Shown here: piece after piece, positions 1 through 43,157 of the stretch
Layout of the letters: every line of letters begins with the position of its first letter
Position numbering within the stretch: the stretch's first letter is position 1
Sequence record: MK373793.1
Reading direction: 5' to 3' (one strand)
Length of the DNA: 43,157 nucleotides
Origin: Escherichia phage vB_EcoS_MM01
Notes under the pieces: generated by a model
Seen by the model: only the letters and a program-made list of their open reading frames with translations
Databases searched by the model: none
What the model was told of the DNA's origin: nothing
Position numbers and translations under genes: made by a program

Positions 1-261
1 TTAACTCTTCCTTTATATGCAAATGTGAAACGGGTGATTCGCTTTTTCTTGTGCTGCATTTGATGGAAAAAGTCAATAGGTGAGAGAAAGAAAACAAGCA
101 ATTTACGCAACTTTTTGCAAATTAATCTCCCGCTGCAGTTTACACGTAAATCGCGTAGGGCGATGTATGCCAATTGGTTCCGCGGGTTTTTGGAGACGCC
201 TATTACGTACATTTACGTTTTAGTTACGCTAGAAATCCCTTATATATAAACAGCTTAGATT

Positions 262-279
262 TATTATTATTATTATTAT
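262..279. repeat. (ATT)6 microsatellite in AT-rich non-coding left end
   Basis: ttattattattattatta run read directly; no convincing ORF overlaps. Confidence 0.6.
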
Positions 280-391
280 ATATCTATGTAACTGGCGTAA
301 CAGATCATTGCGGGAGTGTCGATATGTTTTCATGTTCCGCGCGCGATTTATATAAATAAGGGGTATTGGGGTGCTATGGGCTAGGATTTTA

Positions 392-409
392 GGCATACAC
401 GGCATACAC
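392..409 (+). repeat. tandem direct repeat ggcatacac x2
   Basis: ggcatacacggcatacac read directly in non-coding leader. Confidence 0.5.
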
Positions 410-485
410 ACAAACTACAGCCTATCAATACTGGGCTAATTGATAGTTAAGCGTAAAAGTATAGAATATTTACACCAAATTATAT

Positions 486-514
486 TTGACTACGTGTAAA
501 TGCAGATGTATTAT
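486..514 (+). promoter_or_regulatory. sigma70-like promoter (TTGACT - 17 nt - TATTAT)
   Basis: near-consensus -35 and -10 hexamers with 17-nt spacer immediately upstream of first early ORF. Confidence 0.5.
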
Positions 515-544
515 GAACTCACTTTAAACGGGAGGAGAAAAGAA

Positions 545-1048
545 GTGAACGAAACTAAGACGCTGGGCGAAGTGATTCGCGAGATGGTAAAGATGGCCCT
601 GAAGTCTGAAGACAAGACATTCAGAGCTCCATTAGAGCACATAACTGAACTTGTGCTGGGGAAGGATTGTCGAGATGAGTTTGGGACGCTGCCAAGGCTT
701 GAGCAACTAAAAAGCTCTTACGTATATAACACTACGGCACGAATGGAAGAGCTGCGCGAAGCTGGGCTGAAAGCAACTCACAGCATTGAGTCTATAGATT
801 ATATGAATGACTTCGGGACTGGCTATATAAAAGGAGAGCCGGAGCTAGTAATTACACTTAAGCCAGGCACCACAAACATAGGCACTCGCAAAAAGGCAGT
901 CGAGCAAACAAAGATCGTAGCTATCGAAGAGTTCAAATCTAAGCTGCTTAAGTTCTCACCTAGCACAATTGAACTTGAAGGTGAGATGTTAGAAGGTGCA
1001 CTGTATGCAATAAATGCTTATCGCGAAATGATTAAGGAGATGAACTAA
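545..1048 (+). CDS. hypothetical early protein
   Basis: ORF-track frame 500..1048; GTG at 545 is 9 nt after GGAGG, whereas ATG at 500 lies inside the promoter spacer; no recognisable motif. Confidence 0.5.
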   Translation: MNETKTLGEVIREMVKMALKSEDKTFRAPLEHITELVLGKDCRDEFGTLPRLEQLKSSYVYNTTARMEELREAGLKATHSIESIDYMNDFGTGYIKGEPELVITLKPGTTNIGTRKKAVEQTKIVAIEEFKSKLLKFSPSTIELEGEMLEGALYAINAYREMIKEMN

Positions 1049-1332
1049 TGAGTTTCAACTATGAGGAATATTTAAAAGAGGTTCATGACTCAATGACTGA
1101 AGAGCAGAAGGCCAATATCGCCAGAATCAAAAGAACCATTGATGAGAACAACAGAATGCTTGAAGCTGAATATAATAAAGCGAATCCTCGATACAATGGA
1201 AAGACGGTTGATGAGTATATCCTTAGTAATTGCGTTAACAAGCCGTGGCATGAAAAGCACACTCGCGCTGAATGGGAAGAAGCTATGGAGTTGTGGCAGC
1301 TAATGAAGAAGCTAAATAAACTGGTAAAATAG
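1048..1332 (+). CDS. hypothetical protein (94 aa)
   Basis: ORF track; ATGA overlap with upstream gene; stop TAG is part of junction motif A. Confidence 0.5.
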   Translation: MSFNYEEYLKEVHDSMTEEQKANIARIKRTIDENNRMLEAEYNKANPRYNGKTVDEYILSNCVNKPWHEKHTRAEWEEAMELWQLMKKLNKLVK

Positions 1333-1347
1333 CACTTTTTGTTAAAA
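1328..1347 (+). repeat. junction motif A copy (aatagcactttttgttaaaa)
   Basis: contains TAG stop of ORF 1048..1332; hairpin ctccc-agtga-gggag; motif B atcgaaacga at 1379-1388; ATG 1403. Confidence 0.6.
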
Positions 1348-1402
1348 CTCCAGTGAGGGAGTTTGGCATAATAGCTTTATCGAAACGAGAGAGGGATTCA
1401 AG

Positions 1403-1483
1403 ATGTACTATGACGTTATCGCTGTTTGCTTGGTTGCCATTGTTGCTATCGTTGCCATTGTTAAGATTACGGAGAAGAAGTAA
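1403..1483 (+). CDS. small hydrophobic peptide (26 aa, MYYDVIAVCLVAIVAIVAIVKITEKK)
   Basis: short ORF read manually downstream of motif A/B unit; single predicted TM stretch. Confidence 0.3.
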   Translation: MYYDVIAVCLVAIVAIVAIVKITEKK

Positions 1484-1614
1484 TGCATACTCAATTTATG
1501 ATGGATGATGTTTTATATGAAGCAATGCCGTGGCTAATCTGGTCCCTGGGATTTATGATTGTGTATATGATTGCATCATTCGCGGATGACGCTAAAGAGG
1601 AAATTAAAGAATGA
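1483..1614 (+). CDS. small membrane protein (43 aa)
   Basis: read manually; TAATG overlap upstream and ATGA overlap with next gene; hydrophobic core WLIWSLGFMIVYMIA. Confidence 0.3.
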   Translation: MHTQFMMDDVLYEAMPWLIWSLGFMIVYMIASFADDAKEEIKE

Positions 1615-1868
1615 TTACTATCAACCTGTCAGAGAAAGACGCGGCGCTGCTAAAGAGTATCATCATGAAACCAATGTACTCCACACTATCGTTCGAGCAG
1701 ATGCGCGTAGTTAAAGAGGTCGGTGCGCAGATTAATAATCAGCAGTTCGATGTTAGTGACTTCGAGAACTCTCGCCAGTACGAGTCGCTAAGTGTAAACT
1801 CCGCATACCTGCACAATTGGGATAAGGCGACAAAGAATTGGAGATTCGATAAGGAGTTCAATAAATGA
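1611..1868 (+). CDS. hypothetical protein (85 aa)
   Basis: ORF track; translational coupling with neighbours. Confidence 0.5.
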   Translation: MITINLSEKDAALLKSIIMKPMYSTLSFEQMRVVKEVGAQINNQQFDVSDFENSRQYESLSVNSAYLHNWDKATKNWRFDKEFNK

Positions 1869-2290
1869 TTTACATCCACACTTACTACACTGGAAAGTTT
1901 AACAGCGTTAAGCATGTTCGCGTGCATTATAGCTACGAGAGTGCAAAGGCTCAGCATTTGGTTCTAGGTGGTGACATTAAGCAATACGGAGAGATAGCGC
2001 GAATTGGTAAACAATTACCTGATCAATCAGGCATAATTGCTACATTTACAACGAGATTGGGCGGAGAAATGAAAATCAAAATTACAAACGTGAACCACAG
2101 GCCAGAAGAAGGCTTAATGACACTAGAGGAATGTGGATTTAAGGTTGGTGACGTTGTTGACGTTGTTGACGTTGCTGGGGTTTACATGGATGGTCGAGTT
2201 TACATTCTTGTGACTCGTGCAAACGATGGGGTATCTGTTGGCAGCGCGGTTGTTTTGGGTGAGAATGAGTACGAGGTGATTGAAGAATGA
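1865..2290 (+). CDS. hypothetical protein (141 aa)
   Basis: ORF track; contains coding tandem repeat VGDVVDVVDV (gacgttgtt x3). Confidence 0.5.
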   Translation: MIYIHTYYTGKFNSVKHVRVHYSYESAKAQHLVLGGDIKQYGEIARIGKQLPDQSGIIATFTTRLGGEMKIKITNVNHRPEEGLMTLEECGFKVGDVVDVVDVAGVYMDGRVYILVTRANDGVSVGSAVVLGENEYEVIEE

Positions 2291-2466
2291 AATTCAGACA
2301 AAGTGACCCAAAGCTACAGGCCAATCACTTTGATGGCTACGCAACATTCATCATTGCACAGGCTTGCGGAATGCGCGAAGACCCACAGGTTCACACCATT
2401 CACATGACCGAAGAGCAGGCTAGAGAGTTAGCTTACGAAATTCTAGAGCAATTGAATCGAATTTAA
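2287..2466 (+). CDS. hypothetical protein (59 aa)
   Basis: read manually; ATGA overlap with upstream stop. Confidence 0.4.
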   Translation: MKFRQSDPKLQANHFDGYATFIIAQACGMREDPQVHTIHMTEEQARELAYEILEQLNRI

Positions 2467-2515
2467 CGCGTCTAGAACGAATTCTAACGAACGATAATTT
2501 AAGCGGGGTGATTTC

Positions 2516-2677
2516 ATGATTAAGATCATTTATACTGGTGACGATGATGATTTGGCGCTAATTCGGTTTGGCGATGTGCTATTCGCAAAGTTGAATGAGG
2601 ATGGAGATTGCTACATTGTAAAAAACAAGAATGGCGAGGATATTTACCTTTCAAGAGACGAGGTCATGATTTGCTAA
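2516..2677 (+). CDS. hypothetical protein (53 aa)
   Basis: read manually; purine-rich RBS upstream; TAATG overlap with next gene. Confidence 0.35.
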   Translation: MIKIIYTGDDDDLALIRFGDVLFAKLNEDGDCYIVKNKNGEDIYLSRDEVMIC

Positions 2678-2814
2678 TGGATAACTACGAATTACCAAGC
2701 CAGTGGGCTAAGAGAATGATGGATGGCGCTAAGACTGGCGAAGAGGCTATGCAGTACTTTGAACTGATGAATCTATGGAAGGAGCGGGAAGATAAAAATA
2801 GCACGAATAGCTAA
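2677..2814 (+). CDS. hypothetical protein (45 aa; C-terminus NSTNS encoded by motif A)
   Basis: internal ATG of track ORF 2608..2814 (track start is TTG); coupled to upstream stop. Confidence 0.4.
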   Translation: MDNYELPSQWAKRMMDGAKTGEEAMQYFELMNLWKEREDKNSTNS

Positions 2815-2816
2815 AA
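2797..2816 (+). repeat. junction motif A copy (aatagcacgaatagctaaaa)
   Basis: member of 13-copy family AATAGCAC-N4-TTG(C/T)TAAA; motif-B-like tatcaaaacaacgagag follows before ATG 2872. Confidence 0.6.
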
Positions 2817-2871
2817 GCATTCGCCAGGGACGGCATATAATTACCTTATCAAAACAACGAGAGATTGAGAG

Positions 2872-3111
2872 ATGTTCGGATTATCAGAAGCGCACTTCAA
2901 CGCAGTAAAACGCCAGGCGGCAAAGCTAAATGACGAGTACAGCAAGTTATCGCCAAAGCAGCGTAAGGATGACAAGCAAGTTGCAGCATTGATTTCTAAG
3001 ATGTGGGAGCCAGTTTTCACAATTATTAGCCGAGACCGATTTGTGTGGACTAGCGGTTATCTTAAGGGTCGTGTTGGTCATGATGAGAATGGTCAATCGT
3101 TGTACGAATAG
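2872..3111 (+). CDS. hypothetical protein (79 aa)
   Basis: ORF track; preceded by motif A/B unit. Confidence 0.5.
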   Translation: MFGLSEAHFNAVKRQAAKLNDEYSKLSPKQRKDDKQVAALISKMWEPVFTIISRDRFVWTSGYLKGRVGHDENGQSLYE

Positions 3112-3388
3112 ATTGGATTGTTAAAAAAGAGCTTGCATCACTGATTGGAAGTATCTAATATTAATCACGTAGACAGACGAGACCACTAAGTGGTAACGGC
3201 GCACGGAGCGCAACTACTAAGTCCGTAGCTCATTAGGTAGCGTATGCGGCAAATCACTTCCCATTATGAGCTTTATTCTCTTAGGGACTTGTAAGACCTA
3301 GCGCAAATAGTCAATCAAATCGGTCGTAACAAGCGACGCTGGAGCCGTAACCAGCAATCTTCATCTAGCAAGCCTAGCTAAAGATTAT

Positions 3389-3463
3389 GCTCTGTTAGCT
3401 TAATGGAAAAAGCCGCAGCCTTCTAAGCTGTTGATGGTGGTTCGACTCCACCACGGAGCGCCA
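3389..3463 (+). tRNA. tRNA-Arg (anticodon UCU)
   Basis: manual cloverleaf: 7-bp acceptor stem GCTCTGT/ACGGAGC (one G-U), D stem GCTT/AAGC, anticodon stem GCAGC/GCTGT with loop CTTCTAA (U33, UCU, A37), T arm GGTGG-TTCGACT-CCACC, discriminator G, encoded CCA. Confidence 0.85.
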
Positions 3464-3482
3464 AATTAAAGGAGCCCTATCA

Positions 3483-3665
3483 ATGTGGGACGTTAAGTTA
3501 TCAATCAGATTAATGGGCCGTAGTTGCAAGAATTGCACTCAAGAATACATCGCGTCAGTTGCCGCAATCAGCGCTGAGGATGCGGTAGCGAAAGTAAAAG
3601 AGATGTCGGGCGCTGACCCTGACACTCACAAATTCCTAGTAGCTTACGTTCGTGAGCGAAAGTAA
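3483..3665 (+). CDS. hypothetical protein (60 aa)
   Basis: ORF track; AGGAG-like RBS right after the tRNA. Confidence 0.45.
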   Translation: MWDVKLSIRLMGRSCKNCTQEYIASVAAISAEDAVAKVKEMSGADPDTHKFLVAYVRERK

Positions 3666-3709
3666 AAAGTGTTATACCCTCGTTTAATTTTCATCTCTCT
3701 CGTTGTTTT

Positions 3710-3733
3710 AGCCCTCGCTTGAGGGCTTTTTTT
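3710..3733 (+). terminator. rho-independent terminator
   Basis: GC hairpin gccctc-gctt-gagggc followed by T7 run. Confidence 0.6.
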
Positions 3734-3744
3734 CGTCTGCAATA

Positions 3745-3753
3745 TGCTATAAT
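3745..3753 (+). promoter_or_regulatory. extended -10 promoter element (TGcTATAAT)
   Basis: TGnTATAAT 24 nt upstream of terS start; no good -35. Confidence 0.35.
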
Positions 3754-3776
3754 CTGGAATCAACAAAGGAGGATTT

Positions 3777-4283
3777 ATGAGCAAAGCAGCATTAAAGCTA
3801 GGCGAGGGCAACTTCAAGACTCTGTATAACAAGAAGTACGGCGATATCGCAATGGTGGCAGTTAACCGCAAATATACGCCTGAAGAGGTGTTTGATTTCG
3901 CGGTGAGATACTTTACCTGGGCTGAGGGTGAATCAATTAAAGCAATTGAGACGGCGGCATTCCAGGGTGTGGTTAGTGAAAACCTTATCCATAAGCCTAG
4001 AGTTTTTACCTTAACAGGCCTGGCTTTGTTTATGGGCGTCAAGATAGGTAGCTTTGCTCGTTGGCGTTCTGAGCCAGGTTACTCTGACGTCATGGAGTTT
4101 ATTGACAACGTAATATACGAGCAGAAGTATCAGCTAGGCGTTTCTGGTATCATCAACTCCACGATTGTTGGCAAGGAACTTGGAATTGATAAGCCGCAGG
4201 AGATCACCATTAGCAACAACTCCACTGCCAACGACGTTGATAGCATGAAGGCAGCGCTGGAATCTGTGATTGGTAAGCTGTAA
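3777..4283 (+). CDS. terS: terminase small subunit (putative)
   Basis: 168-aa ORF immediately upstream of terL with strong AGGAGG RBS; assignment by position. Confidence 0.5.
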   Translation: MSKAALKLGEGNFKTLYNKKYGDIAMVAVNRKYTPEEVFDFAVRYFTWAEGESIKAIETAAFQGVVSENLIHKPRVFTLTGLALFMGVKIGSFARWRSEPGYSDVMEFIDNVIYEQKYQLGVSGIINSTIVGKELGIDKPQEITISNNSTANDVDSMKAALESVIGKL

Positions 4284-4392
4284 AAATATGAGGGTATAAC
4301 ATGATTATTTGCACATTTCTTGGTTGGTGGATGATGACCAAGAACCTTAACGCAGGTCTGCTATATATAGCCATTAATCTGGGGGTTTCTCA

Positions 4393-5958
4393 ATGTCTTT
4401 AGTATGGGAAGAAATGACCATTCAGGAGAAGATGGCGGTTAAGGCTATATCAGAACACAGCTTCGAGGGATTCCTTAGGTGCTGGTTCCAGATTACTCAA
4501 GGCGAGCGGTATATCCCGAACTGGCATCACAAGTATTTGTGCAGAATCATTGACGAGATTATCGCTGGAGAGCGCAAGGACACCATTATCAATATAGCAC
4601 CTGGTAGCGGGAAGACAGAGATCGCATCAATACATTTCCCAGCCTACTCAATGGTTAAATTGAAGAAGGTAAGGAACCTTAACATCTCCTTTGCCGACTC
4701 CCTGGTTAAGCGTAACTCTAAGCGAGTTCGAGACCTTATCAAGTCGGCAGAATTTCAGGCGCTATGGCCTTGCAAGTTTGGAACATGCAAAGATGATGAA
4801 CTTCAGGTTCTTGATGAGAGTGGCAAGGTTAGATTTGAGTCAATATCAAAGGCGGCTGGGGGTCAGATTACTGGTGCGCGTGGTGGCTATATAACTGAAA
4901 AATATAGCGGTGCTGTGCTATTAGATGATTTTGACAAACCCGCAGATATGCTTTCACCAGTTTATCGAGCCAATAATCACGTAATGCTGAAAAACACCAT
5001 TCGCTCTCGTCGCGCTAGCTCAGTAAAAGGTAAGGCCACGCCAATCATTTCTATACAGCAGCGCCTGCACGTTAATGACTCAACATGGTTCATGATGGAA
5101 GGAGGGATGGGTATCGACTTTGATTTGATTAAGATACCTGCATTGGTAACTGAGGATTACATCGACACGCTACCTGACTGGATTAAAGAGCAATTTGCAG
5201 AGGATGTACTAAGCAGCGAATACATTGAGCGAGATGGAGTAAAGTACTACAGCTACTTTCCTAAAAAGGAGTCAGTAAGCGACCTGGTTGCGATGTGGGA
5301 TAGTGACTCTTACACTTTCCTTAGTCAATATCAGCAGGAACCTGTAGCGCTAGGTGGCAACCTCATTAACGTGGATTGGTTCCAGCGCATTAGCGACACG
5401 TTCAGACCTCCTGCTAAGTACGATTATCGATTCATAACTTGCGATACAGCTATGACTACAAAAAGTTATAGTGACTTCTCTGTACTTCAGCTGTGGGGAT
5501 ATAAAGATGCTAAGATTTACCTTATAGACCAGCGTCGCGGCAAATGGGAAGCACCAGAGTTGGAGGCAGAACTACTGGACTTCGAGAAGAAATCAAGGGC
5601 AACCAGTCAATCAGATGGCATCCTTCGAAAGATTATCGTCGAGAAGAAAGCATCTGGTATCGGCCTAATTCAATCAGCGAGTCGAGTTATGCGCACACCA
5701 GTAGAGCCTTACACACCGGATAAAGACAAGTTGACAAGGGTAATGAGTGCGCTGCCACAGATTAAGGCTGGTAACGTAGTTCTTCCTGAGTCTGCGACAT
5801 GGTTAAGCGGATTACTTACTGAGATTGCGGCATTTACCGCTGACGATTCTCATAAACATGATGACCAAATTGACTGTCTAACAATGGCGGTAAACCTGGT
5901 ACTTAACATTGTGGACGATCCCAAGTCTCGACTAATGCGCATAGCGGGAATTAAATAG
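4393..5958 (+). CDS. terL: terminase large subunit
   Basis: 521 aa; Walker A PGSGKTE, Walker-B-like VLLDDFD, C-terminal nuclease-like acidic residues. Confidence 0.85.
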   Translation: MSLVWEEMTIQEKMAVKAISEHSFEGFLRCWFQITQGERYIPNWHHKYLCRIIDEIIAGERKDTIINIAPGSGKTEIASIHFPAYSMVKLKKVRNLNISFADSLVKRNSKRVRDLIKSAEFQALWPCKFGTCKDDELQVLDESGKVRFESISKAAGGQITGARGGYITEKYSGAVLLDDFDKPADMLSPVYRANNHVMLKNTIRSRRASSVKGKATPIISIQQRLHVNDSTWFMMEGGMGIDFDLIKIPALVTEDYIDTLPDWIKEQFAEDVLSSEYIERDGVKYYSYFPKKESVSDLVAMWDSDSYTFLSQYQQEPVALGGNLINVDWFQRISDTFRPPAKYDYRFITCDTAMTTKSYSDFSVLQLWGYKDAKIYLIDQRRGKWEAPELEAELLDFEKKSRATSQSDGILRKIIVEKKASGIGLIQSASRVMRTPVEPYTPDKDKLTRVMSALPQIKAGNVVLPESATWLSGLLTEIAAFTADDSHKHDDQIDCLTMAVNLVLNIVDDPKSRLMRIAGIK

Positions 5959-5970
5959 CCGTGATAAACT

Positions 5971-5992
5971 AGCCCCTACATGGGGCTTTTTA
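5971..5992 (+). terminator. rho-independent terminator
   Basis: agcccc-taca-tggggc hairpin then T run. Confidence 0.5.
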
Positions 5993-6005
5993 TTGGAGAA
6001 ATGCA

Positions 6006-7274
6006 ATGGTAAAAACAGACAGCTACGCCAATATCTTTCTTGGCGGTAGTGATGGCAGTGAGATTTACGGGAGTTTAAATAACCAGACGCCTTCAATGCT
6101 GGCTTCTCTTTATGCTGATAATGCGCTGGTTCGTCGAATTATTGACACAATCCCAGAAACAGCACTAGCGGCAGGATTCCACATTGATGGTATTGATGAC
6201 GAGCCTGCATTCTGGTCGCGCTGGGATGGTTTGGAAATGACGAAGAACATTAACGATGCATGGTCATGGGCCAGATTGTTTGGTGGTTCCGCAATTGTTG
6301 CTATCGTTAAGGACAATAGAGCGCTAACAAGTCCGGTCAGAGAAGGTGCCGAACTTGAAACGGTTCGCGTTTACGACCGCACGCAAGTAAAAGTACAGAC
6401 CCGCGAAGAGAATCCACGCAACCCACGTTTTGGCAAGCCACTGACCTATCGCATTACCACTAACGAAAGCGATATGTTCTATGACGTTCATTATAGCCGG
6501 ATTCACATCATCGATGGCGAGAGAGTGCCTAACGCAATGCGCCGACAAAATGATGGGTGGGGCCGCAGTGTGCTTTCCAGTGATATTCTCGACTCGATTA
6601 AGGATTACACCAACTGCGAGCGACTTGCTACACAATTACTGAGACGCAAGCAGCAGGCTGTGTGGAAGGCGAAGGGTCTGGCTGAGTTGTGCGATGATAG
6701 CGAAGGGTTTGGTGCTGCAAGATTGAGACTGGCACAGGTTGACAACAATAGCGGCGTAGGTCAAGCAATTGGTATTGATGCCGAATCTGAAGAGTACAGC
6801 GTTCTTAACTCAGATATTGGCGGTATTGATGCGTTCCTGGATAAGAAGTTTGACAGAATCGTTGCGCTGAGCGGCATTCATGAAATCATCCTGAAGAACA
6901 AGAACGTCGGTGGCGTATCATCTAGCCAGAACACAGCGCTTGAGACATTCCATAAGTTGATTGACCGTAAGCGCAATTCTGAACTACTGCCTATTCTTGA
7001 GTTCCTAATCCCGTTCATCGTAAACGCGGAAGAGTGGTCAGTTGAGTTTAACCCGTTGGCACAGGAATCAAGTAAGGATAAAGCAGAAGTTCTGGAAAAG
7101 AACGTAAACAGCATTGCCGCACTAATTGCAGCCGGAGCTATGGATACGAACGAAGCACGTGACACACTACGCACTATCGCACCAGAGATTAAGATTGGTG
7201 ATAATGATATTCAGGCCGAGGAATCGGAGTTAATTACAGAGACAGAGGTTGTTAATGAAGAAATTGCGATATGA
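6006..7274 (+). CDS. portal protein (putative)
   Basis: 422-aa ORF directly after terL; canonical gene order. Confidence 0.65.
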   Translation: MVKTDSYANIFLGGSDGSEIYGSLNNQTPSMLASLYADNALVRRIIDTIPETALAAGFHIDGIDDEPAFWSRWDGLEMTKNINDAWSWARLFGGSAIVAIVKDNRALTSPVREGAELETVRVYDRTQVKVQTREENPRNPRFGKPLTYRITTNESDMFYDVHYSRIHIIDGERVPNAMRRQNDGWGRSVLSSDILDSIKDYTNCERLATQLLRRKQQAVWKAKGLAELCDDSEGFGAARLRLAQVDNNSGVGQAIGIDAESEEYSVLNSDIGGIDAFLDKKFDRIVALSGIHEIILKNKNVGGVSSSQNTALETFHKLIDRKRNSELLPILEFLIPFIVNAEEWSVEFNPLAQESSKDKAEVLEKNVNSIAALIAAGAMDTNEARDTLRTIAPEIKIGDNDIQAEESELITETEVVNEEIAI

Positions 7275-8364
7275 CAGTGCGAAGGTGAAAGCCAGATTTG
7301 ATGAAAACGGCTTTCTGGTTGATACCCCGATTGTTGCGCGTGTCGGGGTGCAAACCTACTACCTTCCAGACGGCACAGAACGAAGAGAATTTAGACCAGC
7401 CTCAGAGGTATTTAAACCTGATTCTCTAGCAAGTTATCAGGGCAAGCCAATTACCTTAGGTCATGTGTTTGTTAACTCTGAGAATGCCAAAGAGGTAGTT
7501 GTTGGTGCGGTATCTGGGTCAGCTATGCGTGAGGACTCGAATGTCATTGTTCCTCTAACTGTTTACGACAAGGAATCCATCGAGAAGGCGAAATCCGGTA
7601 TTGCTGGTGAGTTATCTGTAGGCTACTCAACTGTTGATATTGATTCGAAGGGGTGGGGTAGCAATGAAACTGGCGAGTATAAGTTGGACGGAGAATACCA
7701 ATCACAGGACGAAATCCCTTCTGATTGGGTTAGATTCGACGCTCTGCAAACTGAAATCAAAGTAAATCACGTCGCACTTGTCTATCAAGGCCGCGCGGGA
7801 GTAGCCAAACTTAATTTTGACGCTCAGCAGGAAAACCCGTATACTGACAGCGTTGATTCTATTAAAGAGGACGTAAAAGAAATGGTTAAGATTAAACTCG
7901 ACGGCGCTCAGGAGTTTGAAATTGCTCCCGAAGTCGCCGCTCACATTGAAGCAGTTAAAGCTGACTCCGCAAAAGAAAAGGCAAAAGCTGATGCACTGGA
8001 AGCTGAGCGTGATGCGCTTAAAGCTAAAGTTGATGCAATGCCATCAGAAATCGAGAAAGCAGTTGCTAAGGCGAAAGCTGACGCAGACGCGCTCGCAGCT
8101 TTGGTTGCTGTTGCTGCTGAAGCTGGCGTTAAAGCTGATGGTCTGGATGCTAAAGGCATTAAAGTAGCTTACGTTAAAGAAGTCTCTGGCCTGGATGTTT
8201 CTGAGAAATCTGACGCGTATATTGATGCAGCGTTCGACATTGCCAAAGAATCTGATAAAATGGCTGAAGTTCGCAAGGCTACCGCAGCCTCTGATAAATC
8301 TGACAGCAAAGACGAAGTTAAGGTTTTGAACCCGCGCGCTCGTCTGGCTAAAATTAAAAAATAA
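7255..8364 (+). CDS. head scaffolding / prohead maturation protein
   Basis: internal ATG of track ORF 7249 (track start TTG); C-terminal third is Ala/Lys/Glu-rich coiled-coil typical of scaffolds. Confidence 0.5.
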   Translation: MKKLRYDSAKVKARFDENGFLVDTPIVARVGVQTYYLPDGTERREFRPASEVFKPDSLASYQGKPITLGHVFVNSENAKEVVVGAVSGSAMREDSNVIVPLTVYDKESIEKAKSGIAGELSVGYSTVDIDSKGWGSNETGEYKLDGEYQSQDEIPSDWVRFDALQTEIKVNHVALVYQGRAGVAKLNFDAQQENPYTDSVDSIKEDVKEMVKIKLDGAQEFEIAPEVAAHIEAVKADSAKEKAKADALEAERDALKAKVDAMPSEIEKAVAKAKADADALAALVAVAAEAGVKADGLDAKGIKVAYVKEVSGLDVSEKSDAYIDAAFDIAKESDKMAEVRKATAASDKSDSKDEVKVLNPRARLAKIKK

Positions 8365-8374
8365 GGAGTCCTAA

Positions 8375-8872
8375 ATGGCAATTCGTTCCGTAGCTCTGGC
8401 AGGCATGGTAGCTGATACTTCCCTGTATAATATTGATGGTGCTTGCGTAGTTGGTGGCTCTGCTGCAATTCCGGTTGGCACAGTAGTAACCGTTAGCCCT
8501 GATCCATTAATCGATGGTCACAAGGTTGTTATTGCTGGCGCATCCGCTACTCTCCCTGCTTATGGTGTGGTTGTTAAATCTCATTATGAAACTCCTGACG
8601 GTACCGCTAAAACTCAGGAAGCAGTTAACGTAATGACAAACGGCAGAATCTGGGCAAGAACAAACCTTTCTGCAAAGCCAACTTTCGGTAGCGCTGTTTT
8701 CGTCAATAGTTCTGGTCTTATTGTAGCTGGCCCAGCAAGTGACACCGTTTTCGATACTGGCTTTACCTTCGCTGGTGGTTTTGCTACTGCATACACCGCT
8801 AGTGCAAACCCAATCAAGCAAGATGAGTCTGTTGATGGCAACATCGTAGAGATTCAGGTTAAGCAGAAATAA
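8375..8872 (+). CDS. head-associated structural protein (decoration-like, putative)
   Basis: 165-aa Gly/Ala/Val-rich ORF between scaffold and capsid genes; function by position only. Confidence 0.35.
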   Translation: MAIRSVALAGMVADTSLYNIDGACVVGGSAAIPVGTVVTVSPDPLIDGHKVVIAGASATLPAYGVVVKSHYETPDGTAKTQEAVNVMTNGRIWARTNLSAKPTFGSAVFVNSSGLIVAGPASDTVFDTGFTFAGGFATAYTASANPIKQDESVDGNIVEIQVKQK

Positions 8873-8875
8873 AAA

Positions 8876-8896
8876 CAGGCCCTTAGGGGCCTTTTT
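8876..8896 (+). terminator. rho-independent terminator
   Basis: aggccc-ttag-gggcct hairpin plus T run. Confidence 0.6.
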
Positions 8897-8910
8897 AGTG
8901 AGGTTATTTT

Positions 8911-9471
8911 ATGTTATTCGAAAAAGAAGTAGAAGTTGCGAACCTTGGTTATAATTCTGGTAATTCCCTTATTGATCAGGTTAATGAAGAATTATCAAAT
9001 CTTGTTGATTCAGGTTATAAATTTACATACAACTTCAGAAATGAATTGGATATTTCCTATTGGGAGATTGGTAATCAAAAGACAGGTCTAGTTGAATTAT
9101 CTGGTTTGGCAGTTAGGCATTTAGGGCTTTCAAAGAACGGTTTTAATGAGTTATCAGAGATTAAGATTTTCTCTTTTGAGTATGGCGTTGATTACTCTAC
9201 TGATGATGATATTGCTCGCATTACTGATGAAATTTTCGACAAAAAAGGGTACGTGCCATTATCTAGCAAGCTATTCAGTGCTACCATAGTTGATGAGTCA
9301 AACAAAACAAAACGCTCAGTATTGGAAGGTGGAAAGTATGTAACATACTATTCACCATCATACAAAAGAATTTTTATGTTGATAGCTGGGAAGCCAAAAA
9401 CAAAAGAACTAGAAACCAAAAAATCTGGATGGGCTTTGGTTAAGTATGAAGAAGTAGAAGCGCCAGAGTAA
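8911..9471 (+). CDS. orphan moron protein (186 aa), AT-rich
   Basis: ORF track; strong RBS; visibly lower GC than flanking head genes; bracketed by two terminators. Confidence 0.55.
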   Translation: MLFEKEVEVANLGYNSGNSLIDQVNEELSNLVDSGYKFTYNFRNELDISYWEIGNQKTGLVELSGLAVRHLGLSKNGFNELSEIKIFSFEYGVDYSTDDDIARITDEIFDKKGYVPLSSKLFSATIVDESNKTKRSVLEGGKYVTYYSPSYKRIFMLIAGKPKTKELETKKSGWALVKYEEVEAPE

Positions 9472-9476
9472 AATCA

Positions 9477-9499
9477 AACCTCCTTCGGGAGGTTTTTTA
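9477..9499 (+). terminator. rho-independent terminator
   Basis: acctcc-ttcg-ggaggt hairpin plus T6. Confidence 0.65.
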
Positions 9500-9554
9500 T
9501 TGCTAATTATCTGATACAATCATTAGGACTATTAAACAATATGGAGTAAATGAA

Positions 9555-11096
9555 ATGGCTTTAGAATTTAGGCAAATCCTTGCTGGTAACACAGCATCAC
9601 TTAGCCGTAAGGTGCTAGAGGCAATTGCGGAAGGTTGGCAGCCATTTGATAGAGTCCTGACCGGTACTGGATCTAATACCATTGGCATGGTTGTAGCCAA
9701 GGGAACCAATGCAGACATTACCGATTTCATGGTTCTTACTGCCACCAGTCGTCAAAAGCTAATTGATAGAGTAAACGATATCACTCACGAAGGTTGGGAG
9801 GTGTTTGGCGAACCGTCATCTGAGTCAAATCAGTTTGCAGTTGCGTTAACTAAAGGATTTCAGGGTACATCCGGTAGAGATGGAATGGCTGGCCCACAAG
9901 GTCCGCAAGGTCCGCGCGGAGAGGTTGGCCCAGAAGGTCCGCAGGGTCCAAAAGGTGACGATGGTACGCCTGGTGAAAAGGGTGAGCGTGGCGCTGTAGG
10001 TCCGCAAGGACCAATTGGCCCACAGGGCATTCAAGGTCCGCAAGGAATTCAAGGTCCAGCTGGCTTAAAGGGTGATAAGGGCGATAGGGGTGATGTTGGA
10101 CCGCAAGGGACGCAAGGATTAAAAGGTGATACTGGCGAGAAAGGAGACCCTGGCGAAGTCGGGCCTGCTGGTTTAACATTCCGTGGGCAATGGGTTCCTA
10201 GCACTGGTTATACAAAAGATGACACTGTAGTTTACGGCGGCTCAACCTACTTCGCAGTTAGCAACATTGCAGAAGATGAGGAACCTGGAGTATCACCTCT
10301 GTGGGTTGTTCTTGCCGCTCAGGGTACGAAAGGTGATAAGGGTGATAAGGGTGACCCTGGTGATATCGGTCCTCAAGGTGAAAAAGGAGAAACAGGACAG
10401 CAGGGCCCAAGAGGGGTTCAGGGGCAACAAGGTATTCAAGGTTTACCAGGCGAACAGGGGCCAAAAGGTGATCAAGGATTGCAAGGAATTACTGGACCAG
10501 CCGGTCCTCAAGGACCAAAAGGTGACACTGGACCTCAGGGTATTCAAGGTCCACAAGGGATTAGAGGGGTTGCTGGAGCGGTAGGACCACAAGGACCACA
10601 GGGAGAGAGGGGCGAAAAGGGCGATAAAGGAGAAAAAGGCGAAACTGGCGCAACCGGCCCACAGGGTCCAGCAGGTCAAAATAATACAAACAATCCAGTT
10701 TATACAACTCAACTTACCGTATCGACAAGCTACTCAGCTATAGCTATACCAAACAACCCTGGCATCTCTTTTTCAGTCAGAAGGGTTGGGAATAACATTG
10801 AGTACTCTTTTGTAGGCAACTCAATTGCAGGAAGGTATTTTGATGTTGAGGTTGTAAACTTTCCATCTGCTGACGTAGTTAAGAGATATCAGTCAAACCA
10901 CACAATTGCAGGAACTAGCAGGTATGTTGTAGGTGATCCTGCTGGTTATACTGGTGGTGGATATAAAAGAATTCAATTCTCAGCTAGAGATTGGGGAGAT
11001 AAAAACATTATAATGATTGATGTTTTTCACCTTCAGCGCCCAGCTGATACTAGTTTTAACATCGCAATTAGGATTGAGACATTCAAGCTGCCATAA
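9555..11096 (+). CDS. collagen-like repeat protein (putative head or tail fibre)
   Basis: 513 aa; two long Gly-X-Y blocks (approx. aa 107-196 and 248-360) flanking a globular insert, plus non-collagenous N- and C-terminal domains. Confidence 0.8.
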
Positions 11097-11174
11097 CATT
11101 AACGCCCGCCATTGCGCGGGCTTAAAACTCGTGTATAATGAACTCGTAAACTTGTTAACTAAAAGGATGATAAA

Positions 11175-12122
11175 ATGGCTATTAAGTTAGACGCCGAACA
11201 GGCTAAAATCACGGCTCACCTCGAGCAAATGGGCGTCGAAAAGGCTGATGCGGCTGGTATTTGGACCGTCAAGCAGCTTACCGAAACCCTCAAGCGTAAC
11301 TACGAGAAAGAATACCCGGATAACTCCGTTGTTAATATCTTCCCTGTAAGTAACGAAATCCCAAGTCACGCAAAATACTTTGAATACCCGGAATTCGATG
11401 GCGTAGGTATCGCTCAGATTATCGCTGATTACTCTGATGACCTGCCGCTGGTTGATGCTTTCATGACTGAGAAGCAAGGCAAAGTTTTCCGCTTCGGTAA
11501 CGCCTTCCTGGTGTCCGTTGATGAAATCAAAGCTGGTGCTGCAACTGGTCAGCCTCTGCAATCCCGCAAACAGGCTCTGGCATTTGAGGCTCACGACAAC
11601 CTGTTGGATAAACTTGTTTGGCAAGGTTCTACGCCTCATGGCATTACCAGCGTATTCAACGCGCCTAACGTAAACCAGATTACTGCTAATGCTAGTGGCT
11701 GGACTGATGCCAAGAACGCGGTTGATGACATTACCTCAATGATTGATGCTGTTGAAATCGCTACCCAGGGCATTCACCATGTAACTGACATCATTCTTCC
11801 GGCATCCGCTCGTCGAGTAATGCAGGGTCTGGTTGCTGGGACTACCATTAGTTACGGTGAACTGTTTACTCGTAACAACCCTGGCCTTACCATTCGTTAC
11901 CTTCAGTTCCTGGATAACTACGATGGCTCAGGCGGTAAGGCGGCTCTGGCATTTGAGAAAGATCCTTTGAACCTCAGCATTGAGATTCCGGAAGCGACCA
12001 ATGTACTCCCTGGTCAACCGAAGGATTTGCACTTCAAGTACCCAGTCACCTCTAAGTCTACTGGTCTGGTTATCTACCGACCGCTGACTGTATCTGTACT
12101 GAAAGGCATTACCTACCCTTAA
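11175..12122 (+). CDS. major capsid protein (putative)
   Basis: 315-aa ORF following scaffold in the head module; strong RBS; followed by strong terminator. Confidence 0.6.
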   Translation: MAIKLDAEQAKITAHLEQMGVEKADAAGIWTVKQLTETLKRNYEKEYPDNSVVNIFPVSNEIPSHAKYFEYPEFDGVGIAQIIADYSDDLPLVDAFMTEKQGKVFRFGNAFLVSVDEIKAGAATGQPLQSRKQALAFEAHDNLLDKLVWQGSTPHGITSVFNAPNVNQITANASGWTDAKNAVDDITSMIDAVEIATQGIHHVTDIILPASARRVMQGLVAGTTISYGELFTRNNPGLTIRYLQFLDNYDGSGGKAALAFEKDPLNLSIEIPEATNVLPGQPKDLHFKYPVTSKSTGLVIYRPLTVSVLKGITYP

Positions 12123-12128
12123 TAAATC

Positions 12129-12150
12129 GCCCTCTTCGGAGGGCTTTTTT
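12129..12150 (+). terminator. rho-independent terminator
   Basis: gccctc-ttcg-gagggc hairpin plus T6. Confidence 0.65.
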
Positions 12151-12214
12151 ACGCCTGTACGAAACCAAAACGATAGGTTATAATCACCACTAACAGATAA
12201 CAAAGGAGATTAAA

Positions 12215-12460
12215 ATGATTCGTTTAGAACACACGGGCGCTTGCTTTATCATGATTGATGGTAAGGGTTATGTTCCAGGTGATTTTATTGAAACTGAAGT
12301 TCTTAGCGCTGGCATCAAGCAGCTTATCGCCGAAGGTCGACTAGCAATTGCTGATGACCCTAAAGAATCTAAAAAGATTGCTGAAGAGATTGCTAGCAAA
12401 CGTAAGCGCAAAGAACCAAAAACCATCTCCGAAGCCGAGACTGGTAACGAGTACAAATAG
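12215..12460 (+). CDS. hypothetical protein (81 aa)
   Basis: ORF track; AGGAG RBS. Confidence 0.45.
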   Translation: MIRLEHTGACFIMIDGKGYVPGDFIETEVLSAGIKQLIAEGRLAIADDPKESKKIAEEIASKRKRKEPKTISEAETGNEYK

Positions 12461-12467
12461 TAAACAT

Positions 12468-12489
12468 GGGCGCTTCGGCGTCCTTTTTT
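12468..12489 (+). terminator. rho-independent terminator
   Basis: gggcgc-ttcg-gcgtcc hairpin plus T6. Confidence 0.55.
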
Positions 12490-12503
12490 GTATGGGGTAA
12501 ATT

Positions 12504-12905
12504 ATGAATGAACAAGTTATCGCCTTTATGCGCTCGCTGGTTCCGGCATTATCTGCCGTCCCTGATGAGACAATTGATGTGTGGGTCGATTTGGCACGCC
12601 TCTATGTATGTGAGAGTAAGTTTGGTATTGACTCAGATCGCGCTGTGGGCCTTTATGCGCTTCACTTAATGCTTTCTGATGGTGCTTTCAAGGCTTCTGG
12701 TGAGTCACTTGATTCTTATGGTAAGAGAATGGCTAGCTACTCTTTATCTGGGGAGTTTTCTATTAGTTACGACACCCAATCAGCAGCATCTGGCGACTTA
12801 TCATCTTCTCAATTCGGTAGAATGTATAAAGCGTTACTGCGGAAGAAAGGTGGTGGATTTGGGCTTATTACTTCCGCTGGTGGCGGTGGGTGTGGTTGCC
12901 GATGA
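12504..12905 (+). CDS. head-tail connector / adaptor (putative)
   Basis: 133 aa; first of four translationally coupled small genes between capsid and major tail genes. Confidence 0.4.
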   Translation: MNEQVIAFMRSLVPALSAVPDETIDVWVDLARLYVCESKFGIDSDRAVGLYALHLMLSDGAFKASGESLDSYGKRMASYSLSGEFSISYDTQSAASGDLSSSQFGRMYKALLRKKGGGFGLITSAGGGGCGCR

Positions 12906-13273
12906 ACTACGCAGATATTGAAGCAATTAACCGAGCTGGCGTTAACTTCTTCAGTGATGCTGGCGGTGTTTACACCATTACTACTGGTGCTGGTTATGTG
13001 GAGGTAATCAACGGCATAGAGGTCGATGTTCCTGCGCAAACTTTCCAACTAAAGGGTCTTGTGCGTGAGATTAAGAACCGTGATATTGACGGTGATTTCA
13101 TCCAATTTGGTGACAAGCGTGGAATCTTTACGGCAGAAGTGGAGATCAAACAAGGTTATCAAATTACTGTTGATGGTGAGGTTTTTGTTGTAGTAGACCC
13201 AAGGCCAGTAAAGCCAACCACTACGCTTGTTGGGTATCGTCCAATTCTCCGCAGGGTGGCAACTTATGGCTAA
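12902..13273 (+). CDS. head-tail joining protein (putative)
   Basis: ATG at 12902 overlapping upstream stop (track start 12890 is GTG); position. Confidence 0.4.
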   Translation: MNYADIEAINRAGVNFFSDAGGVYTITTGAGYVEVINGIEVDVPAQTFQLKGLVREIKNRDIDGDFIQFGDKRGIFTAEVEIKQGYQITVDGEVFVVVDPRPVKPTTTLVGYRPILRRVATYG

Positions 13274-13703
13274 AGAAATTGGAAACGTAGTAACTTTCGA
13301 GAAATCTATTGCTGACTGGATTGATAGAGCAGATGATAAGTTTTCTGATGTTGTGTCTGGTACGGTAATTAGGGCAACTAACGCTATTGTTGACCTTTCT
13401 CCTGTTGATACTGGCAGGTTCAAGGCTAACTGGCAGGTAACTGCCAACGCTCCAGCAGCGCAATCACTAAATGATTACGACCAGCTAGGAGGGGAAACCA
13501 AATCGGCACTTGCAAGGCAAGCTAGAGCGGTAGCAAGAAGCAAGGCAACTAAAGTGATCTACATTACCAACAGGCTTGATTATGCTGCTGAGCTTGAGTA
13601 TGGCGCATCAAATCAGGCGCCTTCTGGTGTTTTGGGTGTTGTTCGGGCAAGACTTGGAAGATACTTTGAAGAGTCAGTTGCTGAAGCAAGGAGTAAAAGC
13701 TAA
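13266..13703 (+). CDS. neck / tail-completion protein (putative)
   Basis: ATG at 13266 (internal to track ORF 13227) coupled to upstream stop; position. Confidence 0.45.
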   Translation: MAKEIGNVVTFEKSIADWIDRADDKFSDVVSGTVIRATNAIVDLSPVDTGRFKANWQVTANAPAAQSLNDYDQLGGETKSALARQARAVARSKATKVIYITNRLDYAAELEYGASNQAPSGVLGVVRARLGRYFEESVAEARSKS

Positions 13704-14104
13704 TGCAATATGAATTATCTTTAGCGGCAAGAAAGTTTGTTAACGATATTTTAGTTAATAATATCCCTTTCAGGTATCCAGTTGCATGGGAGAATGTTAA
13801 ATTCACTCCCCCATCCGAAGGCTCAATGTGGATTAAGTATGACTACACTGAGGTTGACTCTGTAACTTACGGACTAAGCAGAAAATGCAAGTATTACGTA
13901 GGAATGGTTCAGTTATCAATCTTCTTCTCACCAGGTACTGGAGTAAACAAGGCTCGGCAACTAGCTAATCAATTGGCAGAATCTATCATTGATGGTACAA
14001 TGCTTGAAATTGGATATGTTTATGAGGGTGGGGTTGTTAACCCGGTAATCAAATCTCAATCAGGCTGGTTCATCCCAGTTAGGTTTTATGTTCGTCTAGA
14101 CTAA
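13703..14104 (+). CDS. tail terminator-like protein (putative)
   Basis: 133 aa directly upstream of major tail protein gene. Confidence 0.4.
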   Translation: MQYELSLAARKFVNDILVNNIPFRYPVAWENVKFTPPSEGSMWIKYDYTEVDSVTYGLSRKCKYYVGMVQLSIFFSPGTGVNKARQLANQLAESIIDGTMLEIGYVYEGGVVNPVIKSQSGWFIPVRFYVRLD

Positions 14105-14113
14105 ATTAACTTA

Positions 14114-14788
14114 TTGAATTGGAGGTGTATTATTGCTCATTTATCAAATGGCACGCAGGTCTTCGTAGAAGGCTCTCGCGGAGCTGTAATTGACGTAACT
14201 GCAATTTCTAACGCAGTTACCCCTGTTTTAACTGTATCTGATGCGTCCGGCCTGGTTGTTGGTGACTATCTTCTGTTTACCGCTTCAGCTTCCACGCTAC
14301 TTGCTGACAAGCAAGTTCGAGTAACGGCAATCACTGGCACTTCAGTAACTGTTGAAGGTATTGATACCTCTAGTACTACAAAGTTCCCAGCTGGTTTAAC
14401 TGGTGAAGTTGTCAAGATTACTTCCTGGTTCGAAGTTCCTTGCGTTCAGGATGTATCTACTGATGGTGGCGAACAGCAATTCGTTAACTTCCAGTGTCTT
14501 TCTGACGACCGTGAACAGCAGATTCCTACTTATAAGTCTGCGGTAACGAATACCTTCACCTTTGCTCATGAGTACACTAACCCGGTTTATCCGGTTCTGC
14601 GTAACTACGATGAGTCAGGTCAGGTTGTTGCGATTCGTCTGTTCGTCCCTCGCGCACAGGAAATGCGTTTACAGTCCGGCACTATCGCTTTCAACGACAC
14701 GCCAACCATTGGCGTTAACGAAATCGAAACCGTATCAATTGCTGTATCCATTCGTGGTCGACTGTCCTCGGTTGCTGCTGAAGTCTAA
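14114..14788 (+). CDS. major tail protein
   Basis: 224 aa before chaperone and tape-measure genes; start uncertain (track TTG 14114; GGAGGTG RBS at 14121-14127 suggests in-frame ATT at 14129/14132). Confidence 0.6.
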   Translation: MNWRCIIAHLSNGTQVFVEGSRGAVIDVTAISNAVTPVLTVSDASGLVVGDYLLFTASASTLLADKQVRVTAITGTSVTVEGIDTSSTTKFPAGLTGEVVKITSWFEVPCVQDVSTDGGEQQFVNFQCLSDDREQQIPTYKSAVTNTFTFAHEYTNPVYPVLRNYDESGQVVAIRLFVPRAQEMRLQSGTIAFNDTPTIGVNEIETVSIAVSIRGRLSSVAAEV

Positions 14789-14792
14789 AAAC

Positions 14793-14816
14793 AAACCCTC
14801 TTCGGAGGGTTTTTTA
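14793..14816 (+). terminator. rho-independent terminator
   Basis: ccctc-ttcg-gaggg hairpin plus T6. Confidence 0.65.
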
Positions 14817-14819
14817 TTG

Positions 14820-14839
14820 CATAGCACTTTTTGCTAAAG
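14820..14839 (+). repeat. junction motif A copy (catagcactttttgctaaag)
   Basis: motif A followed by motif B atcgaaacga at 14871-14880 and ATG 14898. Confidence 0.6.
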
Positions 14840-14897
14840 CATAAATCAAAACATACTGTATAGTTACTTCATCGAAACGAAATAAAGGAATTAAGAA

Positions 14898-15284
14898 ATG
14901 AAAGTAATCATCGCAATTATGGCAACCCTGTTACTTGCTGGTTGCAACACAGACAAGGTTAAGACACTTAATGTTGATCTGACCTCAAATGAATGCAAGA
15001 ACATCGTATACAGCGCGACTGTTAACAATGAATCATTTACTCGGCTTTCATTCAAGCACCCGGAACTTAAAGAAGCTGTTATGTATGTGTCCCACATTGA
15101 GTGCACGAAATCTGTTAACAATTTTACACGTGGTGTTGTAATTGAACGCACTACAACATTGGCAAAGGTATCAAAGCCTAGTGACGCCTCAATTGAGATG
15201 GTTTATACTAAGCTATACAATTTAGAAGGTTTCGCTAAGGAAGTTGGCGAGAAGCTGGCTTACTCACGCGTTGTTATAAAATAA
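14898..15284 (+). CDS. lipoprotein (moron in tail module)
   Basis: N-terminal signal peptide with lipobox LLAGC; AT-rich; own motif A/B unit upstream. Confidence 0.7.
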   Translation: MKVIIAIMATLLLAGCNTDKVKTLNVDLTSNECKNIVYSATVNNESFTRLSFKHPELKEAVMYVSHIECTKSVNNFTRGVVIERTTTLAKVSKPSDASIEMVYTKLYNLEGFAKEVGEKLAYSRVVIK

Positions 15285-15302
15285 AACAGAGGATAAAACG
15301 AG

Positions 15303-15617
15303 ATGGCAAAGTTCAAACTTTCACTGGCAGCACTCCCTGACTTCAAGCTACCAGTAAAATTTAAGCTGGCTAACGACCAGGAAGTAGAAGTTATCTTTAC
15401 TGTCAAGCACAAGAAGACTTCTGAGCTTCAGGAGCTTTTACAGAAAGAAGAATTAAGCACTAAAGAACTAATCACGGCAATCGCATCTGATTGGGACCTT
15501 GAGGAAGAATTTAACGAAGATAACGTAAACGAGTTCGCAGACCTATTCCCTGCCTCAACGGTTGCGCTGACTACCGCTTATATGCAGGCGCTTGCTGGTC
15601 AGCGAGTAAAAAACTAA
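15303..15617 (+). CDS. tail assembly chaperone (lambda gpG-like)
   Basis: 104-aa ORF immediately upstream of tape measure gene; ends in slippery heptamer. Confidence 0.6.
   Translation: MAKFKLSLAALPDFKLPVKFKLANDQEVEVIFTVKHKKTSELQELLQKEELSTKELITAIASDWDLEEEFNEDNVNEFADLFPASTVALTTAYMQALAGQRVKN
15608..15614 (+). promoter_or_regulatory. -1 programmed ribosomal frameshift slippery site A_AAA_AAC
   Basis: heptamer AAAAAAC spans the last two sense codons of the G-like ORF; the -1 frame is open from 15614 into ORF 15626..15937. Confidence 0.55.
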
Positions 15618-15625
15618 AACGAGCG

Positions 15626-15937
15626 GTGTATCTACAGTACCAGTCAGAGCCAACTGATGCCGAACTGGAAGCTATTGGGATGCGCCGCTCTGATTACGAA
15701 GACGAAGAGCCTGAAGTTTTAAACTTCGACGAAAACATGATGAAAGCGTGGGACATTTATTGTTCAATGGCTACGCAGTGGAGAGTTGGAGCTAACGGAG
15801 CTACAGGGCTTGATTACAACGTGCTAAATTTCCTCTTTAGAGTGTATAATGTTTCTGAAGAAGAATTGGTGCTCAGCGATTTACGCATCCTTGAAGCTAA
15901 GGCTCTTGAGATGATGGATAACCTGAGAAAAAAATAA
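15626..15937 (+). CDS. frameshift extension of tail chaperone (gpT-like part of G-T fusion)
   Basis: -1 frame ORF contiguous with slippery site; conserved G/GT architecture upstream of tape measure. Confidence 0.55.
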   Translation: MYLQYQSEPTDAELEAIGMRRSDYEDEEPEVLNFDENMMKAWDIYCSMATQWRVGANGATGLDYNVLNFLFRVYNVSEEELVLSDLRILEAKALEMMDNLRKK

Positions 15938-15957
15938 CCCGCTTCGGCGGGTTTTCT
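15937..15957 (+). terminator. rho-independent terminator (leaky)
   Basis: cccgc-ttcg-gcggg hairpin plus TTTTCT. Confidence 0.5.
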
Positions 15958-15972
15958 ATTATGGAGGCTTAG

Positions 15973-18741
15973 ATGGCAACAAATGAATTAGCCGGAATCA
16001 CACTAGCCGTAGATGTCTCGCAGGTAGACAGGGGAACGCAGTCACTACAGAAGTTTAGGCAGGCTAACCAACAGGCCGCTTCCGGCATTAGTGAATTCGT
16101 CAACGCTGAGCAGGTTGCTAAAAACCAGGCGAGAGATACCGCGCGAGCACTTGCTGAGCAACAGGCCTCACTGGCTAAGCTGCAAACAGCCATTGATCCA
16201 ACCGCGGCAAAGTTCCGTAAACTCCAAGAGGCGGCGGTAGGTCTTGATAAGGCGTTCGCGGCTGGCGTAGTTCCTGATGAGGAGTTTTTCCGATTAGGTG
16301 AGGCGCTTGAAACGCAGAATGCAAAGCTAGCTCGCTCACGTGCGGCATTAACCGAAGAGGGTAGAGCGGCAGCGCAGGAAGCAAAGGATAAGTCAAAGGC
16401 AAAGGCTGAGGCAGATAGATTCATTGCATCACTGCAACGCCAGGCTCAAGCTGCAACATTGACGCGCGAGGAATATCTTAAGCTACAGGCGGCCCAGCTT
16501 GGCGTATCAGCGCAGGCTACACCATTAATTAACCAGATTGGCACTGCAACCCAGAGAACCGTTGAGAATCTTGGCAGGCAAGCCGCAGCATTCCAGAAGT
16601 CCGGTCTAAGCGCTGGTCAGTACAAGAATGCCATTAGTCAGCTACCAGCGCAGATTACTGACATTGGGACTTCATTGGCTGGCGGTATTCCTATCTGGTT
16701 AATTGCAATACAGCAGGGTGGTCAGATTAAGGATAGTTTCGGCGGCATCGCCAATACGGCGCGATTCCTGCTTTCTTACCTTACGCCACTAACCGCCGCC
16801 GCCGGTCTTCTTGGTGCTGGTTTCGCTTATGCAGCTGTTAGCATATACAAAAGCGAGGCCGCAATAAAGGAAGCGAGAAAGGCTATTGAGGATACACTTG
16901 GAGTTACAGGTGAATCCGCAAGAAAGCTAAGCATTAGTATTGCAAGGATCGCCGAGGCTTCAGACAAGACAGCTGAGGATATTACAAAGGCGTTCGTTTC
17001 AACAAGAGACGGAGCTCAGGAAGCAATCCTGAAACTCATTGATGTTGGTGTTAGCTACGAAGATGCAAGGGAGCTTGTTGAGAGATACAAAGACTCTTCA
17101 AACTTCACTCAGGTTAACGCTGAGATTGAAAAACACAGACTTGAAGCCGCAAAGATTAAAGATAGCTGGTTCGAGAACGCTAAGGCAGTTAGCTACTACA
17201 ATGATGTTGCGGTGCAAGGTCTAGTTAATTCGCCACTAACAAACGTTGCGGCAAGAAACAGCGCTGCAATTCAGGAGTTCGCAAGCCTTCTCGAGCAAGA
17301 TGTAAACAAAGCTCTAATTGATGGGAATAGATACGTTGCTGAGCAGGTTGATTTAATTGGTAAAGAGTACCTTGCACTTGACCGCGTGGCTGGTGCGGAG
17401 AAATCCCTTGCCGATGCAAGAAAGCAAGCTGCGGCTATTGCAAGAAGCGGTAATGCTGAAGCCATAGCTCAGGCTAATAGAGTAATTCAGCTTCGCCAGC
17501 GTGAACTTGATGAAGCCAAGAAGGCCGAAGCAGAGAGAAATAAGCCAGCCAAAACCAAAGCACCAAAGGAAGCCAGAGACCTTACCATAAATTACGAGTC
17601 AGGAGTTCTTGCGCTGGAGGCTCAATTAAGGCTGCTTAAGGATGTTGGGGGCCAGACAAAGGCGATAAGTACTGAGCGGAGGAAGCTACTTGAGGAAGAG
17701 GCTAAGTTTGCAATCCTTGAGGAGCGTCAGGCTGCTGGGACAATCGGCAGAGAGCAAGCAAGGCTTCTTCTTGAGAAAGATAAAGTTCTCGAGTTAGCCA
17801 GACAGAAGGCAGAGTTAGGCGATCAGATTGTTTTGCAGGAGAGAGCCAATAAGTTAGCCGAAGACAATAGGAAGAAGACTCTTCAGATTAACAACGAGGC
17901 AAATAACATTGATTTGGGTGCTGGTTTGTCATCTCGTGAACAGCAGAGGGCGAGAGAAATCCAGGCGCTTCAGTCCAATCAGGTTAATGCTGGCGGCGCT
18001 ATTGATGACGTAGATTTTACACAACTTCTAGAAGCAAGGCGTAACTTTTATGCTCAGGAAGATGCGCTACGTGAAAACTGGCTTGCTGGCGTGAATCAAT
18101 CCTTTGCCAATTGGGCTGAGAGCGCGACGGATGCCTTCTCAATTGCTGGAAGTTTAACCACAACCGTATTTGAGGGCATTACAGACCAGATTACCAACCT
18201 TGTAACCACTGGCGAAACAAACTTCAGGGAGTTTACTGTTAGCATCCTTAAGCAGATTGCTAAGATTGCAACCCAACTTCTTATTGTTAAGGCTATTGAG
18301 TCTAGCTTGAGTAGCTTTGGTGGTACTGGTGGCGCGATTGGCTCTATAGCATCTGCGATTGGTGGTGGATTTGCTAATGGTGGTTACACTGGCAGTGGCG
18401 GGAAATATCAACCAGCAGGCACGGTTCACAAAGGCGAGTTTGTATTCACAAAAGAAGCAACAAGCCGCATTGGTGTTAAAAACCTTTATGCACTAATGAA
18501 AGGCTATGCAAATGGCGGCGCTGTTGGTGGCTCTTCAGGATATGCAAATGGCGGCTTGGTTTCTGGTGGTTCAGATGTTAATGTTAGCGGCATTACTGTT
18601 AACGTTAATGGTGGAATTGGAAGCGACCCAGAACAGGCCAAGGCGCTGCAAAATGGCGTCAAGGCAATTGTAGCTGAAGAGATTTCTCAGTCCTTCCAGC
18701 AGGGTGGCCGTGCTTATCAGTACCTTAGAGGTTTTAACTAA
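15973..18741 (+). CDS. tail tape measure protein
   Basis: 922 aa, long Ala/Gln/Lys-rich helical region, Gly-rich C-terminus, position after G/GT. Confidence 0.8.
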   Translation: MATNELAGITLAVDVSQVDRGTQSLQKFRQANQQAASGISEFVNAEQVAKNQARDTARALAEQQASLAKLQTAIDPTAAKFRKLQEAAVGLDKAFAAGVVPDEEFFRLGEALETQNAKLARSRAALTEEGRAAAQEAKDKSKAKAEADRFIASLQRQAQAATLTREEYLKLQAAQLGVSAQATPLINQIGTATQRTVENLGRQAAAFQKSGLSAGQYKNAISQLPAQITDIGTSLAGGIPIWLIAIQQGGQIKDSFGGIANTARFLLSYLTPLTAAAGLLGAGFAYAAVSIYKSEAAIKEARKAIEDTLGVTGESARKLSISIARIAEASDKTAEDITKAFVSTRDGAQEAILKLIDVGVSYEDARELVERYKDSSNFTQVNAEIEKHRLEAAKIKDSWFENAKAVSYYNDVAVQGLVNSPLTNVAARNSAAIQEFASLLEQDVNKALIDGNRYVAEQVDLIGKEYLALDRVAGAEKSLADARKQAAAIARSGNAEAIAQANRVIQLRQRELDEAKKAEAERNKPAKTKAPKEARDLTINYESGVLALEAQLRLLKDVGGQTKAISTERRKLLEEEAKFAILEERQAAGTIGREQARLLLEKDKVLELARQKAELGDQIVLQERANKLAEDNRKKTLQINNEANNIDLGAGLSSREQQRAREIQALQSNQVNAGGAIDDVDFTQLLEARRNFYAQEDALRENWLAGVNQSFANWAESATDAFSIAGSLTTTVFEGITDQITNLVTTGETNFREFTVSILKQIAKIATQLLIVKAIESSLSSFGGTGGAIGSIASAIGGGFANGGYTGSGGKYQPAGTVHKGEFVFTKEATSRIGVKNLYALMKGYANGGAVGGSSGYANGGLVSGGSDVNVSGITVNVNGGIGSDPEQAKALQNGVKAIVAEEISQSFQQGGRAYQYLRGFN

Positions 18742-18771
18742 TTAACGGGGCTTCGGCCCCTAAGGATTTTT

Positions 18772-19122
18772 ATGGCTATTGATACATTTAATTACTGCAC
18801 TCAAATCCAGAATGGGGGCGGTTCATTCTCTAACACAAACAACGTGCGAATTGTTAGCTTCGGGAATGGTTTCGAGCAAAGAGGAACTGGGGGCTATCGA
18901 AGCAATAAGCGCAGCTACCAGATGACCTATACAAACAAGAACTGGCGTGAGGTTATGGATTTCTGTTTCAATCACATCATCACACCATTCTTCTGGAAAA
19001 CACCGCAAGGCGATACTTCTATGTTTGTTATTCAGCAGGATAGCATTTCAGTTACGCCATTAAGTAGCGAAGTTCAAACTGTAAACATGCAATTCGTGGA
19101 AGTCTTTAGCTCAATGCGTTAA
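18772..19122 (+). CDS. minor tail protein (lambda gpM-like)
   Basis: 116 aa directly after tape measure; first of M-L-K-I-J order. Confidence 0.65.
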   Translation: MAIDTFNYCTQIQNGGGSFSNTNNVRIVSFGNGFEQRGTGGYRSNKRSYQMTYTNKNWREVMDFCFNHIITPFFWKTPQGDTSMFVIQQDSISVTPLSSEVQTVNMQFVEVFSSMR

Positions 19123-19126
19123 ACTA

Positions 19127-19149
19127 AGCCCCTATACGGGGCTTTTTTT
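19127..19149 (+). terminator. rho-independent terminator
   Basis: gcccc-tatac-ggggc hairpin plus T7. Confidence 0.65.
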
Positions 19150-19194
19150 ATATGATACATTGTATTTCATAACTAATTTCACAACGAGAAATTT

Positions 19195-19719
19195 ATGGAA
19201 GAAATGCGTAGAGTTTGCAAGAAGTGCGGGGTAGAGAAGATTCATTCAGAGTTCGCAAAGCATAAGCAGTGCATGTTTGGTATAACTCATGAATGTAGAG
19301 TTTGTGCACTTAAGAGGTCTCAATACAGAACGCCAGATAAGCTGGCAATGAAATCAGAATACGACAAGAGAAGATATGAGAGAAGTTCAAAAAGGCAGAA
19401 AATAGATAGGGAATCTGACCCAGCGAAATACAAACTTTCAACATACAAAAGCTTTGATAAAAAGAGAGGTCTCAATTCTGACATAGACTACGAATTTGTT
19501 CTAAATGCAATAGATTCACCTTGCTTTTATTGCGGATTAAAAGATAAGCAAAATGTTGGGTTAGATAGAATTGAAAACTCAATTGGTCACATGAAGTCAA
19601 ACGTAGTTCCGTGTTGCTCATTATGTAACATGACAAGGGGTGATAGATTTACTCATGAGGATTTTAAAGAGTTTATAGCACCTTCAATAGCTAAATTTAG
19701 AGAGGCAAATAAATGCTAA
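19195..19719 (+). CDS. HNH endonuclease (free-standing, putative homing endonuclease)
   Basis: Cys-rich zinc motifs CKKCG...CRVC and HNH core CFYCG...GLDRIEN...GH...CCSLCN; AT-rich; inserted between M-like and L-like tail genes. Confidence 0.7.
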   Translation: MEEMRRVCKKCGVEKIHSEFAKHKQCMFGITHECRVCALKRSQYRTPDKLAMKSEYDKRRYERSSKRQKIDRESDPAKYKLSTYKSFDKKRGLNSDIDYEFVLNAIDSPCFYCGLKDKQNVGLDRIENSIGHMKSNVVPCCSLCNMTRGDRFTHEDFKEFIAPSIAKFREANKC

Positions 19720-20468
19720 GTGCAAAATTTGAGAATCAGCTACAATCTTTATTTCCTGGAGAGGTGGTAACATTGATTCAGGTTGATGGTACATCATTTG
19801 GTGCAAATATATTTAACTTCCACAATGAGAACATTTCATACACACCTGAAGAAATTATGATTTCCCAAATGAACGGAGAACCACTACCAGAGAAGACCAT
19901 CACATTTCGTGGTGAAGAGTATGGGCCTAGACCTTTTGGTATCTCGGGTATCAATATGACTTCTGACGGTAAAGCAAATAAGGTGACACTAACCGTTTCA
20001 AACGTAGATCAGCGCATTAGTGCACTTATCCGCACTTACAATGGATTGGTAAAGGCTAAGGTTACCATCTGGATTACTACACGCGATAACATTAATGAAG
20101 ACGGAAGTATTGCTGATGGGGACTATCGCCGATTTGTTTACTTCATTGAGCGCCCCAAACAGGTTGACTACAAGACTGCCTCGTTTGAGCTAAGTAGCCC
20201 AATTGATATGGACGGTATTTACATCCCTGCCAGACTTGTTCAGTCTGTTTGCTACTGGGCTTCAAGGGGCTGGTATCGCAGCGGGAATGGTTGTGCTTAT
20301 GCTGGTAATAGATACTTCAATAAGGATGATGAGCCAGTGTCAGACCCATCATTAGACTTCTGCGCCGGAACGGTAAACAGTTGCAAAATTAGATTTGGTG
20401 CTAACAATCAATTGGATTTCGGTGGTTGTGCGGCAGCAAGTCTTCAAGCTAAAGCCAATCAGAGCTAA
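19713..20468 (+). CDS. minor tail protein (lambda gpL-like)
   Basis: 251 aa; C-terminal four-Cys cluster (CYWASRGW...C...C...C) as in gpL Fe-S proteins. Confidence 0.7.
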   Translation: MLSAKFENQLQSLFPGEVVTLIQVDGTSFGANIFNFHNENISYTPEEIMISQMNGEPLPEKTITFRGEEYGPRPFGISGINMTSDGKANKVTLTVSNVDQRISALIRTYNGLVKAKVTIWITTRDNINEDGSIADGDYRRFVYFIERPKQVDYKTASFELSSPIDMDGIYIPARLVQSVCYWASRGWYRSGNGCAYAGNRYFNKDDEPVSDPSLDFCAGTVNSCKIRFGANNQLDFGGCAAASLQAKANQS

Positions 20469-20481
20469 AGAGGATTTATCA

Positions 20482-21240
20482 ATGTTAACACCGAAAGTTA
20501 AACTGCAAATCTTCCAGCACGCAAAGGAAGTTTACCCGCATGAATGCTGCGGGGTTGTTACACAAAAGGGTCGTGCGCAGAAGTATCACAGAATCACAAA
20601 CACAAGCAAAGACCCTGAAAATGAGTTTGTACTCGATTCAAACGAGTATTCTGATATTGCATTTGGATTATCTGATAACGAGTCAATTGTTTACGTGGTT
20701 CACTCACATACTGGTGATGGCGCAACAACAAGGCCTAGCCCTGCGGATATCTGTAGCTGCAACGAGTGCGAGATTCCTTACGTTATCGTAAGCATCCCAG
20801 AAGGAGACATGAGAACCCTTGAACCTTCAACCATGCCACTGATTGGTCGCCCATGGGGTTTAGGTAGCTTTGATTGCTGGGAGTTAGTTATGGCTTTCCA
20901 CAAGAAATACGGCGTCAAACTGAATGACTATCGAGTTAATTACCCGTGGTGGGAGAAGAAGTACGGCGAAAATATCTATGATGACAACTGGATTAAGGAA
21001 GGTTTTGAGCTGGTAAAAACTTCTGATATTCCTGTTGGCTCAATGATTATGATGCAGGCGCAAAGCGATGTTACAAACCACGCAGGAATATACATTGGCA
21101 ATAACAGATTCATCCACCACCTCTATGGTAAAATGAGTTCTGTTGATATCTACTCCGATTACTGGCGCGAGCGCACAGTGCGAATTGTTCGCCATAAGGA
21201 TTTACCAGAGGATGTAAGTTATGACCCAGAAACTGATTGA
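20482..21240 (+). CDS. tail assembly protein (lambda gpK-like; MPN/JAMM + NlpC/P60-like)
   Basis: ECCG and HSHTGDG...SPAD JAMM-like motif near N-terminus; ATG 20482 inside track ORF 20395. Confidence 0.75.
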   Translation: MLTPKVKLQIFQHAKEVYPHECCGVVTQKGRAQKYHRITNTSKDPENEFVLDSNEYSDIAFGLSDNESIVYVVHSHTGDGATTRPSPADICSCNECEIPYVIVSIPEGDMRTLEPSTMPLIGRPWGLGSFDCWELVMAFHKKYGVKLNDYRVNYPWWEKKYGENIYDDNWIKEGFELVKTSDIPVGSMIMMQAQSDVTNHAGIYIGNNRFIHHLYGKMSSVDIYSDYWRERTVRIVRHKDLPEDVSYDPETD

Positions 21241-21793
21241 TATTAAGTTAGGCCTGTCTATAGGTAGAAGGTTTGGCAAGGTTCACCAAATGGCGGTGAG
21301 CAGCGTGCCCGAAGCAATGCGAGCACTATGTTCACAGATCCCTGCCTTCAAGGAGTTCATGAATAGCCATGTGGGGCAAAACACCAGATATGCTATTTTT
21401 GTGGATGGTAAAAATGTGAACGAGCATCGAATCGAAGATTTCAACGCCGTTCAGGAGATACGAATCTTACCAATTCCTCGGGGCCGTAAGTCTGGCGGGT
21501 TATTTCAGACAATTTTAGGCGCCGCTCTTATTACTGTTGGTATCTTCACTGGGCAAGTTTACTTGATTGGTGCTGGTGTTTCTCTGGCTGCTGGTGGTAT
21601 TGCTCAGCTGCTTTCACCTCAAGCTACTGGGTTGAAAGACCAAAGCAACCAGACGAGCAATAGAGCATCTTACGCATTCGGCTCTGCCGTGAACACGGTA
21701 GCTGCTGGTTATCCTGTTTGCCTTCCGTATGGTTATCGAACAGTTGGTGGGTCGGTATTTTCGGCCGGCAGTTATGCAGAAGACAATGCTTAA
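21221..21793 (+). CDS. tail assembly protein (lambda gpI-like)
   Basis: 190 aa between K-like and J-like genes; hydrophobic Gly-rich C-terminal half. Confidence 0.6.
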   Translation: MTQKLIDIKLGLSIGRRFGKVHQMAVSSVPEAMRALCSQIPAFKEFMNSHVGQNTRYAIFVDGKNVNEHRIEDFNAVQEIRILPIPRGRKSGGLFQTILGAALITVGIFTGQVYLIGAGVSLAAGGIAQLLSPQATGLKDQSNQTSNRASYAFGSAVNTVAAGYPVCLPYGYRTVGGSVFSAGSYAEDNA

Positions 21794-21799
21794 ATATCA

Positions 21800-21824
21800 T
21801 ACCCGCCTAGTGCGGGTTTTTTAT
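21800..21824 (+). terminator. rho-independent terminator
   Basis: acccgc-ctagt-gcgggt hairpin plus T6. Confidence 0.55.
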
Positions 21825-21873
21825 TTAGTGTAGAATGGCACAAATGATCAAAACAAACATGAGGCTTTATGAT

Positions 21874-24800
21874 ATGGCTGAAGAGATTAAGATTTATGGC
21901 GCTAAGGGTGGTAGCCAGAAGCAACACCAACCAGTAGAGCAGGAAGACAACCTTATTTCGGTGAACAAGGTTAAGGTATTGCTTGCCGTTGCTGATGGTG
22001 AGGTTGACCCTAATTTCTCCATGAAGGATTTATACCTTGCTGATGTGCCTGTTCAGAACCAGGATAACAGCTACAACTATGAAGGAGTTCGGGCAGAATT
22101 TCGCTCTGGGACTCAGTATCAGGATTACATTGCTGGGCTTGATGGTGCTAACTCAGAGATTCAGGCATCTCGTGAAATCACAAATGATACGCCTTACATC
22201 ATTGCGGTTAATAACAGTCAGCTTTCAGCAATTCGAGTTAAACTATTTTGGCCTCGACTAGTTAAACAGGAAAGCAATGGAGACCTGAATGGTACAACTT
22301 GCGAGTACGCAATTGACTTGTCTGTTAATGGTGGAGCATATCAGGAATACACTCGCGGAGTTGCAAACGGGAAGACAACAACTGGTTACGACCGTAGTAT
22401 CCGTGTAAACCTTCCGGCTGAATTTGATAGCGCGCTAGTTAGAATTCGGAAGATTACGCCTGATTCAACAATTAGCACTCTGGTTAATGGAATGCAGATT
22501 ACAACCTATCAGGAAGTGATTGACGCTAAATTCCGCTATCCGCTTACGGCTCTGGTTTACGTTGAGTTTGGCTCTGACCTGTTCCCTAATGGCATCCCGA
22601 CAATCTCTATCAAGAAGAGATGGAAACTTATTCAGGTTCCAACGAACTATAATCCAGAGACAAGAACTTATAGCGGCACATGGAATGGTCTATTTAAAAT
22701 GGCTTGGTCAAATAACCCTGCGTGGGTTCTTTATGACTTAGTAACAAACCGCCGCTATGGTCTTGACCAGCGAGAGTTGGGTGTAGAGATTGATAAGTGG
22801 GGTCTATACGAAGCCGCGCAATTCTGTGACCAGATGGTGCCGGATGGGAAAGGTGGAATGGAGCCGCGTTACCTGTGCGATATGGTTGTGCAGAATAAAG
22901 TTGAGGCCTACACGCTAATTCGTGATATCTGTTCAATATTCCGTGGCCTGACTTTCTATGATGGCGAAAAGATTGGTATCGTGGTTGATAAACCGCGAAA
23001 CCCGTCTTACATCTTCACTAATGATAACGTTGTAAACGGATTATTCAGCCGCACCTTTGCCAGTGATAAGAGTCTTTACACCACGGCAAACGTTCAGTTT
23101 GATGATGTTGAGAACAACTATCAGCAGGATGTTGAGCCAGTTTTTGAACTCGAGGCTACTCGCCGCTTTGGTTTTAACCCTGTTGATTTAACTGCTATTG
23201 GCTGTACTCGAAGAAGCGAAGCAAACAGGCGCGGTAGGTGGCTTCTAAAAACAAATCTGAGAAGCGAAACTATCAGCTTCACTACCGGACTGGAAGGCAT
23301 GATTCCGATGATTGGCGAGGTTATTGCGGTTAATGACGCAGCATGGTCTAGCAACTATCAATTAAACCTTTCTGGTCGAATCGAATCAGTGCAGGGGTTG
23401 CAGGTTTTTACCCCGTTTAAAGTTGACGCAGCACCTGGTGATAGAATCCTGCTTAACAAGCCTGACGGAAGCCCAGAGGCAAGAACCATTGCCAGCGTTT
23501 CGGAAGATGGTAGAACAATCAACCTTAACACTGCTTTCAGTTTTGTGGCTCAGCCGGATACTGTTTTCGCAATCGATAAGAACAACCTCGCGCTTCAGCA
23601 GTATGTGGTGACCGGGATTCAAAAAGCAGACACTGATGGTCAGGACTCATTTCAATATACGATTACTGCTGTAGAGTACGACCAGAACAAATACGATGAG
23701 ATTGACTACGGCGTTAACATCATTGACCGCCCAACATCAATTGTAGAGCCTGACAGATTATCGCCACCAGAAAACCTGACCGTGTCAAGCTACAGCAAGA
23801 TTGTTCAGGGATTGTCGGTTGAGACAATGGTTATTGGCTGGGATAAGGCGCCATACGCTAAAACATACAATGTTCAGTGGAGAAAAGAGAATGGTAACTG
23901 GATTAACGTACCCAGAACAGCTAGCACAGAAGTTGATATCGAGGGCATTTACGCAGGAATCTATGACGTTAGGGTTCGCAGCGTATCAGATACTGAAAAC
24001 GTGTCTGCATGGTCTGGTATTGTAACAAGAAGCCTTACTGGAAAGATTGGTAAGCCACCAAAGCTGCAGGTTATAACGGCGACTGATGACGAAGTTTTCG
24101 GAATTAGAGTTAAGTGGGGCTTTGCAGATGGTAGTGGCGACACTGCATACACAGAGCTTCAGCAGGTAGAGGACAATGGCGATGGCACATACAATCCAGA
24201 CAATGCAAGTTTACTTACTTTGGTTCCGTATCCTCAATATGAATATTGGCACTCTCCAATACAACCGGGTAAGGTTATTTGGTATAGGGCAAGAATCATA
24301 GACAGAATCGGAAACACTTCTGATTGGACTGATTTTGTTAGAGGTATGAGTACTGACGATGCGCAAAAGATAGCTGAGTACATTAAGGTTGATATAGAGC
24401 AGTCTGAAGGTTTTAAATACCTACAGCAGAATGCAATTGAGAAAAACCAGGACATTCAGAATCAAGCTGAGGCAATTATCGAGAACGCGTTGGCTAATGA
24501 TGGTGATGTTCGAAGAATGACAAAGGAGAATGGCAAACGTAAGGCTGAATATGTTCAGGCGGTTAATCTTATAGCTAATGAAACTGAGGCGCGTGTAGAG
24601 GCTCTCACGCAGCTTAAAGCGCAGATAGATGACGAGGTTGTGGCGTCAATTAGTGAAGTTCAGACAGCGCTAGCCACAGAGACCGAAGCAAGGACTACAG
24701 CTGACACAGCATTATCTGCAAGATTGGGTGATAATGAAGCAGCTCTAAACCAGAAGCTAGACGCTTTCTCTAATGCTACATCAACTGGCGTACAGTACGG

Positions 24801-25230
24801 AATAAGCCTTGGTCTTAAATACAATGGACAGACCTATTCATCTGGCATGAGTATGGAGCTAGTTGGCACTGGTGGAAATGTTCGCAGTCAGTTCATATTT
24901 GACGCAAACAGATTCGCCATAAGTAATGGCATTGGTTCTGGTTCCGGTCAGTGGCAATTGCCTTTCGTTGTCGAGAATGGGAGCGTAATCATCCAAAGCG
25001 CAGTTATCGGCGATGGTTCAATCAGTAACGCGAAGATTGGTAACTTTATTCAGTCAAACAATTACGTGGCTAACACTACCGGTTGGAGACTTGATAAAGG
25101 TGGCACATTCGAGAATAACGGGTCAACACCTGGTGAAGGTAGAATGAAGCAGACTAACCAAACAATTTCTGTAGCAGATGCAAATGGAAGGCTTCGTGTT
25201 CAGATTGGTCGTTTAACTGGAGTATACTAA
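21874..25230 (+). CDS. central tail fibre / host specificity protein (lambda gpJ-like)
   Basis: N-terminus GAKGGSQKQHQP...LISVNKVKVLLAVADGEVD and internal TPDSTISTL...YPLTALVYVEF match the lambda J pattern; start chosen at ATG 21874 with GAGG RBS (track 21835). Confidence 0.85.
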   Translation: MAEEIKIYGAKGGSQKQHQPVEQEDNLISVNKVKVLLAVADGEVDPNFSMKDLYLADVPVQNQDNSYNYEGVRAEFRSGTQYQDYIAGLDGANSEIQASREITNDTPYIIAVNNSQLSAIRVKLFWPRLVKQESNGDLNGTTCEYAIDLSVNGGAYQEYTRGVANGKTTTGYDRSIRVNLPAEFDSALVRIRKITPDSTISTLVNGMQITTYQEVIDAKFRYPLTALVYVEFGSDLFPNGIPTISIKKRWKLIQVPTNYNPETRTYSGTWNGLFKMAWSNNPAWVLYDLVTNRRYGLDQRELGVEIDKWGLYEAAQFCDQMVPDGKGGMEPRYLCDMVVQNKVEAYTLIRDICSIFRGLTFYDGEKIGIVVDKPRNPSYIFTNDNVVNGLFSRTFASDKSLYTTANVQFDDVENNYQQDVEPVFELEATRRFGFNPVDLTAIGCTRRSEANRRGRWLLKTNLRSETISFTTGLEGMIPMIGEVIAVNDAAWSSNYQLNLSGRIESVQGLQVFTPFKVDAAPGDRILLNKPDGSPEARTIASVSEDGRTINLNTAFSFVAQPDTVFAIDKNNLALQQYVVTGIQKADTDGQDSFQYTITAVEYDQNKYDEIDYGVNIIDRPTSIVEPDRLSPPENLTVSSYSKIVQGLSVETMVIGWDKAPYAKTYNVQWRKENGNWINVPRTASTEVDIEGIYAGIYDVRVRSVSDTENVSAWSGIVTRSLTGKIGKPPKLQVITATDDEVFGIRVKWGFADGSGDTAYTELQQVEDNGDGTYNPDNASLLTLVPYPQYEYWHSPIQPGKVIWYRARIIDRIGNTSDWTDFVRGMSTDDAQKIAEYIKVDIEQSEGFKYLQQNAIEKNQDIQNQAEAIIENALANDGDVRRMTKENGKRKAEYVQAVNLIANETEARVEALTQLKAQIDDEVVASISEVQTALATETEARTTADTALSARLGDNEAALNQKLDAFSNATSTGVQYGISLGLKYNGQTYSSGMSMELVGTGGNVRSQFIFDANRFAISNGIGSGSGQWQLPFVVENGSVIIQSAVIGDGSISNAKIGNFIQSNNYVANTTGWRLDKGGTFENNGSTPGEGRMKQTNQTISVADANGRLRVQIGRLTGVY

Positions 25231-25277
25231 GTGATAGAATTGGCAAATGGATTTGCCTACTTCAATTGGAGATAATT

Positions 25278-25583
25278 ATGGCTGAGTATGGAATTGCAAC
25301 ATATGATGCAAATGGTAATTACAATAACTACGGGATTAAGCCGGTTACGGTTGTCGCGGTTGTTGATTTAGCGGCAGGTCAAACTTCCGGATCATACACA
25401 TACACAATACCTAGCGGTTATAAGGTTGGGTACTTTATAACGTTAGATGAGGGGGCAGTTAATAATGGCAGGTACATAGTGGCGAGTGGTAACTCTATAA
25501 CCATTGTTCCGGGAAATGCTGCCGCAGATGGTTACTACCCAGCGACTAAGTGTAAAATGGTAGTTTATTTGGAGAAAGTATAA
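25278..25583 (+). CDS. small tail-tip associated protein (paralogue 1)
   Basis: ATG 25278 with GGAG RBS (track start 25266 is TTG); N-terminus MAEYGIATYDANGN resembles next gene. Confidence 0.45.
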   Translation: MAEYGIATYDANGNYNNYGIKPVTVVAVVDLAAGQTSGSYTYTIPSGYKVGYFITLDEGAVNNGRYIVASGNSITIVPGNAAADGYYPATKCKMVVYLEKV

Positions 25584-26254
25584 TGGCAGATTATGGCGCG
25601 ATAATTGATGTTAACGGAAACCCATTCATCACCCCCGCTTCAACTCCTTTTTGTCTTTACCGAAAGTATACTTTTCAGTCTTCGGGTGATTCTGCGGCGC
25701 ACAGTGTAACTCAATACTTACCTTTCAATTCAAGCTATCCAGTTAGCGTTTTCATTAAAACAAGCGCGCCAGGACAAGGTGTGGCAGTGATAGCATACAA
25801 CATAACAGAAGGTCCAAACGCAGGAACAATATATATAAATGGCACAAACTATGCGGGTCAATCATTCACATTGACGGCCTATGTTTTCGCTATATTCCCG
25901 CAAAATCTGCCAGATTGGGGAATGGCGATATGGGATGCGAAAGGCGATCTTGTACTGACCAACGAGAGCAAGGTGCTAAGCGACCTTTTTACTGTTAATG
26001 GAAGAGGTATAGATATTGACTCAACTTATCAAGGCAGCGTTGCGGTTTGCCCAGCGGCACTTGGCGCCCTTAACGTTTACCAGGTCCAGAATGGACAGCA
26101 AATAATAAGGTCCGCTACTGCTGGCGTTTCCTGTAGGTACAATGGATCAACAACAAGAATAAATGCAGTTCCATTGATAAACGGAACGCAGGCGTCAGGA
26201 GGAACAACCAACGGAGCAAGGGTTACGGCAATTTATACAGCAGCATACGACTAA
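25583..26254 (+). CDS. small tail-tip associated protein (paralogue 2)
   Basis: 223 aa, N-terminus MADYGAIIDVNGNP; ATGA-coupled to previous gene. Confidence 0.45.
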   Translation: MADYGAIIDVNGNPFITPASTPFCLYRKYTFQSSGDSAAHSVTQYLPFNSSYPVSVFIKTSAPGQGVAVIAYNITEGPNAGTIYINGTNYAGQSFTLTAYVFAIFPQNLPDWGMAIWDAKGDLVLTNESKVLSDLFTVNGRGIDIDSTYQGSVAVCPAALGALNVYQVQNGQQIIRSATAGVSCRYNGSTTRINAVPLINGTQASGGTTNGARVTAIYTAAYD

Positions 26255-26279
26255 AGCCCCTTCCGGGGCTTTTCATTTA

Positions 26280-26501
26280 TCAACCTCCACAATCGTGGTC
26301 TTTGAAATTCCGGTCAGAGACGTACTGAAATGAGAATGGATATCCAGCCCTAAGTAAAAGCTCCTCACCGCGTTTCTGCGTACCAAAAATATAAACCGAG
26401 TAATTCATCCCGCCTGACTCATAAACAGCCGTACAAGTGCGTTCTGGCATCGTAGAGCACCCACCTAACACCATTGCCGCGATAACGATTAATTTTTTCA
26501 T
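26280..26501 (-). CDS. lipoprotein (superinfection-exclusion candidate)
   Basis: internal ATG of track ORF 26280..26555 gives MKKLIVIAAMVLGGC lipobox; AGGTGA RBS. Confidence 0.65.
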   Translation of the reverse strand: MKKLIVIAAMVLGGCSTMPERTCTAVYESGGMNYSVYIFGTQKRGEELLLRAGYPFSFQYVSDRNFKDHDCGG

Positions 26502-26511
26502 CTTATTCACC

Positions 26512-26616
26512 TTAGAACCCTTTAAAGTTGGAAGCCAGAAGAAGAACCCAAACAAAGAAACCAGTTACAGCAGCGCCGAAGGTGAAGGCCATTACGTTGG
26601 TTGCGAAGTTAGTCAT
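26512..26616 (-). CDS. small membrane peptide (34 aa)
   Basis: MTNFATNVMAFTFGAAVTGFFVWVLLLASNFKGF; preceded on minus strand by motif A/B unit. Confidence 0.4.
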   Translation of the reverse strand: MTNFATNVMAFTFGAAVTGFFVWVLLLASNFKGF

Positions 26617-26681
26617 TTTTGAATCCTTAGTAAGTATTTTTCGTTTCGATGGAGTAATAGTACCGCATCCTTGCGGATTGT

Positions 26682-26701
26682 CTTTAGCAATTCGTGCTAT
26701 T
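26682..26701 (-). repeat. junction motif A copy (aatagcacgaattgctaaag on minus strand)
   Basis: supplies stop codon of upstream methyltransferase-like ORF; motif B at 26641-26650. Confidence 0.6.
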
Positions 26702-27340
26702 CGCCAAGAATACAGCTCTTGCAAATCCACGAGGTGTAAGACTGCGAATTACCTTCGTCTTCTTGCTCTTGCCACCGAGTTTCTTATATTGGTCAGAGAA
26801 ACCATCATTAACATCAACAGGAAGCAACTCAGGCCACTTAAATCCATTACCAGACCAAATGCACGTCTTCTTAGGGTATGCGTCCCTTGACTTTATTAGG
26901 TCGCTAAAAAACGGGTGTAAATCATCTTCAGGCAAGTATCCACCAAACTCGTAAGGGTGGAATGTGTTATCAGGCTTTCGCCACAGAGATGACAGTACAC
27001 TGATTGGATTCTCAATCATATAAGGCACGCCGTACTTCTCAGCCAGGTTAAAAGCAACCTTGCAAGTTTCTGCCGCTTCAGTCTGGAAGTTTGGGTTAGC
27101 TTGGCGCTTACGTTCAAAATGCCTTGACCCACTCACAGCCAAATCAGTGCATGGTGGGAAAGCCAATATGAAATCAGGTTTCACATCAAAATCGAAGTTT
27201 GCATCAATCCATGCGTTAACGTACTTAATGTTATCGTGCTCAACCTTCGCATTCAAATCGCCGTAACTACCGTGGTCAGACTCGTCAAAGTTGAAGCAGT
27301 AACAAGTGTGACCAGCCTCAGCCCTAGTTAGCGCAGCAGA
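26684..27340 (-). pseudogene. cytosine-C5 DNA methyltransferase-like ORF, apparently 5'-truncated
   Basis: PDFILAFPPCTDLAVSG resembles C5-MTase motif IV (PC dipeptide) and MIENP the ENV motif, but no FxGxG motif I; frame open to 27340 with no ATG/GTG, only TTG at 27256. Confidence 0.45.
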
Positions 27341-27359
27341 CTATGACAAGGTTGTCGCA

Positions 27360-27866
27360 ATGCGCGAGGTTCTTTGCAACATTCCGGCTTATGATAGTAT
27401 TGTTAACAGCGAAACGGCTCAGAAGGAGTTATCAATCTTTGGTGAGATTCTCGGTGTTGGTGTAAAGATTCGAATTGACCACGTTGACGTTGTTGATGGA
27501 GTTGTTCATATCACAGATTATAAGACCACAGCAGACGCAAGCCCTGAAGGGTTCGGTAAATCAGCTTTCTCTCATGGATACTTGGCTAAAATGGCATTGC
27601 AGCGCGATCTGTTTGTAAAAGCATTTAACGAGAAGAGGAAGGTAGTCGTTGGTCTTATGGCACAAGAAAAAACTGAACCTTACTTACCCATGAAGTACAC
27701 GCTAACAGATGATCAGCTTCGTATTGGCAGATTGCAGTATCTTGAAGCCCTAGCTACATACAAGAAATGCAAGGAGCTTGATATATGGCCTGGTTACTCA
27801 AATGGGATTACAGAGCAAGAGCTAGTTATCCCTGATTGGGCAACTAAGCAGTATAAAGAAATTTAA
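27360..27866 (+). CDS. PD-(D/E)xK exonuclease (lambda Exo/YqaJ-like), possibly N-terminally truncated
   Basis: catalytic-core-like IDHVDVVDG...ITDYKT near N-terminus; frame opens only at 27312. Confidence 0.55.
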   Translation: MREVLCNIPAYDSIVNSETAQKELSIFGEILGVGVKIRIDHVDVVDGVVHITDYKTTADASPEGFGKSAFSHGYLAKMALQRDLFVKAFNEKRKVVVGLMAQEKTEPYLPMKYTLTDDQLRIGRLQYLEALATYKKCKELDIWPGYSNGITEQELVIPDWATKQYKEI

Positions 27867-27885
27867 ATAGCACGAATTGCTAAAA
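27866..27885 (+). repeat. junction motif A copy (aatagcacgaattgctaaaa)
   Basis: starts in the TAA stop of the exonuclease; motif-B variant catcaacaacgaacgagg precedes Erf ATG. Confidence 0.6.
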
Positions 27886-27939
27886 CAAAAAGGGATAGCT
27901 GAGGTATAGTTATCCCATCAACAACGAACGAGGTTAAAG

Positions 27940-28590
27940 ATGCAAATTTCAGAATCATGCAAGTCAATTTTAAATGCACTACACACTGCAAAAGCAATGT
28001 TTGCAAAGGCTGAGCGATCTAAGCAGAACTCGCACCTTAAAAACAAATACGCTACACTTGAAGACGTATTGGCGGCTGTCGAGCCTGGTTTAGATGAGTG
28101 TGGCTTGGTGATGTTCCAAAGCGTTCTTGATGATGAACAAACTAATCGCATGAAGGTTGAGACGAAGCTATTCCATGCAGAGTCAGGCGAATGGGTTAGC
28201 TTCTTAATGATTGTCCCAATCAGCAAGAATGACGCTCAAGGTTACGGCTCTGCGCTTACATATGCTCGACGTTACGGCATTACAGCGGCTTTAGGTCTTA
28301 GTCAGGCAGATGACGATGGTAATCTAGCTGCGAAGGGTGTTAAAGACTTTAAGCGCGAGCTTGAGAAGTGCAATACTCTTGATGAGCTTCGTGGCGTATG
28401 GAAAGAAGCCAAGCAATCACTTGATGCGGCTGGTTGGAAGGTTTTCGAGCCACACATTATCGAGCGCAAAGCAGAGATTGAAGCGAATGCAATGACGGGC
28501 TTTAACCCAGCAACACCTAAGAAAGTTGCAGAAAAAAGTAGTACTCAAGAAAAAGTTGAAGTAGAATCTCAACAAATCGACACATTTTAA
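27940..28590 (+). CDS. Erf-family single-strand annealing protein
   Basis: 216 aa; GSALTYARRYG-type segment; between exonuclease and SSB. Confidence 0.6.
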   Translation: MQISESCKSILNALHTAKAMFAKAERSKQNSHLKNKYATLEDVLAAVEPGLDECGLVMFQSVLDDEQTNRMKVETKLFHAESGEWVSFLMIVPISKNDAQGYGSALTYARRYGITAALGLSQADDDGNLAAKGVKDFKRELEKCNTLDELRGVWKEAKQSLDAAGWKVFEPHIIERKAEIEANAMTGFNPATPKKVAEKSSTQEKVEVESQQIDTF

Positions 28591-28630
28591 ATTAAACGGG
28601 GCTTCGGCCCCAATTAAAGAGAGATAAAAA

Positions 28631-29056
28631 ATGCACGTAATTACTGGTCAGATTCGCCGCGCTCCATTCACAAAAGAAGGTCAAAATGCAAATGGTAACT
28701 GGAAGATGTTTGCAATCGATCTCTCTGAAAGTTTTAAAAACAAAGACGGTCAGCGAGAGTACACATCATATCGCGCAGTTTTCTTTGCCAAAGAGTCAAT
28801 GTTAGATTGGTATAACGAGGCATTTCAGGAAGGTAAGATTGTTAGCGTTAGCGCAGAGAGCTTGTCTGTTGATGTTCGGGATAAAGATGGTAAGACTTAC
28901 GTGACTGTTAATATGAACAACCCTCGACTTGAGTTTAGTCAGCGTGGTGATTCACAACCGCAGCAAAATAATAGACAGCAGCAACAACAGAATCAACAAC
29001 AGCAAAGGCAACAACCACAGCAACAACAGCAATTTAATGACGATATACCATTCTAA
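28631..29056 (+). CDS. ssb: single-stranded DNA-binding protein
   Basis: Gln-rich linker and C-terminal acidic tip FNDDIPF, like bacterial SSB DDDIPF. Confidence 0.7.
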   Translation: MHVITGQIRRAPFTKEGQNANGNWKMFAIDLSESFKNKDGQREYTSYRAVFFAKESMLDWYNEAFQEGKIVSVSAESLSVDVRDKDGKTYVTVNMNNPRLEFSQRGDSQPQQNNRQQQQQNQQQQRQQPQQQQQFNDDIPF

Positions 29057-29059
29057 AGA

Positions 29060-29085
29060 TAAAGCCCCTTTCGGGGCTTTTTTTA
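29060..29085. terminator. bidirectional rho-independent terminator
   Basis: agcccc-tttc-ggggct hairpin with A run before and T run after, between convergent ssb and tail fibre genes. Confidence 0.6.
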
Positions 29086-30603
29086 TCACATATTTACACG
29101 AACGGAAACAAAAGAATCTTTTGGTATGTCTATTGGGTCACCATCACTATATCCATCAATCTTGTTTGATGCGAAAGCTGGAGAGACTTCATGAACTCTG
29201 TGGTATGTCTTTAATTTTATTGACCCGTCCTCATTAACAGAGTAATCAATCCATATTCTTGGTTGCTTGTTTATGTCAACTGGAACCTCAAAGCCTCCAT
29301 CAACACCACCCCAGGCGGCGTCGGAGTTAAGGCCTGTGCATCCAGATATCAAATAAACACCTTCAGAAATCCTCTCAACCTCACACCCCTCTGCTTCTGA
29401 GCTAATTTCAAAACTACCATCACCAAAAACCTTAACTATTGGTGAGGCTATCTTAATAAATCCATTTGAGTCGACCGTTGTATTTAAATCTCTTACGAAA
29501 AAATCCCTCCAGTCTGTTAGTCTAGCTGGATTATCGAATCTCTGCCTAAATCTGGGTGCGCCCTCTGTTATTGTTGAGAATCCAATTTGACTGTAATTAC
29601 CTGAAAGACCATTCTCTGCTATTGTCATTACCTCAGCGTAAGGGTATGGAGCGCCATTACCTCCCGGATAAGGTGATGAGTCTGAGGAGTAAAAACCAAT
29701 GCCACTCCTCATTGGCGTCGATCCATAAGCCACCGTTGCTGGATGCTTTGTATACATAGAGTTGATGTTATTTGATGCTTCAACATCTGTTGTAGCCCCA
29801 GTTCCACCACTGATTAAAGGTAAGGCAATTCTTTCTTGGGATGGATTGTAAAAGTAACCCCAGTCGGCCTCCCCAACGAAAAATTTATAATTACCACTAC
29901 CAGAGTCGACGTATGTTGTTTCCTGGCCCTGTTCAAACCTTGAAACTAAATTATTAACCTCTGCTTTTGAATAAACCTCAATATTTGTCCTTGCTAGTGG
30001 TTTGTCTAAGATATCCGATAAAGCCCTGTCAACTCTTAGGAGGTTTGATGCATTAACAGATGCCGCGCTATCAGCTGCCTCTGCTGCTGAAGCTGCTGCT
30101 GCATTACTGTCAGATAATGCACTTGCTGCGCTTGCAGCTGCTGCATCTTTATCGGCAGAAACAATAGCCCTATCAGCTGAAACCTGGGCAGCATCAGTAG
30201 CTACTTGCTGAAATTGAGCGTTTACTGTATTTATGCTTTGCTGAAATTCATCAGCATCAAAGTCATTAAAAGCATCTACAGCGGATGCAACTTCAGTTTC
30301 ACGTGACTGATAGTAACGAAGGGTTTCTGCAACATCCTGAGCCAAACCCTGAACAGTAATTCCATCGTGAGCAAGAATCGCGTAACCAGTGCCAGCCGGA
30401 ACAGTTTCAGAATTAGGGTTATAAACATTAATCTGCGTATCGCTGATAATCTCTGAGATGGTGTAAATTTTTACTGGTTCAGTTTTAAATACAATGGTGG
30501 CGCCTACGCGAATCAGTGTAAGAGGCGCCTTCCATGATGTCCCTACGCCAGTAACCTCGCCATTTGCAGCTAGTGAAGCTGTTCCTAAGTCATAAATTGC
30601 CAT
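29086..30603 (-). CDS. tail fibre protein (putative)
   Basis: 505 aa; Ala/Ser-rich central segment and Gly/Ser-rich C-terminal domain; assignment by composition. Confidence 0.45.
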   Translation of the reverse strand: MAIYDLGTASLAANGEVTGVGTSWKAPLTLIRVGATIVFKTEPVKIYTISEIISDTQINVYNPNSETVPAGTGYAILAHDGITVQGLAQDVAETLRYYQSRETEVASAVDAFNDFDADEFQQSINTVNAQFQQVATDAAQVSADRAIVSADKDAAAASAASALSDSNAAAASAAEAADSAASVNASNLLRVDRALSDILDKPLARTNIEVYSKAEVNNLVSRFEQGQETTYVDSGSGNYKFFVGEADWGYFYNPSQERIALPLISGGTGATTDVEASNNINSMYTKHPATVAYGSTPMRSGIGFYSSDSSPYPGGNGAPYPYAEVMTIAENGLSGNYSQIGFSTITEGAPRFRQRFDNPARLTDWRDFFVRDLNTTVDSNGFIKIASPIVKVFGDGSFEISSEAEGCEVERISEGVYLISGCTGLNSDAAWGGVDGGFEVPVDINKQPRIWIDYSVNEDGSIKLKTYHRVHEVSPAFASNKIDGYSDGDPIDIPKDSFVSVRVNM

Positions 30604-30625
30604 TATGTAAAGCCCTCATTTTTAA

Positions 30626-30644
30626 AATAGCACATTTTGTTAAG
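30626..30644 (+). repeat. junction motif A copy, orphan (aatagcacattttgttaag)
   Basis: plus-oriented between two minus-strand genes; no motif B or plus-strand gene downstream. Confidence 0.5.
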
Positions 30645-30667
30645 TTGCATTGTATCATCTTTCAGGT

Positions 30668-30690
30668 ATAAAAAAACCTCCCGAAGGAGG
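30668..30690 (-). terminator. rho-independent terminator of minus-strand replication operon
   Basis: cctcc-cgaa-ggagg hairpin; A7 on plus strand equals T7 on minus. Confidence 0.6.
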
Positions 30691-31620
30691 TTAGCTATTC
30701 AATAAATCACTTGCCTTATATATCCGCTTCCTTACCCCTGACTTGAATGAGTGCTCATCATTAGGGATTACCACATCAATATTACGATCATCAGCAACGG
30801 CGAGTAAATCGAGAGAATGACGAGCGCATGCAATACGTAACTTGGAGTCTTTGAGCGCGTAAGCAACCATTTCCATGTTGTAACTGGAGTGGCAAACAAG
30901 TACACAGCGGTTCCCAGTAGCAATGTGAACGCGATAGCCGTCAATGAAATTATCGACAAGATAAGCGTACTCATCATCCTTAAAGGAACCAATAACAGCC
31001 ACAGACTGACGAGTATAATCTTTTGCAGCATAACTAACATCTCCTTCCTCATTGATAAACATTACATTACACATTTCTTCTGATATGCCGTCACTATAAG
31101 CCATAAAGCACGGGGCAGCATGAATTAATTCGCCGGACTTCGTCTTGCCAACATCAAACCCAAACTCGCTATAAATACCCTCGTATGTACTGAGTGGGGT
31201 TAACTCTACTCTTTCTGTCCTTTCCATTATCTCTAAGCATCTTTCATGGTCAATCTGGGCGCCCATTTTGTATGGTGATGTCCTTGATGCTCTTTTGTTT
31301 GCTTTTGCAACAATCTCAACAGGAACCAGATTTAACCAGTCACCAAGCGTATCTATTGTTTCGCTATAACTCATTCCTGAGCACTTCATGACCCAACCAA
31401 CACCAGAATCATTGCCGCACTGGTTGCATATTGCTGCACCGTTGCCTTTTTCCTGACCTAGCTCATCCGTGAATCGAAACCTATCACGACCTCCGCAGTT
31501 TGGGCATGGACCATGCTTCTTGCTAAGATTTTCTCTGGTCCATCCTAAATGAGACAGGTATAACTCACCCCACATCCCTTTCATTTTAGCTATCACTTCA
31601 TTTTTATCATGATGATTCAT
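30691..31620 (-). CDS. DNA primase (zinc-ribbon + TOPRIM-like, putative)
   Basis: CPNCGG...C..C zinc-binding cluster near N-terminus; ATG 31620 with GGAGG RBS inside track ORF. Confidence 0.5.
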   Translation of the reverse strand: MNHHDKNEVIAKMKGMWGELYLSHLGWTRENLSKKHGPCPNCGGRDRFRFTDELGQEKGNGAAICNQCGNDSGVGWVMKCSGMSYSETIDTLGDWLNLVPVEIVAKANKRASRTSPYKMGAQIDHERCLEIMERTERVELTPLSTYEGIYSEFGFDVGKTKSGELIHAAPCFMAYSDGISEEMCNVMFINEEGDVSYAAKDYTRQSVAVIGSFKDDEYAYLVDNFIDGYRVHIATGNRCVLVCHSSYNMEMVAYALKDSKLRIACARHSLDLLAVADDRNIDVVIPNDEHSFKSGVRKRIYKASDLLNS

Positions 31621-31675
31621 ATACACCTCCATAAACAATAAAGGCACTATACATAATGCACAGTGCCATTGCTTA

Positions 31676-32182
31676 TCAAATCGTGCTGTTTTGCTCTGAC
31701 TCTCTCTTTTTCTTATTCTCTTCCTTAATCTTGCGCCATGATCTAGCAGGTGGTTTTTTTGCTAAATCCTCCTTCTTAACAACTCTAAGCATTTCTCGAC
31801 GGTCGCAACGCAATGTTAGTGGCTTACCGTTGCTATCAAATCGCAGATCAGGACGAATGAAGCTAGCTCTATATCCTTCGCCTGTACGCTTGTACTTTCC
31901 GTGCAGCTTCTGCGCGCCTTTCGCTGAGATCATTCCGCGCTTACACCACTCAGAAACTACTGCATGAGTCACATTGGCGGCTTTTGCTAGCTTCGATTTA
32001 CCGCCGTAGAAGTTAAGAACTATCTCAAGCCTTGCGCGTAAACTTGCTCGCACTTCATCCTTCAAAGTGTAGTAGCCATAAGGTCGACTACGTTCTTTCT
32101 TATCTTCGCCTCGCTGGGTTCCGTTATTTCCATTTAATGTACGCTTGTCCACTTCACCAGTTGATTCCGCGATTCTCGTCAT
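31676..32182 (-). CDS. HTH DNA-binding protein (Cro/YdaS-like, putative regulator)
   Basis: GGKSKLAKAANVTHAVVSEWCKRGMIS helix-turn-helix-like segment; basic termini. Confidence 0.45.
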   Translation of the reverse strand: MTRIAESTGEVDKRTLNGNNGTQRGEDKKERSRPYGYYTLKDEVRASLRARLEIVLNFYGGKSKLAKAANVTHAVVSEWCKRGMISAKGAQKLHGKYKRTGEGYRASFIRPDLRFDSNGKPLTLRCDRREMLRVVKKEDLAKKPPARSWRKIKEENKKKRESEQNSTI

Positions 32183-32193
32183 TATTAATCTCC

Positions 32194-32213
32194 AATAGCA
32201 CTTTTTGTTAAAA
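32194..32213 (+). repeat. junction motif A copy (aatagcactttttgttaaaa)
   Basis: in divergent intergenic region 12 nt from HTH gene start and about 70 nt upstream of helicase ATG. Confidence 0.6.
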
Positions 32214-32282
32214 GTCGTTTTGATTTAGTGTTAGTATTGTACCCAACAAAACGCTACAACACAAATTAATAGGGCTTAACAA

Positions 32283-34277
32283 ATGCTTCCCGTAGAAAAA
32301 CTTGTTGCTAACTTTGATAAGAATCGACTTGCAGAGATTAAGCGTGACTACTCATTTGGTGAGATAACTCCTTACGATTTTCAATGCGTGACATTTGATG
32401 CAATTGGCAAAGCAATTGGAAAGTACGAGGCGCCATTTATAGCTGACCTTTCCGTTTCTGCCGGTAAAACAATAATTCTAGCTATGATTGGTAAGCGAAT
32501 GGAGCAGCTTGGTCTTCCTTACATGGTCCTGTCTCGCCAGTCAGAAATAGTTTCGCAAGATAGCGAAGAGCTTCGCAATTTCGGTATCCGTAATAGCGTC
32601 TATTGCGCTGGCCTTAACGTTAAATCTGTTTACTACCCAACGATAGTGGCAAGTGAAGGAACCGCAGCCAATGGCTTGTTTAAGGGTCTTGGTGACTATG
32701 TTCCGGCAGTTATCGCCATAGATGAATGTCACATGGTGGATCATATGGATATAGTTGAGGCAGAAGAGAACGAAGAAACGTTTGAGCAAATGAGCACCGC
32801 AAAAGGTGAAATGGTTTCCAAAGATGGTGAATACACGGGGTTAACTGGTACAGGCCGCTCACAGTACACATTAATCATAACTGAGATGAAAAGGCGTTGC
32901 CGTGAGAAATACAAGCGCGAACTACGTATCTTTGGACTTACTGGTAGCCCATACCGTGATAACAATCATATCGTGGTAAGTAATCCTAATATTCGAGGAT
33001 TTTGGCGCAAGACGGTTATGCAAGTGCCAACCAATTACCTTGTTGACTTGGGGTTTGTTGTCCCAACAGTTTACGGAGAGGTTGGTGATTTGGGTTATGA
33101 CCTTGCTGAGTTTACACCAGATGGCTCTGATGGGGTTAAAGACTTCACAAAGAAAGACTTGAATGCAATGGAGGAGAAGATTCACCAAAGCCAATCTATG
33201 ACACAAAAGATTATGCAGTTTGCAGCTAAGTTCATGGAGACAAGGAACGCAGCACTTGTTACTTGTTCTGGCAAGCGTCATTGCGAAGAGGCGGCGGCTG
33301 CCCTTCCTGAAGGTGTAACCTGGGCTATAGTAACAGACTCCACAGGAGAGAAAAAACGCCGTGAGATTCTAGCTGATGCATCTGAGGGTAAGTATAAATT
33401 CATTTTCCAGATTGGATGCCTCACAACCGGCGTAAATGTCCCGCCGTGGGATACGTCAATAATTCTTAGGAAGGTTGGCAGCATCACATTGCTTATTCAG
33501 CTTCTGGGTCGTGGTATGCGCATTCTTAAGAAGAAGCATAAAGAAATGGGTATGGTTAAAGATGACCACGTGGTATTAGACTTCGCTGGCACTCTCGATG
33601 ACATGGCAGAATTATACTTTGACCCAATCATAGAAGAGGTTCAGGACCAGAAATTCAAGTCTTCTCGTAAGGGTGGGGAAGAGCCAAGAGTATGCCCAGC
33701 TTGCAGCTATGAGAACTCACCATTTGCTCGTAGATGTAATAATGTTATAGATGGAAAAAGATGTGAGCACTTCTTTCAGTTCCGCACTTGTGATGACATT
33801 GAGGATCCTCAGACAAAGGTTATATTAAAGAAAGGATGCGGTGAGAAAAACGACATTGCTGCTAAAAACTGTAGATGCTGTGGCGAGATGTTGATTGACC
33901 CAAACGCCAAACTTTCAGGAAAGATGTATCGTCAAGGGGATTGGTTGCGAGTTTACAGATTTAGCATTGGTCTAACTAAAAACCAAACTGGCATAGTCGC
34001 CCGTTATGAAATCATGGCGCACAGTGGTCAGAGGTTCATTGCATATGAAACATTCTTCCCAGAGAGTGACCATCGCGTTTGCTCTGTTAAGTGGAAGGCA
34101 TTTTGTCAGACTCACATACAGAACAAAGCAGAGGCATTTAGAATTGGCCGCTTGCGTAATGCGAAAATGATCATGACCAACGCCAGCCAGTTCCGTGAGC
34201 CAATGCGAGTGACACACAGAAAAAACCAAAAAGGTCAGGACATCATAGCCAATAAATCTTTTACTATGGAGGATTGA
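32283..34277 (+). CDS. SF2 DNA helicase (DEAH/DECH box)
   Basis: Walker A SAGKT, motif II IAIDECHMV, C-terminal Cys-rich zinc-finger-like cluster. Confidence 0.7.
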   Translation: MLPVEKLVANFDKNRLAEIKRDYSFGEITPYDFQCVTFDAIGKAIGKYEAPFIADLSVSAGKTIILAMIGKRMEQLGLPYMVLSRQSEIVSQDSEELRNFGIRNSVYCAGLNVKSVYYPTIVASEGTAANGLFKGLGDYVPAVIAIDECHMVDHMDIVEAEENEETFEQMSTAKGEMVSKDGEYTGLTGTGRSQYTLIITEMKRRCREKYKRELRIFGLTGSPYRDNNHIVVSNPNIRGFWRKTVMQVPTNYLVDLGFVVPTVYGEVGDLGYDLAEFTPDGSDGVKDFTKKDLNAMEEKIHQSQSMTQKIMQFAAKFMETRNAALVTCSGKRHCEEAAAALPEGVTWAIVTDSTGEKKRREILADASEGKYKFIFQIGCLTTGVNVPPWDTSIILRKVGSITLLIQLLGRGMRILKKKHKEMGMVKDDHVVLDFAGTLDDMAELYFDPIIEEVQDQKFKSSRKGGEEPRVCPACSYENSPFARRCNNVIDGKRCEHFFQFRTCDDIEDPQTKVILKKGCGEKNDIAAKNCRCCGEMLIDPNAKLSGKMYRQGDWLRVYRFSIGLTKNQTGIVARYEIMAHSGQRFIAYETFFPESDHRVCSVKWKAFCQTHIQNKAEAFRIGRLRNAKMIMTNASQFREPMRVTHRKNQKGQDIIANKSFTMED

Positions 34278-34278
34278 A

Positions 34279-34698
34279 GTGAAGATTACAGATAAAGAAG
34301 ATTACATTGAGTTTTACCCAGGCGCTGTAAAGTCATGCCCAAAGGAGGATGACGAACAGATCTTTTGCTCTGATTGGGTTAAGTATCATTATCCGCAGAT
34401 TGTTTACTGGCATACAGTTAATGAAGGTATGAAATCAATTGGGTCAGCAAGGAAGGATGCAGCCAAGGGTTTGCTTAAGGGTGTATCAGATTGCTTATTC
34501 CTGATACCCGAATCGCTGCGTGGCAAGTACCCTTTCGGAGCTATAGAGTTAAAGAGAGCTGGCAAGACCCAGGCTAGTCCAGTCAGCGATGAACAAAGGT
34601 CTTTCCTTAAAAGCGTAAGAGAATCAGGCGGCTTCGCAGGTGTCGCATACGGGCGCGAAGGTTTTCTTGCAGCATTCAAAGAAATGATTTCAAAATAG
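34279..34698 (+). CDS. VRR-NUC domain nuclease (putative)
   Basis: 139 aa; PD-(D/E)xK-like DCLFL...GAIELK; GTG start coupled to helicase stop. Confidence 0.5.
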   Translation: MKITDKEDYIEFYPGAVKSCPKEDDEQIFCSDWVKYHYPQIVYWHTVNEGMKSIGSARKDAAKGLLKGVSDCLFLIPESLRGKYPFGAIELKRAGKTQASPVSDEQRSFLKSVRESGGFAGVAYGREGFLAAFKEMISK

Positions 34699-34713
34699 CA
34701 CTAATTGCTAAAG
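34694..34713 (+). repeat. junction motif A copy (aatagcactaattgctaaag)
   Basis: TAG stop of VRR-NUC gene lies within motif; motif B at 34745-34754; ATG 34777. Confidence 0.6.
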
Positions 34714-34776
34714 ACGTTTCGATGGGTTGGTGTATTATCTATTCATCGAAACGAAACACACAAAGAGAGAAAGAAA

Positions 34777-34971
34777 ATGGCTACTATCTTTACTGGTAAA
34801 ATCTACGAATCACGCAAGACTGGTTACGAATATGAATTGGTAATCACTGAAGAAGGTTATGTTCTTGATGATGGTGATGGTTACGCATTCGAAGTTAGCC
34901 CTAGCTATAAAGATGATTTAGAAACTGTTAAAAACGCATTTGGCGAGAAATTTGATGAGGTATCAGAATAA
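34777..34971 (+). CDS. hypothetical protein (64 aa)
   Basis: internal ATG of track ORF 34705, placed by motif B and RBS. Confidence 0.45.
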   Translation: MATIFTGKIYESRKTGYEYELVITEEGYVLDDGDGYAFEVSPSYKDDLETVKNAFGEKFDEVSE

Positions 34972-35192
34972 TGGCAATTTTTACTTTTGAAAATCAATGG
35001 GAAGTGTTCAAGTTAATGGTAGTTCAGGAGTTAGATAGGTCTGGCTACAAAGGAGATATGTGGTATTTGGCTGAATGCCTTGATATGAGCTTTGAAGAGG
35101 ATTACCTGAACACGGATGTCGAAACATGGCGTGACCGTGTGGTTGCAGACATCGCAGAAATGAAAAAAGATTGCCCGGAGGATTTCGAATAA
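34971..35192 (+). CDS. hypothetical protein (73 aa)
   Basis: ORF track; coupled. Confidence 0.45.
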   Translation: MAIFTFENQWEVFKLMVVQELDRSGYKGDMWYLAECLDMSFEEDYLNTDVETWRDRVVADIAEMKKDCPEDFE

Positions 35193-35317
35193 TGAAAATT
35201 GTAGACAAAGAGATGTTCGAGATTGCACAGGTTTACGCAAGTGACGCTGTTAAGACTGGCTCAGAGTATTGCTGGATGTGTGCTAGAGAATACTTAAAAA
35301 TGGCTTACGGCCTATGA
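35192..35317 (+). CDS. hypothetical small protein (41 aa)
   Basis: read manually; TAATG overlap upstream, ATGA overlap downstream. Confidence 0.3.
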   Translation: MKIVDKEMFEIAQVYASDAVKTGSEYCWMCAREYLKMAYGL

Positions 35318-35556
35318 TAGTTGAAACCGGACGCGCCGCAGTTTGGGCGCACTGTGGAGAGGCGGGATTGCAAGATGACATCAAGAAAATATCTAAATAC
35401 TTCGATATTCAAGAAATCAGCGTTGTGTACGGCGGTAAATTTTCATATATACAAGATCGTCCAAGGAAATATGTAAGAGTTAAGCCTGGTGTGAGTATTG
35501 ATGTTAACGATTTCCTGAAATCTCAGGGATGCAAATTTAAGATAACCAAGGGTTAA
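35314..35556 (+). CDS. hypothetical protein (80 aa)
   Basis: ORF track. Confidence 0.45.
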   Translation: MIVETGRAAVWAHCGEAGLQDDIKKISKYFDIQEISVVYGGKFSYIQDRPRKYVRVKPGVSIDVNDFLKSQGCKFKITKG

Positions 35557-35558
35557 AT

Positions 35559-35810
35559 ATGTTGGGTTTATATTTTCAGCCAGAGCATTACGATTTAGTG
35601 TATGGGCAAAGTGGGGCGAAGTTTAGAGCGATACCTATTTCTGATTGGTTTCCTCCTGACTATCTTGATGTTAACGCAAAAACTAAAGATGGAAAGTGGG
35701 TTCAGATTTACTACTCGCCAGCTTGCGGCAACCTTTGCATGACTGACTTGGACCAGAAATTAGCAATTAGTGCGGAAATGATTGATTACTGGTTAAAAGA
35801 AGTTGAATGA
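35559..35810 (+). CDS. hypothetical protein (83 aa)
   Basis: ORF track. Confidence 0.45.
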   Translation: MLGLYFQPEHYDLVYGQSGAKFRAIPISDWFPPDYLDVNAKTKDGKWVQIYYSPACGNLCMTDLDQKLAISAEMIDYWLKEVE

Positions 35811-35881
35811 GAGCACTAACACTAGTAGCATTAGCACCACTGTTTAGCTTTACTATCTTATACTTTATCGTAATGAATTAA
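35807..35881 (+). CDS. very small hydrophobic peptide (24 aa)
   Basis: read manually; ATGA overlap; could be non-coding. Confidence 0.25.
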   Translation: MRALTLVALAPLFSFTILYFIVMN

Positions 35882-35891
35882 GGAACTTAAA

Positions 35892-37028
35892 ATGGCAACT
35901 GCAAAAATTACCAACGAAGAGCTGCGCGAAGAGCTGGCGAACGGTATGACTAACAAAGCAATCGCAGAGAAGTACGGTATGAATATTCGCAATGTTGAGT
36001 TGCGTCGTAGTAAATTGGCAAAGAGTGGAGAATTGCACGGAAACCCAGGCATCAAAAAGCTAGTTCCTGACGGTTATATGGTTAAGGGAACATCAACGAT
36101 GATTGATGCCGAAGGTAACGAAAAGATTCGCTGGGTTAAAACATCCGTAGATAATGAGCGCCTTGAGGTTTTAATGGAGCAGGCTCGAGAGGCATTTTGC
36201 TCAGAGTTGCCAAAGGCTATTCCATCTGAATCACCGAATGTTAACTTTGATGATAACACACTTGCGATGTATCCAGTTTTTGATTTACACATTGGAGCAA
36301 TGGCACACAAACACGAGTGCGGCGAAAACTACGACACAGCAACAGCCGAGAAAGTAATGAATGGATTCTTTGATTACGCTGTTGATAAGGCGCCAAACTC
36401 TAAGAATGCTGTATTGGTATTGGGTGGCGATTTCCTGCATTACGATTCACTTGAGGCAAAAACACCAGCTTCAGGGCATATCTTAGATAGCGACAGTCGT
36501 TATGCAAAAATTGTTTATGTTGCAATCCGGTCAGTACGTCGTGCAATTTCTCGAATGATGGGGAAGCACCAGAATATCGACATTAAAGTTATAAGCGGAA
36601 ACCATGATGAAGCGGGAATGGTTTGGTTGCGTGCGGCGCTGGCTGCATTTTATGAAGATGAGCCGCGTGTAAGCGTTGACGTTAGCCCTGCCGCTATGAT
36701 GATGACCAGCTTTGGAAGCACGCTTATTGGTTATACTCATGGGCACCAGATGCGTAAAGCTGATACAAGACTGACTGTTATGGCAACTGATTTCCGTAAG
36801 TTGTTTGGGCAAAGTGAGTATGTTTATACACATAGTGGCCATTGGCACTCACAGAAAATTACAGAGACGAATCTTGGTATTGATGAAGTTCACGGCCAGC
36901 TAGGTAGCCCAGATGCGTACTCGGCAAATGGCGGCTGGCGCTCTCAGCGTCAAGCGGCAGTAATCGTTTATCATAAGGAATTTGGCGAGGTTGGTCGCTT
37001 CATCTGTCGCCCAAAAATGTTTAGCTAA
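35892..37028 (+). CDS. calcineurin-like metallophosphoesterase with N-terminal HTH-like domain
   Basis: motifs DLHIG, GGDFLHYD, GNHDE, GHWH in order; N-terminal TNKAIAEKYGMNIRNVELRR resembles an HTH. Confidence 0.65.
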   Translation: MATAKITNEELREELANGMTNKAIAEKYGMNIRNVELRRSKLAKSGELHGNPGIKKLVPDGYMVKGTSTMIDAEGNEKIRWVKTSVDNERLEVLMEQAREAFCSELPKAIPSESPNVNFDDNTLAMYPVFDLHIGAMAHKHECGENYDTATAEKVMNGFFDYAVDKAPNSKNAVLVLGGDFLHYDSLEAKTPASGHILDSDSRYAKIVYVAIRSVRRAISRMMGKHQNIDIKVISGNHDEAGMVWLRAALAAFYEDEPRVSVDVSPAAMMMTSFGSTLIGYTHGHQMRKADTRLTVMATDFRKLFGQSEYVYTHSGHWHSQKITETNLGIDEVHGQLGSPDAYSANGGWRSQRQAAVIVYHKEFGEVGRFICRPKMFS

Positions 37029-37046
37029 TAGCACTTTTTGTTAAAA
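37027..37046 (+). repeat. junction motif A copy (aatagcactttttgttaaaa)
   Basis: begins right after TAA stop; hairpin acccac-gaaa-gtgggt; motif B 37078-37087; ATG 37100. Confidence 0.6.
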
Positions 37047-37099
37047 CGATACCCACGAAAGTGGGTATTATTGTTTTATCGAAACGAGAGGAGATAGAA

Positions 37100-37588
37100 A
37101 TGAATTGGCATGAATTTTTCATATACGATAATGGAACTTTGTTTTGGAAGGTGAAGCCTTCAAGAAGTGTCTTGGTTGGCAGCGTTGCTGGTGGCTTGCA
37201 CTCCGCTGGATATGTTGACTTAAGGTTAAATAAAAAAGCATACTTGTGCCATAGAATTATTTGGGAGATGCATAACGGGATAATACCAGAAGGTATGGAG
37301 ATTGATCATATAAATCACATTAGGGATGACAACAGAATTGAGAATTTGCGACTTGTGAGCAGGCTAGAAAACCATAGAAACAGATCAAAACCAAAAAACA
37401 ATAAAAGCGGATTTACTGGAGTGAGGCAAACGAATAGTGGTAAGTGGACATCTTACATATGCTTAAGGGATGAAAATAACAAGAGGTATATAAAAACATT
37501 ATATTACGGAGATTCTTTTGATTGCGCTGTATCTGCAAGAGTCGAGGCTGTGAAAGGCTTTGGGTTTCATGATAATCACGGGGAGTAA
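37100..37588 (+). CDS. HNH endonuclease with AP2-like DNA-binding domain
   Basis: IDHINHIRDDNRIENLRLVSRLENHRN plus C-terminal GFTGVRQ...GKWTSYI. Confidence 0.65.
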   Translation: MNWHEFFIYDNGTLFWKVKPSRSVLVGSVAGGLHSAGYVDLRLNKKAYLCHRIIWEMHNGIIPEGMEIDHINHIRDDNRIENLRLVSRLENHRNRSKPKNNKSGFTGVRQTNSGKWTSYICLRDENNKRYIKTLYYGDSFDCAVSARVEAVKGFGFHDNHGE

Positions 37589-37594
37589 GAAGGA

Positions 37595-37858
37595 ATGACT
37601 AGAGAGAAATATAACAGAGAAATCATTGGCCTGAATGGCGAAACTGCAATCGTGGACGTATATCGAGTTCTTTCGGCTTTTAATGTGCAAAACCCAATGG
37701 CACAGCACGCAATCAAAAAGCTCCTTTGTGCAGGGTTAAGAGGCCACAAAGACTTAAACGAGGATGTTGATGACATTATCGATTCATTGCAGAAAATGAA
37801 AACCTTCTTAGGTCAGCAGCAAATAGCACAAATTGCTAAAGACAATAATCAAAAGTAA
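37595..37858 (+). CDS. hypothetical protein (87 aa)
   Basis: ORF track; embeds a motif A copy in its C-terminal codons. Confidence 0.45.
   Translation: MTREKYNREIIGLNGETAIVDVYRVLSAFNVQNPMAQHAIKKLLCAGLRGHKDLNEDVDDIIDSLQKMKTFLGQQQIAQIAKDNNQK
37822..37841 (+). repeat. junction motif A copy embedded in coding sequence (aatagcacaaattgctaaag)
   Basis: encodes QIAQIAK; motif B at 37873-37882 precedes next gene. Confidence 0.55.
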
Positions 37859-37892
37859 GTTAATATAACCACATCGAAACGAGATAAACCAA

Positions 37893-38096
37893 ATGAACGA
37901 GAGAGATAAAATGACTAACGTAACACTGAAATGCACATCAAACACTTCTAAGTCCCTGGATTTCGTAGTAGGAAATACTTATGAGGCAGTTGACCGCAAG
38001 GACTCGATGTTTGAGGTGATCAGCGAGAAAGGTTGGTGTTTGATTATGCCGCTGGATGGGCACTTCGTTAAGTTTGGGGTAACAAAACAGAAATAA
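37893..38096 (+). CDS. hypothetical protein (67 aa)
   Basis: ORF track. Confidence 0.45.
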   Translation: MNERDKMTNVTLKCTSNTSKSLDFVVGNTYEAVDRKDSMFEVISEKGWCLIMPLDGHFVKFGVTKQK

Positions 38097-38124
38097 TATA
38101 GCAATATAAAACATAGATATGCGT

Positions 38125-38153
38125 AGGGGTGGCCTTTTGGCTGCCCCTTTTTT
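38125..38153 (+). terminator. rho-independent terminator
   Basis: aggggtggcc-tttt-ggctgcccct imperfect hairpin plus T run. Confidence 0.5.
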
Positions 38154-38228
38154 CGTTCAAATCTTATGTAGTTAAGGTTAGTATTTAGACATTATGTTTA
38201 ACTATTGACAATTTAATGAGGTTTTATT

Positions 38229-38444
38229 ATGCGCGATGTAATTAACGCCGCTACTGCTCTTTCTGGCGGCTCTTCCTTGACTGGAGCTGCTACTGGGCAG
38301 CTTGTTGTTGCTGTTATTGGTCTTATTTTTCTTATTGCATTTGGTTTGTTTGGTGCCTGGCTTAAGTGGAAGGATAGTAAAGCAATTCGCCGCGCGCTAG
38401 AGTCTGGAGACTTGCAGACAGCGTTAAAGCTGAGAGCTAAGTAA
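38229..38444 (+). CDS. holin (possibly pinholin)
   Basis: 71 aa, Gly/Ala-rich hydrophobic segments, charged C-terminus, directly upstream of endolysin. Confidence 0.5.
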   Translation: MRDVINAATALSGGSSLTGAATGQLVVAVIGLIFLIAFGLFGAWLKWKDSKAIRRALESGDLQTALKLRAK

Positions 38445-38935
38445 TGAGTACGCAAAGGGTAGTGATAGGCGTACTAACTGCGGGTGCTATAGGTATAGCC
38501 GCCCCTCTTATCGAAAAGGTGGAGGGTGTAGAGTACAAGCCTTATAAGGACATCGCTGGAATTTGGACTGTTTGCAGTGGTATTACTGGTCCTGATGTCA
38601 TCATTGGTAAAACATATACCAAATCAGAGTGCAGGAAATTGTTAACCAAGCACATAGCAATACACGGGAAATATGTTGAAGATGCCATTAAAGTTCCAGT
38701 ACATCCAAACACTCGAGCGGCGCTAATTAGCTTTAGCTACAATGTTGGCGGCAATGCAATGAGGAAGTCTACAGCTGTAAGGCTAATTAACAACGGAAAG
38801 ATTGAGCAGGGGTGTAAGGCGCTGAGTCTTTGGAATAAAGCCACCATTAACGGCAAGAAGGTTGTCGTTAAGGGGCTTGTTAATCGCAGGAATGAGGAGA
38901 TCAAGCTATGCTTAAGCGGCTTGCAGGGTTATTGA
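38444..38935 (+). CDS. SAR endolysin (lysozyme, phage 21 R-like)
   Basis: N-terminal Gly/Ala-rich signal-anchor VVIGVLTAGAIGIAAPLI then EGVEYKPYKDIAGIWTVCSGITG with Glu/Asp/Thr catalytic triad. Confidence 0.8.
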   Translation: MSTQRVVIGVLTAGAIGIAAPLIEKVEGVEYKPYKDIAGIWTVCSGITGPDVIIGKTYTKSECRKLLTKHIAIHGKYVEDAIKVPVHPNTRAALISFSYNVGGNAMRKSTAVRLINNGKIEQGCKALSLWNKATINGKKVVVKGLVNRRNEEIKLCLSGLQGY

Positions 38936-39297
38936 TGTTCGCGGCCTTATCTGGATGCTCGGCAACTGATGCGCTGACCGGGCTAATTGGCAGTAAGCCA
39001 GAAGTCACGGCACAGGTTGGTGCGGCTAACAATAAGGTTGGCGTTGGTGCTTCAGTTAGTAGCGACTCTAGCAACTCATCAGAGGCCACAGTAAGAGATT
39101 CAAAGGTTGGTAGCCTTGATAGCTCTAGCGGTAAAAAGACCTCTGACAATTCGATTAAGGCATCTACAATCACTGCAGAAAAGATTGAAATTACCAATAA
39201 CGAATCATCCGCGCTTCCGTGGATTGGAACAGGAGCTATGGGTCTGCTGGTTTTAATTCTCCTGGCCTTAATCTTAAGACGTAAAAAAGCCTCCTAA
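38908..39297 (+). CDS. unimolecular spanin (lipoprotein with C-terminal TMD)
   Basis: lipobox LSGC at N-terminus and C-terminal TM helix GLLVLILLALIL followed by RRKKAS. Confidence 0.6.
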   Translation: MLKRLAGLLMFAALSGCSATDALTGLIGSKPEVTAQVGAANNKVGVGASVSSDSSNSSEATVRDSKVGSLDSSSGKKTSDNSIKASTITAEKIEITNNESSALPWIGTGAMGLLVLILLALILRRKKAS

Positions 39298-39311
39298 TGG
39301 AGGCTGTATTT
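39283..39311. terminator. bidirectional rho-independent terminator
   Basis: gcctcc-taat-ggaggc hairpin between A run and T run, separating convergent operons. Confidence 0.5.
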
Positions 39312-39578
39312 TTAGATTTTACCTTCCTGCATAAGACCTTCAACTAAAGTCATGCAATATCTTGCTGGCTTCCATTTCTCGAGCGCTTTCTCAGCACCAT
39401 TCTCAGTCTTGTATGATTTGATGCTTGGTACCTTAGTCATGCTAACTCCACCGCCATATCCATAATCGATCTCTTCAACAACCCAAAACAAACCATCAAT
39501 TTCTTTAACTAAGAGTCGTTTAAAAGCAAGGTTGCCAGTTTCTTCGTTTTTGTAGCGCTTCAGGTAACGTACAGTCAT
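39312..39578 (-). CDS. hypothetical protein (88 aa)
   Basis: internal ATG of track ORF 39312..39650, placed by motif A/B unit. Confidence 0.45.
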   Translation of the reverse strand: MTVRYLKRYKNEETGNLAFKRLLVKEIDGLFWVVEEIDYGYGGGVSMTKVPSIKSYKTENGAEKALEKWKPARYCMTLVEGLMQEGKI

Positions 39579-39641
39579 TTTTGATTTCCTTTTGTGTGTC
39601 TCTTTTCGATGAATTAAGAATAGCAAAAGCCCATGATGGGC

Positions 39642-39661
39642 TTTTAACAAAAAGTGCTATT
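39642..39661 (-). repeat. junction motif A copy (aatagcactttttgttaaaa on minus strand)
   Basis: follows TAA stop of upstream gene; hairpin gcccat-catgggc; motif-B variant catcgaaaaga. Confidence 0.6.
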
Positions 39662-40005
39662 TAAGAGAATAACTCGTCGTCAGTCATCATTCCTATGCTC
39701 ATCATCTCTTTTATATACTTGCTGCCATACCCGCTCAGTGCTTCGAAGCTAAACTCAAACGGCCTTTTCAGACTCCCCTTGCTAACAAACTCACCACACT
39801 TACCATCAATATATCCAGCGCTTAACATCTTAGCGCAGAACTCCTTTGAAGCTGCACTACAAAACTCTCTGTGCGACAAGCCTGCCGCCTTGCTGAATCT
39901 CTCTGAATCCTTGTGCTTGTATATGAATCGCGCCAAATGCTGACGCGTGAAGTAAGAATACGACTCACAAAATCTGTATACATCGAGAAGAAACATCTTA
40001 ATCAC
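39661..40005 (-). CDS. hypothetical protein (114 aa)
   Basis: ORF track; GTG start overlapping upstream stop. Confidence 0.45.
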   Translation of the reverse strand: MIKMFLLDVYRFCESYSYFTRQHLARFIYKHKDSERFSKAAGLSHREFCSAASKEFCAKMLSAGYIDGKCGEFVSKGSLKRPFEFSFEALSGYGSKYIKEMMSIGMMTDDELFS

Positions 40006-41585
40006 CCTATTACACGTGGATTAACATAAACACGGTCATCAATCATGCAAACATAGTTACGCTCTTCAAGCATCGGGATTAAGTGGTCCTTAATCTTCGT
40101 CATTACGCCAGCCTGAGCCTCGAATGGCTTAACCTTACGAGCAGCCTCATACAACGCACGAAGGCTAACGAAACCTTTACCAGCCTTACCCATCTTCAGA
40201 GCCAGGTCGATAAGTTTATTCATCTCGGCGTTATCACCAGCATGACCAGCGGCATTGGCAGAAGATAAATATGTTTTGCTTAACTCGTTAAACATTAAAA
40301 CTGCTTCTTGCATTGTTTCAAGTTCAATCTCGCGTGACTTCTGAGGATTACTACCTTCTTCAGATACCCAATTGCGAACAGTATGAAGAACCGAGGCTAT
40401 GCGGATTGCCTGCTTGTCAAACTTACCAAGTGCGCCACGCAGCATTGTATGACTATACTTACCACCATCACGTAAGTGCGGCTCCATATCCTGGCGAGCA
40501 CGGTTTAAATAACGCATAGCCGAATCGCTAATGGTCAGTTTAACATCGACTTCACTCATGATATTGTGAATTAGCTTAAAGTAAGTTGCCTTAAGCGCTC
40601 CATCAATAGGCTCATAAGTTGAACGACCCTCATCATCAACAAAAACACGTTCACCTAAGAATGATTTCTCACGAACAAGCAAAAAACGCTCTGATACACC
40701 GATACCGCGAGCACCAGCATTCATGATTGCGTTGATTGTCTCATCCTGTGCAATTACAGAGATACAACCCAACGCAGTAAAAGACATGTTGTTTTCAGCG
40801 TTAGCACGAGCAATAGAAACATCACCAGAGTCCCACGCCTTAAGAACCAGTTCACTGTTTGTCTTTTTGCTTCCGTCACCATAAGTCATGCCTAATAATG
40901 AGTTTACAGAAGTTGCTTCATCCGATATTACAGCAAAGTTACCTTGACGGAAGTTAATTCGCGCAAGACCTTCAGGAGTTGTGTCAGATACAGGAAAAAC
41001 CACATCACATAACTTCTCCAGCTTCTCCTCAAGATTCTCCTTATCTTCAAACAATCTGGCCATTTCCGAAGGTGATTGCTCCTGCTTCATTTCTTTAGCG
41101 AGAGCAGAGAGTTTCGCCATAATCTTTTTACGTTCACGCTTGCGCTCTTCGTTGATTCTGTCTCGTTCAGCAATCATTGGCGCAGTTGCCAGGCTGTTAA
41201 TTGCTGATTTACCGGTTGAAGGCGGCTGGCTTGTAACAACATAAAGCGCGGTTGGCTGAGTTGTTCCGTGATACTCAACAGTAAAGCGACCCAGCATTGC
41301 AGAAGATACGCAGCCGAGAAAATGCATATAAGCAGAAGAAGCCGGGAACTGTACTGAGCGGGCGATGTTAGCCGATAGCTTACCTACCACATCAAAATCA
41401 TTTCCAAGACTGATTACAGGATACTTATCATTACAATTCTCAACCTCTACAGGGTCTTTCCAGAATGACTGAGCGTATCGCATACCGTTCGCTTTAATTG
41501 CCACACGAAGCGGTGAAATGCCTTGCTGCTGCGCAATAGCCATAACCTGGTCGACACTCAACTTGCTGGATTCGAACTCAAACAT
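40002..41585 (-). CDS. P-loop NTPase (replication-associated ATPase, DUF3987-like?)
   Basis: Walker A QPPSTGKSA and Walker-B-like AVISDEA; start at MFEFESS inside track ORF. Confidence 0.5.
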   Translation of the reverse strand: MFEFESSKLSVDQVMAIAQQQGISPLRVAIKANGMRYAQSFWKDPVEVENCNDKYPVISLGNDFDVVGKLSANIARSVQFPASSAYMHFLGCVSSAMLGRFTVEYHGTTQPTALYVVTSQPPSTGKSAINSLATAPMIAERDRINEERKRERKKIMAKLSALAKEMKQEQSPSEMARLFEDKENLEEKLEKLCDVVFPVSDTTPEGLARINFRQGNFAVISDEATSVNSLLGMTYGDGSKKTNSELVLKAWDSGDVSIARANAENNMSFTALGCISVIAQDETINAIMNAGARGIGVSERFLLVREKSFLGERVFVDDEGRSTYEPIDGALKATYFKLIHNIMSEVDVKLTISDSAMRYLNRARQDMEPHLRDGGKYSHTMLRGALGKFDKQAIRIASVLHTVRNWVSEEGSNPQKSREIELETMQEAVLMFNELSKTYLSSANAAGHAGDNAEMNKLIDLALKMGKAGKGFVSLRALYEAARKVKPFEAQAGVMTKIKDHLIPMLEERNYVCMIDDRVYVNPRVIG

Positions 41586-41658
41586 CTTAATACTCCATCT
41601 CGTTAATATGCGGGCATTATATAACACCCGCTCAGATATGCTTTAACTTTTAGTGCTG

Positions 41659-42012
41659 TTATAGGTATTGCGCTTCGAATTTGTAAGTTTCGCAGAGCGT
41701 CTTAAATCCAACCTCTTCATCTCGATAAAGCTGCCAGGCATTGCCTTCTTTGTCATAAATGTAACCAGCATTCTGACCCAAACCAGAGTGCATATTCACC
41801 TGGAAGCGCTTACCCTCAGTGAAAACTTTAGCAACGCCGCTCTTGTGATTAACCTTTGTACAATACAGAGTCTTAGTTTTAATGTATTTTCCGCGCTCCG
41901 TAAGGTTCTGCCATTTGCCGTTAACCTTGATTTGTTCCACACCATCTTTAACGCGAGCTTTGAATAAATCATTGTCGCTTGAAATCCAGTTTTTACTAAT
42001 TGTAGTAGTCAT
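41659..42012 (-). CDS. hypothetical protein (117 aa)
   Basis: internal ATG of track ORF 41659..42039, coupled to upstream stop. Confidence 0.45.
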   Translation of the reverse strand: MTTTISKNWISSDNDLFKARVKDGVEQIKVNGKWQNLTERGKYIKTKTLYCTKVNHKSGVAKVFTEGKRFQVNMHSGLGQNAGYIYDKEGNAWQLYRDEEVGFKTLCETYKFEAQYL

Positions 42013-42014
42013 TA

Positions 42015-42176
42015 TTAAGCTCTCTCTTTCGTTTTCCACATGAATTTGTTTGGCGCTGACTTACGCACGATGCGCACAACAATCTTATCTGTCTTTTGTA
42101 CCAAGCCGTAAATCTTACCGTCAAGTGATGCTCGGTACACTGCTTCTTCCATCGCGTCGTAAAAGTTGTCGAACAT
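42015..42176 (-). CDS. hypothetical small protein (53 aa)
   Basis: read manually (MFDNFYDAMEEAVYRASLDGK...); preceded by motif A/B unit. Confidence 0.35.
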   Translation of the reverse strand: MFDNFYDAMEEAVYRASLDGKIYGLVQKTDKIVVRIVRKSAPNKFMWKTKERA

Positions 42177-42227
42177 TTTTTATCTCCCGTCTCGATGAAA
42201 AGATAATACCGCATATCGCATAAATGC

Positions 42228-42247
42228 TTTTAGCAATTCGTGCTATT
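42228..42247 (-). repeat. junction motif A copy (aatagcacgaattgctaaaa on minus strand)
   Basis: encodes C-terminal NSTNC* of upstream small gene; motif-B variant catcgagacg at 42188-42197. Confidence 0.6.
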
Positions 42248-42391
42248 GCGAGCTTTTTCTATCGCCTTAAGCATTATCTCGTGACTTTCTAACAAATCCT
42301 CTCGAAACCAGTCGCCGCAAGGCCAACCTTTCCCGCTATAAGCAGCCACAGTGTCAATGTCGTAATAATTGATTTCTGATGGTAGCAACAT
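42230..42391 (-). CDS. hypothetical small protein (53 aa, C-terminus ARNSTNC)
   Basis: read manually; ends inside motif A. Confidence 0.35.
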   Translation of the reverse strand: MLLPSEINYYDIDTVAAYSGKGWPCGDWFREDLLESHEIMLKAIEKARNSTNC

Positions 42392-42394
42392 ATT

Positions 42395-42595
42395 TTAAAC
42401 CTCTTTGAACTTAGCTATACCAAGAACCACCCAGTTACCCAGGGATTTCACAGCCATAAAGCCGCCACCCTTAAACTTTTCACGATTACCGTAAATTAGC
42501 AGCTCGCCGCTCTTTAACTCTTCGAACTGGTATTCTGCGCCTTTCTCGAAGCAATCATTGTAGCCATTGATAACGCCAGTGCACTTTAGTTTCAT
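42395..42595 (-). CDS. hypothetical protein (66 aa)
   Basis: ORF track; GAGGA RBS. Confidence 0.4.
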   Translation of the reverse strand: MKLKCTGVINGYNDCFEKGAEYQFEELKSGELLIYGNREKFKGGGFMAVKSLGNWVVLGIAKFKEV

Positions 42596-42605
42596 ATCTT
42601 AGTCC

Positions 42606-42782
42606 TCAAAAAGGTATGCAATGATTGCAGCCTTCACCATTGCAACAGAAATCTTCATCCTCTGACTGGAAATGTCTGGCAAGATTAATGTCAATCTTTC
42701 CCTTAACAACCATCTCAGTATAGTCCTCGTTAAGCCCAATCAGAGCGCATTCATGGCGTATCTCTTCTTTATTTATCTTCAT
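42606..42782 (-). CDS. hypothetical Cys-rich small protein (58 aa)
   Basis: read manually; C-terminal CCNGEGCNHC cluster; overlaps upstream gene by 14 nt. Confidence 0.35.
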   Translation of the reverse strand: MKINKEEIRHECALIGLNEDYTEMVVKGKIDINLARHFQSEDEDFCCNGEGCNHCIPF

Positions 42783-43050
42783 GCTTTTTCATCTCGTTAA
42801 TGAAACATTGAACAACAAGCAGCTTGTCTTCGTTATGAATCGGCGACTCTTTAAGGGCATCAATCACCGCGTTAAGAGGAGCTCCGTCATGGAAGAACTC
42901 CTGACCCAGGCTACAGAACTGTGCGCTTGTAGGGTAAGCAATCTGGTTAACAGTGGTCGTCATCGTGTCAGCGCTTGCCTTTGCGAAGCCAATTCCAGAT
43001 GCCAGAATTGCTGCTGCGTATACTGCTGTGATTAACTTTTTCATATCCAT
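42769..43050 (-). CDS. secreted/periplasmic protein with signal peptide
   Basis: N-terminus MKKLITAVYAAAILASGIGFAKA typical Sec signal; preceded by motif A/B unit. Confidence 0.5.
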   Translation of the reverse strand: MDMKKLITAVYAAAILASGIGFAKASADTMTTTVNQIAYPTSAQFCSLGQEFFHDGAPLNAVIDALKESPIHNEDKLLVVQCFINEMKKHEDK

Positions 43051-43097
43051 CTCCTCGTTGTTGATGTGTTAACTATAGCCACATAGATTCAATATGT

Positions 43098-43117
43098 CTT
43101 TAGCAAAAAGTGCTATT
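43098..43117 (-). repeat. junction motif A copy (aatagcactttttgctaaag on minus strand)
   Basis: motif-B variant catcaacaacgaggag lies between it and ATG 43050. Confidence 0.6.
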
Positions 43118-43157
43118 TCTCAGATTGGCGATAATCACTGGTATCACAAAGGTATCA
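43103..43157 (-). CDS. 3' end of a gene running off the window edge (partial; ...RNSTFC*)
   Basis: only one minus frame is open to the window edge; stop TAA lies inside motif A. Confidence 0.25.

Follow-up and report, generated by a model that had tools for sequence, protein, structure and literature searches.

What does a gene of no recognisable family do between two terminators in the head module of Escherichia phage vB_EcoS_MM01? We addressed this question for MM01_00018, an open reading frame on the + strand that runs from an ATG at position 8911 to a TAA at 9471 and encodes 186 aa. The window, that is, the whole stretch of DNA analysed here, is the 43,157-nt record MK373793.1. An earlier note on this DNA had described the ORF as AT-rich, preceded by a strong RBS, devoid of recognisable motifs and placed between scaffold and decoration genes on one side and a collagen-like gene on the other, and had read it as a moron, an accessory gene expressed independently of the late structural genes. 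The descriptive part of this account held in full. A Shine-Dalgarno sequence, GAGGT (8900..8904, + strand), lies 6 nt 5' of the ATG; relatives carry an equivalent GGAGG at the matching place, the RBS and start context of the slot ORF are kept across relatives, and no rival ORF of at least 40 aa was found on the opposite strand across 8911-9471. The GC content of the ORF is 0.342 against 0.438 for the window, and only 0.33% of the 561-nt windows of the MM01 genome are equally AT-rich, the sole other region of this kind being the HNH endonuclease gene (19195-19719). Since GC3 of the ORF (0.28) is near that of its neighbours (cement 0.33, collagen-like 0.32), this AT-richness resides mainly at codon positions 1 and 2 and thus reflects amino-acid composition. 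Searches of the ORF against Pfam, PHROGs, NCBIfam and PADLOC, and of its locus against Rfam, returned zero matches, as did searches of its relatives against the same curated libraries.

The neighbours are also as described. Upstream lie the protease/scaffold gene (7249-8364) and the capsid cement/decoration gene (8375..8872, + strand), which matches PF22758 Phage_cement (E = 1e-24) and whose product matches the solved T1-type cement protein 9kmg (E = 1e-25). Downstream follow a collagen-like gene (9555..11096, + strand; Pfam Collagen, E = 2e-36) and the MCP gene (11175-12122). The collagen-like protein carries a tandem DUF1737 domain at its N-terminus (two stretches, E = 2e-7) and is probably a head fibre or decoration, encoded by the second optional gene of the locus.

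A fixed slot with optional occupants

Comparison of the locus across related phages, as the earlier note had proposed, showed the slot to be empty or otherwise filled in close relatives. Cement and MCP genes adjoin in ACG-M12, CEB_EC3a and SU57, so the ORF, as a moron would, separates genes that stand side by side in related phages. The collagen-like gene is missing from these three phages and from JulesPiccard, cement and collagen-like genes adjoin in UDF157lw, phiJLA23 and Jk06, and in other relatives the cement-MCP interval is occupied by GDSL hydrolases or by collagen-like proteins that carry tandem DUF1737. The slot gene itself occurs both with and without collagen-like or GDSL genes. Within the head-gene cluster, the ORF occupies a hot spot at which relatives carry different optional genes.

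On the left, this variable slot is anchored by the cement gene, within whose 3' end DNA homology to relatives stops (~8793-8861). Its right end would be marked by a promoter-like TTGCGC-N16-TATAAT (11112..11139, + strand), which stands upstream of the MCP gene and is kept in every locus configuration. A possible extended -10 element, TGATACAAT (9512..9520, + strand), was read from the sequence and may belong to a promoter of the downstream collagen-like gene; a similar TGnTA(C/G)A(A/C)T is present at the matching place in Phagiculus, UDF157lw, e4/1c and RobRod40, and the two-hexamer promoter scan did not detect the MM01 site.

The slot-gene copies of e4/1c and JulesPiccard contain one TAA nonsense codon each. 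All metagenomic copies are intact, and the full-length frame is preserved in 11 independent metagenomic and isolate copies. Because two isolates carry nonsense alleles, the slot protein is, by this indirect evidence, dispensable for laboratory plaque formation. The public annotation of the locus is uneven: e4/1c and JulesPiccard have the slot gene broken up into two or three spurious ORFs, and several records mislabel the downstream tandem-DUF1737 collagen-like gene as 'tail fiber' or 'DNA polymerase I'.

The flanking terminators as probable backbone elements

Both terminators proposed to bracket the ORF proved genuine by hairpin, T-tract and folding energy. The upstream element found by the terminator scan, T_a, comprises the hairpin AGGCCCTTAGGGGCCT and a T-tract (8877..8896, + strand); its hairpin (8877-8892, followed by T5) folds with -12.4 kcal/mol (z = -2.1). 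The downstream element, T_b, comprises the hairpin AAACCTCCTTCGGGAGGTTT and a T-tract (9476..9498, + strand); its hairpin (9476-9495, followed by T6) folds with -13.4 kcal/mol (z = -4.9), and none of 200 shuffled sequences was as stable. The two hairpins are kept in all five aligned relatives, with an invariant T_b core, and one relative (L014) is 100% identical to MM01 over 8874-8897, the T_a region. In empty-slot phages the T_b hairpin directly follows the cement gene, and in another relative (L010) T_b is present twice. Being invariant and present in empty-slot phages, T_b reads as part of the backbone or as a cassette boundary. Moreover, terminators follow most genes of the MM01 head module (5971, 8877, 9476, 12129, 12468), so bracketing is not special to this ORF. 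The idea that the terminators travelled with a moron as its cargo is therefore not supported, both hairpins being conserved whatever occupies the slot.

Independent expression fared no better. Only 18 nt separate the T_a hairpin from the ATG, and these are filled by the T-tract and the RBS; a consensus-based scan found no promoter-like site on the + strand from 8354 to 10985. With neither the space for a promoter nor a candidate in this interval, the ORF is probably transcribed by read-through of the late head operon.

A near-invariant tail on divergent bodies

The family of the ORF is rare: 12 clusters among 5.8 billion proteins, all from Drexlerviridae and directly after the cement gene. Of the six matches that an exhaustive HMMER search gave among 1.84 billion representatives, two were spurious. 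The giant repeat proteins P0002 and P0006 were rejected as repeat-inflated chance matches of 27-30 residues. Members comprise the MM01 ORF, e4/1c, RobRod40, JulesPiccard and P0004-P0014, all in the same slot, and synteny is strict, every member lying ~40 nt downstream of the cement gene. On these sequence grounds, we define the tail-bearing slot proteins of Drexlerviridae as a new family. Its signature is a C-terminal KKSGWALVKYEEV(E/D)(A/S)PE encoded by a gene directly 3' of the cement gene, which the MM01 ORF fits.

In MM01, the constant tail KKSGWALVKYEEVEAPE spans 17 residues and is encoded, together with the stop codon, at 9418..9471 (+ strand). It is near-invariant in 13 family members that carry two unrelated body types, and among family members the bodies are very divergent or unrelated. 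When the two body types were compared with hhalign, only the last 21 columns aligned, indicating that the tail is common to unrelated bodies. The whole tail has undergone at least 18 synonymous and 3 nonsynonymous changes, and its 13 invariant residues at least 13 synonymous and 0 nonsynonymous changes, at codons where only 20% of the possible single-base changes are synonymous. Judged by these codon changes, the tail is under strong purifying selection, and what is selected is the peptide rather than a DNA element. A DNA or RNA element at the conserved 3' end, such as a promoter or a stability element, was considered and rejected because variation there is almost purely synonymous.

The tail is predicted to be disordered (pLDDT < 50 in two AF2 runs). 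Its motif occurs nowhere else in the six-frame translation of MM01 and is unique in the genome. PDB sequences gave nothing comparable (E about 0.8). A degenerate tail pattern matched only e4/1c in IMG/VR and had no matches in JGI metagenomes.

The body is a working protein exchanged between phages

The body occupies 169 codons (8911..9417, + strand), and DNA homology to any relative is absent from this stretch. Its closest homologue, in e4/1c, shares 33-35% amino-acid identity, with saturated dS; the MCPs of the same two phages are 97% identical, with a dS of 0.45. Homology to tail-bearing relatives resumes at 9413-9418, placing the junction exactly at the first tail codon. At the level of aligned genomes, these data show that the body is an exchangeable cassette, swapped by recombination between phages. 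Between RobRod40 and JulesPiccard, dN/dS is 0.11 for the body, 0.10 for cement and 0.07 for MCP, and this cement-like value indicates that the body is a working protein.

AF2 modelled the MM01 ORF with a pTM of 0.68 and a body pLDDT of about 65-90 from a 9-sequence alignment, and a second run agreed. The predicted body fold is alpha/beta, with two helix-plus-beta-sheet halves; a profile comparison of these halves with each other, without the tail, was not significant. MCP was also fused to the ORF through a linker and modelled by AF2 with paired sequences, to see whether the tail docks on MCP; the MCP half was left unmodelled (pLDDT 25-45) and the tail was disordered. Family members are all acidic (pI 4.7-5.2), as are other MM01 head-surface proteins.

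Links to DUF1737 and to T1 gp48

In phi24B, DUF1737 is a capsid-binding domain located at the hexon centre (preprint 10.64898/2026.04.10.717836). The remote-homology and fold comparisons suggested by the earlier note yielded no curated family but point, through the type B bodies and the fold matches, to this domain. Over 85 columns, hhalign matches the type B body to the N-terminal tandem DUF1737 of the collagen-like proteins (probability 86%, E = 5e-6). The best non-self BFVD fold matches of the MM01 model are Jk06 JK_26P and phiJLA23 JLA_18 (probability 0.95-0.96, TM 0.3-0.4), both Drexlerviridae tandem-DUF1737 proteins, and the predicted MM01 topology, helix plus antiparallel strands twice, is compatible with tandem DUF1737. 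The DUF1737 (PF08410) profile had no match in the ORF and 8 relatives even at E = 10, and the MM01 body type reached a probability of at most 1.4% against DUF1737 in profile-profile comparisons without the tail. We therefore do not assign MM01_00018 to DUF1737, neither body nor halves being significant in such tail-free comparisons. A further link of the family to the domain is that the type A motif SSG[FY]K[YF] echoes SSGFQPYG of the tandem-DUF1737 proteins.

In DUF1737 proteins such as phi24B gp84 and the NanS-p esterases, a small helix-plus-antiparallel-beta unit anchors variable cargo, an esterase or a collagen fibre, to hexon centres. The gene immediately downstream of the ORF carries tandem copies of this unit, and the type B relatives align with it. 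By contrast, the MM01 body type has no sequence or profile match and is about twice as long per unit, and whereas DUF1737 proteins place the domain N-terminally and the cargo C-terminally, the only C-terminal 'cargo' of the MM01 ORF is a 17-residue peptide.

A second comparison is offered by phage T1, in which gp48, encoded between cement gp49 and MCP gp47, was located on the capsid by cryo-EM as gp48:gp49 heterotrimers, with a protruding, outward-projecting C-terminus (PMC11945409). The slot is thus an established capsid-decoration locus in T1, which makes a head-associated role likelier than a host-directed one. Like the ORF, gp48 belongs to the same phage family and the same cement-MCP interval, and is optional relative to other Drexlerviridae. 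Unlike the ORF, gp48 is a cement paralogue (cement-like N-domain plus Big2) in 1:2 heterotrimers. The MM01 ORF has no likeness to the cement fold: it matched neither PF22758 nor PF23982, and it gave no sequence match to PDB 9kmg, 9kmh or 9kzj, whereas the neighbouring cement protein does match. Its predicted topology also differs, and its C-terminal tail is not known in T1 gp48.

A candidate capsid-surface accessory and its alternatives

We favour, tentatively, the reading that the ORF encodes a late-expressed, dispensable, predicted capsid-surface accessory in which an exchangeable body is joined to a constant docking tail; we consider this plausible, if somewhat short of probable. The ORF would be one allele of a cassette in a fixed Drexlerviridae slot, flanked by the cement gene on one side and head-fibre or MCP genes on the other, and would be transcribed with the late head genes through T_a, presumably at a lower dose than cement. 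Its predicted product combines a folded, acidic alpha/beta body of 169 residues with a flexible, near-invariant 17-residue C-terminal tail. The tail may be the unchanging contact with a conserved partner, most probably MCP or the cement trimers of the capsid shell, and the body the exchangeable, outward-facing part. In the opposite arrangement, the body would bind the hexon centre in the manner of DUF1737 and the tail would be displayed or would clasp subunits. If the slot and collagen-like proteins both bind hexon centres, they would compete in MM01. In nature, the slot protein would matter, for instance by stabilising the particle or by helping it to adhere to surfaces or mucus, roles that have been proposed for other head decorations of the dispensable kind. 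A bolder proposal, possible but doubtful in our judgement, is that the tail is a portable docking peptide by which unrelated bodies are mounted on or loaded into the Drexlerviridae capsid, a 'plug-in' system whose bodies would be swapped by homologous recombination between T_a and the tail plus T_b.

A moron-type, non-structural accessory for anti-defence or host takeover, whose tail would bind a conserved E. coli protein while its body is caught in an arms race, appears rather unlikely, and is the strongest of the alternatives. An arms-race gene of this kind would account equally well for the sporadic distribution, the low GC, the rapid turnover and the losses seen in laboratory isolates: the gene is optional and AT-rich, its body turns over very fast through cassette exchange, and nonsense alleles occur in two laboratory isolates, the metagenomic copies being all intact. 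A host partner that is 100% conserved would account for the invariant tail, and the searchable literature, including that on MM01, e4/1c, RobRod40 and JulesPiccard, yielded no proteomic or structural record of virion placement for any family member. Against this reading, the ORF has neither a promoter of its own nor room for one, its expression depends on the late head operon being read past a terminator, and late expression is ill-suited to defences that act early. Its position is strictly fixed where other occupants are capsid decorations, and type B bodies show a relationship to a domain that binds capsids. Synteny, which the earlier note had named together with virion detection as evidence against a moron, is conserved in all members and counts against this reading. 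The lack of any match in PADLOC and the other libraries argues weakly in the same direction, as these hold few anti-defence families.

Improbable, in our estimate, is an assembly factor that the mature particle would lack: a chaperone or a regulator of dosage whose tail would transiently bind the procapsid or the decorations. The location and late co-transcription with head assembly genes agree with such a role, transient docking typically relies on tails that are flexible and conserved, and purifying selection is as strong as on structural genes. However, most relatives build the same heads without the slot protein, and a chaperone that serves a single client would hardly be expected to have unrelated bodies. 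The gene also occurs with and without the collagen-like and GDSL genes, so it is no dedicated chaperone for them.

Still less probable is packaged internal cargo, in which the tail would act as a signal for capsid loading and carry variable proteins into the procapsid for co-injection. Capsid-loading signals of this sort are exemplified by the capsid-targeting sequence of T4 internal proteins and by the cargo-loading peptides of encapsulins. A constant peptide on polymorphic bodies, encoded at a hyperplastic locus beside scaffold and MCP genes, would follow the logic of T4 internal proteins, and the tail is both terminal and disordered. But their acidic character (pI 4.7-5.2) sets all family members apart from internal proteins that associate with DNA, type B looks like a capsid-binding domain of the external kind, and the proteins modelled in the T1 structure include no reported internal or ejection protein (PMC11945409).

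Finally, a decaying remnant or recombination scar without function, its 3' end being merely backbone DNA beside a terminator, might be suspected from the nonsense codons in two relatives and the rarity of the family, but it is effectively refuted by the signatures of selection (body dN/dS 0.11; at least 13 synonymous versus 0 nonsynonymous changes over 13 tail codons), next to which stand the maintained RBS and start context, 11 intact full-length copies and a reproducible, confident AF2 fold.

If the capsid-surface reading is true, one accessory position on Drexlerviridae heads is exchangeable, and phages that are otherwise near-identical differ in what fills it. Phenotypic diversity in particle stability, adherence and perhaps evasion would then have a simple source, in a family that has wide use in therapy and serves as a model (T1, BASEL collection). 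The tail would also be a tag of 17 residues for docking arbitrary proteins onto T1-like capsids, which could serve phage display and engineering. Whatever the function, annotations can be corrected, both for the split slot ORFs and for the mislabelled tandem-DUF1737 collagen-like gene, whose N-terminal domain is capsid-binding.

Comparison with known systems

The lambdoid morons described by Hendrix and colleagues are extra DNA between genes that are adjacent in relatives, with deviant composition and a downstream terminator. The ORF shares these three features with them, and the optional, compositionally deviant character of the proposed moron signature was borne out; a promoter of its own was not. 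Unlike lambdoid morons, the ORF has terminators that read as backbone elements and comes from a virulent family, with no prophage expression, and its slot is a homologous cassette site whose position is fixed and whose 3' end is conserved in frame.

T4 internal proteins also join a constant short peptide to polymorphic, fast-exchanged bodies at a hyperplastic locus. Their capsid-targeting sequence is N-terminal and cleaved by the prohead protease, and the proteins are basic and internal, whereas the peptide of the MM01 family is C-terminal and the proteins are acidic.

T4 Hoc and T5 pb10 are non-essential, late capsid-surface decorations, Ig-like domain proteins with defined capsid-binding domains, whose loss has no plaque phenotype and which are thought to matter outside the laboratory. 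Comparison of the MM01 ORF with decorations of this type found no sequence or fold similarity; the proposed likeness is that the slot protein would likewise be non-essential, late and on the capsid surface. To our knowledge, a constant-tail, variable-body cassette system has not been described for Hoc/pb10-type decorations, and we know of no account of cassette exchange diversifying the capsid surface of phage heads. By analogy, the logic of a docking-tail cassette would be comparable to that by which tail fibres exchange their receptor-binding domains.

A slot gene probably without a transcription unit of its own

The DNA of 43,157 nt is the complete genome of Escherichia phage vB_EcoS_MM01. 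MM01 is a Drexlerviridae (Rtp/Rogue-like) coliphage whose nearest relatives in the phage collection are Rogunavirinae and Braunvirinae. Its head module encodes, all on the + strand, the large terminase (4393-5958), the portal (6006-7274), a DUF2213 protease/scaffold (7249-8364), the cement/decoration protein (8375-8872, PF22758), MM01_00018 (8911-9471, 186 aa), a collagen-like protein with a tandem DUF1737 N-terminus (9555-11096) and the major capsid protein (MCP; 11175-12122, PF09950). The cement protein matches the solved T1 cement/decoration chains (E = 1e-25); it is 165 aa long, versus 173-176 aa in relatives, and its C-terminus differs (8793-8872). MM01_00018, annotated as hypothetical in the MM01 record, occupies the site directly after the cement gene, hereafter the slot. 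The earlier note had described it as a motif-less, AT-rich ORF with a strong RBS, placed between two terminators, and this description was confirmed: its GC content is 0.342 versus 0.438 for the genome (0.33% of same-size windows are equally AT-rich), a GAGGT Shine-Dalgarno sequence lies 6 nt 5' of the ATG, curated protein and RNA families gave no match, and hairpin plus T-tract terminators are found at 8877-8896 (T_a, -12.4 kcal/mol) and 9476-9498 (T_b, -13.4 kcal/mol, z = -4.9). The AT excess comes mainly from codon positions 1 and 2, and GC3 (0.28) is near that of the neighbours (cement 0.33, collagen-like 0.32), so that a foreign origin is less supported than raw GC implies. The sole other similarly AT-rich region (GC <= 0.36), at 19195-19719 within the tail module, encodes a Cys-rich protein of 174 aa that contains an HNH-type endonuclease motif and is probably a homing endonuclease.

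The note had further proposed a 'moron' that might be expressed independently of the late structural genes. Only 18 nt separate the T_a hairpin from the ATG, and these are occupied by the T-tract and the RBS, leaving no room for a promoter; no promoter-like site was found near the ORF start. The ORF is therefore an optional insert and not an autonomous transcription unit, and its expression would be possible only through read-through from the late head operon. Strong terminators of the same kind follow most head-module genes on the + strand (5971-5987, 8877-8892, 9476-9495, 12129-12144, 12468-12483), indicating that the bracketing is a local style and not distinctive of this ORF. Both the T_a and T_b hairpins are kept in every aligned relative, independent of slot content, and in empty-slot phages the T_b hairpin lies directly 3' of the cement gene. 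The 'moron' label is partly supported: it fits an optional insert of odd composition, but not a gene that lacks autonomy, shows conserved synteny and is flanked by terminators that read as backbone. The head-module terminators suggest that the late transcript is attenuated step by step and that transcription starts anew at internal promoters. One such promoter may lie before the MCP gene, where a promoter-like element (TTGCGC-N16-TATAAT, 11112-11139) is kept in every locus configuration. This element is also present where the cement-gene terminator directly precedes it, and a GC-rich hairpin (11104-11121) overlaps its -35-like half, just 5' of the MCP gene.

A near-invariant tail carried by unrelated bodies

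A word-indexed search of 5.8 billion proteins returned only the ORF itself. Exhaustive HMMER against 1.84 billion representatives added e4/1c and the related proteins P0004 and P0005; two further matches were discarded as repeat-inflated artefacts. A subsequent profile search yielded 12 family clusters with two kinds of body, type A (175-186 aa; MM01, e4/1c, RobRod40, JulesPiccard, P0004, P0005, P0007-P0010) and type B (121-131 aa; P0011-P0014). Type A members share only 22-33% identity with MM01, and hhalign finds the last 21 columns alone in common between the two types. In all members the C-terminus reads KKSGWALVKYEEV(E/D)(A/S)PE, the sole tail variants being P0010 (Q, I, I) and P0009 (L). 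Synteny is strict, every member with available context lying directly 3' of a Drexlerviridae cement gene. A degenerate DNA pattern of the tail matched e4/1c only in IMG/VR and had no match in the JGI metagenomes, and only four cultured phages carry a tail-bearing slot gene. We conclude that MM01_00018 belongs to a new, rare protein family, in which bodies unrelated to one another end in a near-invariant C-terminal tail and are swapped as cassettes within a capsid-decoration locus.

The body is an exchanged cassette, and body and tail are under purifying selection

Between MM01 and e4/1c, the MCP is 97% identical (dS 0.45), and the slot-gene body 35% identical with saturated dS. Relative to all tail-bearing relatives, MM01 DNA homology restarts at 9413-9418, the first tail codon; relative to tail-less ones, it restarts at 9469-9471, at the stop codon/terminator. 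On the left side, homology stops within the 3' part of the cement gene and within the T_a hairpin, which places the left junction of the variable region inside the MM01 cement gene rather than at the stop codon. Since homology is lost across the body and restarts at the first tail codon, the body (169 codons, 8911-9417) is a cassette swapped through recombination between the conserved sequences on either side, with the 17-residue tail (codons from 9418) forming part of the constant right flank.

Comparison of nine distinct loci shows at least 18 synonymous versus 3 conservative nonsynonymous changes in the 17 codons of the tail. The 13 invariant residues account for at least 13 synonymous and 0 nonsynonymous changes; about 20% of their possible single-base changes are synonymous, so the chance of an all-synonymous outcome is roughly 0.2^13, on the order of 1e-9, phylogeny and rate heterogeneity being ignored. 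This almost purely synonymous variation indicates that what is conserved in the tail is the peptide rather than the underlying DNA. The body, too, behaves as a working protein, with a dN/dS of 0.11 at dS 0.35 between RobRod40 and JulesPiccard, compared with 0.10 for the cement protein, 0.07 for the MCP and 0.06 for the protease.

The slot genes of e4/1c (L002 3953-4534) and JulesPiccard (L004 3516-4058) each contain one in-frame TAA, at codons 53 and 75 respectively, in an otherwise intact frame, showing that the gene is dispensable for laboratory propagation. P0007, from a metagenome assembly, is almost identical to the JulesPiccard allele but has an intact frame. In GenBank records both genes are broken up into two or three small ORFs; among these, bas03_0009 lies in another frame and is probably spurious.

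Predicted fold and possible resemblance to DUF1737

AlphaFold2, run on a nine-sequence type A alignment, gave a model with mean pLDDT 75.5 and pTM 0.68. The predicted body comprises strand 4-11, helix 17-33, strands 47-54, 61-74 and 81-91, helix 98-111 and long strands 122-139 and 142-162, followed by a tail predicted to be disordered (residues 166-184, pLDDT < 50); the protein is acidic. A second run gave the same fold for the body and again a disordered tail. The best non-self matches among predicted viral structures, Jk06 JK_26P and phiJLA23 JLA_18, are weak (probability 0.95-0.96, TM 0.3-0.4); both are tandem-DUF1737 collagen-like proteins encoded just downstream of the slot position. Type B bodies align with the tandem-DUF1737 N-terminus (hhalign probability 86%, E = 5e-6, 85 columns). 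For the MM01 body type, profile comparison with DUF1737-type domains was not significant and a Pfam search gave no hit; its topology, the weak fold matches and a shared-looking motif (SSG[FY]K[YF] versus SSGFQPYG in tandem-DUF1737 proteins) are no more than suggestive of a resemblance to DUF1737.

Occupants of the cement-to-MCP interval and the proposed role of the slot gene

At least six configurations of the interval occur among relatives: empty (ACG-M12, CEB_EC3a, SU57), collagen-like gene alone (UDF157lw, phiJLA23, Jk06), slot gene plus collagen-like gene (MM01, e4/1c, RobRod40, Phagiculus, L009), slot gene alone (JulesPiccard, L011-L015), slot gene plus GDSL hydrolase (L016), and all three (L010). 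In L010, a metagenomic Drexlerviridae contig, slot gene, GDSL hydrolase and collagen-like gene follow one another between cement and MCP (6001-9511), with T_b-type terminator/intergenic sequence twice, once behind the slot gene and once behind the hydrolase gene, an arrangement resembling stacked cassettes. The Phagiculus slot (L001 3201-3692) holds an unrelated, tail-less 163-aa ORF, a singleton for which the phage collection contains no homologue, although Phagiculus and MM01 share 94% DNA identity in their collagen-like and MCP genes. The collagen-like protein, which PHROGs and several GenBank records name 'tail fiber' or 'DNA polymerase I', has a pair of DUF1737 units at its N-terminus (residues about 1-100) and is therefore probably a head fibre or decoration.

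Tentatively, the evidence best supports MM01_00018 as an optional accessory protein of the head that is expressed late and probably sits on the capsid surface. An exchangeable folded body would carry a constant, flexible tail, and the tail would make contact with a conserved partner; virion association, the tail's partner and the identity of the anchoring part are what we infer. The main alternative, a non-structural arms-race gene whose product binds a host protein through the tail, would account equally well for the patchy occurrence and for the losses seen in culture, but fits less well with late, terminator-attenuated expression, with the fixed position within the decoration locus and with the relationship of type B to DUF1737, and we consider it unlikely. 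Less probable still is a transient assembly factor, followed by an internal cargo packaged through a C-terminal loading signal, which we regard as improbable. Absence of function is contradicted by the selection data and can practically be dismissed.

In the T1 cryo-EM structure, gp48, encoded between cement gp49 and MCP gp47, is an accessory decoration protein that forms with gp49 60 heterotrimers at the quasi-threefold axes, its C-terminal part projecting outward (PMC11945409). The DUF1737 of phi24B is a capsid-binding domain that tethers an esterase and occupies the hexon centres as a hexamer (2026 preprint, 10.64898/2026.04.10.717836). We further infer that three collagen-like chains, each bringing two DUF1737 units, would together offer six of them and so fit the six-fold hexon site. 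Drexlerviridae cement-to-MCP genes (gp48, tandem-DUF1737 collagen-like proteins, GDSL hydrolases) are thus capsid-surface decorations where tested or by homology.

Follow-up and report, generated by a model that had tools for sequence, protein, structure and literature searches.

A collagen-like protein encoded among the head genes of an Escherichia phage is probably a head fibre with a tandem DUF1737 anchor

What is a protein with a long collagen-like stalk doing in a phage head cluster, and does it decorate the capsid or serve as a tail fibre? The question is raised by a gene for a 513-aa protein in Escherichia phage vB_EcoS_MM01 (sequence record MK373793.1), a Rogunavirinae (Drexlerviridae) phage of E. 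coli. We analyzed a stretch of 43,157 nucleotides from this phage (hereafter, the window), whose relevant features are collected in Table 1. An earlier sequence-only reading had favoured a head fibre or decoration over a tail fibre, arguing from the position of the gene alone; this is now supported by the DUF1737 homology of the N-terminus, by the related protein P0130, by T1 gp48 and by the separate tail fibre genes. Overall, we think that the protein is probably an accessory, non-essential head fibre, consisting of a collagen triple-helix trimer with tandem DUF1737 capsid anchors and a beta-sandwich head.

The gene order is protease/scaffold, cement, an ORF of no assigned function, collagen gene and major capsid gene, in agreement with the initial placement of the collagen gene between scaffold/decoration and major capsid genes. 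The gene forms part of the late structural operon, sharing its strand and having a good ribosome-binding site, and the neck module separates it from the tail genes. It is bracketed by hairpins, as are the neighbouring head genes; the downstream one (GCCCGCCATTGCGCGGGC) is followed by a TATAAT-like box upstream of the capsid gene. The ORF list also contains minus-strand ORFs within the collagen gene, which are probable by-products of repetitive Gly-codon DNA.

Table 1. Features of the collagen gene and related loci (positions are those of the window).
Feature	Position	Strand	Evidence
Protease/scaffold gene	7249-8364		context, upstream of cement gene
Capsid cement protein, trimer sites	8375..8872	+	PF22758 E=1e-24; 41% identical to T1 gp49
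ORF of no assigned function, between cement and collagen genes	8911-9471		
GGAG ribosome-binding motif	9543..9546	+	8 nt 5' of ATG; upstream sequence
Whole collagen gene	9555..11096	+	ATG start, 513 aa, stop codon within coordinates; ORF list
DUF1737-like unit 1 (aa 1-52), beta-alpha-beta-beta, proposed capsid anchor	9555..9710	+	Pfam, hhalign, AF2
DUF1737-like unit 2 (aa 53-100), tandem duplicate of unit 1	9711..9854	+	Pfam, hhalign, AF2
Collagen block 1, 36 unbroken Gly-X-Y triplets (aa 101-208)	9855..10178	+	sequence, Pfam
Conserved 48-aa insert (aa 209-256), aromatic-rich, weakly CBM_5_12-like	10179..10322	+	Pfam, homologue comparison
Collagen block 2, 40 unbroken Gly-X-Y triplets (aa 257-376)	10323..10682	+	sequence
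C-terminal beta-sandwich (aa 377-513), putative exchangeable distal head of the fibre	10683..11093	+	
GC-rich hairpin (GCCCGCCATTGCGCGGGC)	11104..11121	+	shortly 3' of stop codon; scan gave minus strand
Major capsid protein, HK97 fold, T1 gp47 family	11175..12122	+	PF09950 E=4.5e-37; phrog_264
Canonical lateral tail fibre, adjoins primase as in T1	29086..30603	-	phrog_1591 E=1e-113

The protein matches phrog_5073 over its full length and is 98% identical to WWD11008 of Phagiculus. Its predicted layout, with two Gly-X-Y blocks around a globular insert and distinct N- and C-terminal domains, holds: the ORF and the exact triplet runs confirm the blocks, and aa 1-100 and aa 377-513 were both modelled confidently as monomers by AF2. 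The sequence-only count of about 200 Gly-X-Y residues was slightly low; the two blocks add up to 76 triplets (36 + 40), or 228 aa. A chance origin of the repeats is excluded by the match to the Pfam Collagen family (PF01391, E=2.1e-36). The X position is Pro in 25 of the 76 triplets, and Gln occupies the Y position in 26. At 0.286 nm per residue, and assuming a triple helix, block 1 would be ~31 nm long and block 2 ~34 nm.

The insert is globular and follows the pattern GLTFRGxW...Y..DD.V.Y.GSTYFA...W..LA.QG. It is kept in all long homologues, including those of myoviruses and one podovirus. Its similarity to CBM_5_12 (PF02839; E=1.4e-4, 22.3 bits, under the gathering cut-off of 26.2) is a lead only, drawn from a profile match, and PF02839 is precomputed in many, more distant collagen homologues.

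Within Rogunavirus the number of triplets ranges from 10 to 76 (10 in Jk06 vs 62 in Rogue1), bearing out the repeat-number variation expected among relatives. The accompanying description of the DNA as repetitive stands only in part: the nucleotide repeats are degenerate (60-78% identity), and near-perfect only as 9-bp units in 2-4 copies. We considered whether stalk length varies mainly by slippage of perfect tandem repeats and rejected this, since such arrays are limited to these short ones and the observed variants have large blocks deleted or swapped in frame. Stalk length varies mainly through block deletion or recombination.

The N-terminal region bears on where the protein is attached. 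In the whole protein, Pfam DUF1737 (PF08410) matches aa 60-92 with 31.1 bits (gathering score 24). When the two halves of the region were scanned singly, they scored just under this cut-off (18.2 and 23.3 bits; E=2.3e-3 for unit 1 alone), and in the Rogue1 homologue it is the first half that scores as DUF1737. BLASTP found no match between the halves, and a profile-profile comparison was required: hhalign aligned unit 1 with unit 2 at 97.6% (E=2.6e-12, score 53), whereas the best score in 60 column shuffles was 16.6. The AF2 model of the anchor (pLDDT 91, pTM 0.80) has two beta-alpha-beta-beta units (E4-10, H13-25, E29-36, E43-49 and E54-63, H66-77, E82-90, E93-102), with the one helix and three antiparallel strands of the DUF1737 fold. 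In BFVD we found half-length structural matches to single-domain DUF1737 proteins (target-normalised TM 0.30-0.86). A Foldseek search of the PDB, in a copy from which the phi24B structure was apparently absent, gave nothing significant for the anchor (best E=0.12, ACT/ferredoxin-like), and with phmmer the N- and C-terminal domains matched PDB sequences at chance level only. The proposed structural link of the anchor to DUF1737 is therefore one of sequence profiles and BFVD predictions.

The same profiles connect the anchor with a protein of known location. In phage phi24B, the N-terminal region of gp84 (residues 2-57) forms a hexamer on hexon pores (cryo-EM preprint 10.64898/2026.04.10.717836). 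Aligned with gp84(1-70) by hhalign, the unit-1 profile reached 97.4% over 50 columns (gp84 residues 1-55) and unit 2 reached 93.8%; hmmsearch of the anchor against gp84 gave 25.8 bits. Unit 1 and the gp84 N-terminus also have in common the motif EGWQP(Y/F), EGWQPYGS. In the aligned loop of the collagen protein there is no obvious aromatic counterpart of the anchoring Tyr42 'tooth' of gp84. As far as profile comparison can tell, these results demonstrate that the anchor is homologous to DUF1737 and to the gp84 N-terminus, and this homology to a capsid-bound region supports the head-fibre reading. The capsid location of DUF1737 itself comes from a single preprint, on another capsid protein family in a T=9 podovirus.

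The two proteins share a design, a homologous N-terminal DUF1737 anchor with a large displayed cargo behind it, and differ in its execution. The gp84/NanS-p esterase has one unit per chain and six chains per hexon, whereas the collagen protein has two units per chain; the phi24B cargo is an esterase that is cleaved off, rather than a predicted collagen trimer. The phi24B gene lies outside the head cluster and serves a T=9 podovirus capsid, whereas the collagen gene adjoins the capsid gene of a phage whose capsid is of the T1 type (the T1 capsid being T=7).

With the 104-aa anchor as query, a word-indexed protein search gave no matches; full-length and exhaustive profile searches did, and the exhaustive search yielded only 88 representatives among 1.84 billion proteins. 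Among 50,697 phage records the anchor occurs in 34, all of them from Drexlerviridae, and always in head clusters of the Drexlerviridae type. Further proteins with the tandem anchor bear fibrous cargo, coiled-coil-like by eye.

The order of cement gene, variable gene(s), collagen-slot gene and capsid gene is conserved across Rogunavirinae and Braunvirinae, and the occupants of the slot vary. In Rtp the gene is missing and rtp26 is directly followed by rtp27, T1 has no collagen gene, the versions in Jk06 and AHS24 are truncated, and BECP10 has a short variant; the gene is thus dispensable and length-variable, which counts in favour of an accessory head fibre. In P0130 (from contig L016), the same tandem anchor in the same slot precedes a C-terminus that matches PF11133, the phi29 head-fibre domain (35 bits vs a cut-off of 24.6), which supports a head fibre here also; the 513-aa protein itself has no Pfam match to PF11133. 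The T1 slot (cement gp49, gp48, capsid gp47), in the same virus family, provides further support, since it encodes a capsid-bound protein: gp48 is anchored to the capsid by its N-terminus, with a flexible outward C-terminus that was not resolved (PMC11945409). The gp48 anchor is of another origin, being a paralogue of the cement protein that takes the place of one gp49 in each of 60 quasi-3-fold heterotrimers; its cargo is a Big_2 Ig-like domain, and it has neither DUF1737 nor collagen. Two GDSL esterases found in the slot (Sd1 gp46 and Bas01_0009) had no BLASTP similarity to a cement-like N-terminus of the T1 gp48 kind and no DUF1737 match in a Pfam scan. Outside the family, the T4-like phages VR26 and Kosakonia 305 carry a collagen homologue in the gp24-hoc-inh head accessory region, again supporting a head location.

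The distal part of the protein has a different history. The C-terminal domain (AF2 pLDDT 87) is a putative ligand-binding and trimer-nucleating domain, without the TNF-like jelly-roll trimerisation head of C1q/BclA proteins. The last 460 nt of the gene are 95-98% identical to a gene of myovirus W70, and near gene nt 1020-1080 identity to e4/1c falls while identity to W70 rises. On this nucleotide comparison, the 3' end of collagen block 2 is a recombination junction and the stalk and C-terminal head are mosaic. The distal head also occurs in Vequintavirinae, Autographiviridae and Tevenvirinae phages. An anchor restricted to Drexlerviridae with a distal head present in unrelated phages is the pattern expected of a lineage-specific anchor with a promiscuous ligand-binding tip, and supports the head-fibre reading. 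Carbohydrate binding is suggested by the sub-threshold CBM_5_12 match and generic beta-sandwich similarities only.

Could the protein instead be a second (side or accessory) tail fibre, with stalk and tip at the tail tip or baseplate and its N-terminus docked to a tail protein? We regard this as unlikely, even though the family bears the label 'tail fiber' in PHROG (phrog_5073) and in several GenBank records. Phage tail fibres commonly have collagen-like stalks (tblastn matched hundreds of Stx-phage and mycobacteriophage records), and the stalk and head module adjoins a tail-fibre gene in W70 and lies near a tailspike in PAS7. The labels, however, appear to have been transferred from the collagen repeat, and databases also label the same N-terminal module 'DNA polymerase'. 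The W70 and PAS7 homologues differ from the DUF1737 anchor protein in their N-termini, so their location is uninformative on the anchor of the 513-aa protein. That anchor is DUF1737 and not an Stf, gpJ or Dit-docking domain, and the protein has neither the tail-docking N-terminus nor the tail/replication locus of Lambda Stf or T1 gp26-type fibres; its gene lies between the cement and capsid genes, beyond the neck module from the tail genes. Moreover, the window encodes a canonical lateral tail fibre, whose N-terminal anchor is conserved (the N-terminal 1-187 of the phrog_1591 family is common to many fibre PHROGs), in a locus whose layout agrees with T1 ST26/ST24, which shows that the collagen protein is not the standard side fibre of the phage. 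A J-type central fibre is encoded as well, and the presence of both tail fibres elsewhere in the window favours placing the collagen protein on the head.

A neck or collar whisker, with a role like that of T4 fibritin at the portal-neck, aiding assembly or sensing the environment, seems to us somewhat less likely again. A trimeric, fibrous protein encoded among head and neck genes would suit it, icosahedral cryo-EM averaging would miss a neck fibre, and the 6- and 12-fold rings of T1-type necks could also match six DUF1737 units. Yet the sole experimental placement of DUF1737 is at hexon centres, the other slot occupants (T1 gp48 and the phi29-head-fibre-like sibling P0130) are capsid-shell proteins, and neither Pfam nor PDB sequences gave any similarity to fibritin. 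Still more improbable is a non-virion moron, that is, a collagen-like protein released at lysis or displayed by the host for adhesion, biofilm or immune mimicry, for example. This would be consistent with an accessory gene that is absent or truncated in several relatives and is hairpin-bracketed like an independent cassette, and with virion proteomics of the AHP24 group (seven gel bands), where the collagen protein was not reported; AHP24-group phages carry a short or frameshifted version of the gene. Against it, the gene sits in the late structural operon with a good RBS, neighbouring head genes are hairpin-bracketed too, the N-terminal domain has a capsid-binding homologue, and the N-terminus is not hydrophobic, with no obvious signal peptide by eye. 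We found no virion proteomics or imaging of the collagen protein in the literature on Drexlerviridae, Rogunavirus, T1-like phages, Sd1/Sf12 and VR7; a cryo-EM paper on Sf11 was set aside as a source, since it concerns an unrelated siphophage.

How would the favoured head fibre be built? Its virion localisation, trimer-on-hexon stoichiometry and ligand are what we infer here, with the major capsid protein as the proposed binding partner. Three chains would zip into a collagen triple helix, giving a stalk of ~31 nm and ~34 nm segments with a small aromatic-rich knob between them and the beta-sandwich head at the distal end (~65 nm in total). With two DUF1737 units per chain, the trimer would offer six units, which, by pure analogy with the six single-domain subunits in phi24B, might form a ring on the central pore of a hexon; three chains times two units would in this way resolve the 3-fold/6-fold mismatch. 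In T1, cryo-EM placed the gp49 cement at 3-fold and quasi-3-fold sites (PMC11945409). Since cement trimers would already occupy the 3-fold sites of a T1-type T=7 capsid, the 60 hexon centres would be free. The distal knob and head would most likely bind surface carbohydrate of the host or the gut environment, and weak, reversible binding could raise the encounter rate ahead of tail-receptor engagement, by analogy with what has been proposed for phi29 head fibres, SPP1 gp12, T4 Hoc and T5 pb10. The collagen blocks may act as recombination linkers, so that anchor, stalk length and distal head could be swapped independently.

A bolder version, which we advance only tentatively and think doubtful as a whole, is that the head is a second adsorption organelle, carrying up to 60 fibres of ~65 nm, longer than the capsid is wide, on pseudo-hexameric rings of duplicated DUF1737 at hexon centres, with distal heads traded with myovirus and podovirus fibre genes. 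Within it, the ring formed by a duplicated anchor would be a previously undescribed solution to the 3-fold/6-fold mismatch.

Proteins of this kind are already known in SPP1 gp12, phi29 gp8.5 and phi24B gp84, and the collagen protein would be a variant of them. In SPP1 the gp12 gene has the scaffold gene on one side and the major capsid gene on the other, and its product is small (~6.6 kDa, ~8 triplets) and is not known to have a DUF1737 anchor or a distal globular domain. The gp12 trimer is collagen-like and located at the hexon centre (quasi-6-fold), with a proposed role in host adhesion (Zairi et al. 2014 JBC; White et al. 2012; as given in PMC7602432). The collagen protein (513 aa), which has 76 triplets, a knob within the stalk and a beta-sandwich head, far exceeds the ~64 aa of gp12; of the gp12-type features, its sequence displays the collagen repeat and the capsid-gene synteny. 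The phi29 head fibre gp8.5 is trimeric and dispensable, and is thought to aid ordered cell-wall attachment (Xiang & Rossmann 2011). It has a helix-turn-helix supercoil stalk and its own N-terminal base and binds at quasi-3-fold sites, and the link between the two systems is P0130, the sibling that fuses the tandem anchor to a PF11133-like C-terminus. The side tail fibres of EHEC prophages (Ghosh et al. 2012, PMC3368898) and BclA/C1q-type proteins resemble the collagen protein in their Gly-X-Y stalks, which lack hydroxyproline, abound in Pro, Gln and charged residues and have trimerising flanks; the collagen regions cross-match in tblastn.

If the head-fibre reading is true, head fibre would become the annotation of a whole Drexlerviridae protein family that now goes by 'tail fiber', 'DNA polymerase I' or 'hypothetical', and capsid binding by DUF1737 would extend to one more virus family and one more type of capsid, suggesting a rule whereby a single unit goes with monomeric cargo and a tandem with trimeric cargo. 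For the engineering of T1-like phages, the tandem anchor would also offer an existing handle for display on the capsid in high copy. Several phage-therapy candidates carry the gene (the O157 phages UDF157lw, e4/1c and the AHP24 group), and the finding would be relevant to host-range prediction and to 'RBP' annotations in such candidates. Adhesin heads would pass from the head fibres of one E. coli phage to the tail-associated fibres of an unrelated one and back, and, should the head indeed be a second adsorption organelle, modules of host-surface and mucus specificity would flow between the heads and tails of unrelated phages.

The window is the genome of a T1-like siphophage of E. coli, whose nearest relative is Escherichia phage Phagiculus (Drexlerviridae, Rogunavirinae). 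A GGAG motif precedes the start codon of its collagen gene by 8 nt, and the gene encodes a 513-aa protein (98% amino acid identity to Phagiculus, 80% to UDF157lw, 68% to e4/1c). The sequence-only reading had described a collagen-like protein with two Gly-X-Y blocks and an insert, encoded between scaffold/decoration and major capsid genes, and both points were borne out: the blocks total 228 residues (Pfam Collagen, E=2e-36), the rest being a 100-aa N-terminus, a 48-aa interruption and a 137-aa C-terminus, and the gene order is terminase, portal, protease/scaffold, cement (PF22758), a 186-aa ORF, collagen gene and major capsid (PF09950).

Collagen genes, neighbours and related loci (window positions unless a locus is named; n/n, triplets in block 1/block 2)
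Feature	Position	Detail
Portal	6006-7274	
Protease/scaffold	7249-8364	
Cement protein	8375-8872	PF22758
186-aa ORF of unassigned role	8911-9471	+ strand
Collagen gene	9555-11096	+ strand
Gly-X-Y block 1	aa 101-208	36 exact triplets
Gly-X-Y block 2	aa 257-376	40 exact triplets
Major capsid protein	11175-12122	PF09950
Head-region hairpins	8877-8892, 9476-9495, 11104-11121, 12129-12144, 12468-12483	first two flank 186-aa ORF
Lateral tail fibre	29086-30603	minus strand
Window, Phagiculus, UDF157lw		36/40
e4/1c		36/39
AN_ECEAS		36/34
AugustePiccard, RobRod40		37/29
Rogue1		33/29
Sd1		33/27
BECP10	L019:1801-2649	single run, 14 triplets
Jk06	L020:1801-2637	single run, 10 triplets
AHS24 collagen gene	L015:2501-3386	frameshifted
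Myovirus-type homologues	L004:5849-7432 (W70), L006:5846-7372, L007:5993-7402, protein P0003	N-terminal EGVFYGxxFYDL
Slot GDSL/SGNH esterases	L014:1127-2419 (Sd1 gp46), L003:4629-5918 (AugustePiccard bas01_0009), L016:4621-5913	

The 186-aa ORF had no match in Pfam or PHROG. Only its C-terminal tail resembles the same-slot ORFs of e4/1c and RobRod40, terminator-like hairpins flank it, and it looks like a variable cassette within the head operon. A GC-rich hairpin lies 3' of nearly every head-region gene (10 terminator-like sites observed, 3.8 expected), and T1 has annotated terminators in a similar pattern; the hairpins suggest that read-through sets the dosage of structural proteins in a graded way. 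The portal gene runs directly into the protease/scaffold gene. T1, Rogue1, e4/1c and UDF157lw have a MuF-like "head morphogenesis" gene between these two; the window, Phagiculus and AugustePiccard lack it.

The N-terminus carries a DUF1737 match at aa 60-92 (31.1 bits; Pfam gathering score 24). Scanned apart, both halves matched this domain (aa 1-53, E=2.3e-3; aa 54-104, E=5.8e-5); in the Rogue1 homologue the first half is the scoring one. The two halves were compared as profiles built on 17 diverse N-termini, drawn from metagenomes as well as phage records; they aligned to each other with 97.6% probability (hhalign, E=2.6e-12, 45 of ~50 columns), scoring 53 against a maximum of 16.6 in 60 column shuffles. 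An AlphaFold2 model from the same alignment (pLDDT 91.3, pTM 0.80) has two beta-alpha-beta-beta units. Sequence and fold searches found no counterpart of this anchor in PDB; full-length matches in BFVD were homologues in Rogue1, Jk06, phiJLA23 and BECP10, and half-length matches were small single-domain DUF1737 proteins. In the Stx phage phi24B, residues 2-57 of esterase gp84 are its DUF1737 domain and sit as a hexamer on the hexon central pore by cryo-EM, and the authors of that study renamed the domain capsid-binding domain (2026 preprint 10.64898/2026.04.10.717836). The first 55 residues of this esterase (vb_24B_21) matched our unit-1 profile at 97.4% (50 columns, EGWQPYGS motif in common) and unit 2 at 93.8%. 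The N-terminus is, by these comparisons, a tandem pair of DUF1737 units, homologous to a capsid-binding domain. The module was seen in Drexlerviridae only (34 of 50,697 phage records), with just 88 representatives among 1.84 billion proteins. It is often annotated as "DNA polymerase (I)" (phrog_22681; GenBank Jk06, phiKP26, C119 and phiJLA23, and AHS24 RefSeq), evidently an error that has spread into a PHROG family, and the collagen protein family is systematically mis-annotated.

All long homologues share one plan: anchor, collagen, a conserved 48-aa aromatic insert (weakly CBM_5_12-like, 22.3 bits, below the cut-off of 26.2), collagen, and a beta-rich head of ~135-155 aa, of which several very divergent types occur between otherwise close phages. 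Sliding nucleotide identity located sharp junctions. Compared with the window gene, UDF157lw shows no relatedness over the anchor-coding part and 82-97% identity from the first triplet on, and e4/1c has >90% identity up to the end of block 2 and ~40% after it. The last ~460 nt (10635-11096) are 95-98% identical to gene W70_129 of W70, a 137-kb Vequintavirinae myovirus; the rest is mostly at or below ~55%, apart from two 60-nt windows that reach 65% and 72%. This likeness reflects a recent siphovirus-myovirus exchange of the fibre head, whose breakpoint falls within the collagen repeat. Podovirus PAS7 (88% aa identity) and Kosakonia phage 305 (55%) have this head type too, on proteins whose N-termini are quite different. 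In the myovirus homologues (W70, VR26, Kosakonia 305) and metagenomic protein P0003, the short motif EGVFYGxxFYDL replaces the DUF1737 anchor. The two T4-like phages among these have a conserved ~285-aa gene (41% identity) next after the collagen homologue, possibly an adaptor.

Triplet number varies widely, as the sequence-only reading expected of a repeat hotspot. The repeats are degenerate at the DNA level, where the only arrays are of 9-bp units in 2-4 copies; the variation is therefore attributed to recombination or deletion between blocks in preference to simple slippage. The Jk06 protein (278 aa) equals the 481-aa Rogue1 protein minus an in-frame deletion from block 1 into block 2. Natural short forms have 278-282 aa and 10-14 triplets, and lack the insert. 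In AHS24 the GDKGDKG run carries a frameshift, genuine or due to a sequencing error, that has split the annotation into two ORFs. The gene is dispensable, since Rtp lacks it altogether.

The order cement, variable gene(s), collagen gene, capsid is kept across Rogunavirinae and Braunvirinae. In T1 this slot encodes gp48, located on the capsid by cryo-EM (PMC11945409), its N-terminus resembling the cement protein and its C-terminus flexible; the latter is a Big_2 Ig-like domain in our searches. In metagenomic contig L016 the slot protein, P0130, joins the same tandem anchor to a C-terminus matching PF11133 (phi29 head fibre) above threshold. Other tandem-anchor proteins have Gly-rich linkers, then cargo that looks fibrous and coiled-coil-like by eye. 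VR26 and Kosakonia 305, both T4-like, have their collagen homologue within the gp24-hoc-inh head accessory region. This comparative context points to the head, and the protein is probably a head fibre. Database labels, and the position that the stalk and head module takes in W70 and PAS7, would instead make it an accessory tail fibre. We consider this unlikely: it is contradicted by the anchor and the slot, and the window encodes its canonical lateral tail fibre elsewhere, adjoining the primase as in T1, as well as a J-type central fibre. These same features support the earlier preference for head over tail, and from them we infer the localisation. A neck whisker is more doubtful still, and a non-virion moron the least likely, given an anchor of the capsid-binding kind and a gene within the late operon.

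Some Drexlerviridae also have in this slot a 430-aa GDSL/SGNH esterase, with no counterpart in the window, which recalls the capsid-bound phi24B gp84; that of Bas01 (AugustePiccard) is annotated "head outer capsid protein". Neither a cement-like nor a DUF1737-like N-terminus was detectable in the N-terminal ~170 aa of these esterases. Two distant tandem-anchor proteins, P0147 (912 aa, beta-helix-like by eye) and P0157 (893 aa, weak Ig_3 match), have C-terminal regions of ~800 aa and may be capsid-displayed enzymes or adhesins.

Three elements were already known: hexon decoration by a collagen-like protein (SPP1 gp12), head fibres that are trimers (phi29) and anchoring to the capsid through DUF1737 (phi24B; preprint 10.64898/2026.04.10.717836). 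The collagen protein unites the three in an undescribed architecture of tandem anchor, long interrupted collagen stalk and exchangeable beta-sandwich head. We found no paper on it in the literature on Drexlerviridae/Rogunavirus/T1-like phages and collagen, Sd1/Sf12 and VR7. The domain architecture, homologies, synteny and mosaicism are direct results, and the stoichiometry and ligand that follow are proposals. A head fibre of this kind would be a trimer zipped through its collagen blocks, with nucleation probably by the C-terminal head, and would show 3 x 2 = 6 DUF1737 units. In T1-type capsids, cement trimers fill the 3-fold sites and 60 hexon centres are free (PMC11945409). Given the six units per trimer, the six-unit ring of phi24B and these free centres, the tandem duplication would seat the trimeric fibre, letting it take a quasi-6-fold site. 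The collagen segments would measure ~31 nm and ~34 nm, taking 0.286 nm per residue, making the fibre longer than the capsid diameter. For its distal knob and head, the most likely function would be reversible attachment to a surface glycan, aiding initial adsorption or mucus retention; the same role has been put forward for phi29 fibres, SPP1 gp12, Hoc and pb10 (PMC7602432).

Follow-up and report, generated by a model that had tools for sequence, protein, structure and literature searches.

Where does translation of the major tail protein gene start in Escherichia phage vB_EcoS_MM01? An earlier note on this DNA had pointed out that the strong ribosome-binding site of the gene, GGAGGTG (14121–14127), lies downstream of the only in-frame NTG codon, TTG at 14114, a layout that we confirm in the sequence at all coordinates. 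Here ‘the window’ refers to the whole stretch of DNA analysed, the 43,157 nt of record MK373793.1, and positions are counted from its first letter. The best explanation as a whole, which we hold to be highly probable, would be that translation initiates on AUU at 14132, that the strong ribosome-binding site compensates for this weak codon, and that the arrangement originated from a mobile cassette.

The tail tube gene and its initiation region

The source phage is a T1-like siphophage (Drexlerviridae, Braunvirinae), and the region under study is its tail module. A 1.3-kb query around the site matched 379 phage records, at best with ~82% identity, including Rtp, ACG-M12, 2725-N35 and DTL. The first 20 kb of the window had no match in the phage reference collection above ~85% over most of its length.

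That the gene encodes a major tail protein, as the earlier note had assumed, is borne out by full-length profile matches to Pfam PF08813 Phage_tail_3 (E 4e-68) and phrog_584 (E 5e-86, residues 2–215 on profile positions 3–216, or 214 of 218) and by the PDB homologues 9l0f (E 6e-75) and 9jlf. The gene also has a tail-module position, with PF13554 upstream and PF08748, DUF1799 and a 922-aa tape measure ORF downstream. Its product is of the same sequence family and 218-aa length as T1/Rtp-type tail tube proteins, and the window has the T1/Rtp-type gene order of terminator, tube, chaperones and tape measure. The sole difference from T1/Rtp-type tube genes is the translation initiation region.

In the tail tube frame, the terminator stop codon TAA (14102–14104) is followed by ATT AAC TTA TTG(14114) AAT TGG AGG TGT ATT(14129) ATT(14132) GCT CAT TTA TCA AAT GGC. 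Because this TAA is in frame, it bounds the tail tube ORF on the upstream side. The gene callers’ choice is TTG 14114 (MNWRCIIAHL...), which precedes the ribosome-binding site by 5 nt, and sequence inspection revealed no ribosome-binding site or purine-rich element upstream of it.

When the spacing is measured from GGAGG, ATT 14132 is 6 nt away, but ATT 14129 is only 3 nt away, so the proper spacing that the earlier note had given to both ATTs holds for the second and is too short for the first. Likewise, the GTG and ATG that it had called well placed are out of frame as it said, but the GTG (14125–14127) is within the ribosome-binding site, and the ATG (14148–14150), being 22 nt from GGAGG, is poorly placed. 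Another out-of-frame codon, TTG 14133–14135, is 7 nt from GGAGG, overlaps ATT 14132 by 2 nt and opens an 11-codon ORF that stops with TAG at 14166–14168. This TTG is unavoidable where ATT is followed by GCN, and is a possible competing initiation site.

Table 1 Features of the window around the tail tube start and elsewhere.
Feature	Position	Strand	Description
Tail terminator gene	13703..14104	+	133 aa; Pfam PF13554 Phage_tail_terminator_5, E 2e-18; stop TAA 14102-14104
Variant 27-nt intergenic block ATTAACTTATTGAATTGGAGGTGTATT	14105..14131	+	A/U-rich leader with strong ribosome-binding site; from alignments
TTG	14114..14116	+	only in-frame canonical start (ATG/GTG/TTG) ahead of conserved N-terminus
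Tail tube ORF as called from TTG	14114..14788	+	from ORF list
Invariant 18-nt core TTGGAGGTGTATT ATT GC	14119..14136	+	-13 to +5 from A of ATT 14132; nine lineages
Shine-Dalgarno GGAGGTG	14121..14127	+	7 consecutive base pairs with 16S rRNA 3' end
First in-frame ATT	14129..14131	+	3 nt after GGAGG; invariant, off column of homologues' ATG
Proposed AUU initiation codon, ATT	14132..14134	+	6 nt after GGAGG; homologous to relatives' ATG
Major tail (tube) protein CDS, proposed	14132..14788	+	218 codons and stop
Out-of-frame short ORF	14133..14168	+	TTG CTC ATT TAT CAA ATG GCA CGC AGG TCT TCG TAG
Intrinsic-terminator-like hairpin AAACCCTCTTCGGAGGGTTT and T-run	14793..14820	+	hairpin 14793-14812; directly 3' of tail tube stop codon
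Lipoprotein-like ORF	14898-15284	+	128 aa; signal MKVIIAIMATLLLAGC; weak LPAM_1 match; between tail tube and chaperone genes
Tail assembly chaperone-type ORFs, two adjacent	15303-15617, 15626-15937	+	PF08748; DUF1799; 8 nt apart
Primase-like gene	CDS 31620..30691; ribosome-binding site and ATG 31634-31618	-	Zn_Ribbon_Prim, E 9e-15
Second free-standing HNH_3 endonuclease gene	37100-37588	+	162 aa; phrog_99, E 1e-57

Two other kinds of element were considered for the initiation region and rejected. A promoter inside the 27-nt block (TTAACT-16-TATTAT, 14106–14133, 9/12) has a −35 part that is unconserved among lineages, its transcript would start 3′ of the start codon, and as many hits are expected from shuffled sequence. 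A structured RNA element finds no support either, as folding of the region is less stable than that of shuffled sequence (z = +1.7) and Rfam gave only a sub-threshold rsmX match on the downstream terminator. This match (14734–14815, + strand; 24.8 bits, gathering score 56), which overlaps with the terminator hairpin, was judged to be chance. Incidentally, a promoter-like TTGGCA-17-TACAAT with an extended −10 TG (10/12; 13973–14001, + strand) lies within the tail terminator gene, ~130 nt ahead of the tail tube start, and such sites in the region are as many as the shuffled expectation.

Downstream of the tail tube gene, the lipoprotein-like ORF has no PHROG match, and could have a surface or exclusion function. 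Relatives have at this place another ORF (82 aa, or the 129-aa rtp34) or, in the metagenomic lineages L045 and L048, none, which makes it a variable slot. The arrangement of the two chaperone-type ORFs that follow is not that of an overlapping frameshift pair.

Comparison of ATT and ATG alleles

Initiation on AUU, a rare event that the earlier note had suggested alongside an unusual start mechanism, is well supported by comparison, as far as sequence can speak for it. In Rtp, 2725-N35 and SU57, the alignment pairs the annotated ATG GCT CAT TTA TCA AAC GGC codon by codon with ATT GCT CAT TTA TCA AAT GGC. ATT 14132 is also in the ATG column of six more relatives from IMG/VR, three Logan contigs and Shigella phage Sd1 of another subfamily, which together with the former three are the 13 ATG-type loci. 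In these 13, the alignment with ATT 14132 is base for base, and the ATG-started product begins MAHLSNG.... Where the homologues start, the window has no canonical codon, but AUU instead.

A start at TTG 14114 would yield 224 aa, with the six-residue extension MNWRCI before IAHLSNG..., and GGAGGTG would then be coding (W-R-C). Initiation would take place without a ribosome-binding site, or as re-initiation after TAA 14102, 9 nt upstream. However, the extension is missing from all ATG-type homologues, the PHROG profile and the solved structures; the solved T1-type tube proteins begin M-H-L-P-N-G (9l0f, 9jlf). Because the 218 positions of phrog_584 and the solved homologues start at the position of ATT 14132, there is no room for the extension.

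The ATT allele was found in nine lineages, namely the window, DTL (by exact-pattern scan), RobRod40, phiEB49 of the Rogunavirinae, and five metagenomic lineages (L045, L046/47, L048, L050 and L052). A protein search yielded five protein clusters with called N-termini M[N/I]WRCIIAHLSNG, whose contigs all bear TGGAGGTGTATT ATT GC. All nine lineages have GGAGGTGTATT-ATT-GC in common, and the longest invariant run in the alignment anchored on the start codon is an 18-nt core, TTGGAGGTGTATTATTGC in the window, which takes in exactly the ribosome-binding site with its spacer, the ATT, and the Ala codon up to its second base. Its flanks are variable, with changes in 17 of 20 columns at −40 to −21 and in 25 of 29 third-codon positions over codons 2–30. 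The tail tube gene itself diverges by 11–24% within the Braunvirinae ATT lineages, and more for phiEB49. ATT is invariant (9/9), whereas the upstream TTG is missing in two lineages. Part of the core invariance could come from a constraint other than translation, such as protection from an endonuclease.

When metagenomes were scanned for the motif, 30 loci were hit, all chance matches without similarity to the tail tube region; the bacterial genome scan gave no match. In the literature, we found no report that recognised an ATT start in phages or, specifically, in DTL or phiEB49, and no proteomic or ribosome-profiling data on DTL, phiEB49 or RobRod40.

How does TTG 14114 fare among the nine lineages? 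An equivalent is present in seven of them, 18 nt upstream of the ATT, and TTG as the only in-frame NTG is called by Prodigal and Pharokka (RobRod40 annotation; P0001, P0002, P0003, P0008 and P0011). Its distance from the stop codon is short, and re-initiation has been documented in E. coli (PMC3592434, PMC2268962). On the other hand, the codon is TTT in DTL, where the frame reads, from the stop on, ATT AAC TCA TTT ATT TGG AGG TGT ATT ATT, and phiEB49 has CTT GTT ACT TGG AGG TGT ATT ATT, so neither has an in-frame NTG between the upstream stop and the ATT. DTL, phiEB49 and RobRod40 are cultured phages, and the former two, which lack the TTG, propagate; phiEB49 is a standard transducing phage for strain CFT073 and is routinely propagated. 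The next in-frame NTG 3′ of the ATT comes 88 codons on in DTL and 19 in phiEB49, and a start there would lose as many conserved residues, in DTL part of the Pfam domain.

Even among the lineages bearing the TTG, the next codon is either AAT or ATT, with variation also at positions −18 and −16, while the ribosome-binding site and the ATT, both downstream, are invariant. If they were coding, AGG and TGT would be without any synonymous change, against the variable third positions further downstream. Moreover, judging from virion stoichiometry, coupling to the low-copy terminator or HNH gene would hardly supply hundreds of copies. The upstream TTG thus looks dispensable, and we consider it improbable as the start that accounts for the gene, although in the window it may be a minor or alternative one. 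Such a start predicts an N-terminal NWR plus CIIAHLSNGTQVFVEGSR.

Public annotations of the tail tube gene are inconsistent as a result of the ATT start. The protein is cut to 130 aa in DTL (GenBank MG050172 / NC_047893, ORF 40, 22080–22472), whose paper gives a length of 393 nt for ORF 40 without comment, and in phiEB49 to 184 aa (JF770475, gp44, 31718–32272). In RobRod40 (OR896835, CDS0015), it has six extra residues from the TTG, as do the metagenomic gene calls listed above.

A single base, G to T, separates ATT 14132 from the relatives’ ATG, so that a sequencing error in a true ATG gene, or a mutation making the gene a defective one, has to be weighed. However, nine independent sequences, of isolates as well as metagenomes, have the same base, always with the different upstream block, which rejects an error. 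The tail tube ORF is intact and under purifying selection, its differences from relatives being mostly synonymous, which argues against a pseudogene. The chance of either is next to nil.

Strength of the ribosome-binding site and competing codons

IF3 normally discriminates against AUU, and the other genes known to start with it are expressed at a low level, whereas each virion requires hundreds of copies of the tail tube protein. At the 13 ATG-type loci, the spacer is short (CAAAAGGAAAAATAC or similar) and its ribosome-binding site weak in every case. This ancestral spacer CAAAAGGAAAAATAC of 15 nt is replaced in the window by the 27-nt block with GGAGGTG. The duplex with the 16S 3′ end is −13.2 kcal/mol for GGAGGTG versus −5.6 kcal/mol for the ancestral AAGGA spacer, a gain of 7.6 kcal/mol. 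With 0.45 mol/kcal, the usual scaling of the Salis model, the gain amounts to roughly 30-fold.

Published strengths of AUU initiation range from 1–2% of AUG (bioRxiv 10.1101/063800) to ~12–25%, i.e. 4–8-fold below AUG (PMC3592434), and A/U-rich leaders raise AUU initiation ~3-fold (PMC3592434). With these strengths, a site ~30-fold stronger and an A/U-rich leader, it is credible that the output is comparable to that of the ancestral weak site with ATG. The strong ribosome-binding site plausibly offsets the weak start codon. The weak folding of the initiation region (z = +1.7) also speaks for a start here.

The same module serves an ordinary start elsewhere in the window. The primase ATG is preceded by TGGAGGTGTAT, an 11-nt ribosome-binding-site module identical to that of the tail tube gene, with a GGAGG-ATG spacing of 5 nt, close to the 6 nt before ATT 14132. 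This bears on a start at ATT 14129, alone or along with ATT 14132, which would give M-I-A-H-L.... ATT 14129 is likewise in frame and shares the invariance of ATT 14132, but follows GGAGG by only 3 nt and GGAGGTG by 1 nt, where the primase uses 5 nt, and it is out of register with the homologues’ ATG. With spacing too short, ATT 14129 is the less likely of the two, and we regard a start there as very unlikely.

UUG 14133, at an equally good spacing, is a stronger start codon than AUU (bioRxiv 10.1101/063800). Going by published codon strengths, this canonical codon should out-compete AUU, producing an 11-residue peptide, and the tail tube protein could then be made if ribosomes starting at UUG 14133, or at ATG 14148, shifted into the tail tube ORF. 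However, inspection of 14133–14168 revealed no X XXY YYZ slippery heptamer or +1 motif, the peptide and length of the short ORF are unconserved in phiEB49, and the ATG-type relatives need no such mechanism. Without slippery site and conservation, frameshifting was rejected as scarcely credible.

In the proposed course of initiation on AUU 14132, the 30S subunit would bind the 7-nt perfect GGAGGUG in the A/U-rich, weakly structured leader, which would place fMet-tRNA on AUU 14132–14134, 6 nt downstream of GGAGG. AUU would presumably be decoded by the initiator tRNA, and a ribosome-binding site ~7.6 kcal/mol above the ancestral AAGGA-plus-AUG arrangement would make up for the weak codon. The product would be MAHLSNGTQV... 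of 218 aa, with the N-terminal peptide AHLSNGTQVFVEGSR after removal of Met before Ala.

The two confirmed AUU-initiated chromosomal genes of E. coli are infC, which encodes IF3, and pcnB (bioRxiv 10.1101/063800; PMC3592434). The tail tube gene resembles them in having an AUU start with an upstream Shine-Dalgarno sequence near the stop codon of the upstream cistron. In infC and pcnB, however, AUU limits or autoregulates low-abundance proteins, while the tail tube protein is an abundant virion protein. Its AUU is paired with a 7-nt perfect site that appears compensating, no IF3 feedback logic is evident, and the codon would have arrived in a mobile cassette rather than evolved in place. Enterococcus faecalis ebpA likewise encodes a structural, polymer-associated protein with an ATT start, for which annotation took a downstream canonical codon, but its host is Gram-positive, its ATT attenuates expression, and it has no mobile-element link (PMC4447247).

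An HNH endonuclease gene and the origin of the ATT allele

Five of the nine ATT lineages (RobRod40, phiEB49, L045, L046/47 and L052) have an orthologous HNH_3 ORF of 160–169 aa between the terminator and tube genes. These orthologues are ~70% identical, and the ORF ends 10–16 nt before the ribosome-binding site. The ORF is absent from the terminator-tube junction in the window, DTL, L048 and L050, and from all 13 ATG loci (5/9 versus 0/13; Fisher p ~0.005, uncorrected for phylogeny). At the same intergenic site, the ORF is thus optional among relatives. The lineages with and without it are intermixed in the tail tube tree, a crude neighbour-joining tree, and the cassette is present in two subfamilies, Braunvirinae and Rogunavirinae. 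Within the phage reference collection, this HNH lineage (>60% identity) is found only in RobRod40 and phiEB49, paralogues of ~42% identity being at other sites.

The HNH stop codon in L046 is the TAA of TAAATTAACTTATTGAATTGGAGG, and the window has the same string after the terminator stop. This identity makes it look as if the window had lost the endonuclease gene by a precise deletion, or as if its allele had been converted without ever being occupied; in both cases, the window looks like a cassette carrier without the endonuclease gene. Because the HNH proteins are only ~70% identical and the spacer upstream of the ribosome-binding site is variable, the invariant block is old and constrained, not merely recent. 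Incidentally, the second HNH gene in the window (37100–37588) is ~40% identical to the HNH that precedes the tail tube gene in relatives, and the gene downstream of it has an ordinary AAGGA and ATG.

Where does the ATT allele end on the tail tube side? Polymorphisms 3′ of the start codon are common to ATT and ATG alleles, RobRod40 being identical to IME253 over 19 codons except for the start codon, and the two alleles are intermixed in the tail tube gene tree, again by crude neighbour-joining. This places the boundary of the allele at the third base of the start codon. Upstream of it the two alleles share no homology, so recombination is unable to separate the strong ribosome-binding site from ATT, which leaves a T-to-G point mutation as the only way to part them. 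An intermediate allele with the strong ribosome-binding site and ATG was found neither with a start-codon-free pattern nor among the 13 ATG-type loci.

The tail tube genes of phiEB49 (L057) and Sd1 (L058) are 92.6% identical over the matched part. Synonymous differences are ~17% in the first 60 nt, the first ~25 codons being dense with them. Such differences after the start would fit a conversion tract, or a change of target site beside the HNH insertion.

We propose that the ATT allele forms the right end of a mobile cassette, whose other part would be the free-standing HNH gene between terminator and tube genes, carried by five of the nine lineages. The cassette boundary would be the third base of the start codon, turning ATG into ATT. 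In the window, the endonuclease gene would have been deleted, or else the converted allele was never occupied.

This resembles T4 seg and mob and the I-HmuI-type HNH genes of SPO1/SP82, which are also optional ORFs between two conserved genes (PMC2988022, PMC2790892). As with those free-standing homing genes, the distribution is patchy, here over two subfamilies, the flanking sequence travels along, and carriers without the endonuclease gene keep the flanking allele. The tail-tube HNH lineage differs in that its endonuclease activity, target site and homing are putative, its protein being presumably an active homing enzyme. To our knowledge, and within a limited literature search, no case is described in which a flank transferred along with an endonuclease gene takes the place of the ribosome-binding site and start codon of an essential neighbour.

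More tentatively, the ATT start could be the immunity mark of a selfish element, a possibility that we rate as well short of probable. The HNH enzyme would then recognise the ancestral initiation region including its ATG, and homing would have spread the cassette through T1-like phages of at least two subfamilies. On the way, an uncuttable version would have replaced the ribosome-binding site as well as the last base of the start codon, and the consensus Shine-Dalgarno sequence supplied along with it would keep up the output of tail tube protein. Selection for endonuclease avoidance, for dosage or for both would retain the ATT after endonuclease loss, as in the window. If so, a mobile endonuclease would have forced an essential, abundant virion gene onto a non-canonical start.

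Initiation on AUU driven by a Shine-Dalgarno sequence is a known mechanism; what appears to be new is a conserved case on an abundant virion protein with a mobile-element origin. For structural and proteomic studies of T1-like tails, it is important to have the right start of the tail tube gene. A conserved AUU on a highly expressed phage gene, if true, would be a natural test of how a Shine-Dalgarno sequence rescues a codon discriminated by IF3, and the overlap of AUU and UUG at the tail tube start would be a test of codon choice by the ribosome. From the link with the HNH cassette, it would seem that essential genes can have their translation signals rewritten by mobile endonucleases next to them.

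Follow-up and report, generated by a model that had tools for sequence, protein, structure and literature searches.

A predicted lipoprotein in an exchangeable slot of the tail operon of Escherichia phage vB_EcoS_MM01

T1-like phages are a major cause of contamination in laboratories and fermentations, and they are frequent members of phage-therapy collections. To our knowledge, the only characterised exclusion factors of this group are the receptor-masking lipoproteins Cor and Rtp45. Among more distant systems, the Ltp lipoprotein of Streptococcus phage TP-J34 binds the tape measure protein and blocks DNA injection, and Spackle (Sp) of T4 is a periplasmic exclusion protein, not a lipoprotein, which inhibits the gp5 lysozyme. 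Small periplasmic lipoproteins of T1-, T5- and Rtp-type phages are described as exclusion factors (PMC12685063, PMC13164509). The window analysed here, 43,157 nucleotides of Escherichia phage vB_EcoS_MM01 (MK373793.1), contains in its tail operon the gene MM01_00027, the 89% identical homologue of which in phage Rtp is rtp34. Like Cor (T1, phi80, N15), Llp (T5) and Rtp45 (Rtp), the product of this gene is predicted to be a small Sec/Lol-exported phage lipoprotein with a disulfide, which is here presumed, and the gene is an accessory gene of virulent E. coli siphophages. Unlike Cor, Llp and Rtp45, however, it shows no sequence homology to these proteins, its mature form is 12.7 kDa as compared to their ~6-7 kDa, its model is helical and has no fold match, its gene does not adjoin the receptor-binding genes and varies independently of them, and the lipid anchor appears to be dispensable in some members of its family.

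The gene also shares several features with lambdoid morons in the sense of Juhala and Hendrix, such as lambda bor, which encodes a lipoprotein. As an additional gene it separates two genes that are neighbours in related phages, it has a promoter-like element directly upstream, it appears dispensable on comparative grounds, and it encodes a predicted envelope protein. On the other hand, MM01_00027 has neither its own terminator nor a compositional anomaly, it occurs in strictly virulent phages, and its upstream unit is common to all alleles of the locus and to about a dozen other transcription units. As a predicted membrane-tethered, extracytoplasmic helical lipoprotein it resembles Ltp, which could be a plausible analogue for a post-adsorption block, and its gene is found shortly before those of the tape-measure chaperones and the tape measure protein, although this link is purely positional and is absent in the homologues from Tempevirinae. 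The differences are that Ltp comes from a temperate phage of Gram-positive bacteria and that no PDB fold match was found. The resemblance to T4 Spackle consists in a small, exported, helical protein that is predicted to reside in the periplasm of the infected cell, while there is no sequence or structural match, Spackle has no lipid anchor, and we know of no tail lysozyme target in T1-like phages. No structural similarity of mature MM01_00027 to the folds of Ltp, Spackle, Llp or Rtp45 was detected.

Table 1. Coordinates of the features of the MM01_00027 locus and of related elements elsewhere in the window
Feature	Position	Strand	Details
Major tail protein (tail-tube) gene	14114-14788	+	Pfam Phage_tail_3, E 3.8e-68
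Intrinsic terminator after the major tail protein gene	14793-14812	+	AAACCCTC-UUCG-GAGGGTTT and U-run; by folding
Motif A	14822-14837	+	TAGCACTTTTTGCTAA, inverted repeat TAGCA-N5-TGCTA; centre ~42 nt 5' of the putative transcript start
-10-like hexamer TATAGT	14859-14864	+	Putative; fixed 21 nt after motif A
Motif B	14871-14881	+	ATCGAAACGAA; putative conserved transcript 5' end
RBS AAGGA	14885-14889	+	8 nt 5' of ATG; direct sequence reading
Prolipoprotein CDS MM01_00027 (rtp34 homologue)	14898-15284	+	128 aa; mature 113 aa, 12.7 kDa, pI 8.8
Signal peptide and lipobox	14898-14945	+	MKVIIAIMATLLLAG/C; Cys16 codon 14943-14945, then Asn at +2
Invariant Cys33, N-x-C-x-N motif	14994-14996	+	In all clades; presumed disulfide with Cys69
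Invariant Cys69	15102-15104	+	Kept in all clades
RBS GAGGA of the chaperone gene	15289-15293	+	Approximate 3' cassette boundary; homology to 82-aa-allele phages resumes
Tail assembly chaperone, G-like	15303-15617	+	Phage_TAC_4
Slippery heptamer A_AAA_AAC	15608-15614	+	-1 frameshift into the DUF1799 frame (GT-like product)
DUF1799 ORF, T part of G/GT	15626-15937	+	-1 frame; Pfam
First terminator 3' of the lipoprotein gene	15936-15953	+	Transcript from the A/B unit probably ends here
Canonical Cor-family exclusion lipoprotein, 73 aa	26280-26501	-	NCBIfam lamb_exclu_cor, E 6.8e-13, 48.4 bits vs 31-bit cut-off
A/B unit after the VRR-NUC gene	34696-34757	+	Position of the diverged rtp34-family lipoprotein in Tempevirinae

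The lipoprotein gene and its family

Inspection of the sequence showed that the ATG-initiated open reading frame at 14898-15284 on the plus strand encodes 128 aa, which begin with a signal peptide and an LAGC lipobox ending in Cys16 (Table 1). On comparative evidence it is a real gene, because its homologues show dN/dS values of 0.12-0.22. The N terminus (MK-VIIAIMATLL-LAGC) combines a positive n-region, a hydrophobic h-region and a lipobox of the form [LVI][ASTVI][GAS]C, as expected of a lipoprotein signal, while the Pfam LPAM_1 model scored 16.7 bits, under its 20-bit cut-off. By this signal MM01_00027 is a predicted Sec-exported prolipoprotein and a substrate of Lgt/LspA. In E. coli, the residue after the lipidated cysteine sets the membrane sorting (+2 rule), and the asparagine found at this position predicts sorting to the outer membrane. 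The AF2 model (pLDDT 85.6) was mostly helical, and the mature part contained no membrane segment, which suggests a soluble periplasmic domain on a tether of ~5 residues. The polar residues K22, N31, N35 and T77 are conserved in the family.

These results agree with the preliminary description in that it proposed a 128-aa lipoprotein with a lipobox, located between the major tail protein and the G/GT genes, as the open reading frame, the signal peptide and the L-A-G-C lipobox were all found, and Pfam matches to the tail genes flank MM01_00027. The same description counted the product as the second lipoprotein, besides the spanin, and the gene as visibly more AT-rich than its neighbours, and neither view was sustained. 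There are three lipobox ORFs in the window, and MM01_00027 is the third besides the Cor-family lipoprotein (26280-26501, minus strand) and the o-spanin (38908-39297). The NCBIfam Cor model did not match MM01_00027. The GC content of the gene is 0.395, as compared to 0.465 and 0.435 of the neighbours, but with a mean of 0.430 +/- 0.032 over 68 genes this difference is not significant (z = -1.06, rank 10 of 68), and the GC3 value of 0.403 (z = -0.23) is no different from those of the neighbours. Hence, a foreign origin of the gene is unsupported by its composition.

Deep searches used the single sequence, a mature-domain profile and HMMER, the latter in an exhaustive scan over 1.84 billion representatives. 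They showed that the rtp34 family consists of ~30 clusters among 5.8 billion proteins and is confined to T1-like phages, with no host homologue in this set. A match to the 679-aa RCC1-like repeat protein P0015 was dismissed as a compositional artefact. The comparison with Pfam, PHROGs, NCBIfam and PADLOC gave no family assignment, only sub-threshold signal-peptide matches or weak matches to unannotated PHROGs. The AF2 model had no fold relative among solved structures in the PDB, and the family profile found nothing at E below 0.2 among PDB chains, including Rtp45 and Llp. The literature searched, to which the original Rtp genome paper did not belong, does not treat rtp34.

The lipobox is kept in all inspected sequences of the family except two. 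The lipobox cysteine is missing in P0014, while in P0069 the rtp34 domain is fused to the membrane anchor of the unrelated 82-aa protein that occupies the same locus in other phages (see below). Another member, P0018, has aspartate at +2. Some members thus do without the lipid anchor, and natural variants have a membrane anchor in place of the lipoprotein signal. The export signal of the family is interchangeable, and the periplasmic domain appears to be the conserved functional part.

The dN/dS values of the family, as compared to 0.02-0.09 for the flanking genes, indicate purifying selection. The values are well below 1 and give no direct sign of positive selection. At a dS equal to that of the flanks, the protein evolves fast, and genes under conflict would be expected to do so. 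In Rtp-type phages, vertical inheritance of the gene seems likely, with a dS similar to that of the flanks.

The slot in relatives and its upstream junction

The comparison with relatives showed no gene between the tail-tube and chaperone genes in other subfamilies of Drexlerviridae (Rogunavirinae, Tempevirinae and Webervirus phages); such a gene-free slot was seen in Opt-719, haarsle, PeterMerian and TAH8. In Braunvirinae, the slot contains an unrelated 82-aa protein in 82 records, an rtp34-type protein in four, and a type with 31% identity in one (TR1), in which the tail-tube protein is 96% identical. The flanking tail-tube and chaperone proteins of the 82-aa-allele phages are 91-99% identical to those of MM01. 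Identity to relatives drops exactly over 14894-15300 and returns at the chaperone gene, and the breakpoints of the cassette coincide with the edges of the coding sequence. The fact that 82 isolated phages with such similar flanks carry an unrelated gene instead suggests, from the comparison of isolated phages only, that the rtp34-type gene is dispensable for lytic growth. A diverged third clade of the family was found in Tempevirinae (BEK12A, L006 and L018), where the gene is located after the helicase/VRR-NUC genes, again directly behind a motif-A unit. Judged from these genome comparisons, MM01_00027 is accessory and optional in T1-like phages, and it occupies the promoter-proximal position in a hot-swap slot.

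The 82-aa slot protein belongs to PHROG 22925 (bas02_0014 of JeanPiccard, gp29 of EC3a) and is a small envelope protein with two conserved cysteines and a membrane-helix or signal anchor, but no lipobox. Its model is a helical hairpin of modest confidence only. MM01_00027 is similar to it in the slot, the terminator and unit upstream, the small size, the envelope location, the two cysteines and the phage group, but differs in its lipobox and belongs to an unrelated family. Remote homology of the two families, considered on account of a shared I-M-K...C motif, was rejected, as BLASTP gave an E of 0.14 and hhalign a probability of 0.16%.

The terminator that follows the major tail protein gene has an 8-bp stem, a UUCG loop and a U-run (dG -11.5 kcal/mol, z -3.98), and its sequence is identical in Rtp, JeanPiccard and EC3a. 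A motif A/B unit is present next to it at 14820-14883. Motif A had 22 matches genome-wide (~15 distinct sites), while 2.7 were expected by chance. Motif B always starts 49 nt after the start of motif A, the register of the TATAGT hexamer is common to ~10 A/B units, and the leader from motif B is unstructured. The unit is one of about 12-14 promoter-like copies in the genome, which also precede the Cor operon, replication genes and free-standing HNH genes. The Cor/Rtp45 operon has this promoter-like unit upstream in both MM01 and JeanPiccard; in MM01 the Cor gene is located downstream of the unit (motif A at 26684-26699, minus strand) and of a 36-aa membrane ORF. The same terminator and A/B unit are found 5' of every slot allele.

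These data modify the earlier view of the gene as a moron cassette bracketed by a strong terminator and an A/B unit as its own junction element. Both elements exist, but both are 5' of the gene and not around it, and they are not its own, as they are common to all slot alleles and the unit occurs genome-wide. The cassette is borne out by the insertion and replacement at the slot, but not by the composition or by a private junction. The conservation of the gene in all relatives, which would have argued against a cassette, was not observed, because in the relatives the slot is empty, its gene is replaced or the family is relocated.

The conserved A/B unit could restart transcription just past the tail-tube terminator, using the TAGCA-N5-TGCTA box, the -10-like TATAGT and the conserved ATCGAAACGA 5' end. 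A short transcript with an unstructured leader and a good RBS would then carry the lipoprotein, G and GT genes and end at 15936-15953. Similar units may drive the Cor operon, the replication genes and the free-standing HNH genes. The gap between MM01_00027 and the chaperone gene is only 18 nt long and contains the chaperone RBS, no terminator was found between the two genes, and MM01_00027 is probably co-transcribed with the chaperone gene. Direct reading of motif A as a sigma-54 promoter was rejected, as the spacing is wrong (AG-N8-GC instead of GG-N10-GC), and a plain sigma-70 promoter was rejected as well, on account of the 22-nt spacer from TTGCTA to the -10-like hexamer. A conserved HTH protein, the rtp52 homologue, is encoded at 31676-32182 on the minus strand and is a candidate to bind the TAGCA-N5-TGCTA box. 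Known RNA elements at the junction were ruled out, the sole Rfam match being a sub-threshold rsmX on the terminator hairpin (24.8 vs 56 bits). The A/B promoter-like unit offers a concrete way into the transcription programme of T1-like phages, of which little is known.

The relation of the slot to the receptor module was also compared. The Cor gene of MM01 adjoins the receptor-binding genes, while MM01_00027 precedes the receptor module by ~10 kb. Each of the two slot alleles occurs with either type of receptor module (LptD-type or T1/Cor-type), so that all four combinations exist. LptD is used by Bas01, with the rtp34 type, and by Bas02, with the 82-aa type, alike, and MM01 and RobRod40 combine an rtp34-type slot with a T1/Cor-type module. 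As far as these genomes indicate, the slot allele is independent of the receptor module. A link of rtp34 to LptD and Rtp45, which could be considered since Rtp and AugustePiccard use LptD, was rejected, because JeanPiccard, which has the 82-aa allele, also uses LptD, and MM01 and RobRod40 are of the T1/Cor type.

Possible roles of the protein

MM01_00027 probably serves in competition between phages or acts on the host envelope, rather than forming part of the tail. The explanation that we favour, with slightly less than even confidence in the whole, is that it is a swappable accessory lipoprotein, expressed from the A/B unit, which serves as an envelope exclusion or competition factor. The proposal that the protein acts on the envelope of the infected cell in competition between phages, as an exclusion or immunity factor, is by itself more tentative. 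It would not mask the phage's own terminal receptor, which would be the job of Cor or Rtp45, but it would act at a post-adsorption periplasmic step or on another envelope component, and in other phages this niche would be filled by the unrelated 82-aa envelope protein. The results indicate that the well-studied phage Rtp and its relatives have a second, unrelated envelope protein, which behaves like an exchangeable allele and does not depend on the choice of receptor. If exclusion or handicap of competitors is true, the design of phage cocktails would be affected, as co-infecting relatives may block each other unexpectedly, and the few periplasmic exclusion effectors known so far would be joined by a new fold. 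The comparison lends itself to a clean experimental design, with two alleles that are unrelated, anchor chimeras that arose naturally, and two slots in the genome.

Several observations speak against the favoured explanation: MM01_00027 resembles no known exclusion protein in sequence or fold, MM01 already has a canonical Cor, so that a second factor is not obviously needed, the dN/dS values give no direct sign of positive selection, the inheritance in Rtp-type phages looks vertical, and the spacing in the A/B unit does not fit a plain sigma-70 promoter. The exclusion role is further complicated by the slot allele not following the receptor module. The envelope location fits several other roles equally well.

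It is unlikely, though worth weighing, that the protein is instead a host-envelope modulator or a counter-defence factor. The ligand of its periplasmic domain would be a protein or polymer of the host envelope, and the domain could, for example, blunt an envelope-based defence or stress response, lower the number of decoys such as vesicles or debris, or prepare the envelope for release. The same localisation evidence, the accessory and fast-evolving nature of the gene, its independence of the receptor module and the conserved polar residues are consistent with this role, while the lack of a match in PADLOC or other family collections and of a host homologue in the 5.8 billion proteins argues against it. 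Nor do we know of a precedent for such a role in T1-like phages.

A more far-reaching version of the exclusion proposal, which we regard as rather improbable, is that the rtp34 and 82-aa families are alternative immunity types of an unrecognised, receptor-independent exclusion system of Braunvirinae. In such a system, periplasmic effectors on either membrane, encoded in a hot-swap slot behind a portable promoter unit, would stop rival T1-like phages from delivering their genomes once they have adsorbed, for instance through capture of ejected tape measure or tail-tip proteins. The A/B unit, with its palindromic box ~42 nt upstream and conserved leader, would be an expression adaptor for mobile accessory genes, which would also serve homing endonucleases and the Cor operon.

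A role in the timing of lysis or in protection from it, as an antiholin-like sensor, a spanin modulator or a muralytic inhibitor, is quite improbable. The small, periplasmic, helical protein with a probable disulfide resembles T4 Spackle and RI, and the Tempevirinae homologue is located ~2-3 kb upstream of the holin-endolysin cassette; in MM01 and Rtp, however, the gene is far from the lysis genes, there is no fold match to solved structures, and phages without the gene lyse normally with the same holin/SAR-endolysin/spanin set. Even more doubtful is a receptor-masking lipoprotein of the Cor/Llp/Rtp45 type, which would block the phage's own terminal receptor. The predicted outer-membrane location, the very short tether and the probable disulfide of MM01_00027 could suggest this, as Llp and Rtp45 have a very short tether and a disulfide (PMC12685063), and the promoter unit is of the same type as that of the Cor operon. 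This effect is difficult to reconcile with the bona fide Cor that already adjoins the receptor-binding genes, with the lack of homology to Cor, Rtp45 or Llp, with a mature size twice that of these proteins, with non-lipoprotein or Asp+2 anchors in some members, and with the absence of co-variation between the slot allele and the receptor module in Bas01, Bas02, MM01 and RobRod40.

A function in tail morphogenesis or as a virion component, which has in its favour the position in the tail operon and the probable co-transcription with G/GT, and nothing else, is close to refuted, because the signal peptide and lipobox mean export whereas phage tails assemble in the cytoplasm, and also in view of the absence of the gene from most phages with near-identical tail genes and from three subfamilies, and of the location of homologues in the replication region of other phages, outside the tail modules. 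The neighbouring chaperone pair at 15303-15937 is a genuine G/GT-type arrangement, because a slippery A_AAA_AAC sequence is followed by a second ORF in the -1 frame; PHROG 17368 spans the Phage_TAC_4 and DUF1799 ORFs as a single protein.

The lipoprotein gene in the tail operon

The protein database search showed that the product of the lipoprotein gene is 100% identical to MM01_00027, for which the database labels are "hypothetical protein rtp34" or "Lipoprotein". MM01 is an Rtp-like phage (Drexlerviridae/Braunvirinae) from horse dung, and the paper describing it does not discuss the gene (PMC6563267). Among sequenced phages, AugustePiccard (Bas01), Rtp and RobRod40 are the closest to it, with DNA ~88–90% identical across the slot region, that is, the position between the tail-tube (major tail protein) gene and the tail-chaperone gene. 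The gene is real; its dN/dS value was 0.12–0.22 in comparisons with Rtp and with the metagenomic relative L015, and its dS value was within the range of the flanking genes. The N-terminus (MKVIIAIMATLLLAG before the cysteine) is a textbook lipoprotein signal, with the lipobox LAGC, Cys16 and Asn at +2, and the mature protein of 113 aa (12.7 kDa, pI 8.8) contains no hydrophobic segment.

The preliminary description had placed a lipoprotein gene with a lipobox between the major tail protein and the G/GT chaperone genes, next to a strong terminator, and the reading frame, signal, neighbours and terminator were all found as described (see table). The chaperone pair is of the G/GT type, with a slippery heptamer and the second ORF in the −1 frame; public annotations of relatives list both ORFs separately under the name "tail length tape measure protein". 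The gene had also been called bracketed by the terminator and a motif A/B unit, a promoter-like element. Both elements exist, but both are located 5′ of the gene and none flanks it on the 3′ side, where the stop codon is followed by 18 nt containing the chaperone ribosome-binding site (RBS), and then by the chaperone gene. The proposed AT-richness is not significant: the GC content is 0.395, the mean over 68 genes is 0.430 ± 0.032 (z −1.06, rank 10 of 68), and the GC3 value of 0.403 (z −0.23) equals that of the neighbours. The protein is also the third lipobox protein in the window rather than the second, the others being a Cor-family exclusion lipoprotein and the o-spanin.

Coordinates of the MM01 features (window numbering)
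Feature	Position	Strand	Details
Motif-A starts	1330, 2799, 14822, 27868, 32196, 34696, 37029, 37824	+	
Motif-A starts	26699, 39659, 42245, 43115	−	
Degenerate motif-A match	3366		one mismatch; structural module
MM01-specific gene	8911-9471	+	GC 0.342
Collagen-repeat protein gene	9555-11096	+	513 aa; Pfam Collagen triple-helix repeats, E 2e-36, plus DUF1737
Tail-tube gene			upstream neighbour of lipoprotein gene; Pfam Phage_tail_3, E 3.8e-68
Intrinsic terminator	14793-14812		8-bp stem, UUCG loop, U-run; dG −11.5 kcal/mol, z −4.0
Slot lipoprotein ORF	14898-15284	+	ATG start, 8 nt 3′ of AAGGA ribosome-binding site
Tail-chaperone pair			downstream neighbour of lipoprotein gene; Phage_TAC_4 + DUF1799
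Slippery heptamer A_AAA_AAC	15608-15614		canonical −1 frameshift, immediately before chaperone stop codon
Next downstream terminator	15936-15953		
MM01-specific gene	19195-19719	+	GC 0.362
T1-type receptor genes	25266-26254	+	two, after gpJ; 54% identical to T1
Cor-family exclusion lipoprotein	26280-26501	−	73 aa; NCBIfam lamb_exclu_cor, E 6.8e-13, exceeds cut-off
36-aa membrane ORF	26512-26622	−	with Cor lipoprotein gene, behind A/B unit
HTH protein	31676-32182	−	rtp52 homologue
o-Spanin	38908-39297		lipobox protein

Replacement of the gene at the tail slot and its protein family

In Rogunavirinae (Opt-719), Tempevirinae (haarsle, PeterMerian) and Webervirus (TAH8) the chaperone gene directly follows the tail-tube gene, and the spacer contains only a terminator and a short promoter-like stretch. 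An extra gene at this junction was found only in Braunvirinae among the subfamilies compared, in unrelated versions. When 50,697 phage records were scanned, the 128-aa rtp34 type was present in four of them (three phages) and an 82–88-aa slot protein (PHROG 22925) in 82; TR1 has a 126-aa type, 31% identical to the rtp34 type. The profile–profile comparison showed no relationship between the rtp34 and 82-aa families (probability 0.16%). The model of the 82-aa allele, of modest confidence (pLDDT 65), contains a membrane helix and a helical hairpin with one Cys per arm, and this allele is another small envelope protein, of different architecture.

The sliding-window identity of MM01 to JeanPiccard (Bas02), ACG-M12 and BEK6 was 85–97% through the tail-tube gene, terminator and unit, 20–45% over 14894-15300, and 85–92% again at the chaperone gene, which puts the breakpoints at the edges of the CDS. 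The comparison with TR1 gave one breakpoint only, at the junction, the tail-tube, slot and chaperone proteins being 96%, 31% and 70% identical, respectively. For L015 the slot protein is 69% identical and the flanking proteins 93–97%. Even between homologues, divergence of the slot protein is much faster than that of its flanks. The earlier proposal of an acquired cassette, or moron, is upheld by this comparison, in which the gene was absent or replaced in relatives, with breakpoints at CDS edges; it is optional, and horizontally exchangeable or relocatable.

Three independent deep searches among 5.8 billion proteins identified one small family of ~30 clusters at 90% identity, and no homologues beyond it. 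The members are 124–144 aa long, except for one truncated 87-aa sequence, and all of their contigs (up to ~51 kb) are within the size range of phage genomes. There are three clades, two of which (the Rtp34 and TR1 types) are located in the tail slot, including that of the genomes or contigs L004, L008, L014, L015, L016 and L019. The third clade (139–144 aa) is located directly 3′ of helicase and VRR-NUC genes in Tempevirinae phages, for example BEK12A (Warwickvirus), and in metagenomic contigs; this locus is syntenic with the window at ~34.7 kb, where MM01 has small cytoplasmic ORFs only.

The invariant residues of the family are K22, N31, C33, N35, C69, T77, V102 and A121, which include a motif N-x-C-x-N and two cysteines (C33, C69) that suggest a periplasmic disulfide. 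The export signal varies: in the family protein P0014 the N-terminus is hydrophobic and the lipobox Cys is missing, the +2 residue of P0018 is Asp, and the metagenomic P0069 (141 aa) is a natural chimera of the N-terminal anchor of the ACG-M12-type 88-aa allele and a TR1-type mature domain of the rtp34 family. What is conserved as the functional part is thus a periplasmic domain tethered to the membrane, and P0069 is direct evidence of recombination between two unrelated allele families inside the slot, at the signal/mature-domain boundary. In the confident AlphaFold2 model of the lipoprotein (pLDDT 85.6, pTM 0.76), five helices pack against a small sheet of three strands, and just ~5 residues separate the lipidated Cys from the first strand. 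The Foldseek search against PDB gave no meaningful match (best E 1.6), the protein found itself alone in BFVD, and signal-peptide noise was all that came from Pfam, PHROGs, NCBIfam and PADLOC, or from searching every PDB sequence with the profile. Hence, in the sequence and fold libraries searched, nothing detectable links the protein to Cor, Llp, Rtp45, Spackle or Ltp. The gene product is a membrane-tethered periplasmic protein with an orphan fold, restricted to T1-like phages.

The motif A/B unit

Motif A (TAGCAC-N5-TGYTAA, with the inverted repeat TAGCA-N5-TGCTA) has 22 matches (~15 distinct sites) versus 2.7 expected by chance; the distance from its start to that of motif B (ATCGAAACGA) is exactly 49 nt at seven sites. 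In register, motif A is followed by a variable stretch of 21 nt, often a short hairpin, then by a −10-like TATNNT, 6 nt and ATCGAAACGAG; the RBS and start codon come within about 10–25 nt, and the unit is always oriented toward the next gene. The arrangement resembles a promoter family in which the 5′ end of the transcript is conserved. A plain sigma-70 promoter is disfavoured by the spacing of 22 nt between TTGCTA in motif A and the −10-like hexamer, which is more than an ordinary −35 element would allow; this distance, together with the palindrome centre ~42 nt upstream of the putative transcript start, makes recognition by a bound factor more likely. A conserved HTH protein, the homologue of rtp52, annotated as "transcriptional regulator", encoded between the primase and helicase genes, has weak Cro/CI/YdaS-like Pfam matches and is a candidate binder of the palindrome. 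The predicted leader from 14871 is unstructured, and the junction matched no Rfam family.

Within the structural module only one unit is well formed, the copy at 14822. The Cor operon (26699) also has a unit on its 5′ side, as do an HNH gene, the helicase, an Erf-like recombinase, small genes read leftward, and the gene preceding the lysis cassette. The unit is present in 14 copies in Rtp and in 13 in JeanPiccard; several of these are immediately 5′ of genes for free-standing HNH homing endonucleases that are inserted among the structural genes, and an Rtp45-like operon of JeanPiccard has one on its 5′ side. The first genes behind units were less conserved between MM01 and Rtp/JeanPiccard (mean score 40.7 versus 62.2 for other genes; one-sided Mann–Whitney p = 0.037), which is suggestive only. 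Since the unit precedes the slot gene in all alleles (Rtp, JeanPiccard, EC3a, BEK6, ACG-M12, TR1), and also the Tempevirinae homologues at the helicase/VRR-NUC locus, it is not the lipoprotein's own junction element, as had been assumed. It may rather be the general expression and recombination junction of this phage group, right behind which accessory genes land. In the Tempevirinae phages haarsle (2155-2280) and PeterMerian (2158-2283), an inverted motif A (TTAACAAAAAGTGCTAT) is located between the −10-like box and the chaperone RBS, a different geometry of the same site at the tail-tube/chaperone junction, which looks more like an operator.

Receptor module, possible function and other accessory genes

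The characterised exclusion factor of Rtp, Rtp45, is a 6-kDa lipoprotein that binds LptDE (PMC12685063), and AugustePiccard and JeanPiccard both use LptD (PMC8594841). Both contain the Rtp44/45-type module, the former with the rtp34-type and the latter with the 82-aa slot allele. MM01 is without this LptD-type module and has a T1-type one, also present in RobRod40 and 79% identical to that of JulesPiccard, which combines it with the 82-aa allele. These data suggest that the terminal receptor of MM01 may differ from that of Rtp despite its Rtp-like status. The MM01 Cor lipoprotein has essentially no relationship to Rtp45; an association of Cor modules with phages that target FhuA has been described (PMC13164509). 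All four combinations of slot allele and receptor module exist; the slot allele and terminal-receptor specificity vary independently.

The unit would start transcription near 14871, giving a short lipoprotein-G-GT message that ends at the next terminator and adds to any read-through of the tail-tube terminator, and the lipoprotein would go to the inner leaflet of the outer membrane. Its most likely function, proposed tentatively, is envelope-level competition between phages without masking of the phage's own terminal receptor. This is suggested by the precedent of small periplasmic lipoproteins in T1-like phages, the faster evolution of the protein, its replacement by another envelope protein, the promoter type common with the Cor operon, and the independence from the receptor module. 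The same envelope location would suit an effector acting on the host envelope or on its defences, which is a rather doubtful reading; PADLOC returned noise only. A modulator of lysis is unlikely. Less likely again is classical receptor masking, for which Rtp45 is the precedent and against which stands the free combination of slot alleles with receptor modules. A tail role, suggested by the position of the gene, is highly improbable; the protein is not a tail component, because it is exported, phages with near-identical tails lack it or have another gene instead, and its homologues are encoded outside tail modules.

Accessory lipoproteins of phages are a known kind. The accessible literature contained no description of the genome-wide promoter-like unit or of the rtp34 family's link to it, of a hot-swap slot with sharp boundaries, or of the second genomic location, anchor chimeras, orphan fold and receptor-module independence of this family. 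The lipoprotein makes an unsurprising but clean candidate that would be easy to test.

By composition, two further MM01-specific genes of the structural operon, which have the lowest GC content of the module, are better moron candidates than the lipoprotein gene; neither matches Pfam, and Rtp and JeanPiccard contain no homologue of them. The collagen-repeat gene is an insertion in the head module, with the 8375-8872 gene on one side and the major capsid gene on the other; it is also absent from these two phages, and its product is probably MM01_00019, the "putative tail fibre of unclear function" of Korf et al.

Follow-up and report, generated by a model that had tools for sequence, protein, structure and literature searches.

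Long-tailed phages need a short and a long tail assembly chaperone, in a fixed ratio, to attain the right tail length. The -1 programmed frameshift that produces gpG and gpGT of phage lambda was reported by Levin, Hendrix and Casjens (1993) and by Xu, Hendrix and Duda (2004, 2013, 2014), as those studies are cited in PMC5009743, and the G:GT ratio in lambda is ~30:1 (PMC5009743). In lambda, the tail tube gene and the tape measure gene are separated by two small ORFs, of which the second is in the -1 frame, and the heptamer G_GGA_AAG lies near the end of the first ORF, a few codons before its stop; a short chaperone is made together with a less abundant form that is extended at its C-terminus. 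The G/GT frameshift is already known for T1-like phages of the family Drexlerviridae as well. A joined "frameshift product" CDS is annotated in the genomes of OzMSK (PQ659294) and Sin4 (MK931442), the genome note of Stevie mentions a conserved frameshift (PMC4319613), and the Rogue1 paper hypothesised a G-T fusion (PMC3496638). No protein-level experiment behind the frameshift of OzMSK, Sin4, Stevie or Rogue1 was found, nor did the searched literature contain a fusion protein, a reporter assay or ribosome profiling for any member of Drexlerviridae. The gene names TfmA and TfmS retrieved unrelated papers only.

Two recoding sites of E. coli itself serve as further points of reference. A_AAA_AAC is the proven shift site of IS1 insA-insB' (cluster A_AAA_AAC_1; PMC4066793), at which an upstream and a downstream ORF are joined by low-efficiency -1 fusion. 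The heptamer of dnaX, A_AAA_AAG, is also an A-rich Lys heptamer, with a stable stem-loop beginning a few nucleotides beyond it and an upstream Shine-Dalgarno (SD)-like stimulator to assist it; re-pairing of tRNA-Lys is likely the core event.

The window analysed here is the whole 43,157-nucleotide DNA of Escherichia phage vB_EcoS_MM01 (MK373793.1), and all features discussed lie on its + strand. MM01 is an Rtp-like member of Drexlerviridae, a T1-like coliphage of the subfamily Braunvirinae. The 2-kb region of interest has 88-90% nucleotide identity to RobRod40, AugustePiccard and Rtp, and the first 25 kb is ~83-85% identical over ~70% of its length to ACG-M12, CEB_EC3a and others. Judged from its sequence, the tail assembly chaperone gene of MM01 very probably undergoes a -1 programmed ribosomal frameshift of the lambda G/GT type. 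The genes are orthologous to the tape measure chaperones of OzMSK, Sin4, Stevie and Rogue1, which makes MM01 another member of that set.

The gene order is tail tube, a lipoprotein-like ORF, G, T and tape measure. The major tail tube protein gene (14114..14788) is assigned by Pfam Phage_tail_3 (TTP; E 3.8e-68), and its counterparts are labelled major tail protein in RobRod40, OzMSK and 2725-N35. The G-like tail assembly (tape measure) chaperone ORF (15303..15617) begins with ATG, preceded 9 nt upstream by a GAGGA SD sequence (-5.8 kcal/mol to the anti-SD), and encodes a 0-frame product of 104 aa that matches PF08748 Phage_TAC_4 over its full length (E 1.2e-33, 116 bits against a cut-off of 21.1) as well as phrog_569 and positions 1-107 of phrog_17368. 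The T-like segment in the -1 frame (15614..15937, 107 codons plus stop), which would be read after the slip, matches Pfam PF08809 DUF1799 (E 2.6e-16) and positions 113-210 of phrog_17368, the latter being a single profile of 213 positions whose first half matches G. The tape measure protein gene (15973..18741) is recognized by Pfam TMP_2 (E 8.5e-32) and Tape_meas_lam_C (E 3.4e-20). It is followed on the 3' side by a gpM-like gene, an endonuclease VII/HNH-like gene, and L-, K-, I- and J-like ORFs assigned by position and size, so that the flanking M, L, K, I and J homologues of lambda are represented. The lambda gpG and gpT Pfam families have no match in MM01, where only Phage_TAC_4 (G) and DUF1799 (T) are found; the two phages share the G/GT scheme while belonging to separate sequence families. 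Searches of PDB and NCBIfam with the fusion sequence gave no match, and a homologous-protein search with it returned a single T-only match.

Several observations concern the surroundings of these genes. The ORF inserted between the tail tube gene and G (14898..15284) encodes 128 aa with a lipoprotein signal (MKVIIAIMATLLLAGC) and has no match in Pfam or PHROG. Its homologues occur in 4 of 50,697 phage records (Rtp rtp34, AugustePiccard, RobRod40 and, weakly, TR1), and an unrelated 249-nt ORF takes its position in other Rtp-like phages; the product may be a moron or a superinfection-exclusion lipoprotein. A terminator scan places a terminator-like hairpin with a T-run at 15936..15953, just after the T stop and outside the recoding signal, and the record of Klebsiella phage Sin4 has a terminator at the corresponding position behind GT. 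A second terminator-like GC hairpin with a T-run follows the tail tube gene at 14793..14812, and between them the two enclose the lipoprotein-G-T unit, upstream of the tape measure gene. The endonuclease VII/HNH-like ORF (19195..19719; phrog_1035, E 1e-26) lies between the gpM-like and gpL-like genes and is probably a homing endonuclease. In RobRod40, the HNH gene is located elsewhere, just before the tail tube gene.

The slip site can be read directly at the G/T junction. Positions 15606-15617 are GTA AAA AAC TAA in the frame of ORF 15303..15617 (15303 being divisible by 3), and the slippery heptamer A_AAA_AAC (15608..15614) occupies the last two sense codons, Lys-Asn, in the X_XXY_YYZ register. 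The first-pass annotation had placed the heptamer in the final sense codons of the G-like ORF, which holds, with the 0-frame stop TAA (15615..15617) directly 3' of it, no spacer intervening, and overlapping the -1 codons CTA AAA. In the -1 frame, a TAA at 15521-15523 is followed by an open stretch from 15524 to the stop at 15935-15937, so the proposal that this frame is open from the slip site through ORF 15626..15937 is likewise correct, that ORF being contained in the open frame 15524..15937. G and this open frame overlap by 91 nt, and counted from the heptamer the -1 frame is open for about 107-109 codons. After a slip, the reading would be CTA AAA CGA GCG GTG TAT CTA CAG, or L K R A V Y L Q, and the predicted G-T fusion comprises 211 aa.

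Slippery strings as such are common in this genome: 144 strings of the form XXXYYYZ, of which nine are AAAAAAC, occur on the + strand in any frame. A survey of ~50 long + strand ORFs, about 10,900 codons in all, found 39 canonical heptamers in frame, and that at 15608 is the only one whose -1 reading extends more than 30 codons past the 0-frame stop, with a length of 106 codons. A second in-frame A-run, A_AAA_AAA followed by T, is present at the very end of the T ORF (15928..15934); its -1 frame runs for only 14 codons into the terminator, and no sign of a function was seen for it.

The arrangement recurs across the relatives of MM01. A tblastn search with G retrieved 826 phage records, and 15 annotated loci together with 80 from IMG/VR were examined. 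CGN-GYA-AAA-AAC-TAA, followed by ~104-107 further codons of T in the -1 frame, is found repeatedly among them, in the T1-like, TLS-like, Hanrivervirus, Warwickvirus and Christensenvirus groups and in one Vibrio phage. Most Drexlerviridae junctions have the heptamer at this position. A_AAA_AAC with an adjoining stop is kept at 45-60% G identity across T1-, TLS- and Rtp-like, Hanrivervirus and Vibrio-infecting Drexlerviridae, while the G/T junction arrangement extends to ~70 unique relatives, down to ~40-45% G identity. The distance between heptamer and stop is zero in every heptamer-bearing relative, the stop being TAA in nearly all and TGA in two. In OzMSK the junction is identical, GTA AAA AAC TAA, and the arms of the downstream hairpin are the same. 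In two clades the heptamer is degenerate. The Webervirus junction is GCA AAA GTY TAA and that of Rogunavirus is GCA AAG GTC TAA; A_AAA and A_AAG, respectively, persist at the equivalent Lys codon, and each of these tetramers functions as a -1 site in E. coli, with the hierarchy A_AAG > U_UUY > C_CCY > A_AAA (PMC4066793). Since both clades keep the Lys tetramer, what the family has in common is a slip-prone Lys codon one before the stop. The gene order, the family assignments and this conservation across Drexlerviridae together bear out the conserved G/G-T arrangement upstream of the tape measure gene that had been put forward for MM01.

The spacer following the site has two forms in Rtp-like phages, both encoding K-R-A: AAA CGA GCG in MM01 (15614..15628) and Rtp, and AAG AGG GCG in OzMSK and others (locus L001, 1866..1880). 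The latter creates an SD-like string, GAGGG, 3-4 nt before GTG, and turns one A-U pair at the hairpin base into G-U. The GAGGG before GTG, missing in MM01, is the only meaningful difference between MM01 and the OzMSK-type genomes.

The most informative evidence comes from the -1 frame itself. Across 83 unique junctions, a near-invariant L-K/R-R-A-V-Y-L is encoded by -1 codons 1-7 past the site, spelled with a wide range of synonymous codons (CGA, AGG, CGC and CGG for Arg; GCG, GCA, GCT and GCC for Ala; GTG, GTA, GTC and GTT for Val; CTA, TTA, CTG and CTC for Leu). The retention of the same residues through varied synonymous codons indicates purifying selection on the amino acids of the -1 frame. 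These residues come after the 0-frame stop, and the first ATG, GTG or TTG of the -1 frame is usually found 17-47 codons below the junction; hence LKRAVYL would be translated only by frameshifting from G. Nowhere is the whole fusion alignment more conserved than in ALAGQRVKN-LKRAVYL. This synonymous-codon conservation of LKRAVYL is the strongest computational argument for the frameshift. Part of the sequence conservation after the site could stem from protein rather than RNA constraint.

The same codons bear on whether T is instead made alone by internal initiation at GTG 15626 or ATG 15680, with no fusion formed and with the heptamer a product of chance Lys-Asn coding. The ORF listing gives a GTG-initiated ORF of 103 aa, G and T are given a CDS each in most public annotations, GAGGG directly precedes the GTG in about half of the Rtp-like phages (the OzMSK record notes an "independent RBS"), and some distant relatives have an ATG near the GTG position that gene callers use as the T start. 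However, GTG 15626 has no Shine-Dalgarno sequence in MM01: the preceding ACGAGCG pairs with the anti-SD at -2.2 kcal/mol with a spacing of 1 nt, compared with -9.3 for the tape measure gene. The GTG is the Val codon of LKRAVYL and is GTT, GTA or GTC in 72 of the 83 junctions, the conserved L-K/R-R-A residues lie upstream of it, and it is buried within the 5' arm of a hairpin of -34.3 kcal/mol. The position of ATG 15680 is Leu in most relatives. The starts of the separately annotated T CDSs differ and are non-homologous among relatives, as is expected from automatic gene calling. Independent initiation at GTG 15626, which the first-pass annotation had named as the outcome contrary to its proposal, is thus disfavoured by the lack of an SD, by the lack of conservation and by its location in the hairpin, and we regard internal initiation as a very unlikely source of T.

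The frameshift product is predicted to differ in one residue from that first described. The peptide had been given as ...QRVKK-LKRAVYLQ..., of which LKRAVYLQ stands and VKK does not: classical tandem slippage predicts ...QRVKN-LKRAVYLQ..., because the A-site tRNA-Asn has already decoded AAC before the slip. Only two routes would yield the VKK-LKR junction: slippage of the P-site tRNA-Lys one codon before, or an additional A in the mRNA. An extra A would come about if RNA polymerase slipped on the six A's in some transcripts, whose normal translation would put T in frame and yield exactly the VKK-containing peptide. For bacterial RNA polymerase to slip productively, a run must be some 8-9 nt long or longer, and the MM01 run, with only six, is below this length. 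Homopolymer A or T runs are indeed known transcriptional slippage sites in bacteria (reviewed in PMC5009743). Nevertheless, Webervirus and Rogunavirus have the same G/T layout with only four or three A's; runs this short cannot sustain polymerase slippage and still permit tRNA-Lys re-pairing. Moreover, the exact codon register, the C of the heptamer and the structure 6-7 nt downstream are features of a ribosomal rather than a transcriptional signal. Transcriptional slippage is accordingly rated as slightly less probable still than internal initiation.

Homopolymer runs are also error-prone in sequencing, and an indel in the sequence or assembly would imply that G and T are truly one ORF, or a decaying gene that T is a dead remnant. 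Four public relatives, MN840485 2725-N35 (locus L002, ~1858), NC_049820 2019SD1 (L015/L087, ~1010), L024 and L067, have A5 instead of A6 at the slip run. In these, G is extended by 13-18 codons in the +1 frame and T is left in the +1 frame; that is, the A5 variants do not bring T into frame, and they are most likely homopolymer undercalls in the deposited genomes. In Salmonella phage 36 (L009/L083), further frame breaks are seen inside G. A natural in-frame G-T fusion was sought among 1.84 billion representatives. Of the best 150 matches examined, 149 were G-only or T-only, and the remaining one (P0017) is a single 206-aa ORF comprising Phage_TAC_4 and DUF1799 on a GC-rich, low-coverage metagenome contig (L096, 173..793; ENA ERZ27336856 NODE_101157). 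This ORF has no slippery site and is missing ~7 junction residues. It is one contig of 811 nt at 2.6x coverage with 29% identity, and at such coverage a natural fusion and an assembly error look alike. By contrast, the A6C-TAA junction with T in the -1 frame is found in more than 70 independent genomes from many sequencing groups, and T is under clear purifying selection. An indel or gene decay is therefore the least probable of the alternatives to ribosomal frameshifting.

In -1 frameshift signals of the dnaX/IS911 type, a stimulatory RNA structure is expected to be stable and to start ~5-9 nt 3' of the slippery site. In MM01, a long, irregular RNA hairpin is predicted at 15621..15690, separated from the heptamer by a 6-nt spacer, with a minimum free energy of -34.3 kcal/mol in a fold of 15615-15700. 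None of 200 dinucleotide shuffles is as stable (z -5.4), nor is any of 1000 synonymous recodings of the T frame (z -4.3); codon permutation gives z -4.1, and only one of 1486 genome windows of equal size is as stable. The pair probabilities are 0.83-1.0 in a 241-nt context. Among 11 Rtp-like sequences, the paired columns are invariant or show A-U/G-U and G-C/G-U changes only, while the spacer and apical loop vary. Of the 70 nt in the hairpin stretch, 4 are variable; the median for windows of this size across G-T is 14, and the stretch is the regional minimum. No compensatory double change was found in the 11 sequences, and with covariation absent the case for the hairpin is one of thermodynamics and suppressed variation. 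On this modelling, the hairpin is likely a frameshift stimulator in MM01.

Other stimulators were considered as well. The Rogue1 paper suggests a pseudoknot (PMC3496638). For MM01, a pseudoknot was rejected, as pairing of the hairpin loops with the 80 nt that follow is negligible (-1.8 kcal/mol at best). No upstream SD-like stimulator, which in dnaX/IS911-type signals lies about 10 nt 5' of the slippery site, was found in 15585-15607, where the best anti-SD duplex (-3.1 kcal/mol) abuts the site. Rfam returned no match to a frameshift-element family, only a sub-threshold rsmX on the terminator (E 0.27).

The downstream structure differs between lineages. T1/TLS-like relatives lack the long hairpin and have a local one, GGGCGGUUUAYCUG-N6-CAGAARCCGCCC, 6-7 nt past the heptamer; covariation in this T1-type hairpin was zero in 24 sequences, no better than in shuffles. 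Weberviruses have a third version of the hairpin downstream of the site, and the downstream structure is not significant in Rogunavirus, TR2 and the loci L029, L056 and L062. Taken together, these observations can be accommodated, tentatively, in a scheme in which lineages have remodelled the 3' stimulator around an unchanged site and spacing: a short local hairpin would serve T1/TLS-like phages, whereas in Rtp-like phages the same 5' arm would pair ~55 nt downstream to form the 70-nt hairpin. The hairpin and the invariant "shifty stop" would then offset the weak heptamer and set the G:GT ratio, and Rogunaviruses and Weberviruses would have moved to a tetramer-only Lys slip. The scheme is one possible reading, held with less than even confidence.

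The comparison with the described systems can be drawn more closely at this point. Like lambda, MM01 has two small ORFs between the tail tube and tape measure genes, with the second in the -1 frame, a heptamer near the end of the first, and a predicted short chaperone accompanied by a rarer, C-terminally extended one. It differs in the heptamer (A_AAA_AAC instead of G_GGA_AAG), in that the heptamer abuts the stop rather than preceding it by a few codons, and in the predicted strong 3' hairpin. IS1 shares with MM01 the heptamer, the host translation machinery and the joining of an upstream and a downstream ORF; no stimulator is established for it (PMC4066793), in contrast to the stable hairpin predicted in MM01, and its transposase is unrelated to the tail chaperone. 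With dnaX, MM01 has in common an A-rich Lys heptamer followed by a stable stem-loop, and it differs from dnaX in lacking the upstream SD-like stimulator and in having C rather than G as the last base, which makes the heptamer far less shifty in E. coli (PMC5009743).

In the mechanism that we propose, the majority of ribosomes would end at TAA and release the 104-aa chaperone encoded by 15303..15617, while a minority would slip back by one base on the A-run 15608-15613, resume at CUA and continue to 15934 to give the 211-aa G-T fusion. The slip would take place with AAA and AAC in the P and A sites, or with AAC in the P site and the slow UAA in the A site. The hairpin 15621-15690, positioned at the entrance of the mRNA channel, would resist unwinding and thereby lead the tRNAs to re-pair one base back, and the adjoining stop, being slowly decoded, probably aids the slip. 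As the Webervirus and Rogunavirus relatives keep the Lys tetramer only, a P-site slip of tRNA-Lys may be the core event. A_AAA_AAC is a low-efficiency site in E. coli, yet it shifts at >0.1% without stimulators (PMC4066793). The yield of GT may consequently be small, and such a weak heptamer is in keeping with a requirement for GT as a minor fraction. If the parallel with lambda holds, the tape measure protein would be bound through the G part common to both products and the tail tube protein recruited through the T part; for tails to assemble correctly, GT would then have to be kept at a small, fixed ratio to G.

Most public relatives carry G and T as two separate entries, named "hypothetical" or "tape measure" proteins; in MM01 they are best annotated as one slippage gene, join 15303..15614, 15614..15937. 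With the G/GT frameshift already known in T1-like phages, the mildly new element here is limited to the lineage-specific downstream hairpin together with the invariant adjoining stop. A heptamer that is weak in E. coli, an adjoining stop and a lineage-specific hairpin make the Drexlerviridae a natural series on the tuning of weak shift sites.

Follow-up and report, generated by a model that had tools for sequence, protein, structure and literature searches.

The Seg and Mob genes of phage T4, SegG among them, are intergenic selfish nucleases that cut the endonuclease-less allele near, rather than at, their insertion point. They spread through recombinational repair in which flanking markers are co-converted, leaving a locally divergent flank behind. 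PacI, to which the gene described below is compared throughout, is a homodimer that cuts a short palindromic site. Its structure is available (PDB 3LDY/3M7K), and it was placed in group 20 of the His-Me finger nucleases by Jablonska et al. (2017; PMC5714182). PacI has no catalytic His, for which a Tyr on its omega loop substitutes (PMC5714182, PMC4081073); this Tyr is located after a DR motif (PMC11529989), and the enzyme is active despite that D-R motif (PMC4081073, PMC5714182, PMC11529989). Genes assigned to PacI by HHpred have been described in lactococcal Skunavirus phages where they are free-standing, variably present and regarded as presumptive homing endonucleases, occupy a fixed slot within the morphogenesis module and make up 2 of 268 HNH genes (PMC12724721). 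In phages of E. coli, homing genes of the free-standing HNH kind are common, as is the gene conversion that goes with them (PMC8594841).

The window, meaning the whole 43,157-nt stretch of Escherichia phage vB_EcoS_MM01 (MK373793.1) that was analysed, derives from an Rtp-like siphophage (Drexlerviridae, Braunvirinae). With known phages, such as ACG-M12, ECH1, IME542, 2725-N35, Rtp and the Veterinaerplatzvirus group, its nucleotide identity does not exceed about 85% across some 70% of the first 25 kb. Within the tail-tip region, an open reading frame encoding 174 amino acids from an ATG start separates an M-like gene on its 5′ side from an L-like gene on its 3′ side, followed by K, I and J and preceded upstream by the tape-measure gene (Table 1). 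The first-pass annotation had described an AT-rich HNH gene with zinc-binding Cys pairs, wedged into the M-L-K-I-J block and with its stop overlapping the L start, and this description was confirmed, with corrections given below: the frame has a GC content of 0.362, against 0.438 for the window (36% vs. 44%), it encodes four CxxC pairs (C8/C11, C34/C37, C110/C113, and C141/C144), and its TAA (19717–19719) overlaps the L ATG (19713–19715) in the sequence ATGCTAA. On either side, the M and L frames are uninterrupted and keep the collinear order seen in relatives, and the L protein is 94% identical to that of IME542 and 2725-N35. An Rfam search found no intron or other RNA near the nuclease gene, which is thus free-standing. 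Across the window, a tRNA-Arg (3389–3463) is the sole RNA gene.

Table 1. Coordinates of the nuclease gene, its inserted segment and neighbouring features in the window.
Feature	Position	Strand	Remarks
Tape-measure gene	15973..18741		PF06791/PF09718
Lambda-M-like minor tail gene, left flank	18772..19122	+	PF05939, E 1.5e-15
M-L intergenic terminator-like hairpin and T-run	19126..19151	+	Stem 19126-19144, 7 bp, 5 GC pairs; native
Inserted segment	19153..19709	+	About 557 bp; boundaries good to a few bases; GC 0.355; both junctions aligned to IME542, 2725-N35 and 12210I
Free-standing PacI-like His-Me finger (HNH superfamily) endonuclease gene	19195..19719	+	174 aa; activity predicted
N-terminal zinc ribbon (motif-based), C8-x2-C11 ... 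C34-x2-C37	19216..19305	+	C8, C34 and C37 invariant, C11 nearly so (52 homologues); beta strands in the model; weak alignment to the PacI N-terminal CxxC...CxxC
Predicted beta-beta-alpha-metal catalytic core bracketed by second Cys4 site	19522..19638	+	C110, C113, D124, R125, N128, H132, N136, C141, C144, N145, R148
Replacement Shine-Dalgarno GAGAGG for L	19700..19705	+	Read from sequence; inside 3′ end of nuclease frame, 7 nt before L ATG
Lambda-L-like minor tail gene, right flank	19713..20468	+	PF05100, E 1.5e-44; intact, start unaltered
L 5′ end accompanying the insert: putative co-conversion tract and, in HNH-less alleles, putative target region	19713..19850	+	Right boundary approximate
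K-like gene	ends 21240		JAB + NlpC/P60
I-like gene	21221..21793		PF06805
J-like gene	21835..25230
Second, unrelated free-standing HNH gene, HNH_3 type	37100..37588	+	PF13392, E 1.2e-21

The interpretation preferred here, with a probability of roughly 0.72, is that this frame is a selfish, free-standing, PacI-like homing endonuclease gene that was copied into the M-L spacer of an Rtp-like phage. A homing insertion had been claimed from the first reading of the sequence, and the claim is supported by presence and absence among relatives, by site-specific lineages of homologues, by a signature in the 5′ end of L and by purifying selection on the frame. Comparison of M-L junctions in relatives, which had been proposed as the check, likewise fits a homing insertion, with the insert in 0 of 84 Braunvirinae records and a spacer of 38–40 nt in the four junctions inspected. 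The 84 phage records are those matched by a 2.4-kb query centred on the nuclease gene, none of which covers at least 80% of the query. With a 661-nt query of the nuclease gene, relatives match only the first ~50 nt, comprising the 3′ end of M and the hairpin, and the left flank alone is found in 83 records. The four empty junctions (IME542, TR1, 2725-N35, and 12210I) have clean boundaries, and compared with every close relative sampled, the nuclease frame forms part of an inserted segment of about 557 bp.

On the left, the insert begins directly 3′ of the T-run of the hairpin (...GGGGCTTTTTTTAT), and on the right it ends a few bases 5′ of the L ATG. In the process, about 11 nt (TGGAGAAATAT), which bear the L Shine-Dalgarno sequence in relatives, have been replaced by the insert, whose own 3′ end carries GAGAGG ahead of L; AGGAG motifs stand at the equivalent position in ESCO41 and in a Logan contig (L009), both of which carry a homologue at this junction. 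The strong terminator said to precede the frame is present as a terminator-like hairpin, but it belongs to the native M-L spacer and is kept in relatives that lack the HNH gene. Across lineages it occurs in three different sequence versions, each folding at -12 to -13 kcal/mol.

The two flanks of the insert differ in their relationship to HNH-less phages. The left flank (18900–19150) is 92–98% identical in nucleotide sequence to IME542 and 2725-N35, and the 3′ two-thirds of M is near-identical to that of these two phages: pS is 0.17 in M codons 46–116, compared with 0.69–0.72 in codons 1–45. On the right, the first ~135–190 nt of L are 72–78% identical, and identity returns to about 85% by about 19850–19900. 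In L codons 1–45, pS against HNH-less relatives is 0.81–0.90, vs. 0.51–0.70 in the rest of the gene, whereas among the HNH-less relatives themselves the same codons give 0.31–0.42 and the rest 0.56–0.72. Compared with IME542, L has 13 changed codons among its first 23 but no more than two amino-acid replacements, and one of the codon changes is a serine switch from AGC to TCT. The GC content of the first 135 nt of L is 0.348, near that of the insert and below the 0.443 of the rest of L. Compared with a metagenome scaffold that carries the closest homologue (L010), the window shows a high-identity block (98%) that begins within the nuclease gene and extends as far as about 19820, after which identity is about 90%.

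Together, base composition and codon comparison point to a single block, comprising the nuclease gene and about the first 45 codons of L, that probably came from an AT-richer donor. Such an arrival would match the trace that co-conversion leaves during double-strand-break repair, and the conserved L 5′ sequence of HNH-less phages would then be the obvious candidate for the target. A divergent L 5′ tract could also be obtained by general phage mosaicism without a nuclease. In the pair formed by ESCO41 and TH27, the first 100 nt are the least similar part of L (0.70), which is within noise; the co-conversion-like signature is weak in this pair, which counts against the homing reading.

According to the homing model, the enzyme would cut the HNH-less allele during mixed infection, probably in the conserved first ~45 codons of L, and recombinational repair from the HNH-carrying genome would copy the nuclease gene and the adjoining 5′ part of L into the recipient. 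The copied part of L would account for the low GC and the synonymous scrambling seen here and would leave the allele immune to cutting. Expression of the nuclease would come from late tail operon transcripts that read through the native M-L hairpin. A search for a sigma-70 promoter within the insert found none. By providing a new ribosome-binding site for L, the nuclease gene would leave tail assembly undisturbed.

Homologues of the nuclease occupy the same M/L junction in several other phages and contigs. These comprise the metagenome scaffold mentioned above (97% identity), the Logan contig (64–65%), in which M lies upstream and an overlapping L downstream, ESCO41 gp59 of genus Nouzillyvirus (54%), whose stop overlaps the L start, and an IMG/VR contig (L012; 47%). 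A sister group is found at the K/I junction, in TH27 (40% identity), ESh4 (36%) and a further IMG/VR contig (L013; 38%). ESCO41 and TH27 belong to one genus and are mirror images of each other, ESCO41 having a filled M/L and an empty K/I junction and TH27 the opposite. In IME542 and TR1, an unrelated gene of HNH_3 type lies between the tape-measure gene and M. Judging from these occupied junctions, free-standing HNH genes can enter the Drexlerviridae tail-tip block at no fewer than three intergenic slots (H/M, M/L, and K/I), and site-specific sublineages within the PacI-like family are the pattern expected of homing genes. No homologue above 54% identity was found in phage records by tblastn, and three Lactococcus phages were among the weak tblastn matches to the nuclease. 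An IMG/VR scan with the single protein returned no close relative; the alignment-based scan returned 80 loci, 3 of which have a recognisable Drexlerviridae tail context, and 70 other loci gave HNH matches only and are therefore uninformative on the M/L site.

Alternatively, the gene could long have been passed on vertically at the M/L junction, no longer or never mobile, and have been deleted in most Braunvirinae lineages. This is improbable, though the strongest of the alternatives. It draws on the use of the M/L junction in four deep lineages and on the scaling of nuclease identity between lineages with that of the M and L flanks: the window and the Logan contig share 64% identity in the HNH protein, 68% in M and 77% in L, and the window and ESCO41 share 54%, 36% and 63%, respectively. 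The empty junction, however, has a single architecture (hairpin, TTATTGGAG, ATG) common to Braunvirinae and the Nouzillyvirus phage TH27, so that loss would need to restore the exact spacer many times. In addition, the left insertion boundary is not the same in the window and in ESCO41, the HNH/L-5′ block shared with the metagenome scaffold at 98% sits within flanks of ~90%, and a recent recombination joint at the insert is indicated by the contrast between an M 3′ flank near-identical to that of HNH-less phages and a saturated L 5′ flank.

The nuclease frame differs from its 97% homologue by 14 synonymous and 5 non-synonymous changes (dN/dS 0.075); it is intact and under purifying selection. 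Among 52 aligned homologues, all eight CxxC cysteines are invariant or nearly so, as are D124, R125, N128, H132, N136, N145, and R148. The frame is full length and gives a structural model of high confidence, in which strands 121–125 and 137–141 and a helix at 142–148 form the beta-hairpin and helix of a metal-finger fold. Two Cys4 sites are placed around this core by motif conservation, from which their zinc role is predicted.

The HNH identity given to the protein stands as membership of the superfamily, seen in profile search and fold, but not as a match to an HNH model, as Pfam (E<=10) and NCBIfam (E<=1) scans of the nuclease returned no match. The class was assigned via profile and fold searches because these scans were empty. 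Even among the 52 aligned homologues, only two match PF01844/PF14279. A single-sequence search of the PDB gave marginal matches to Cas9/IscB-type HNH domains only, and PacI was absent until the profile of 52 homologues was used, with which it became the best match (E 6.4e-10), followed by Gme HNH and Cas9/IscB-type HNH domains. PacI is the closest match of the nuclease in both structure and sequence profile, and the model shows a predicted PacI fold, in which a beta-beta-alpha-metal core is flanked by two Cys4 sites. An exhaustive HMMER search returned 14,912 representative clusters (~14,900, clustered at 50% identity) at E<=1e-3 and 1,872 at E<=1e-10, and the nuclease family is accordingly very large.

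In the HMMER alignment, the nuclease segment GLDRIENSIGH..N..CSLCN lies opposite GVDRSDSFEGY..N..CFICN of PacI. D124, at the end of the first strand, and N145, on the helix, align to the corresponding Asp and CxxCN Asn in PacI and in other HNH domains, and they would hold a single metal ion, as in PacI. The canonical D-H general-base His is absent, with R125 in its place, and the same DR motif is found in 139 of 160 homologues. Nor does the nuclease have the omega-loop Tyr of PacI: His132 stands opposite the Tyr that follows the PacI DR motif. At this loop position, homologues carry either Tyr (76 of 160) or His (70 of 160), in the form GY or GH, and the Tyr of the GY in PacI is presumably the catalytic one. 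The interchange of His and Tyr supports a catalytic role for the position. His132, which lies in the loop joining the two strands, may thus be the general base that replaces the missing canonical His, a role proposed from the HMMER alignment to PacI together with the published location of the PacI Tyr after the DR motif.

The relationship to PacI also lends itself to a different account of what the gene does, in which the phage keeps a solitary nuclease, restriction-like or serving exclusion, for its own benefit and uses it, in the manner of PacI, to cut host or competitor-phage DNA at a short site that the phage genome lacks. Of the solved relatives, the closest is a restriction enzyme without a methylase, viral PacI homologues have been speculated to be viral restrictases (PMC5714182), and the purifying selection on the frame would suit such a function. 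Its sporadic distribution (0 of 84 relatives) speaks against this account and marks the nuclease as dispensable, and fixed intergenic slots and a conversion signature in the adjacent gene are both typical of homing genes. The PacI site TTAATTAA occurs once in the window, so that this specificity, at least, is not shared. Avoidance of palindromes (AAGCTT and others) is not attributable to the nuclease. A point against the homing reading is that, in the available part of the Skunavirus account, exclusion of phage sk1 is not reported for the one PacI-like enzyme tested in vivo (PMC12724721). As marker exclusion of competitors belongs to the homing mechanism, the restriction account overlaps with the homing one, and, taken as a separate explanation, it has little probability.

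That the protein is a catalytically dead His-Me finger, retained as a DNA-binding protein or decaying as a relic, is less probable again. The Arg at the position of the canonical catalytic His, where D-H is expected, would be in keeping with loss of activity, as would the failure of any Pfam HNH model to recognise the nuclease. Nevertheless, PacI is active with the same D-R motif, conservation across 160 homologues extends to the metal ligands D124 and N145 and to the H/Y position, and the dN/dS, the full length of the frame and the confidence of the model do not resemble those of a relic. A Holliday-junction resolvase of the T4 endonuclease VII type, as the match to PHROG 1035 "endonuclease VII" (E 1.2e-26) and the identical RefSeq name of ESCO41 gp59 would have it, is scarcely credible, since T4 endonuclease VII is absent from the profile and fold match lists and the nuclease has neither a Pfam match, including to the Endonuclease_7 model (PF02945), nor the DHDH motif nor structural similarity to that resolvase. 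A packaging-associated HNH protein of the HK97 gp74 or GVE2 kind was also rejected, the gene being neither adjacent to terminase or portal genes nor present in all relatives.

A second HNH gene with an AP2-like domain had been reported in the first-pass annotation. The gene is there, as an HNH_3 type (Table 1), but no AP2 domain was detected by Pfam (E<=10) or by PDB sequence search. A GVR..GKW..I-like motif is visible by eye in this protein. It is 38% identical to the HNH protein that IME542 encodes between the tape-measure gene and M. Relatives match the window only up to about 37040–37114, near this second gene.

The selfish PacI-like homing nuclease favoured here would be the correct, if predicted, annotation of the gene, which should be called neither "endonuclease VII" nor tail machinery. 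The locus offers a clean natural example, for which the empty and the filled site are both available, as is a putative conversion tract. HNH-less Rtp-like phages are easily cultured and are suited to testing PacI-type His-Me fingers, here with His for Tyr, as homing enzymes. The homing-gene slots at H/M, M/L and K/I matter for tail-tip phylogeny and for tail engineering in T1/Rtp-like phages. A broader proposal, which is speculative and on balance doubtful, is that PacI-like D-R...G-H/Y nucleases constitute a very large, biochemically uncharacterised class of phage homing endonucleases in which the general base has shifted from strand 1 to the omega loop, with His and Tyr interchangeable there, and that the Drexlerviridae M/L and K/I sublineages drive the exchange of tail-tip segments by co-conversion.

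Set against the systems described at the outset, the locus resembles the T4 Seg and Mob genes in its proposed behaviour and differs from them in its enzyme: Seg proteins are GIY-YIG nucleases and Mob proteins canonical HNH nucleases, neither of them PacI-like. Cleavage and co-conversion have been demonstrated for Seg and Mob, whereas in the window they are read from sequence patterns. Relative to PacI, the nuclease shows 14–18% identity, is 32 amino acids longer and has a helical segment at about residues 40–106; its gene is a polymorphic insertion within a phage tail operon, and that of PacI lies in a bacterial chromosome. The Skunavirus PacI-like enzymes are of the same structural class as the nuclease and come from another host and another phage family.

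The nearest counterpart is ESCO41 gp59 (YP_009789949; annotated as "endonuclease VII" or "HNH endonuclease"), the 54% identity of which extends over 95% of the length. Like the gene in the window, gp59 lies between M-like and L-like genes in the same orientation, has a stop that overlaps the L start and supplies the L ribosome-binding site. Unlike the window, ESCO41 belongs to Nouzillyvirus and has a flanking M that is 36% identical, and its left junction differs in that gp59 uses the original L Shine-Dalgarno sequence for itself. A homologue at the same site in RefSeq is thus already known, as are presumptive PacI-like homing genes in Skunavirus; the less ordinary points of the present locus are the His at the position of the PacI Tyr, the huge family that goes undetected by Pfam and NCBIfam when approached through this member, and the clear M/L and K/I sublineages.

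The identity between the window and L010, a metagenome scaffold carrying a 97% homologue of the nuclease gene at the same M/L junction, is mosaic across 19082..19931, standing at ~92% over 19082-19317, ~98% over 19318-19822 and ~88% beyond. This pattern indicates that HNH-carrying phages have recombined with one another, with exchange centred on the HNH/L junction. In L009, a Logan contig (SRR21426806_1500) with a 65% homologue at the junction, the spacer upstream of the gene (1986..2050) contains a perfect extended -10 element, TGCTATAAT, after the hairpin, which suggests that some copies of the nuclease insert have a promoter of their own; no equivalent of this element was found in the window.

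The hairpin and T-run behind M (Table) were compared across the M-L spacers of the window, L009 and five further Drexlerviridae sequences (L001, L002, L003, L005, and L007). The structure is kept across the family in three unrelated sequence versions, at -12 to -13 kcal/mol, and the L, K, I, and J genes all lie downstream of it. The hairpin may act as an attenuator governing the stoichiometry of the tail tip, or it may stabilise the mRNA.

Table. Additional features of the window and their coordinates.
Feature	Coordinates	Details
tRNA-Arg gene, anticodon TCT	3389..3463	The window has no other Rfam or ARAGORN hit
Hairpin and T-run	19126..19151	Immediately 3' of the M stop codon
Second free-standing HNH gene, HNH_3 type	37061..37588	ATG at 37100; PF13392, E 1.2e-21

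The first-pass annotation had described a second HNH gene with an AP2-like domain at 37100..37588. Its HNH assignment is borne out by the Pfam match, whereas an AP2 domain was detected by neither Pfam nor PDB searches, the likeness being one recognisable by eye in the C-terminus (GFTGVRQTNSGKWTSYI). This gene is probably another insertion, because the similarity of Rtp, DTL, IME253, and ZL19 to the window stops where the upstream exonuclease gene ends (~37040-37114). Its product shares 38% identity with the HNH protein that IME542 and TR1 encode between the tape-measure gene and M. Over the whole window, the HindIII site AAGCTT occurs once against about 16.5 expected under a Markov model, and CTGCAG, TCGCGA, and TGTACA are likewise depleted, a pattern that probably reflects restriction-site avoidance.

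Records MG065643-MG065688 ("Campylobacter phage A110b, A118, A144 ...") are labelled as Campylobacter jejuni phages; A110b matches the E. coli Drexlerviridae tail region of the window at about 94%, and others in the series encode nuclease homologues at 36% identity. A further match is "Pseudomonas phage PsgS01F", and both the Campylobacter and the Pseudomonas host labels look doubtful.

The protein encoded at 19195..19716 matched no Pfam or NCBIfam model, and a Pfam HNH model matched only 2 of 52 aligned homologues. Its family, with the PacI-like pattern DR...G(H/Y)...N...CxxCN, is very large, comprising 14,912 clusters (50% identity, E<=1e-3); in 2017, fewer than 100 sequences were counted in the PacI group (PMC5714182).
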